This document shows positions 1 through 32,000 of a stretch of 32,000 nt of DNA, piece after piece. The stretch covers positions 60,001-92,000 of the forward strand of contig NC_000917.1 in the NCBI RefSeq assembly GCF_000008665.1. The letters are read 5' to 3'. The position numbers and the translations under genes are program-made. The DNA is from Archaeoglobus fulgidus DSM 4304 (GTDB taxonomy: Archaea > Halobacteriota > Archaeoglobi > Archaeoglobales > Archaeoglobaceae). The notes under the pieces were generated by a model, which saw only the letters and a list, made by a program, of their open reading frames with translations, was not told where the DNA came from and did not search any database. Within the stretch, counting starts at the first letter, position 1. Each line of letters opens with the position of its first letter.

Positions 1-7813: not shown

Positions 7814-8873
7814 AATTCACCACCTCCTTTAAAACTTTTTCTTCATAACTTCCGAACTTTATCCGATCTTTACCAATGTCATTTCTTAGATGGAGTTTGA
7901 TGTATCTCTCATAATTGGACAAACTGGGATTTGTGATGAATTCGGCTAAAGCAGATGGTAGGTCTTCATAGCCTTTTCTGAAAGCGGTCCACTCAAAAAT
8001 GTCTTTCCATTTGTTCAACACCTTTATTGCCTCATTGGATTCGGCTATCTGGTGTAATAAGTCAAGGGGGAAAATGCCACCTGTTAACGGCTTCCACTGG
8101 TTCCCTGTTTTGGTCATTACACCATATATCAGAGAACCGAACTTTGGTGCAAATTTACCACCTTCTTCAACTCTTAGTTCTTCTAAAACCAAATTAACAG
8201 CTATTTGAGCGAGTGATGGAAACCACCCTGCTCTATGTAAGCCTTTTACCGAGTCATCGATTCTCTTTCTGATCTCACCAATCAGGTGTAATATTCTTGT
8301 TCTGGTAGGGCTTGGAATGGCAAAAATCATGCCCATGTTCGAGAACTTTCGTATGGTTGCATTGATATGCCCCAATACTGAGAGAGTAAAGTCACTTATC
8401 GACACTTTTACAGGCGACCCTTCTGAATATTGCTTTTTTAACAGTATTTCGTCCCTAATACCCTTCGTTGCTGCCAACTCCATTGGCTGATATAGAGTCT
8501 CCTTCCCGCTGCCTATGTAAACGGGTGATTTAAGCTCTTTTAAACCGTCCAATATGTTTCGGATATCTTCTACATTTCCTAAGAACTCTACAACCTTCTT
8601 TTTCGTCTTTTCTCTTTGTCCACTTCCAATTGTTATAAACGTCCAGTCCCAAGCTTGATCGTCACCAAAAAATTTATGAATCTGGTCGATTCGCTCAAAG
8701 TTCAATTCTCTTTGTGATTCTATTAAATATAATCCACCCATGTCGCTTACAACTGCGTCTCCGCTCAGTGTATGCACGATAACCCCCACTCCATAGGCCC
8801 TTGATACATCAAAAAACTCCCAGCCAGTTTTAGGCAGAAAATATCGATTCATAACTTGCACCTCCAGTAGCAA
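7800..8873 (-). CDS. Cas8-position (large subunit) protein, unusually short
   Basis: 357-aa ORF between cas3 and the small subunit gene. The likely start is M8 (MNRYFLPKTGWEFFD, ATG at 8852). It overlaps the cas3 3-prime end. The assignment is by position only. Confidence 0.45.
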   Translation of the reverse strand: MLLEVQVMNRYFLPKTGWEFFDVSRAYGVGVIVHTLSGDAVVSDMGGLYLIESQRELNFERIDQIHKFFGDDQAWDWTFITIGSGQREKTKKKVVEFLGNVEDIRNILDGLKELKSPVYIGSGKETLYQPMELAATKGIRDEILLKKQYSEGSPVKVSISDFTLSVLGHINATIRKFSNMGMIFAIPSPTRTRILHLIGEIRKRIDDSVKGLHRAGWFPSLAQIAVNLVLEELRVEEGGKFAPKFGSLIYGVMTKTGNQWKPLTGGIFPLDLLHQIAESNEAIKVLNKWKDIFEWTAFRKGYEDLPSALAEFITNPSLSNYERYIKLHLRNDIGKDRIKFGSYEEKVLKEVVNFVGV

Positions 8874-11109
8874 GTCTGTCTGAAATTCTTATCAATTTAG
8901 AAAGCAAACCATAAAGTCTGTAAGCCTCATTCTCATCAGCTACATTTAAGTACGTAAAATCAAGCCTATTGGCTGAATCATGGACTTTAATCAACTCTTT
9001 CGGAACGCTCCAGACCTCCTCAATGAATTTGTTGAATTCTGGAATTAGACGGTATTCTTTGTATTCTCTCGCCCACGGTCCGTGGTGATGAGCAATTGCC
9101 AAATAGAATGCTTTGAATACACCTGCGTCATCAAATAAACTTTCTAAATAAGGTTGCAAGGCTTTTGCAGAAACAGTTGCGTGTGGGGGCAATTTTCTGA
9201 CGTCACTTTCATCTGAATGGGCTAAAGGTATTTTGCCATTCCATCCTACTTTCTCCTGCCAATTTATGTTTAATTTGCCCAGATCATGTAGTGCCGTTAT
9301 GCATTTAATAAGATTGACAAACTCATTATACTCGTACCCGAAGTAATCAGCGAAATTTTTGATAACATAGTAATAACGAGGAATTAGGTAGCAGTCGAGT
9401 ACCCATAGAGAGTTCTTTGCGTGTTCAACCCAACTCTCTTTCTCAAGTTTATAATCAGCTTGGCTTTTAATACCTTTAAGTTTCAGTTTATCGGGCTCAA
9501 AGGATTTGATTGCATTAGGAGCAGATTTGCCAAGCACAAGCCCGACTTCTGGAGAATAGCAAGCACCACTCAGAACATAAAGTTGAAATGGGGTTACATC
9601 TTCTTTACTTTTTACAAGTACTAGCGTGTATTTGCTTTCATAATCTCCAATTACCGGATTTTCTTCTAGTTTGTATGTTTTTATGCCTAACTCCGCAAGC
9701 TTCTCAACTTTACCACTTAAAACTCGCGCATCAACACGTATTCTCGGCAGTGCCAAGATTTCCTCTGGTTCTAGAGTGTCAGGATTTTCATGAAGTGTAA
9801 TATCACACGAAAAAATTTCTCTAACGTTCTGCTCCACCTTTGCCTTACTACCTTCATAAACAGCTCTTGCAAGTTCCCCAAGTCTCTGGTAGAAAAACTT
9901 CGAATCCATGAAAAACTCAAAATGACTTGAAAGTACATTGTTGACGAGTTGGAGTTCAGTTTGCCAATCTAAAGGAAAATCCCCTTTACTCCTGATTTCA
10001 GTTATTGTACTCTCGATTAGCTCTTTAAGATATGGAGCATATGGATTGCTACTGTCTCTGGCGAGCCCAAAAACGTGAAATTCTCCATTGCCACCCCACC
10101 TTGCACATCTCCCAGCCCTTTGTATCAGTGCATCAATTGGAGCAACTTCTGACAGAATTATTGGAGATGAGATATCCATTCCTACTTCTATTACTTGTGT
10201 AGAGATAAATATACACTCGCCTTTACCATTCTTACCGAATACTTTTTCAAAGGATTTCTCCTTTTCTGCCCGATCTTTTTCTAGATATCTGGAATGCAGG
10301 AGAAAAATGGGATAGTCTATTTTCTTCCTTAGATCGAGGTACAGGTTTTGTGCTCGTTCGACAGTGTTAACAACTACAACAAGTTTTCTGCAGTTCTCAG
10401 CCTCCTTTAGAACAGTATCTGCCGTTAACATTTCATCAGGTCTATTTATAAGTTCAACTTTTCGATTTCTCCTCGATTTGATTTCTGATTCATTCTTCAC
10501 GTCCATAATCTCGACTTTACCTCCATTTTTCTCTATTCTTTCCTTGACACGTTCAATGAAAACATCTGGTAGAGTAGCAGACATTATGATTGAAGGAAGG
10601 CCAAGTTTTGCAGATTGCATAGCGATTGCTGCAGCAGTTTGAAGACCTTTTTCTGGGTCAAGAGTGTGTACTTCATCAAAAACGGTCAGAGCTGATGCAA
10701 TACCACCTACAAAAATGTTTCCCCACCTTTTTGGCATGCTTAAGGGAACGCTCAAATATGCCCCAGCAGTCTGATCGATTGTTGTGACAATAATATCCTC
10801 CTCGAAAAGGCTACTTGTTGCCTTTTTGCCATGATGAATTGCTACTCTTAGTTTTTTGAATGAAGCATACTTAATAGCACGTTCGCCAATACTTTCCACT
10901 AAAGTTCTTGTCGGAAGCGAATAAATCAACTGAGGTGGTAAGTAGTCATTGAGGCCATAAATAAAAGGAATTAAAGATGCTTCAGTTTTTCCGGCACCGG
11001 TCGGCGCTCTAATAATCAGGGATTTTCCCTCCAGTAAATTATCCATTGCTTCCTTTTGATATTCGTATGGACTATGGCCTGTTAATTTGCGAAAGGCTTT
11101 AATCACCAT
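8830..11109 (-). CDS. cas3: Cas3 fusion protein: N-terminal SF2 helicase plus C-terminal HD nuclease
   Basis: 759-aa ORF. Helicase motifs present are APTGAGKT (I), FDEVH (II), MSATLP (III) and QRAGRCAR (VI). The last roughly 200 aa (nt about 8833-9432) carry HD-domain residues: WVEHAKN, TALHDLGK, LAHSD and LAIAHHHGPW. Confidence 0.9.
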   Translation of the reverse strand: MVIKAFRKLTGHSPYEYQKEAMDNLLEGKSLIIRAPTGAGKTEASLIPFIYGLNDYLPPQLIYSLPTRTLVESIGERAIKYASFKKLRVAIHHGKKATSSLFEEDIIVTTIDQTAGAYLSVPLSMPKRWGNIFVGGIASALTVFDEVHTLDPEKGLQTAAAIAMQSAKLGLPSIIMSATLPDVFIERVKERIEKNGGKVEIMDVKNESEIKSRRNRKVELINRPDEMLTADTVLKEAENCRKLVVVVNTVERAQNLYLDLRKKIDYPIFLLHSRYLEKDRAEKEKSFEKVFGKNGKGECIFISTQVIEVGMDISSPIILSEVAPIDALIQRAGRCARWGGNGEFHVFGLARDSSNPYAPYLKELIESTITEIRSKGDFPLDWQTELQLVNNVLSSHFEFFMDSKFFYQRLGELARAVYEGSKAKVEQNVREIFSCDITLHENPDTLEPEEILALPRIRVDARVLSGKVEKLAELGIKTYKLEENPVIGDYESKYTLVLVKSKEDVTPFQLYVLSGACYSPEVGLVLGKSAPNAIKSFEPDKLKLKGIKSQADYKLEKESWVEHAKNSLWVLDCYLIPRYYYVIKNFADYFGYEYNEFVNLIKCITALHDLGKLNINWQEKVGWNGKIPLAHSDESDVRKLPPHATVSAKALQPYLESLFDDAGVFKAFYLAIAHHHGPWAREYKEYRLIPEFNKFIEEVWSVPKELIKVHDSANRLDFTYLNVADENEAYRLYGLLSKLIRISDRLATGGASYESIFSA

Positions 11110-11269
11110 AAATCCCCCTGTAAATTCCCTCCATCAAATTAACAAACCCCAAAATCCCTGCATCAATAAACCAGTTACCGGTAAACCTAAGCTCATTAGA
11201 TTCGCCATATCCTGAATTGTCACATTCATTTTCTTTTCCGATGAAATCGTCAAGCGTAACTACCTTCAT
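11099..11269 (-). CDS. Unlisted 56-aa ORF wedged between cas6 and cas3
   Basis: Hand translation gives MKVVTLDDFIGKENECDNSGYGESNELRFTGNWFIDAGILGFVNLMEGIYRGIYGD. Its ATG overlaps the cas6 TGA (ATGA at 11266-11269), and its TAA lies 11 nt inside cas3. It fills the whole cas6-cas3 gap. Confidence 0.5.
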   Translation of the reverse strand: MKVVTLDDFIGKENECDNSGYGESNELRFTGNWFIDAGILGFVNLMEGIYRGIYGD

Positions 11270-11991
11270 ACCACCTTCACCATCCCAAACCCCATGCTGT
11301 TCTTAGAGCCAAAACCCGCCTTATAACCCACGTCAAGCAGCTCAGGACTACCTTCAGCCTTAAAAACCATTTCAACACATCTGTGAAAGGTGTCCTTAAG
11401 CCTGATGCGCTTCGCTTTAACGTTGAGAGGTTTCATGTGGAAGTCGAGGTTTTCCGGAGCGCTTTTGTAATATAGAACGTACTTCTTCACAAGATTCTGC
11501 AAGATAACCTCGTAAAACTTACTGTCTTTCGGATACAAATCAAAAATCCTCCTTCTGCCGTTCTCTCCGACTGAGGTAGATGCATATATGGGGCTGAGAG
11601 TTACGAACTTCTCCCTTCCCTTTACCTCCCTTTCTGGAAGAACAGACACCTCTGAGACGATGAAGTCAACACCGCAGATTCTTATCTCGGGCTTTGAGAG
11701 CAAACCCTCAACAAGACTGGCGGCAACCTCATTTCTGAGAGTGGAGAAGAAAAAGTAAGCCTCCTCGCAATCCGACACCATCTTTTCTCCCTCTATCCTG
11801 AACTTCCTCTTTGGAATGAAGAGCTTGCTGAAGGTGAAGAATTTCGGGACATCTGGCTTGTGCAGCTCAATGGAAAGCGAGGGGTCAGCCCTTTCAATAG
11901 CCCTGTAAATCGCCGAAGCGAGGTGATAAGAGTGGTTCAAGTCAATCTCGAAGCTGTCTGCAGGTGACAGGAGGGAGATTTTCAAACGCAT
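11266..11991 (-). CDS. cas6: Cas6 crRNA-processing endoribonuclease
   Basis: 241-aa ORF with the glycine-rich C-terminal RAMP loop GYKAGFGSKNSMGFGMVKVV that is typical of Cas6. It is the first gene of the operon. Confidence 0.8.
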   Translation of the reverse strand: MRLKISLLSPADSFEIDLNHSYHLASAIYRAIERADPSLSIELHKPDVPKFFTFSKLFIPKRKFRIEGEKMVSDCEEAYFFFSTLRNEVAASLVEGLLSKPEIRICGVDFIVSEVSVLPEREVKGREKFVTLSPIYASTSVGENGRRRIFDLYPKDSKFYEVILQNLVKKYVLYYKSAPENLDFHMKPLNVKAKRIRLKDTFHRCVEMVFKAEGSPELLDVGYKAGFGSKNSMGFGMVKVV

Positions 11992-12012
11992 TGAGCAAAG
12001 TTACACCTTGTC

Positions 12013-12020
12013 AAATATAA
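12013..12020 (-). promoter_or_regulatory. TATA box candidate for cas6 (near-leaderless transcript)
   Basis: The minus strand reads AAAAACCTTATATTTGACAAGGTGTAACTTTGCTCA-ATG. TTATATTT is centred about 26 nt upstream of the cas6 ATG. Confidence 0.5.
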
Positions 12021-12053
12021 GGTTTTTGCTTGCTGTCAGAGTTGTGAATGAAA

Positions 12054-12091
12054 ACCACCGGCGGTGGTGTATCTGAAAAGAGGTCGCGACC
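12054..12091. promoter_or_regulatory. Two short palindromes upstream of the cas6 promoter
   Basis: ACCACCGgCGGTGGT lies at 12054-12068 (7-bp arms) and GGTCGCGACC at 12082-12091 (perfect 10-bp palindrome). Confidence 0.3.
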
Positions 12092-12146
12092 CCTATCTAC
12101 TAAGGTATTTCCAGCTCCTATACACGTCGTCATGTCTTATGCGGAT

Positions 12147-12166
12147 TGTCAAACCTGTGTCAAACC
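12147..12166. repeat. Tandem direct repeat TGTCAAACC-tg-TGTCAAACC (11-bp period)
   Basis: Read directly at 12147-12155 and 12158-12166. A third TTGTCAAA copy at 12008-12015 overlaps the cas6 TATA box. Confidence 0.4.
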
Positions 12167-12579
12167 TCCTTAATTTCCTTAGTTGGTGCCGTATTTCCAC
12201 AATCACGCTCATCCTGCGCAGTTTCAACCCAGACCGGGACTAGTTGTTCGAGGAGGACCGGACAACACCTTAAAGAGTACAAGAGCCTCCAAAGAGGCCA
12301 TCAAAGAAGCTCTATTATTATCGACGACATTAAAAACATTAACGTTCAGGTTGCCTAGCTCATGGAAGAAGTCCTGGCGACTCACCCAGGGCTGATAGAT
12401 TACATCATGCCCACAACACAGGAAGCCTTAACCTCCAGTCCTATGACTGAAAAACTTCTCTCTGAGATCTATGAGCAATATATGCAGCCTAGGAAAGAGG
12501 TCAACCTATGCCAGGCAATGTAAAACTTGAAAAGCTAATAAGTCACCTGCAAAAGATTAAAGAGTGATGAAGTGAAACA

Positions 12580-12780
12580 ATGTCCTATGCAAGAGGTGAA
12601 AAAATTGATGGGGTAATCTTCCTAGTGGAAGAAACAGATGACGGCTACACTGCAAGAGCTCTTGGCCACTCAATTTTCACCCAGGCTGGCTCTCTTGAGG
12701 AACTGAAAGAAATGGTTAAAGATGCTGTAGAGTGTCATTTTGAGGAAGGAGAAAGGCCAAAATTATCAGACTTCACATAG
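12580..12780 (+). CDS. hicB: HicB-like (UPF0150) antitoxin-type protein
   Basis: 66-aa ORF ...GVIFLVEETDDGYTARALGHSIFTQAGSLEELKEMVKDAVECHFEEG. This matches the HicB N-terminal fold pattern (dGgy.a....l.g..tqG.t.eEa....keai). No C-terminal DNA-binding domain is present. Confidence 0.7.
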   Translation: MSYARGEKIDGVIFLVEETDDGYTARALGHSIFTQAGSLEELKEMVKDAVECHFEEGERPKLSDFT

Positions 12781-12802
12781 TGAGGCAAGAGGTCTTAACC
12801 CT

Positions 12803-13038
12803 ATGAAACTTCCCAGAGATATTGCGGCGAAGAACTCGCCAAGTTACTGAGAAAGTACGGCTATGAAGTTACCGGCAGTCATATGAGACTCACAACCCAT
12901 CGGGGAGGAGAACACCACATAACGATTCCAAGACAGGGATCTTTGAAACCTGGAACTCTTAACTCAATTTTGAAGGATGTCGCAGAACACCTTGGAGTTG
13001 ATAAAAGAGAGCTAATAGAGAAGCTTTTTGGAAGGTGA
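12803..13038 (+). pseudogene. hicA: HicA/YcfA-like toxin gene with a 1-nt frameshift near 12826-12832
   Basis: The ATG at 12803 gives MKLPRDIAAKNSPSY-stop. Shifting frame after DIA gives EELAKLLRKYGYEVTGSHMRLTTHRGGEHHITIPRQGSLKPGTLNSILKDVAEHLGVDKRELIEKLFGR, ending at TGA 13036-13038. The span is 236 nt, which is not a multiple of 3. The GSH...H...iP pattern is typical of HicA. Confidence 0.7.
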
Positions 13039-13267
13039 TTGTTGGCTTTAAATCTTCTGAATGTCTATTTGGATGTCTATCTCCGCGCGTCTCGTATCTC
13101 TTGAGTAGTTCGCGCCGGGAAAATTACCAACCATAACGAGTAAGCTGCCTTAATCGATTTCTCCTCTCTTCGATTTTTAATTTTGTATTACAAAAAAGTA
13201 AATACTCATAAAGCTCATACCTAAGCAATCCCAATCTTGGAAAAGCCCAATTAACCCACCTTAAAAA

Positions 13268-13342
13268 TGGGCCCGCGGGGGTTCGAACCCCGGACCTCTC
13301 GCTTATCAGGCGAGCGCTCTAACCAGGCTGAGCCACGGGCCC
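13268..13342 (-). tRNA. tRNA-Ile (anticodon GAU)
   Basis: The reverse complement folds as GGGCCCG-TG-GCTC-AGCCTGGTTA-GAGC-G-CTCGC-CTGATAA-GCGAG-AGGTC-CGGGG-TTCGAAC-CCCCG-CGGGCCC-A. All four stems form and the anticodon loop is C-T-GAT-A-A. A TATA-like TTAATAAA lies 25-32 nt upstream (13367-13374). Confidence 0.95.
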
Positions 13343-13395
13343 TCAGTCAGCTTGAGGAAAAAAGGGTTTATTAAGATTATGGTGTTGTATCTCTC

Positions 13396-14295
13396 ATGCG
13401 CATTTCAAGGGAATCCACAGACTACAGAGTTTACAGGATTCTATCTGAGAACCCTCTTTCCGGAGAAAAGCTGGCTAAGAAGTTGGGAATCTCGAGGACC
13501 GCTGTATGGAAGGCTGTGCAAAAGCTAAAGGAGTGCGGAGTTTATGTTGAGTCAAATGCGAGCGGCTACACCATAGCTGGAGAAGAGGAGCTCAATCCGT
13601 ATGAGGTGGCGAGATTGGCCTTTGAAAGCGGTTTTAAGGAGGTTCACTTCTACGATGTTACCGATTCCACCAACAGCAGGGCCAAGGAGTACGGCAAACC
13701 AGATGCGCTTTTCTTCGCTAACAGGCAAACGGCCGGAAGGGGGAGGCACGGAAGGAAGTGGCTCAGCGAGGAGGGCGGGCTGTATTTCTCGGTAACGCTC
13801 TCACCACCCCTCGACTACTCTGAGTTGCCAAAGCTCACGCTGATAGCGGGGCTGAGCGTCGCTGAGGCGATTCCTCAATCGGAGATAAAGTGGCCGAACG
13901 ATGTTCTGATTAAGGGCAGAAAGGTTTGCGGAATTCTTTCCGAACTGCACGGGGAGGTTGAAAGACCGCTCGTTATAGTTGGAGTTGGAATCAACGTGAA
14001 AAATCCTCATCCTGAAAACGGTATTTCACTCTCCGAGCTGTACGATGTTTCCAGAAGGGAGGTTTTTGAGCAAGTCATCAGAAATTTCTCGAAAAACTAC
14101 AGAATGCTGCTGGACGGTAGGTGGTGTGAGCTCAGAAGGAGAATCGAAAGGAGGTGCTCCTCGGTAGGAAAGGCTGTGAGAGTGACAACTCCTTCGGGAG
14201 TTGCGGAGGGAATTGCGGAGGCAATCTCCGAAGACGGCTCGCTTGTAGTAAGCGGCAAAAAAATCTACGCCGGAGACTGCATTCATCTCAGATGA
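13396..14295 (+). CDS. birA: Bifunctional biotin-protein ligase / biotin operon repressor
   Basis: 299-aa ORF with an N-terminal wHTH (SGEKLAKKLGISRTAVWKAVQKLKECG) and the biotin ligase signature GRGRHGRKW. KWPNDVL and KVCGIL are also present. Confidence 0.9.
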   Translation: MRISRESTDYRVYRILSENPLSGEKLAKKLGISRTAVWKAVQKLKECGVYVESNASGYTIAGEEELNPYEVARLAFESGFKEVHFYDVTDSTNSRAKEYGKPDALFFANRQTAGRGRHGRKWLSEEGGLYFSVTLSPPLDYSELPKLTLIAGLSVAEAIPQSEIKWPNDVLIKGRKVCGILSELHGEVERPLVIVGVGINVKNPHPENGISLSELYDVSRREVFEQVIRNFSKNYRMLLDGRWCELRRRIERRCSSVGKAVRVTTPSGVAEGIAEAISEDGSLVVSGKKIYAGDCIHLR

Positions 14296-14321
14296 AAAAT
14301 TTTTAGTATATCCTTTTACCA

Positions 14322-15563
14322 ATGTCTAACATGGAGGAATTTCTTCATCAGGAGTTTTTCGAGTGGGTTGAGAGGGCTGCCAACTACATAAGAAGCTATG
14401 CCGGGGGCGGGGTTACAGTTGTTCACCACAACGATGCTGACGGTCTTTGCTCCGGGGCGCTTTTGAAAAAGCTCTGCGAGTACTGCGGTTTTGAGGCGGA
14501 GCTGATTTGCATTGAGAAGGTCTACCCTGCGGTTGTGGAGAAGATTCACTCTTCAAGGGATGGCATGATCATCTACACTGACTTGGGCGGGTTAGCTGCT
14601 GACATGATTGATAAAATAAACGCCGGAAAGAGCATGGTTCTGATAATCGACCACCATCCTGCGAAGGATATCGACAGTGACTACGTTCACGTTCTCGATC
14701 CGGAGCTTGCGGGGATTTCGGGAGATGTCTTCGTTTCGGCATCGAGTCTCAACTACATATTTTTCAGGGCTGTTGCTGGGGAAGAGGCTAAAAAGTACGC
14801 TTACATAGCCGTTCTCGGGAGTGTTGGGGACTACCATGACAGGAGCGGGGGTGTGCTGGGATTCGACAGATTTGCACTCGAAGAGGCGATTGATGAGGGG
14901 CAGGTGAAGGTGAGGTTTGAGGGAGCGAAGGAGAGGTACTTCATTAAGCAATTCGGAGAGTATGCTGACGTCATCGCCCCGAGGCTAACAACTCTTGGGG
15001 CAGTGGGCTACGAGGAGAGAGCCTACCAGCTTGGAATCAGAGCGTGCTTTGAGGGATTTGATGAGAAAACTCTTGAAAAGGTTGAGCAGCTTGAGAAGCT
15101 TAAAAAAGAGAAGTTTGAGCAGATGATGGAGAGGCTGAGGAACGGTGAATTGAAGATTGGAGAGTACGTGCAGTGGTTCCACGTCGGCGACTTCTTCTAC
15201 CCTATGGGCGTAAAGATGGTCGGAGAGTTCTGCCAGCTCATAAAGGACATGACGTTTCTGAAGGATAACCTCTACCTAATAGGTTTTCAGAACCAGCCGA
15301 AGTCCATTCCAGACCTCGGTGAGATTGGGTGGGATGCCGTAAAGGTGAGCGCAAGAGCTCCTACGCCTCTGGAAAGAATGATTTTGAGAGGCAAAATGCC
15401 CGGCCTCGATTATCTGATACCGAAAGCCAGCGAGGCTGTTGGCGGCTTTGCGGACGCAACCCACAGAATCGCGGCTGCGACGGTCATAGACAGGGGAAAG
15501 GAGGAGGAGTTTATCGAGGCATTTGAAGGGCTGGTGAAGGAGTATGAAGCGTCTCGTGGTTGA
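14322..15563 (+). CDS. DHH/DHHA1-family phosphoesterase (RecJ/NrnA-like)
   Basis: 413-aa ORF with VVHHNDADGLCSG (DHH motifs I/II), LIIDHHPA (the DHH motif) and a C-terminal GGFADATHRIAAA (degenerate DHHA1 GGGH-like). Confidence 0.7.
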   Translation: MSNMEEFLHQEFFEWVERAANYIRSYAGGGVTVVHHNDADGLCSGALLKKLCEYCGFEAELICIEKVYPAVVEKIHSSRDGMIIYTDLGGLAADMIDKINAGKSMVLIIDHHPAKDIDSDYVHVLDPELAGISGDVFVSASSLNYIFFRAVAGEEAKKYAYIAVLGSVGDYHDRSGGVLGFDRFALEEAIDEGQVKVRFEGAKERYFIKQFGEYADVIAPRLTTLGAVGYEERAYQLGIRACFEGFDEKTLEKVEQLEKLKKEKFEQMMERLRNGELKIGEYVQWFHVGDFFYPMGVKMVGEFCQLIKDMTFLKDNLYLIGFQNQPKSIPDLGEIGWDAVKVSARAPTPLERMILRGKMPGLDYLIPKASEAVGGFADATHRIAAATVIDRGKEEEFIEAFEGLVKEYEASRG

Positions 15564-15954
15564 GGACATAGAGAAATGCGTTGGGTGCGGGCTTTGCATG
15601 TTCGCATGCTCGAGAAAGTTTGCAAAGAGGCCGGAAATAGGTAACAGCAGTTCTGCAATCCTTCCTGTCAGCCTGAGCGGTTTTGAGAGGGGCGCGACAA
15701 TCATATTCTGTAGAGCCTGTGAGGAGCCACCGTGTGTGCAGGTTTGCCCAACCGGAGCCCTGAAGCCAAAGAAAGGGGGCGGAGTGATTTACTTGGAGAA
15801 CCTCTGCCTTGGATGCCACTACTGCGTTGAAGCCTGCACACTCAACGCCATCTTTGTGAGGGAAGATGGAAAAATAGCCGTCTGCATCCACTGCGGCTAC
15901 TGCGCCAGCTACTGCCCGCACGAAGTTATAGCCTATAAAGAGGTGGAAGCATGA
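15544..15954 (+). CDS. 4Fe-4S cluster ferredoxin-domain protein (AOR partner)
   Basis: 136-aa ORF with CVGCGLCMFAC, CRACEEPPCVQVCP, CLGCHYCVEAC and CIHCGYCASYCP. It overlaps the downstream AOR start by 4 nt. Confidence 0.85.
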   Translation: MKRLVVEDIEKCVGCGLCMFACSRKFAKRPEIGNSSSAILPVSLSGFERGATIIFCRACEEPPCVQVCPTGALKPKKGGGVIYLENLCLGCHYCVEACTLNAIFVREDGKIAVCIHCGYCASYCPHEVIAYKEVEA

Positions 15955-17687
15955 GGGATGTTGTTCTCGTTATAGACCTCAACAACTACACCTACGAAGT
16001 AGAGCATCGCCCTGAGCTTTTCGAGAAATGGCTTGGTGGAACGGGTGTGGCGGTTCAGCTTATGAGAGAGCACATGGATCCGAAAGCAGACCCGCTCTCT
16101 CCCGAAAACGTCATAGTCTTCGCCACCGGACCCCTAACCCCGGCCTACCCACTCGCATCTAAAACAGTTGCGATGTTCAAAAGCCCCCTCACCGGCAATC
16201 TGGGCGAGAGCCACGCCGGAGGGAGAACTGCTGTATCGATAGCTGCTGCAGGTTACGGTGCAATCGTGATAAAGGGAGCAAGCAAAAAGCCCGTATATCT
16301 GGTAGTTGAGCCTGGAAAGGTTCACTTCAGGGATGGTAGAGTCCTCTGGGGCATTCCTGACTCGCTTATTGTTGGAAGGATACTGGCAGAAAATGAGTCG
16401 GGCAGGGGAACGAGGACGATGATGAGGATTGGCGGTGCTGGAGAGAGGCTTGTCAGATACTCCTGCGTCACAACTGAGACGTACAGACACTTCGGAAGGC
16501 TCGGACTCGGAGCGGTTTTTGGTAGCAAGAAGCTCAAAGCTCTGATTGTCAGAGGGAGAAAGAAGTACCTGCCGGCTGACGGCAAAAAATACAGGGAAGT
16601 TTACGACGAAATATACAGGATGGCGATTGAGTCGGACGCGATGAAAAAGTATCATCTTCTCGGCACCGCAGCCAACGTAATACCCCTGAACGAGCTAAAC
16701 GCCCTTCCAACAAAGAACCTCAAAGCTGCGAGGTTTGAGAAGGCTGAGGAAATAAGCGGAGAGGCTCTGGCGGAGCACAACCTCGGAAGGAGGATAGCCT
16801 GCAGCCATTGCCCGGTTGCGTGTATTCATCTTGCCGCATTGAGGCTGCCCTACGAGAACGAGCCTTACTTCTTCCGGACCATAATGATTTCCTACGACTA
16901 CGAGCTAATTTACTCCCTCGGCTCCATGCTCGGAATTGGGAGGAGAGACGATTTGCTGAGGCTCATACACAGGGTTGAAACCTATGGCCTGGATGCTATG
17001 AGCACAGGAGTGTGCTTGGCGTGGGCGACCGAAGCGCTGGAGAGGGGAATTATCACCGAGAGAGAGACGCTCGTAAAGCTGAATTTCGGAGATGTTGAAA
17101 GCTACCTGAAAGCGATCGACTACATTTACGAGCAGCCGACGGAGTTCTACAAACACCTCGCTATGGGCGTTCAGCACGCCTCGGAGATTTACGGAGGGAG
17201 GGAATTCGCCCTAGCCTTTGGCGGCAATGAGATGCCGGGCTACCACACAGGCTATGCAGCGGTGCTCGGCTACCTGACGGGGATGAGACACTCCCATCTC
17301 GACTCTGCAGGCTACAGCCTTGATCAAAAGGTAAAGGACCTATCGCCAGAAGAGGTTATCAACAGGCTGATCGAGGAGGAGAGTTGGAGGCAGGTTTTAT
17401 CTAGCTTAGTTGTGTGCTTCTTCGCGAGGGGAATCTACACACCCGAAGTAATTTCCAGAGCTTTTGAACCGCTTGGCTATTCAATCTCACCTGATGAGCT
17501 CAAGAACCTTGGCACCGAAATTTACAGGGAAAAGGCGAGGCTGAAGGTCGCCATGGGCTTCAATCCCAAGAAGCTTTCCGTCCCTAAGAGGATATTTGAG
17601 ACTCCCTCACTTCACGGAAAGCTGAGCGAGGAGTTTATGGCGAGAGCCCTTGACTACTACCGAAAAAGGCTTGAAGAAATGCTCTAA
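15951..17687 (+). CDS. aor: Tungsten-type aldehyde:ferredoxin oxidoreductase family protein
   Basis: 578-aa ORF. It has the N-terminal AOR domain pattern (LGG.G.A......TGPLT......K......SPLTG...ES..GG) and the cluster-ligand region RRIACSHCPVAC. Confidence 0.85.
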   Translation: MRDVVLVIDLNNYTYEVEHRPELFEKWLGGTGVAVQLMREHMDPKADPLSPENVIVFATGPLTPAYPLASKTVAMFKSPLTGNLGESHAGGRTAVSIAAAGYGAIVIKGASKKPVYLVVEPGKVHFRDGRVLWGIPDSLIVGRILAENESGRGTRTMMRIGGAGERLVRYSCVTTETYRHFGRLGLGAVFGSKKLKALIVRGRKKYLPADGKKYREVYDEIYRMAIESDAMKKYHLLGTAANVIPLNELNALPTKNLKAARFEKAEEISGEALAEHNLGRRIACSHCPVACIHLAALRLPYENEPYFFRTIMISYDYELIYSLGSMLGIGRRDDLLRLIHRVETYGLDAMSTGVCLAWATEALERGIITERETLVKLNFGDVESYLKAIDYIYEQPTEFYKHLAMGVQHASEIYGGREFALAFGGNEMPGYHTGYAAVLGYLTGMRHSHLDSAGYSLDQKVKDLSPEEVINRLIEEESWRQVLSSLVVCFFARGIYTPEVISRAFEPLGYSISPDELKNLGTEIYREKARLKVAMGFNPKKLSVPKRIFETPSLHGKLSEEFMARALDYYRKRLEEML

Positions 17688-18448
17688 ATTTCCACACATT
17701 TTTCAGCGATGTTGCCGAAGTAGCCTACCTCCATTTCGCAGACCCTGTTTACGCAGTACCTGTAGTCAACATCCTCATCGCCTATCCTCACCCAGGCGTG
17801 CTTGGAATCTCCACTTTCCCCTTCCCTCTGTCCCACGCAGAACCTGACGTCGTAGCCCTTCACCTTCATAACAGCCGCCATTGCTGCAGCCACATCGTCG
17901 CAGTCGCCAACCCTGTGAATAAGGAACCACTCTGGATTGACTATTGCATCCTTTTCCTTGAGCATTGCCTCATCCTCGACGTAGTCGAAGGAGAACCTTT
18001 TTCCATTCAGGTAAACCGCATCTGAGACAACAATCATCTCGGCAAATTTTGAGATTATCGGAGAGTTCAGGGAGTCCTCAATAGCTCGCTTTGCCTTATC
18101 CAACCTTTCAACAATGGAGCCTTCCAGCCTGACGGTCCACCGTTCGGGATTCGTGGATATCAGGTCTTTAAGCTCCTCCACGTCTCTCTCTACATCTCTA
18201 CGTTCCTCAGCAGCTTTTTCCAGCATTTTTGTGCAGTTTTGGAGTCTCTCAGCGAGACTTTTCTGCTGCTCAACGTACTTTCCCCTCTCCTCCAGCAGGC
18301 TCAGGTACTCGATTCTGAGCAGACTGTACTTGGTTTCAGCCTGAACGCATTTATCGTAAAGGTATATCGAGGCCGTTGACGCAACCACTGCAATGATCAG
18401 GGCAATAACCAAGCTCTTTTGCATGCAATTAGTACCACCGACACTCAA
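17684..18448 (-). CDS. Membrane-anchored coiled-coil protein with a C-terminal transglutaminase-like cysteine protease core
   Basis: 254-aa ORF with an N-terminal TM (SLVIALIIAVVASTASIYL) and a long heptad-like acidic region. A Cys-His-Asp arrangement follows: HRVGDCDDVAAAMAAV...SKHAWVRIGDEDVD. Confidence 0.6.
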   Translation of the reverse strand: MSVGGTNCMQKSLVIALIIAVVASTASIYLYDKCVQAETKYSLLRIEYLSLLEERGKYVEQQKSLAERLQNCTKMLEKAAEERRDVERDVEELKDLISTNPERWTVRLEGSIVERLDKAKRAIEDSLNSPIISKFAEMIVVSDAVYLNGKRFSFDYVEDEAMLKEKDAIVNPEWFLIHRVGDCDDVAAAMAAVMKVKGYDVRFCVGQREGESGDSKHAWVRIGDEDVDYRYCVNRVCEMEVGYFGNIAEKCVEI

Positions 18449-18493
18449 AAAGGTTACCGTAAAAAATTTTAAGGTATAAGTTAATTAATTATT

Positions 18494-19789
18494 ATGAAAG
18501 TAAGAACCGTTTACTGGAAGCTGGACGGGGAGTGGAGCACGCTTGAGAAGTTCGCTGAAATTAGTTCTGCATACTTCAAAACCGGCAGCACCGCTTACTG
18601 GAAGTTGCTAATATCCACGCAGGAAGTTCAGGTTAAGAGGGGTAGACCGGTTATAATAAAGGTGAGAAAGGTAGAACTGCCAGCAAAAACGGCAGTCTCT
18701 CCCCTCTCGATTCAGAGGCACGCTTTGGGAACGGTTGTTGACGTTTACGGGGAAAGGCTTTACAGAGTTGAGGAGCAGAAGAATATAACCCACGTGGTTT
18801 TCCTTCCTGTTGAGGATGGTACGGTTGAAATAGATGACCTCCTTGGCGTGGTTAAGGTTTACCCGATGAATGTGGCGCCAGCGGAGAATGTAGGAGCCAT
18901 CACAGCCCCGGAGGTTGCGATGTCACTCAAAGAGCAGGAGGCAAATCTTGTTTACGTCAAAGATGATGAGGTTGTGAGAGAAAAAAGGATTCTGAAGGAG
19001 TACTGGTACCGCAGGTGGCACATTGGGGAGTGGTACCCCCTGATAGCCAGAGAAGAGGCTGAGGTAACGAAGGGCGAGGCTGTCAAGGTAAGGATTGAGA
19101 ACCTTGAGCTGCCGGAAAACACCATTCCGGTTCCCATGTCCATTATGACCCACGCCCTCGGAACGGTTATTGACATTGCCCACATGGGGAGGCCGAGGGC
19201 TGTAGAGGAGAGAAAGCTGATAACCCATGCAGTATTCCTTCCAGCCTTGGATGGCAGGGTTGAAAAAGGGGATTTGCTTGGTGTTCTGAACGTGTACTAC
19301 ATCTCATCCGGAGAAAGGGCTGCCAGAATCTTTCAGCATCTGACGGGTAAGGTTGAGGCCAACCACGTTTACTGGAAGGATGGAAGGATAAGAAGAAGGA
19401 GTATAGTCGTTACGCCTTTCAGCTTCAGGAGGAGCAGCATAGGAAGGTTTGAGCCAGTGATAGCTGAGGAAAGCGTTGAGCTTGCAGAAGGGGAGGTGGG
19501 AGTGGTTAAAATCAGGGACCTTGAGTTCCCGTCGGGAACGATAACCCAACCCCTGACCTCCTTCAACCATGCATTCGGCAGCATCGTTGACCTCTGCGCC
19601 TTCTCGCCGCCAAAAATGGTTGAGGAGGACAGAGTTGTTACGCATGCGGTTGTGCTATCCCCCAAGGGAGGAAGAATAGAAAAGGGAGACTTGCTTGGGG
19701 CGGTGGCTGTTTACAACATCTCTGTGCTGAGAGAGCCGGAGTTTCTCATTTCGAAGTACAGGGAGCTAATGATAAGGGCGGAGCAATGA
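18494..19789 (+). CDS. Protein built from three tandem ~120-aa repeats (function unknown)
   Basis: 431-aa ORF. Residues about 6-125, 152-271 and 291-410 align with each other. The shared core is ELP..T..P.S...HA.G[TS][IV][VI]D....P...E.....TH.V.L.....G.[VI]E.[GD]DLLG...VY. Confidence 0.75.
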   Translation: MKVRTVYWKLDGEWSTLEKFAEISSAYFKTGSTAYWKLLISTQEVQVKRGRPVIIKVRKVELPAKTAVSPLSIQRHALGTVVDVYGERLYRVEEQKNITHVVFLPVEDGTVEIDDLLGVVKVYPMNVAPAENVGAITAPEVAMSLKEQEANLVYVKDDEVVREKRILKEYWYRRWHIGEWYPLIAREEAEVTKGEAVKVRIENLELPENTIPVPMSIMTHALGTVIDIAHMGRPRAVEERKLITHAVFLPALDGRVEKGDLLGVLNVYYISSGERAARIFQHLTGKVEANHVYWKDGRIRRRSIVVTPFSFRRSSIGRFEPVIAEESVELAEGEVGVVKIRDLEFPSGTITQPLTSFNHAFGSIVDLCAFSPPKMVEEDRVVTHAVVLSPKGGRIEKGDLLGAVAVYNISVLREPEFLISKYRELMIRAEQ

Positions 19790-19816
19790 ACTTAATTACT
19801 CAGCAAAATTTTTTCC

Positions 19817-20944
19817 ATGGACTGGATCGAGAGGGAGAAAAAGCACATTCTGCAAACATATACAAGGCAGAAGGTGGTCATTGAAAGAGGAGAGGGTTGT
19901 TACGTTTACGACGTCAACGGAAAAAGGTATTTGGACCTGGTTGCAGGAATAGCGACGGTGAGCATAGGCCACTGTAACAGCCACCTCGTTGAGAGGCTGA
20001 AAGAGCAGCTCGAAAAGCTAATCCACATTTCGAACCTTTACTACACCACCCCTCAGGTAGAGCTAGCAGAGAAATTGAGCGAAATTGCAGGAATGGACAG
20101 GTTCTTCTTCTGCAACAGCGGAGCGGAGGCTGTTGAGGCTGCCCTGAAGTTCGCAAGGAGGGCCACTGGAAGAAAGAAGTTCGTTTCCTTTACCGGTGAC
20201 TTTCACGGCAGAACGATGGGGGCTCTGTCTGTCACGCACAAGGAGAAGTTCAGGAAACCGTTTGAGCCTCTGGTAAGCCCCGTTGAGTTCGCCGAGTTCA
20301 ACAATCCAGAGAGTCTGGAGAAGGTGGTGGATGAAGAAACCGCTGCCGTCATTGTAGAGCTCGTGCAGGGCGAGGCTGGAGTTTATCCGGCTGATAGGGA
20401 GTTTGTGAAAGCGATTGAGGAGCTTAGGGAAAAATACGGATTTCTGCTCATAGTTGACGAGGTCCAGACGGGCTTCGGAAGGACTGGCAGGTGGTTTGCC
20501 AAGGACCACTACGGCATTGAGCCGGACATGATAACGATGGCAAAGGCAATGGGCTCAGGAGTGCCGATAGGGTGCTGCGCATTGAAGGAGGAGGTTGCTG
20601 AGAAGATACAGGTAGGAGACCACGGTTCAACCTTCGGCGGAAACCCTCTGGCCTGCACTGCAGCACTGGCGACGATTGAAGTCATCGAGAGAGAGGGGCT
20701 GGTGGAGAACTCAGCCAGGATGGGCGAGTATTTCGTTAAGAGGCTGAAGGAGAGCTTTGAGAACGTCATCGGAGTGGGACTCATGATTGGGTTTGACGTA
20801 GGAGATGCGGCTGAATTCGTCAGGAAGTGCCTTGAAAATGGATTGCTGGTCAACAACACCTCCGAAAGGAGGATTCGCTTGGTGCCGCCTCTCGTAATTA
20901 CGGAAAGAGAGGTTGATAAAGCTGTTGAAATAATGCTGAATTAA
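19817..20944 (+). CDS. argD: Acetylornithine (or LysW-type) aminotransferase, class III PLP enzyme
   Basis: 375-aa ORF with GIATVSIGHCN, FFCNSGAEAVEAALKFAR, LIVDEVQTGFGRTG and TMAKAMGSGVPIG (PLP lysine). A T7 tract at 20947-20953 follows the stop. Confidence 0.85.
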   Translation: MDWIEREKKHILQTYTRQKVVIERGEGCYVYDVNGKRYLDLVAGIATVSIGHCNSHLVERLKEQLEKLIHISNLYYTTPQVELAEKLSEIAGMDRFFFCNSGAEAVEAALKFARRATGRKKFVSFTGDFHGRTMGALSVTHKEKFRKPFEPLVSPVEFAEFNNPESLEKVVDEETAAVIVELVQGEAGVYPADREFVKAIEELREKYGFLLIVDEVQTGFGRTGRWFAKDHYGIEPDMITMAKAMGSGVPIGCCALKEEVAEKIQVGDHGSTFGGNPLACTAALATIEVIEREGLVENSARMGEYFVKRLKESFENVIGVGLMIGFDVGDAAEFVRKCLENGLLVNNTSERRIRLVPPLVITEREVDKAVEIMLN

Positions 20945-20946
20945 TC

Positions 20947-20953
20947 TTTTTTT
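20947..20953 (+). terminator. Oligo-T tract after argD
   Basis: TTTTTTT lies immediately downstream of the argD stop. Archaeal terminators are typically oligo-T. Confidence 0.4.
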
Positions 20954-21022
20954 ACAGGGATTGGGCAGAGGCAGACCGGAAGCAGATGAACCTAATCTCT
21001 TCCAAAAGCTAATAACAAAAAA

Positions 21023-21143
21023 GCCGACGGTTCCCGCAGTTCCCGTGCCCTCTCGGAACACAGTACTGTGCGGGACGGAACGGGGCTTAACTTCCGGGTT
21101 CGGAATGAGTCCGGGTGTTTCCCCCGTCCTATGACCGTCGGCA
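21023..21143 (-). rRNA. 5S ribosomal RNA (stand-alone copy)
   Basis: The reverse complement is TGCCGACGGTCATAGGACGGGGGAAACACCCGGACTCATTCCGAACCCGGAAGTTAAGCCCCGTTCCGTCCCGCACAGTACTGTGTTCCGAGAGGGCACGGGAACTGCGGGAACCGTCGGC (121 nt). It has the 5S hallmark CCGAAC...GAAGTTAAGC and terminal helix GCCGACGG/CCGTCGGC. T6 follows it (21017-21022), and a TATA-like TTAAATAA lies 20-27 nt upstream (21163-21170). Confidence 0.9.
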
Positions 21144-21166
21144 TAACTGGCTTGGCTCCGAGTTAT

Positions 21167-21637
21167 TTAAGGATTTTGGTCGCCGAGAATCCGCTCTTCT
21201 ATGCTAATTTTTCTGGAAAATTTCTCCCTAACCTCGGGCTTCATTAGGTACCATATGATTAGCAGGTTGATGGCGATTTCAACAGCTGCCAGAGGTTGGA
21301 TGAAGAAGAGGAAAATGCTGTAAACAAAATTGACCCCCGCTATCAGAATGGTGAGTATTCTGCCCCACTCTTTGAGTGTGAGCAGGCCAAACCCTGCCAG
21401 CAGGTAAACTATCCCGAAAGTTACCGCCATGTACGAAGCCATTTCGTAAACGGTTTTCAGATCCTCCTCGCTGACGGGCATATTGCCCAGAGACTGGTTG
21501 AGCAGCTTTCCGTACTCTTCGACAAAAACTGGGTATGACTCCTCTTTTGTTGAAAGGAGAATTGTGCCGGTAACAACGGCGAGGGAGCCGATTGCAAGAA
21601 GGACGATTGCGAGTATCGTGACGCCGAGAGGACGCAT
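21167..21637 (-). CDS. Small integral membrane protein (about four TM segments)
   Basis: The listed ORF 21167-21754 runs into tRNA-Gln, so I trimmed it to M40 (MRPLGVTILAIVLLAIGSLAVV...). An A/T-rich TATA-like element lies about 25 nt upstream. The remainder is hydrophobic. Confidence 0.6.
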   Translation of the reverse strand: MRPLGVTILAIVLLAIGSLAVVTGTILLSTKEESYPVFVEEYGKLLNQSLGNMPVSEEDLKTVYEMASYMAVTFGIVYLLAGFGLLTLKEWGRILTILIAGVNFVYSIFLFFIQPLAAVEIAINLLIIWYLMKPEVREKFSRKISIEERILGDQNP

Positions 21638-21732
21638 GTAGGCTTTAAATTGTGGAAATATATATCGTTTGCCATTTCCTGGAGTTCCTGAAACCAAAAT
21701 TTTGATAAACCCTTGGGTACCATTCGAATCGA

Positions 21733-21805
21733 AGCCCCGTGGGGTAGCGGTCAATCCTGCCGGACTCTGGATCCGGCGACGCCGGTTCGAATCCGGCCGG
21801 GGCTA
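21733..21805 (+). tRNA. tRNA-Gln (anticodon CUG)
   Basis: AGCCCCG-TG-GGGT-AGCGGTCAA-TCCT-G-CCGGA-CTCTGGA-TCCGG-CGAC-GCCGG-TTCGAAT-CCGGC-CGGGGCT-A. The acceptor, anticodon and T stems pair perfectly, and the loop C-T-CTG-G-A gives anticodon CTG. Confidence 0.9.
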
Positions 21806-21843
21806 TCTGTTTTGTTTTCAATAAGCAGGACATTGAGGAGATT

Positions 21844-22701
21844 TTGACAAAAATGGCCATTAAGGGCGTTTCTGGTGGCCATTTGAGGGACACATCAAAG
21901 AGATTATATGACTTTGCGGAGTGGTGTTCATACCGATTTAATCTTAGTGACATAAAAATTTATATAAACGAATTAAAAAGAGAGTATTCGCCCGAATATG
22001 TGCGTAAAGCCGTGCTGGACATCCGCAGACTGCTTAAACACCTGAATTACCCTCTTGCAGATGAGATCCAGCTTCCGAAAACACCCAAGCGGAGAAAGCT
22101 CGTAGTGAAAGTTAAAGATATCAAAAAATTACTATCTGAAGTTCAGGATCTCCCAGTAAGGTCGATGGTGCTGAGAACACGAGCTGCGGTTTTGCTCGCA
22201 GCCACTTCGGGCATCAGAGCTGAGGAACTCTACAGACTAAAAGCTGAGAACATCGATTTGGAAAACAGAACAATACGCATCCCAGCTGAGATCACAAAAG
22301 ACTATGAGGAGAGAGTGACTTTTATCTCAATCGAAGCTCAGGAAGCTCTCAAGGCGTTTTTCGAGAGCTACAAGCCTAAATCGGTTTATCCGTTTACAGA
22401 ATCGACGCTGCGGAAGTCATTTGGTAAAGTGAACTCACCGCTCAGAATGAAGCACATGCGCAAATTCTTCTCTCAACAGAGCGACAGACTGGGCATGCCC
22501 ACAGCGGTAAAGAAGATTCTAATGGGTCACGTTATCGGCGATGAAGACTTTGTCATTGTCCGAGGAGGAGATGTTGACCTTAGACACTACGATTTTCAGG
22601 ACGAGGAGGAGCAGCTTGTTGGCCTCCTCCTCAAGCCCAAGTTTGATAATTCGATTTATCGCCATTTAATGCGATTGATTCGAATGACTTTAAAAGAGTG
22701 A
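21844..22701 (+). CDS. Tyrosine recombinase / phage-type integrase
   Basis: 285-aa ORF with ATSGIRAEELYRLKAENIDLENRTIRIP (box I Arg), KHMRKFF, LMGH and DLRHY (candidate catalytic Tyr). It lies immediately 3-prime of a tRNA gene. Confidence 0.8.
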   Translation: MTKMAIKGVSGGHLRDTSKRLYDFAEWCSYRFNLSDIKIYINELKREYSPEYVRKAVLDIRRLLKHLNYPLADEIQLPKTPKRRKLVVKVKDIKKLLSEVQDLPVRSMVLRTRAAVLLAATSGIRAEELYRLKAENIDLENRTIRIPAEITKDYEERVTFISIEAQEALKAFFESYKPKSVYPFTESTLRKSFGKVNSPLRMKHMRKFFSQQSDRLGMPTAVKKILMGHVIGDEDFVIVRGGDVDLRHYDFQDEEEQLVGLLLKPKFDNSIYRHLMRLIRMTLKE

Positions 22702-22709
22702 GTTGGGGG

Positions 22710-22895
22710 TTAATCCTCTGCAGTTTTCAGCACCCTCCAAGCTCTAACAACTTCCGCCTTAGCTGGCCTTCCCTCCACGAAGATCTCAATTGCTCTGTGC
22801 TTTCCAGTCTGGTGGATCAACCTGGGCTTGCTGATCCTCCTGCCAACGCAGCGAATCTTCTCTCCCTCAATCCTCTGGCTCGACATAGCCCTCAC
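22710..22895 (-). CDS. Hypothetical small basic protein
   Basis: 61-aa ORF overlapping the 3-prime end of the RHH gene by 29 nt on the same strand. I recognise no motif. Confidence 0.3.
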   Translation of the reverse strand: MRAMSSQRIEGEKIRCVGRRISKPRLIHQTGKHRAIEIFVEGRPAKAEVVRAWRVLKTAED

Positions 22896-23187
22896 TCCAC
22901 AGCTCCATCAGAATATCGTTAACCAAGCTGAGGTCGAGTCTTAAGGCATCTGCGATCTCATCCGCCCACACTCTCTCCTTGCCCTTGATAAACTCCTTCA
23001 CCTCTTCCTTGGCCTGCTCTTTCGGGACGTCTCTCAGCTCAACAACTTCCAATCCTCGAAGTTCTTCAGCGTAGTGCCTGATCGCTTCTCTGATTGCCTC
23101 AGCCTTAGATGTTTTAAGCTTCTCAACTATGATGTTGAGCTCATCCTCAACTTCCGTTAGGTCGACAGGGTAGATGTAGCGCTGCAT
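22867..23187 (-). CDS. Ribbon-helix-helix (CopG-like) DNA-binding protein with a C-terminal winged-helix-like tail
   Basis: I trimmed the listed ORF 22867-23346 to M54 (MQRYIYPVDLTEVEDELNIIVEKLKTSKAEAIREAIRHYAEEL), which has a strand-helix-helix pattern. TATA TTTATA lies 22-27 nt upstream (23209-23214). Confidence 0.6.
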   Translation of the reverse strand: MQRYIYPVDLTEVEDELNIIVEKLKTSKAEAIREAIRHYAEELRGLEVVELRDVPKEQAKEEVKEFIKGKERVWADEIADALRLDLSLVNDILMELWSEGYVEPED

Positions 23188-23236
23188 GTATAAGGTTGTA
23201 TAGGGGAGTATAAATAGATTTTTGGATTGGGGGACA

Positions 23237-23404
23237 CTGTAGAATTTTATCGAGAATTCTTTGTTCGAGCTCGTATCTCTCGAAAGCTTCTGCCTCGATG
23301 GTGGCGAGGACCATCGCCACATTTGCAGGATCGACGGCCTTGACAATCAAACCGTTCTTGGTGAACCTACCGGTGGTAATCTGCTTGGCGGCATACCTAG
23401 TTAG
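23237..23404 (-). pseudogene. Relic of a PCNA (sliding clamp) N-terminal region
   Basis: The minus-strand frame reads YAAKQITTGRFTKNGLIVKAVDPANVAMVLATIEAEAFERYELEQRILDKIL. AVDPANVAMV followed by ...F..Y.. matches the conserved archaeal PCNA segment as I remember it. Only about 55 residues are present, bounded upstream by TGA, and no clamp sequence follows. Confidence 0.55.
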
Positions 23405-23679
23405 TCAGGTTTTTTGTCTCGCAGGTTTCTGCCCCGATTACCTTGCAGAACTACACTTGTGCACTTTCTTTACGTTCTTCACTTCATTTTTGCTGGTGCC
23501 ACTGGCGATCTTCACGCTAAGGAAAGACGGGAATTTTCTCCGGAAAAGGGCAGTTTTTACCTCTTACAGTTGCGTTTATCCTCCTTTTCGACTCGGAAAT
23601 CCCACCTGTTTTTACAGCTATCACTGGTTTCTGATTCACATTCCGGAGTCGCTCTGGCTTGTGAATAATGGATTTGGAC

Positions 23680-24414
23680 TTAGAGCCACCTGCAGACTCT
23701 CCTCTCGGCGCTCTCAACGATGACGTACAGTGCAAAGCCGAGAAGGGCCATTGTTGTAATTGCAGCGTACATTGTCGTGTAGTCGGCCCTGCTCCAGGAG
23801 TCGATTATGAGGTATCCCAGACCGCTCGTTGTGGCGAAGCTCTCAGCAAAGAACAGGACTGCTATGGCGGTTCCTATGCTTATTCTCAACGCAGTCAGGA
23901 TTTTCGGCATAACAGCTGGGATGATTACGTGCCTGTAAATGTCGATTTTTGACGCTCCGAGTGAGAGTATTGAGTAAACGTAGTAATCGCTGACCTGCTT
24001 TGCCGCATCTCTGGTTGTGACGGCAATCTGGAAAAAAAGGATTGTTGCGATGAGCAGAACTCTTGACAGGTCACCTATCCCGAAGAGAAGAATGTAGAGG
24101 GGAAGAAGAACAATGTGGGGGATGGGATAGAGAAGGTATATTATCGGCGAGATTGTTGCATCAACAACTCTTTCGCGGCTTAAAATGCCAGCAGGAAGGG
24201 CAACTGAGAGGGCAAGCGCGAGAGAGTACACGACTCTGATCAAGCTCACGGCTGTGTGCGTTATCAGCTCTTTGCGAGTTAAGATTAAAGCCAGCACGTC
24301 CAGTGGATTGGGCAGGGCGGGATTTTGCAGTAAGTAGCTTGCAGCCGCCCAGATGAGAAGCAGGGAAGCTAAGGTTATCAGGTAGCCCTTATAGTCTGCC
24401 TTAGAAGCTTGCAT
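23680..24414 (-). CDS. ABC transporter permease (NitT/TauT, SsuC-like family)
   Basis: 244-aa hydrophobic ORF with an EAA-like loop (...AKQVSDYYVYSILSLGASKIDIYRHVIIPAVMP). It overlaps the ATPase gene. Confidence 0.8.
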   Translation of the reverse strand: MQASKADYKGYLITLASLLLIWAAASYLLQNPALPNPLDVLALILTRKELITHTAVSLIRVVYSLALALSVALPAGILSRERVVDATISPIIYLLYPIPHIVLLPLYILLFGIGDLSRVLLIATILFFQIAVTTRDAAKQVSDYYVYSILSLGASKIDIYRHVIIPAVMPKILTALRISIGTAIAVLFFAESFATTSGLGYLIIDSWSRADYTTMYAAITTMALLGFALYVIVESAERRVCRWL

Positions 24415-25109
24415 CTTTCGAAAAACACCTCCTCGTATCTGTAACTCTCATCCCCAGCCTCTCTGTTATCCACGACCGCCTTCACCCTTCCCGGTCTCTC
24501 GGTAAGAACCACTATCTTTCTTCCCAGAAAAACGGCCTCTTCAATGCTGTGAGTCACCAGAACCATGGTTGTTTTAGTTTCCTTCCAGAGATTGAGCAGG
24601 AAGTTCTGCATTTCCTCTCTCGATAAAGCGTCAAGGGAGGAGAGGGGCTCGTCCATCAGGAGGATTTGGGGTTCGATTGCGATTGCTCTGGCTATAGCTA
24701 CTCTCTGCTTCATCCCCCCGCTTAGCTGCTTAGGGTAGCTCTTTTCAAAGCCCTTCAAACCGAACTTTTCGAGAAGCGCTGTAACTCTCTCCCTCTCTGC
24801 CCTCCTGCTGAAGCCCCTAATTTTCAAGCCAAGAGCAACGTTGTCGTAAACGGTTTTCCACGGAAACAGGCCAAAGTCCTGAAGAATTAGGGCGGCATTT
24901 TTGAGTGGGGAATTGACAGCCCTGTCATCGACCAACACTTCACCCTCAGAGGGTTTGAGCAGTCCGGCCATGATGAGCAGTAACGTCGACTTCCCGCAGC
25001 CTGAAGGACCGATTATCGCGCAGGTTTCTCCATCCTCAACCTCAAAGCTGACACCATCAAGGGCCTTTAGCTCTCCAAAAAATTTTGAAATACCCTTTAC
25101 CGTAATCAT
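24378..25109 (-). CDS. ABC transporter ATP-binding protein (NitT/TauT family)
   Basis: 243-aa ORF with GPSGCGKST (Walker A), LSGGMKQRVAIARA (signature), LLMDEPLSSLD (Walker B) and the H-loop VTHS. Confidence 0.9.
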   Translation of the reverse strand: MITVKGISKFFGELKALDGVSFEVEDGETCAIIGPSGCGKSTLLLIMAGLLKPSEGEVLVDDRAVNSPLKNAALILQDFGLFPWKTVYDNVALGLKIRGFSRRAERERVTALLEKFGLKGFEKSYPKQLSGGMKQRVAIARAIAIEPQILLMDEPLSSLDALSREEMQNFLLNLWKETKTTMVLVTHSIEEAVFLGRKIVVLTERPGRVKAVVDNREAGDESYRYEEVFFERCKLLRQTIRAT

Positions 25110-26008
25110 CTGATTGCCTCTTCGTAGGGGACAGGTTTCTCAATCAGCCCCCTCTGCATGGCCCACTCAAGGTAGCGGTCGTAGTATTCCTTCGGCAGTT
25201 GCTGCGGTTCGGGATAATCGGGTATTGGATAGCTGCCCGCAATATTCTCAGGAACTCTCGCTATCTCAATGAATTTCTCCCTGTACTTCTCTTTGTTCGC
25301 GTTTATCTCCCTCACAGCCTCTCTGTAAGCTTCAAGGAACTTCTGAACCTTCTCGTCATCAACATCCCCTCTGAAGACTATGACAGTCTGCGTGATGCTC
25401 TCGTTCAGCATCGCATCGCTGAGAATCAGCTTCGCACCTTTGCTTACCGCGTAGCTTGCTAGTGGCTCCGGCAGAACGGCAGTCTCTACATTCCCATTCA
25501 GCAAAGCCTGCATTCTTATCGGAATCTTGGGGATGGAAATCTTGGTGTAGTTTAATCCGTATTCGGACAGCATAACGTCAAGAGCGTATTCGATTATTGT
25601 GTTCAGCGAGACTGCTATTTCCTTGCCGTCTAAATCCTCAACTGAGTCGATGTCGGAGTTTGGTGCAGCGAGTATAGCGAAAACTCCCTCTTTAGGTGTT
25701 TTTCCCAAGCACAATGAGGCTATTCTGACGTCGTAGCCCTTGTCTCTGAGCAGTATCACCGCAAGCGGATCGGTTATAACGGCATCGACCTCTCCGGCGG
25801 TCAGCGCGGCATCTCTCTCAACGGCGCTTGAGAACTGTATAACCTCAACATCGAGTCCGTGCTTTTTGAAAAAGCCCTGCTCGTCGGCCACAACTATGGG
25901 CAGAGAGTCCTCAATCGGCAAAATTCCCACTTTGAGTTTTTCCTGCGGTGCCTGGCTGCATCCGAGCAGGGTTGCTGCAAGAATCAGAGTTAACAACAAC
26001 CTCCGCAT
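25106..26008 (-). CDS. ABC transporter substrate-binding lipoprotein (NMT1/THI5-SsuA-like)
   Basis: 300-aa ORF with signal peptide plus lipobox LLGCSQ. It is the first gene of a three-gene operon with 4-nt overlaps. Confidence 0.75.
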   Translation of the reverse strand: MRRLLLTLILAATLLGCSQAPQEKLKVGILPIEDSLPIVVADEQGFFKKHGLDVEVIQFSSAVERDAALTAGEVDAVITDPLAVILLRDKGYDVRIASLCLGKTPKEGVFAILAAPNSDIDSVEDLDGKEIAVSLNTIIEYALDVMLSEYGLNYTKISIPKIPIRMQALLNGNVETAVLPEPLASYAVSKGAKLILSDAMLNESITQTVIVFRGDVDDEKVQKFLEAYREAVREINANKEKYREKFIEIARVPENIAGSYPIPDYPEPQQLPKEYYDRYLEWAMQRGLIEKPVPYEEAIR

Positions 26009-26041
26009 AGTGAAAAATTTGTGGAGGGTTCAAAAAACTTT

Positions 26042-26280
26042 GGGAGTGGCGGTAGTAAGCCCCCTTCTGTTCCGGCGGCATTAGACTGAGCCGCTTACGC
26101 GTTGCACCCGGCGGGGAGGAGGCCGTTTCATCCGGAGCGGGTGACCTCATCCTTGCGGAATCATCGCATTTCCCCGCACCGGTCTCGTTTCTGTTCCTCC
26201 TCCGCCCCTTCTCAGGGGCCTTCCGCCACAGCGGGTGGGGGGACTTTCCTCCTTTCGGTCAGCCGCCCACCGCCGCTCCC
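26042..26280 (-). ncRNA. rnpB: RNase P RNA (compact archaeal form)
   Basis: The reverse complement starts GGGAGCGGCGGTGGGCGGCTGACCGAAAGGAGGAAAGTCCCCCC (the universally conserved GGAAAGUCC element). It ends ...CGGAACAGAAGGGGGCTTACTACCGCCACTCCC (ACAGAA...GGCUUA element). The 5-prime and 3-prime ends pair as a P1 helix (GGGAGCGGCGGUGG with CUACCGCCACUCCC). TATA TTTTTAATAG lies 22-31 nt upstream (26302-26311) and T6 lies just downstream. Confidence 0.85.
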
Positions 26281-26353
26281 ACTGTAATGTTTCTCCGACG
26301 ACTATTAAAAATTAGCTCAAAGTAAAAAGCGAAAGGTATTTTAATGTTAAATT

Positions 26354-27994
26354 GTGATTGAGTGCATGGAGTTGAAGTACAAAATCGGATTTCCAAGTTT
26401 GTATTACCCAAAAATCTCGTTGGCGGACAGAATAGATGCAGCAGCCGAAAAATTTGGGGAAAAGACGGCAATAATTTCTGCAGAACCAAAATTCCCTTCT
26501 GAGTTTCCTGAAAGTATGAATTTTCTGGAGATATGTGAGGTTACGAAAAAGCTCGCCAGCGGCATCTCGAGGAAAGGAGTGAGGAAAGGGGAGCACGTTG
26601 GTGTGTGCATACCTAACTCTATCGATTACGTTATGACAATCTACGCTCTCTGGAGAGTTGCTGCAACTCCCGTTCCGATAAACCCCATGTACAAGTCGTT
26701 TGAATTAGAGCACATCCTGAACGACAGCGAAGCTACAACGCTGGTCGTTCACAGTATGCTCTACGAGAATTTCAAACCTGTTCTTGAAAAGACAGGAGTT
26801 GAAAGAGTTTTCGTTGTCGGTGGTGAGGTAAACAGCTTGTCAGAAGTTATGGATTCCGGCAGTGAGGATTTTGAAAACGTGAAGGTGAATCCCGAAGAGG
26901 ATGTGGCACTGATTCCCTATACGGGCGGCACAACTGGAATGCCGAAGGGTGTGATGCTCACACACTTTAATTTAGCTGCAAACGCCTTACAGCTTGCCGT
27001 AGCTACAGGGCTTTCGCACATGGACACGATTGTGGGCTGCATGCCAATGTTCCATTCAGCGGAGTTTGGACTGGTCAATTTGATGGTTACCGTCGGTAAC
27101 GAGTATGTTGTGATGGGAATGTTTAACCAGGAGATGCTGGCTGAGAACATTGAAAAGTACAAGGGCACATTTTCATGGGCCGTTCCTCCAGCGCTCAACG
27201 TGCTCGTCAACACTCTTGAAAGTTCGAATAAAACCTATGACTGGAGCTATCTGAAGGTCTTTGCTACGGGTGCCTGGCCTGTTGCTCCCGCTCTGGTTGA
27301 AAAGCTTCTGAAACTGGCTGCTGAAAAGTGTAACAATCCTCGCCTCAGGCACAATCAAATCTGGGGAATGACCGAGGCATGTCCGATGGTTACGACGAAT
27401 CCTCCTTTGAGACTCGACAAGAGCACGACACAGGGCGTTCCAATGTCTGATATAGAACTCAAGGTTATTTCGCTTGAGGATGGCAGAGAACTTGGTGTTG
27501 GGGAGAGTGGTGAGATAGTTATCAGAGGTCCGAACATTTTCAAAGGGTACTGGAAGAGGGAGAAGGAAAATCAGGAGTGCTGGTGGTACGATGAGAAGGG
27601 AAGAAAGTTCTTCAGAACCGGGGATGTTGGGTTTATTGATGAAGAGGGATTTCTGCACTTTCAGGATAGAGTAAAGGAAGTCATCAAGTACAAGGGTTAT
27701 ACAATCGCACCGTTTGAACTTGAAGCTCTGTTGATGAAGCACGAGGCTGTTATGGACGTTGCAGTTATAGGAAAGCCGGATGAGGAGGCTGGAGAAGTTC
27801 CAAAGGCATTCATAGTTCTCAAGCCAGAATACAGGGGAAAGGTTGACGAAGAGGACATAATAGAGTGGGTAAGAGAGAGGATTTCGGGTTATAAAAGAGT
27901 AAGGGAAGTTGAATTTGTTGAAGAGCTACCCAGAACGGCGTCGGGAAAACTTCTCAGGAGGTTGCTGAGAGAGAAGGAGGCCGAAAAGGGTTGA
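26354..27994 (+). CDS. AMP-dependent acyl-CoA synthetase / long-chain fatty acid-CoA ligase
   Basis: 546-aa ORF with LIPYTGGTTGMPKGVMLTH (AMP-binding motif), TGD, YKGYTIAPFELE and a C-terminal RTASGKLLRR. The real start may be the ATG at 26366 (MELKYK), given ATTTTAAT about 25 nt upstream. Confidence 0.9.
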   Translation: MIECMELKYKIGFPSLYYPKISLADRIDAAAEKFGEKTAIISAEPKFPSEFPESMNFLEICEVTKKLASGISRKGVRKGEHVGVCIPNSIDYVMTIYALWRVAATPVPINPMYKSFELEHILNDSEATTLVVHSMLYENFKPVLEKTGVERVFVVGGEVNSLSEVMDSGSEDFENVKVNPEEDVALIPYTGGTTGMPKGVMLTHFNLAANALQLAVATGLSHMDTIVGCMPMFHSAEFGLVNLMVTVGNEYVVMGMFNQEMLAENIEKYKGTFSWAVPPALNVLVNTLESSNKTYDWSYLKVFATGAWPVAPALVEKLLKLAAEKCNNPRLRHNQIWGMTEACPMVTTNPPLRLDKSTTQGVPMSDIELKVISLEDGRELGVGESGEIVIRGPNIFKGYWKREKENQECWWYDEKGRKFFRTGDVGFIDEEGFLHFQDRVKEVIKYKGYTIAPFELEALLMKHEAVMDVAVIGKPDEEAGEVPKAFIVLKPEYRGKVDEEDIIEWVRERISGYKRVREVEFVEELPRTASGKLLRRLLREKEAEKG

Positions 27995-28041
27995 AGGGCA
28001 AAAAAGGATAAGCTATATCTTGCCCAACTCCACTTAGCCTC

Positions 28042-28923
28042 ATGCACGGCAAGCTGGTTGAGGTTGCTGACGGAGTCTATGCATACATTCAGGGCAGAGG
28101 GGAGTGGTTCGTAAACAACGCAGGTTTAATTGTGGGTGAAGAGTTCAGTGTGGTTGTTGACAGTGTTTGCAACGAGCAGAGAGCTAAGGAGATGATCAGC
28201 CAATTCAGGGAGGTTACAGCCAAAGATTTCAGAATTCTCATCAACACTCACGGCCACCCTGACCACGTTTGGACGAATCATCTTTTTGATGCGGTCGCAG
28301 TAGCTCACGAGATGGGAAGGCAGGAAACATTAATGGCCTTCGTAGAAATTTATCAGTCCCTTTTTCCCGACTTGGACTTCAGCGGGGCGAAAATAACGCC
28401 GCAGAACATCACTTTCGAAAGCAGAATGAAGCTTTATAATGACGCTGAAATGCAAATCATCCATCCGGGTGTTGCTCACACGAGGGGGGATTGCTACATA
28501 TATATTCCCCAAAAGAAAGTTGTTTTCTGCGGAGACTTGCTATTCGCAAAGCCCTGCACACCCCTTGCCGTCGGCGGGTCTGTCAGGGGGAGCGTAAACG
28601 CGCTCAGAGAACTTCTCAACCTTGATGCAAAAATTTACGTTCCGGGCCATGGTGGGCTGGCAGGGGAAGAGCATCTGGTTGAGGCGATTGAATACTTCGA
28701 GTTTGTCTGGGAGGAGGCAAAGAAGAGGCACGAGAGGGGAATGGGCTGGTACGAGGCGGCGATGGACATTGATCTGGGCGAATATGCAAAGTGGAGCGAA
28801 GCGGAGAGAATTGTCGGCAATGTGGCCAGAGCCTACGCCGAGATTGAGGGAAGGGAGCTGGAGTTTGCTGAATTGGTTGAGGTGGCGAGAAAAATGCTCG
28901 AATACGGAGGTGGTAGAAAATGA
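28042..28923 (+). CDS. Metallo-beta-lactamase-fold hydrolase
   Basis: 293-aa ORF with LINTHGHPDHVWTN (HxHxDH), a later H at HPGVAHTRGD, CGD, and PGHG. Confidence 0.8.
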   Translation: MHGKLVEVADGVYAYIQGRGEWFVNNAGLIVGEEFSVVVDSVCNEQRAKEMISQFREVTAKDFRILINTHGHPDHVWTNHLFDAVAVAHEMGRQETLMAFVEIYQSLFPDLDFSGAKITPQNITFESRMKLYNDAEMQIIHPGVAHTRGDCYIYIPQKKVVFCGDLLFAKPCTPLAVGGSVRGSVNALRELLNLDAKIYVPGHGGLAGEEHLVEAIEYFEFVWEEAKKRHERGMGWYEAAMDIDLGEYAKWSEAERIVGNVARAYAEIEGRELEFAELVEVARKMLEYGGGRK

Positions 28924-29894
28924 GGCTCGTAACCTTTGAAAGGCTGGGAGAGGAGAGGATTGGTTTCGTGCAAGGTGAGAAGGTTTTCGATTTGACTCTA
29001 TGCTATGCATCTCTGCTAAGGAAAGAAGGTGTGGCGGTTGCAATGAGAGTTGCTCAAGCTTTAATGCCACCAGACATGCTCGGCTTTCTTGAGGGGGAAG
29101 AGAGAGCTCTTGAGGAGGCAGAGAGAGTAAGGGAGTTTGTTGAGGAAAAGGAGGGAGAGGTTGAGGGGCCGAATGGAGAGAGGGCTGTATGGCCTCTCAG
29201 CGAGGTGAAGCTGAAAGCTCCCCTTAAGCCCAAACTGATGGTGGACTTCTCAACCTTCGAGGAGCACGTGAGAATGGGCTTTGAAAAGCTCGGCATGAGC
29301 ATACCGCAGGAGTGGTATCAGGTTCCAGTTGGATACAAAATGAACCCCTACTCCGTAATTGGCCCTGAGGAGCCTGTTATATGGCCGAGCTTCACGCAAA
29401 TTCTCGACTACGAGCTTGAGTTTGGAATTGTTGTGGGGAAGAGGGGGAAGAACGTATCGAAGGAGGATGCGATGGATTACGTTCTGGGCTACACAATCGT
29501 CAACGACATCAGTGCGAGGGACATGGAGTTCATTGAGCTAAAAGCCATGCCCCTCGGGCCGTTAAAGAGCAAGGATTTTGACAACGCAACACCAATGGGG
29601 CCTTGCATAGTGACGAAGGATGAAATCAAGGATCCCCACAACCTGAAGATGGTGGCGAGAGTTAATGGAGAGGTCTGGAGCGAGGCCAGCACGAAGGACA
29701 TGCACTGGAAGATTCCCGACCTGATTGCCCATCTCTCCAAAGACCAAACAATCCACCCCGGCACCGTAATGCTCTCAGGCACTCCCGGCGGGGGATGCGG
29801 GATGCACGTTGGAAAGCTCCTCAAGCCGGGAGACGTGGTGGAGCTTGAGATTGAGGGAATTGGGGTGCTGAGAAATCCGATAGTAAAAACCTAA
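28920..29894 (+). CDS. Fumarylacetoacetate hydrolase (FAH) family protein
   Basis: 324-aa ORF with LDYELEFGIVVGKRGKNVSKEDAMDYVLGYTIVNDISARD and GTVMLSGTPGG, which is typical of FAH-fold enzymes. It overlaps the upstream gene by 4 nt. Confidence 0.8.
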   Translation: MRLVTFERLGEERIGFVQGEKVFDLTLCYASLLRKEGVAVAMRVAQALMPPDMLGFLEGEERALEEAERVREFVEEKEGEVEGPNGERAVWPLSEVKLKAPLKPKLMVDFSTFEEHVRMGFEKLGMSIPQEWYQVPVGYKMNPYSVIGPEEPVIWPSFTQILDYELEFGIVVGKRGKNVSKEDAMDYVLGYTIVNDISARDMEFIELKAMPLGPLKSKDFDNATPMGPCIVTKDEIKDPHNLKMVARVNGEVWSEASTKDMHWKIPDLIAHLSKDQTIHPGTVMLSGTPGGGCGMHVGKLLKPGDVVELEIEGIGVLRNPIVKT

Positions 29895-30590
29895 TCGAGT
29901 ATTTTCGAGACCTTCAGCAGAAGATTTCTCGCAGAGAGAAACTCTGCAACCTCCCCATTCTTTGCGCTGAAAAGCTCCTTGAGCTTCCCCTTTTCCACTA
30001 TTCTTCCGTTGAGCATCACCGCCACCTCATCCGCAAGCATCGCAGCTTCAATAAGATCGTGAGTTACATGCAATATCGGAACATCAAACTCCCTCTGCAC
30101 AAACCTCAGCTCCTCCATCAACACCCCCTTCGTTTTTAGATCAACAGCAGAGAGCGGCTCGTCAAGCAGAAGGAGCCTTGGCTGGATTACAAGGGCTCTT
30201 GCCAGCGCCACCCTCTGTCTTTCCCCACCGCTGAGCCTTGCAGGTTTTCTGTCAAGTAAGTGGGCTATGCCGAGCTTTTCCGCCATCTCCCTGACTCTCC
30301 TGTCTCTCTCAACCCTCTCAACATTTCTGAGGCCGTAGGCGATGTTCCTGTAAACGCTGAGGTGGGGGAAGAGGGCGTAGTCTTGGGGAACAAAGCCGAT
30401 TCCTCTCCTCTCTGGAGGAAGCGGAGTGATGTCAGCACCGTTTAACCTCACCTCTCCCCTGTCAGGCTTTACAATCCCGGCAATAAGTTCGAGAAAAACG
30501 CTCTTTCCAGCACCAGTCGGGCCGAGCAGCACGCAGTAGTCTCTGCCCATCTCAAAGTCCACGTTAAGCCTGAAGTTCCCCAGCCTTTTC

Positions 30591-32000
<1,410 letters not shown>

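Follow-up and report, generated by a model that had tools for sequence, protein, structure and literature searches.

The short ORF lying between cas6 and cas3 in a CRISPR-Cas operon of Archaeoglobus fulgidus DSM 4304 (hereafter ORF56) is best explained, with moderate confidence, as a recombination scar of a type I-B cas8b gene, most likely passive and probably relaying coupled translation from cas6 to cas3. ORF56 is homologous to the N-terminus of Cas8b, sits within a chimeric operon, is absent from most orthologous operons, and has relatives with a series of alternative junctions. It is neither a subunit of the type I-A complex nor a lost part of Cas8a. The stub is probably translated and would thereby take part in coupling. 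Coordinates are those of the window, that is, the whole 32-kb stretch of DNA analysed, which holds no CRISPR array.

Position and Parts of ORF56

ORF56 occupies positions 11099..11269 on the minus strand, as do all features described below, and comprises 56 codons plus a stop. Its product, MKVVTLDDFIGKENECDNSGYGESNELRFTGNWFIDAGILGFVNLMEGIYRGIYGD, starts from an ATG and agrees with the one quoted in the initial annotation. As described there, this ATG overlaps the stop codon of cas6 in an ATGA (11266-11269), the TAA sits 11 nt within cas3, and the 156-nt gap between cas6 and cas3 is occupied by ORF56. This is the geometry of a bridging ORF, whose start overlaps the upstream stop and whose end overlaps the downstream start.

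Three parts are distinguished by the sequence, the Cas8b profile, and the comparison with related loci. The variable leader (codons 1-28; 11186..11269) contains the ATG overlapping the cas6 stop; this region is hypervariable in full-length and short homologues alike, and it is disordered in the AF2 model of a full-length Cas8b (residues 1-24, pLDDT ~35). It is followed by the conserved N-terminal helix motif of Cas8b, FTGNWFIDAGILGFVNLME (codons 29-47; 11129..11185), and by a degraded tail, GIYRGIYGD* (codons 48-56 plus the stop; 11099..11128), as delimited by a codon table of 40 loci and the comparison of junctions. Relative to the family consensus EVYGWDL, the tail shows a 1-nt deletion and has lost E48, G52, and W53. 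It also holds a Shine-Dalgarno-like run, AGGGGGAT, and the ATG of cas3 (11107-11109).

Upstream of ORF56, cas6 (11266..11991) is recognized by TIGR01877 (E 2e-52), by the Pfam families Cas6_I-A and Cas6_C, and by the PADLOC Cas6 model PDLC01372, which also scores best for the cas6 gene of L024, a type I-B locus. Downstream, profile matches identify a complete type I-A cassette, consisting of cas3 (8830..11109), a Cas3a-type helicase with a C-terminal HD domain (TIGR01587 and TIGR01596; PADLOC Cas3a1, E 1e-250); cas8a (7800..8852), the large subunit, of 350 aa from its MNRYF start, with a mechanically called ORF starting 7 codons earlier at 8873 (357 aa); cas11a (7451..7813), the small subunit, of 120 aa (PADLOC PDLC01488, E 3e-57); cas7 of the DevR/Csa2 type (6497..7450; Pfam DevR, E 5e-76; TIGR01875; PADLOC); and cas5a (5799..6485; TIGR02593 and TIGR01874; PADLOC PDLC01390). 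ORF56 itself yields no match to the Cas11 profiles of PADLOC.

Homology to Cas8b

Residues 24-50 of ORF56 match positions 3-29 of the 574 of the PADLOC Cas8b profile PDLC01542 (E 2.2e-12), and its residues 2-50 share 63-69% identity with the beginning of full-length Cas8b proteins from Archaeoglobaceae. Because of this profile match and this identity, ORF56 is not a chance ORF. The full-length proteins of loci L024 and L009 match the same profile (E 1e-192 and 1e-176, respectively), and L024 is a bona fide type I-B locus with Cas6, Cas8b, Cas7b, and Cas5b according to PADLOC. A DNA scan with the back-translated motif retrieves 40 loci, in about 30 of which the motif opens a protein of 510-685 aa located directly after cas6. 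Full-length members of the PDLC01542 type span 474-709 aa, and ORF56, with 56 aa, accounts for ~5% of the protein; judged by its sequence, it is a fragment of Cas8b that does not amount to a functional large subunit.

No other block of the entire Cas8b family is as conserved as the motif, which is found in both archaea and bacteria. Seven of its residues, G, N, W, D, G, G, and F, corresponding to G31, N32, W33, D36, G38, G41, and F42 of ORF56, do not vary among 91 full-length members of the family, and the AF2 model of the full-length protein shows the motif as a helix (residues 34-51, pLDDT 87-97). The segment FTGNWFIDAGILGFVNL, likened in the initial annotation to a Cas8 N-terminus, is indeed the N-terminal helix that characterizes one Cas8b family. 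The comparison with Cas8 N-termini proposed there, carried out with PADLOC profiles, assigns ORF56 to the Cas8b model and not to that of Cas8a.

The Cas families were resolved with PADLOC profiles. Scanning ORF56, the 357-aa protein, and full-length Cas8b against Pfam and NCBIfam was uninformative, apart from a sub-threshold Cst1/TIGR01908 hit for L039. PDB sequences searched with profiles of the stub and of the two large-subunit families yielded no match, and Foldseek found no significant match for the Cas8b model. The MTH1090-like group described by Makarova et al. 2006 (PMC1462988) may correspond to PDLC01542.

The genetic context points in the same direction. The 4-nt overlap between cas6 and the following gene observed in the window also joins cas6 to cas8b in L007, L021, L024, L028, and L030, and the window cas6 shares 52-56% identity with its counterparts in the type I-B loci of Archaeoglobaceae. 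On the other hand, cas3, cas8a, cas11a, cas7, and cas5 of the window have no counterpart in those loci (E 1e-4), except for a distant similarity of cas3. Of the usual context of cas8b (cas6-cas8b-cas7b-cas5b), the upstream half is present at ORF56, and in the downstream half cas3a and cas8a stand in place of cas7b and cas5b.

Completeness of the Adjacent Cas8a

That the peptide derives from a Cas8 protein would also fit a cas8 gene split by the insertion of cas3, in which ORF56 would be the N-terminal part severed from the 357-aa protein encoded downstream, as the initial annotation had proposed from the apparent shortness of that protein. A loosely similar element, KTGWEFFDVSRAYGVGVIV, starts Cas8a and makes up helix 12-30 of its model. 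However, a length of ~350 aa is normal for this protein and is shared by all 30 homologues. The PADLOC Cas8a profile PDLC01513 is covered from end to end (positions 1-327/327, E 3e-169), and the AF2 model of the window Cas8a (pLDDT 85) has its best Foldseek match in 7TR6_C (E 3e-8, TM ~0.5), a 333-aa chain of a type I-A Cascade structure that we take to be Cas8a. Because of this full coverage and this structural match, Cas8a lacks no part. Moreover, hhalign finds no profile-profile homology between the Cas8a and the Cas8b families (probability 0.3%), ORF56 fits the Cas8b model, and the ORF is missing from 11 orthologous operons (see below). A split cas8 is, in consequence, refuted for practical purposes, and we give this reading hardly any credence.

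Junctions in Orthologous and Related Operons

In 11 of the 14 orthologous type I-A operons with a visible junction (the distinct operons L046, L047/49, L050-L055, L058, L061, and L066), no mini-ORF is found, and cas6 overlaps or abuts cas3 directly. Some of these operons are closer to the window than L045, one of the two other loci where a stand-alone stub precedes a Cas8a cassette. Absence from orthologous operons had been named beforehand as an outcome that would speak against the ORF, and it therefore follows that ORF56 is not a conserved subunit of this type I-A system.

The junctions themselves form a series. One of them, after WDL, is common only to the window and L045, where the overlap at the start of the stub is a GTGA instead of an ATGA; the third locus with a similar stub, L084, is a distant relative in which an untranslated spacer of 110 nt separates the stub from cas3. 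In L072, ~16 codons of cas8b remain and read in frame into cas3, and L052 and L058 are near-identical to L040 and L009, respectively, up to the cas8b start codon, after which the type I-A cas3 follows. Junctions with 0-2, ~16, and ~50 retained cas8b codons are thus all found among these loci.

Stand-alone stubs with an intact motif also precede other Cas8b families, namely PDLC01507 (L001 and L033), PDLC01589 (L016 and L082), and PDLC01582 (L036). Wherever the upstream sequence is visible—which leaves out L084 and L082—cas6 lies upstream of the stub, either directly adjoining it (the window and L016), with inserted genes between both (L045, L001, L033, and L011), or with a small ORF between them (L036). 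Some short homologues are cut within the motif or mutated at residues invariant in the full-length proteins. The searches detect only those stubs that retain the motif, and the recurrence of intact stubs is consequently subject to ascertainment bias.

These observations suggest a model in which the ~50 first codons of a cas8b gene (PDLC01542) would have remained attached to cas6 while the type I-B effector genes gave way to a type I-A cassette, cas3a-cas8a-cas11a-cas7-cas5a. The stub retains the start site and the ATGA overlap that normally couple full-length cas8b to cas6. Ribosomes leaving cas6 would then translate the stub, terminate beside the ATG of cas3, and re-initiate there, and the stub would thereby re-establish between cas6 and cas3 the close coupling that results from direct overlap in orthologous operons. 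The decayed tail, the complete Cas8a, and the series of alternative junctions all support the origin as a scar.

Substitution Pattern of the Motif

Synonymous sites of the motif codons vary freely across the 40 loci. Over the 19 motif codons, the window and L045 differ at 10 nucleotides and at no amino acid (cas3 pS 0.60), and this all-synonymous outcome was obtained in 0 of 200,000 simulated random placements (P<5e-6). Other pairs sharing a junction also exhibit only or mostly synonymous changes (L001/L033, P=5e-5; L016/L082, P=1e-3), and the motif has a pN/pS of ~0.03, lower than any cas gene of the operon (0.12-0.35). In addition, although synonymous divergence between the window and L045 is saturated, both keep the frame open and the start and its overlap unbroken. 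The coding signature that the initial annotation had suggested looking for is thus present in the motif codons of ORF56.

Since third-codon positions vary freely, a regulatory RNA or a recombination site is rejected as the cause of motif conservation. A CreTA-like toxin-antitoxin between cas6 and the effector genes, a pair of non-coding RNAs bearing a degenerate repeat (psi-R), appears unlikely in view of the protein-level constraint and the free synonymous variation, and an Rfam scan found no element in this region.

Possible Present-Day Role of the Stub

The amino-acid conservation between the window and L045 counts against a purely passive scar, because such a scar predicts none, and so does the presence of intact-motif stubs ahead of three other Cas8b families and of a distant type I-A cassette. 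An alternative accepts the origin as a cas8b 5' stub and considers the peptide itself to be functional, as a free-standing micro-protein docking, for example, on Cas6 or on another conserved partner, and kept with cas6 while the rest of the effector module was exchanged. The exceptional conservation of the motif across archaea and bacteria, the synonymous changes in the three pairs above, the recurrence of stand-alone stubs before PDLC01507, PDLC01589, PDLC01582, and Cas8a, and the constant presence of cas6 upstream where this can be seen are all in its favour. Yet the 11 orthologous operons lack the stub, including some closer relatives of the window than L045, the scars of 0-2 or 16 codons are devoid of the motif, and the short homologues broken in the motif or altered at invariant positions do not fit. 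The recurrence carries the bias mentioned above, and GAGGAGGT, acting as an internal Shine-Dalgarno sequence, may favour breakpoints just behind the motif. Furthermore, if recombination created or renewed the junctions, the signal of selection could predate truncation. On balance, we regard a functional peptide as a real possibility, albeit a somewhat unlikely one. Slightly more tentative is the proposal that the ~20-residue helix FTGNWFIDAGILGFVNLME is an autonomous unit, fused or free, heading unrelated type I-A and I-B operons, which would make ORF56 an expressed and selected micro-subunit; the helix might then act as a Cas6-docking or assembly peptide travelling with cas6 in module shuffling. 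Given the coding substitution pattern, the initial idea of a new micro-subunit or regulator may yet hold.

At the other extreme, ORF56 could be an inert pseudogene fragment, untranslated or inconsequential, with cas3 initiating from its own Shine-Dalgarno sequence, AGGGGGAT. The decay of the tail and the lack of the stub in most orthologues would be expected for such a fragment, and coupling is not obligatory, because in L084 the stub and cas3 are separated by the 110-nt untranslated spacer. This reading is nevertheless unlikely, as the frame, start, and overlap have persisted in the window and L045 in spite of saturated synonymous divergence, and cas6 and cas3 overlap directly in the 11 orthologues, a sign that the cassette has conserved their coupling.

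Other candidates were discarded. A programmed frameshift joining the stub to Cas3 appears unlikely, as the frame of cas3 contains a stop 9 codons before its ATG and nothing points to a slippery site. A family of mini-proteins, suggested by a first homology search whose matches were all <=94 aa, was spurious and traceable to the word index and to genes truncated by contig ends or frameshifted; a DNA pattern scan and an exhaustive HMM search showed that most carriers of the motif are full length. Among the short homologues, P0003 is a frameshifted gene, and P0019 appears to end in adapter-derived sequence. P0241, with the motif at its C-terminus, was left out as an apparent chimera of assembly.

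Relation to Known Systems

Like Cas8b of type I-B Cascade (PDLC01542), ORF56 follows cas6 with an ATGA overlap and holds a variable leader and then the FTGNWFIDAGILGFVNLME helix; unlike it, the conserved EVYGWDL continuation is frameshifted, and a type I-A cas3 occupies the place where the remainder of cas8b, followed by cas7b and cas5b, would be expected. In Pyrococcus furiosus, Cas3 is split into Cas3' and Cas3'', whereas the window Cas3 is a single helicase-HD fusion encoded by the first gene of the cassette. The window shares Cas8a, Cas11a, Cas7, and Cas5a with the P. furiosus type I-A module (7TR6), but ORF56 has no counterpart in the canonical type I-A system.

With the termination-reinitiation ORFs of prokaryotic operons, ORF56 shares the 4-nt ATGA overlap and a stop within 11 nt of the downstream start, an overlap geometry typical of coupled genes. 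In contrast to dedicated coupling leaders, it would be the relic of a displaced gene, with coupling suggested here by the sequence geometry. Internally translated Cas11 proteins are likewise small products from part of a large-subunit gene, in this case C-terminal products of in-frame internal initiation within cas8 that form the small subunit (10.1101/2020.04.18.045682; Haloferax Cas11b, PMC11899642). ORF56, however, corresponds to the N-terminal end and was split off by gene truncation, and Cas11a is separately encoded in the window (7451-7813).

As a scar, ORF56 would directly document the swapping of effector modules between type I-B and type I-A systems behind a shared cas6, and the clustering of breakpoints at the 5' end of cas8b offers insight into the recombination of CRISPR-Cas modules. 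The near-invariant helix, present in two domains of life and changing only synonymously when alone, is a lead to the role of the Cas8b N-terminus. If the peptide did work alone, it would represent a new kind of small Cas component; otherwise, the finding is an ordinary one. For annotation, a short "hypothetical" ORF behind cas6 can prove to be a cas8b stub. The expectation that annotation would miss ORF56 was only partly right, since the exact 56-aa product is already among the gene calls of a public protein collection on at least 23 contigs, including that of A. fulgidus DSM 8774 (CP006577.1).

Identity of the ORF between cas6 and cas3

ORF56, a 56-codon ORF (11099–11269, minus strand), occupies the 156-nt gap between cas6 (11266–11991, minus strand; 241 aa; TIGR01877; PADLOC Cas6 PDLC01372) and cas3 (8830–11109, minus strand), whose 759-aa product is a helicase with a C-terminal HD domain (PADLOC Cas3a1, E 1e-250). 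Its ATG overlaps the cas6 stop codon (ATGA), and its TAA lies 11 nt within cas3; position, overlap, stop, and product are all confirmed in the sequence as initially annotated. The exact 56-aa product is present among the gene calls of a public protein collection, on at least 23 contigs.

This ORF encodes a piece of Cas8b; both that family and the kind of system are known. Residues 24–50 match positions 3–29 of the Cas8b profile PDLC01542 (574 positions; E 2e-12), and only N-terminal positions of that family are covered. A scan with a back-translated pattern for GNWFIDAGILGF, using one representative genome per species, yielded 40 loci from archaea (Archaeoglobaceae, Thermococcus, Thermoplasmatota, several DPANN lineages, Hadarchaeota, and Methanosarcinales) and bacteria (Saccharibacteria, Minisyncoccia, Spirochaetales, and Acidobacteria). 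In approximately 30 of them, the motif stands at the start of a full-length protein of 510–685 aa, and such proteins span the whole PDLC01542 model (E 1e-192 and 1e-176). The full-length cas8b genes of Archaeoglobaceae loci lie directly 3' of cas6 with a 4-nt overlap, and in locus L024 Cas7b and Cas5b come next. All synonymous codons are in use at third-codon positions across the 40 loci, which places the constraint on the protein rather than on DNA or RNA.

A full-length member used as query retrieved over 270 relatives, every one annotated as "hypothetical", among them proteins of cultured Thermococcus, Palaeococcus, Methanothermobacter, and Thermodesulfobacterium. Conservation in a 91-sequence alignment drawn from this unbiased set peaks at the N-terminal motif, where G32, N33, W34, D37, G39, G42, and F43 are invariant. 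When 1.84 billion representatives were searched exhaustively with an HMM, 127 matched, about 70 of them full length; the motif is N-terminal in every full-length match and in almost all of the 127. The AF2 model of a full-length Cas8b (pLDDT 83) shows a disordered leader followed by the motif as a helix (34–51). ORF56 does not qualify as a functional large subunit, as a split Cas8a, or as Cas11, and it resembles coupling ORFs in geometry only.

A complete Cas8a in the type I-A cassette

The initial annotation had proposed a detached Cas8 N-terminus on the ground that the downstream Cas8 is short. This 357/350-aa protein (350 aa from MNRYF, minus strand) is, however, a complete Cas8a, since the best Foldseek match of its AF2 model (pLDDT 85) is chain C of the type I-A Cascade 7TR6 (333 aa; E 3e-8, probability 1.00), and all 30 homologues found are of approximately 350 aa. 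The profile PDLC01513 is likewise covered over positions 1–327 of 327 (E 3e-169), and chains of a type I-B Cascade and of a type I-G effector are the next structural matches. That ground therefore falls away: the resemblance to a Cas8 N-terminus holds for Cas8b, but the adjacent Cas8a lacks no such piece.

The cassette continues on the minus strand with cas11a (120 aa; E 3e-57), cas7 (317 aa; DevR/Csa2 type), and cas5a (228 aa; PADLOC Cas5a PDLC01390), and is tightly coupled throughout. The 3' end of cas3 overlaps the mechanical cas8a ORF by 44 nt (8830–8873), a figure that falls to 23 nt if cas8a starts at the probable MNRYF, and cas8a and cas11a overlap by 14 nt. Cas8a also holds an N-terminal element of its own in residues 1–30 (8790–8852), KTGWEFFDVSRAYGVGVIV, in which K8, G10, D15, Y20, and G21 are invariant among 25 homologues, and which forms a helix (12–30) in the predicted model. 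It is loosely like the TGNWFIDAGILGFVNL helix of Cas8b, and such an element may be a common feature of large subunits.

Replacement of type I-B effector genes

The locus is chimeric. Its cas6 is 52–56% identical to those of Archaeoglobaceae I-B loci, and residues 2–50 of ORF56 are 63–69% identical to the Cas8b N-termini encoded there, whereas BLAST at E 1e-4 found no match in these loci for cas8a, cas11a, cas7, or cas5, and cas3 shows only distant similarity to the cas3 genes there. No relationship was found between the Cas8a and Cas8b families by hhalign.

Relatives of the I-A cassette were gathered through Cas8a homologues and a metagenome scan, and cas6, the motif, and cas3 were mapped in each. 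Conservation of the ORF in homologous operons was not borne out: it is absent from 11 distinct orthologous operons, where cas6 overlaps or abuts cas3 (L046 from A. sulfaticallidus, L047/L049 from Methermicoccus, L050–L055, L058, L061, and L066). Several of these are nearer to the window than L045 is, such as L046 (Cas3 86% and Cas8a 89% identical), and L045 is the only other locus with a stub of the same junction (...Y G W D L, then the cas3 codons (ATG/GGA) GTG ATT AAA GCC). In L084, a distant relative by its Cas8a (only 31% identity to that of the window), cas3 is preceded by a 34-aa stub and then a 110-nt spacer.

The I-A cassette has repeatedly taken the place of I-B effector genes, the breakpoints falling among the first codons of cas8b, as the junctions of L052, L058, and L072 and the stub of approximately 50 codons in the window and L045 show. 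L052 is nearly identical to the I-B locus L040 across the 3' end of cas6 and the spacer; the match ends at the cas8b start codon, where the I-A cas3 takes over. L058 has the same pattern relative to L009, and these near-identical stretches (L052:640–760 and L058:3640–3760) indicate very recent swaps. In L072 (about 290–345), some 16 cas8b codons, MPRSESVAVEVGGEET, are fused in frame to the cas3 N-terminus; they match the variable leader of a Hydrothermarchaeota-type Cas8b (P0004/L037), and the motif is absent. Such scars of module swapping are a useful, unsurprising illustration of CRISPR-Cas modularity.

Other material is also found at this junction. A HEPN-MNT (nucleotidyltransferase) pair separates cas6 from cas3 in L047 (4953–5744) and L045 (4907–5750), followed in Methermicoccus (L047/L049) by a duplicated 41–43-aa Cas6 C-terminal remnant overlapping the cas3 start, and in L045 by the Cas8b stub. 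Gene calling 3' of cas6 in L083 (3117–9826) yields nothing but numerous short ORFs, among them a 38-aa stub and fragments matching DevR and Cas5d; this reflects either decay of an I-B operon or poor assembly quality.

Possible roles of the stub

Compared with the family consensus EVYGWDL, the tail of the window's stub is degraded: it has a 1-nt deletion and has lost E48, G52, and W53, yielding AGGGGGAT just 5' of the cas3 ATG. In I-B operons, cas8b is coupled to cas6 through its start and the ATGA overlap; the stub keeps both and terminates beside the cas3 start, and ribosomes that have finished cas6 would read the stub and re-initiate at cas3. From this arrangement, together with the direct overlap that couples cas6 to cas3 in orthologous I-A operons, we infer a present role for the stub as a translated bridge.

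What a passive scar fails to explain is the conservation of the motif. Between the window and L045, its 19 codons differ at 10 nucleotides without a single amino-acid change (pS 0.81, pN/pS about 0.03), as compared to pS 0.40–0.79 (cas3 0.60) and pN/pS 0.12–0.35 for cas6, cas3, cas8a, cas11a, cas7, and cas5, and 10 substitutions placed at random preserved the peptide in 0 of 200,000 simulations. Comparable results come from two further pairs that share a junction (L001/L033, P=5e-5; L016/L082, P=1e-3). Furthermore, stubs with an intact motif, each matching the PDLC01542 N-terminus, precede three other Cas8b families, PDLC01507 (L001, L033), PDLC01589 (L016, L082), and PDLC01582 (L036). These features would fit a free-standing functional peptide. 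However, only motif-keeping stubs are findable by these searches, and some short homologues are cut within the motif or mutated where full-length proteins are invariant. In addition, GAGGAGGT, which encodes EEV just past the motif, resembles an internal Shine-Dalgarno sequence and would favour breakpoints there, and the motif could be refreshed by recombination with full-length genes. A free-standing function is therefore regarded as possible but rather unlikely. Only the near-invariant N-terminal helix of Cas8b, with its recurring stand-alone copies, might lead to something new. In L082 (about 250–320), an ORF ending in ...YFTLTGNPFVDGGG* lies immediately upstream of the 34-aa stub and looks like a remnant of a second, different Cas8-type N-terminal motif, in tandem with it.

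Surroundings of the cas operon

The 32-kb window (1–32000) contains neither a CRISPR array nor cas1, cas2, or cas4, so that its I-A cassette is a solitary one. L046 has cas4-cas1-cas2 immediately upstream of cas6; L045 has cas2-cas1-cas4 on the other strand, approximately 2 kb downstream of cas5, past a PIN/MazE pair. Toxin–antitoxin pairs are located on both sides of the window's operon (5075–5715, minus strand; 12580–13038, plus strand): a MazE/AbrB-type antitoxin and a PIN toxin just downstream of cas5a (Pfam E 5e-12 and 3e-22), and upstream of cas6 a HicA-like 51-aa ORF (sub-threshold Pfam match) beside a 66-aa ORF without a Pfam match. PIN-domain genes also follow cas5 in L045 and L046. 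The Rfam matches, unrelated to ORF56, are an archaeal RNase P RNA (26044–26278), a 5S rRNA (21022–21142), and two tRNAs (13268–13342 and 21733–21805).
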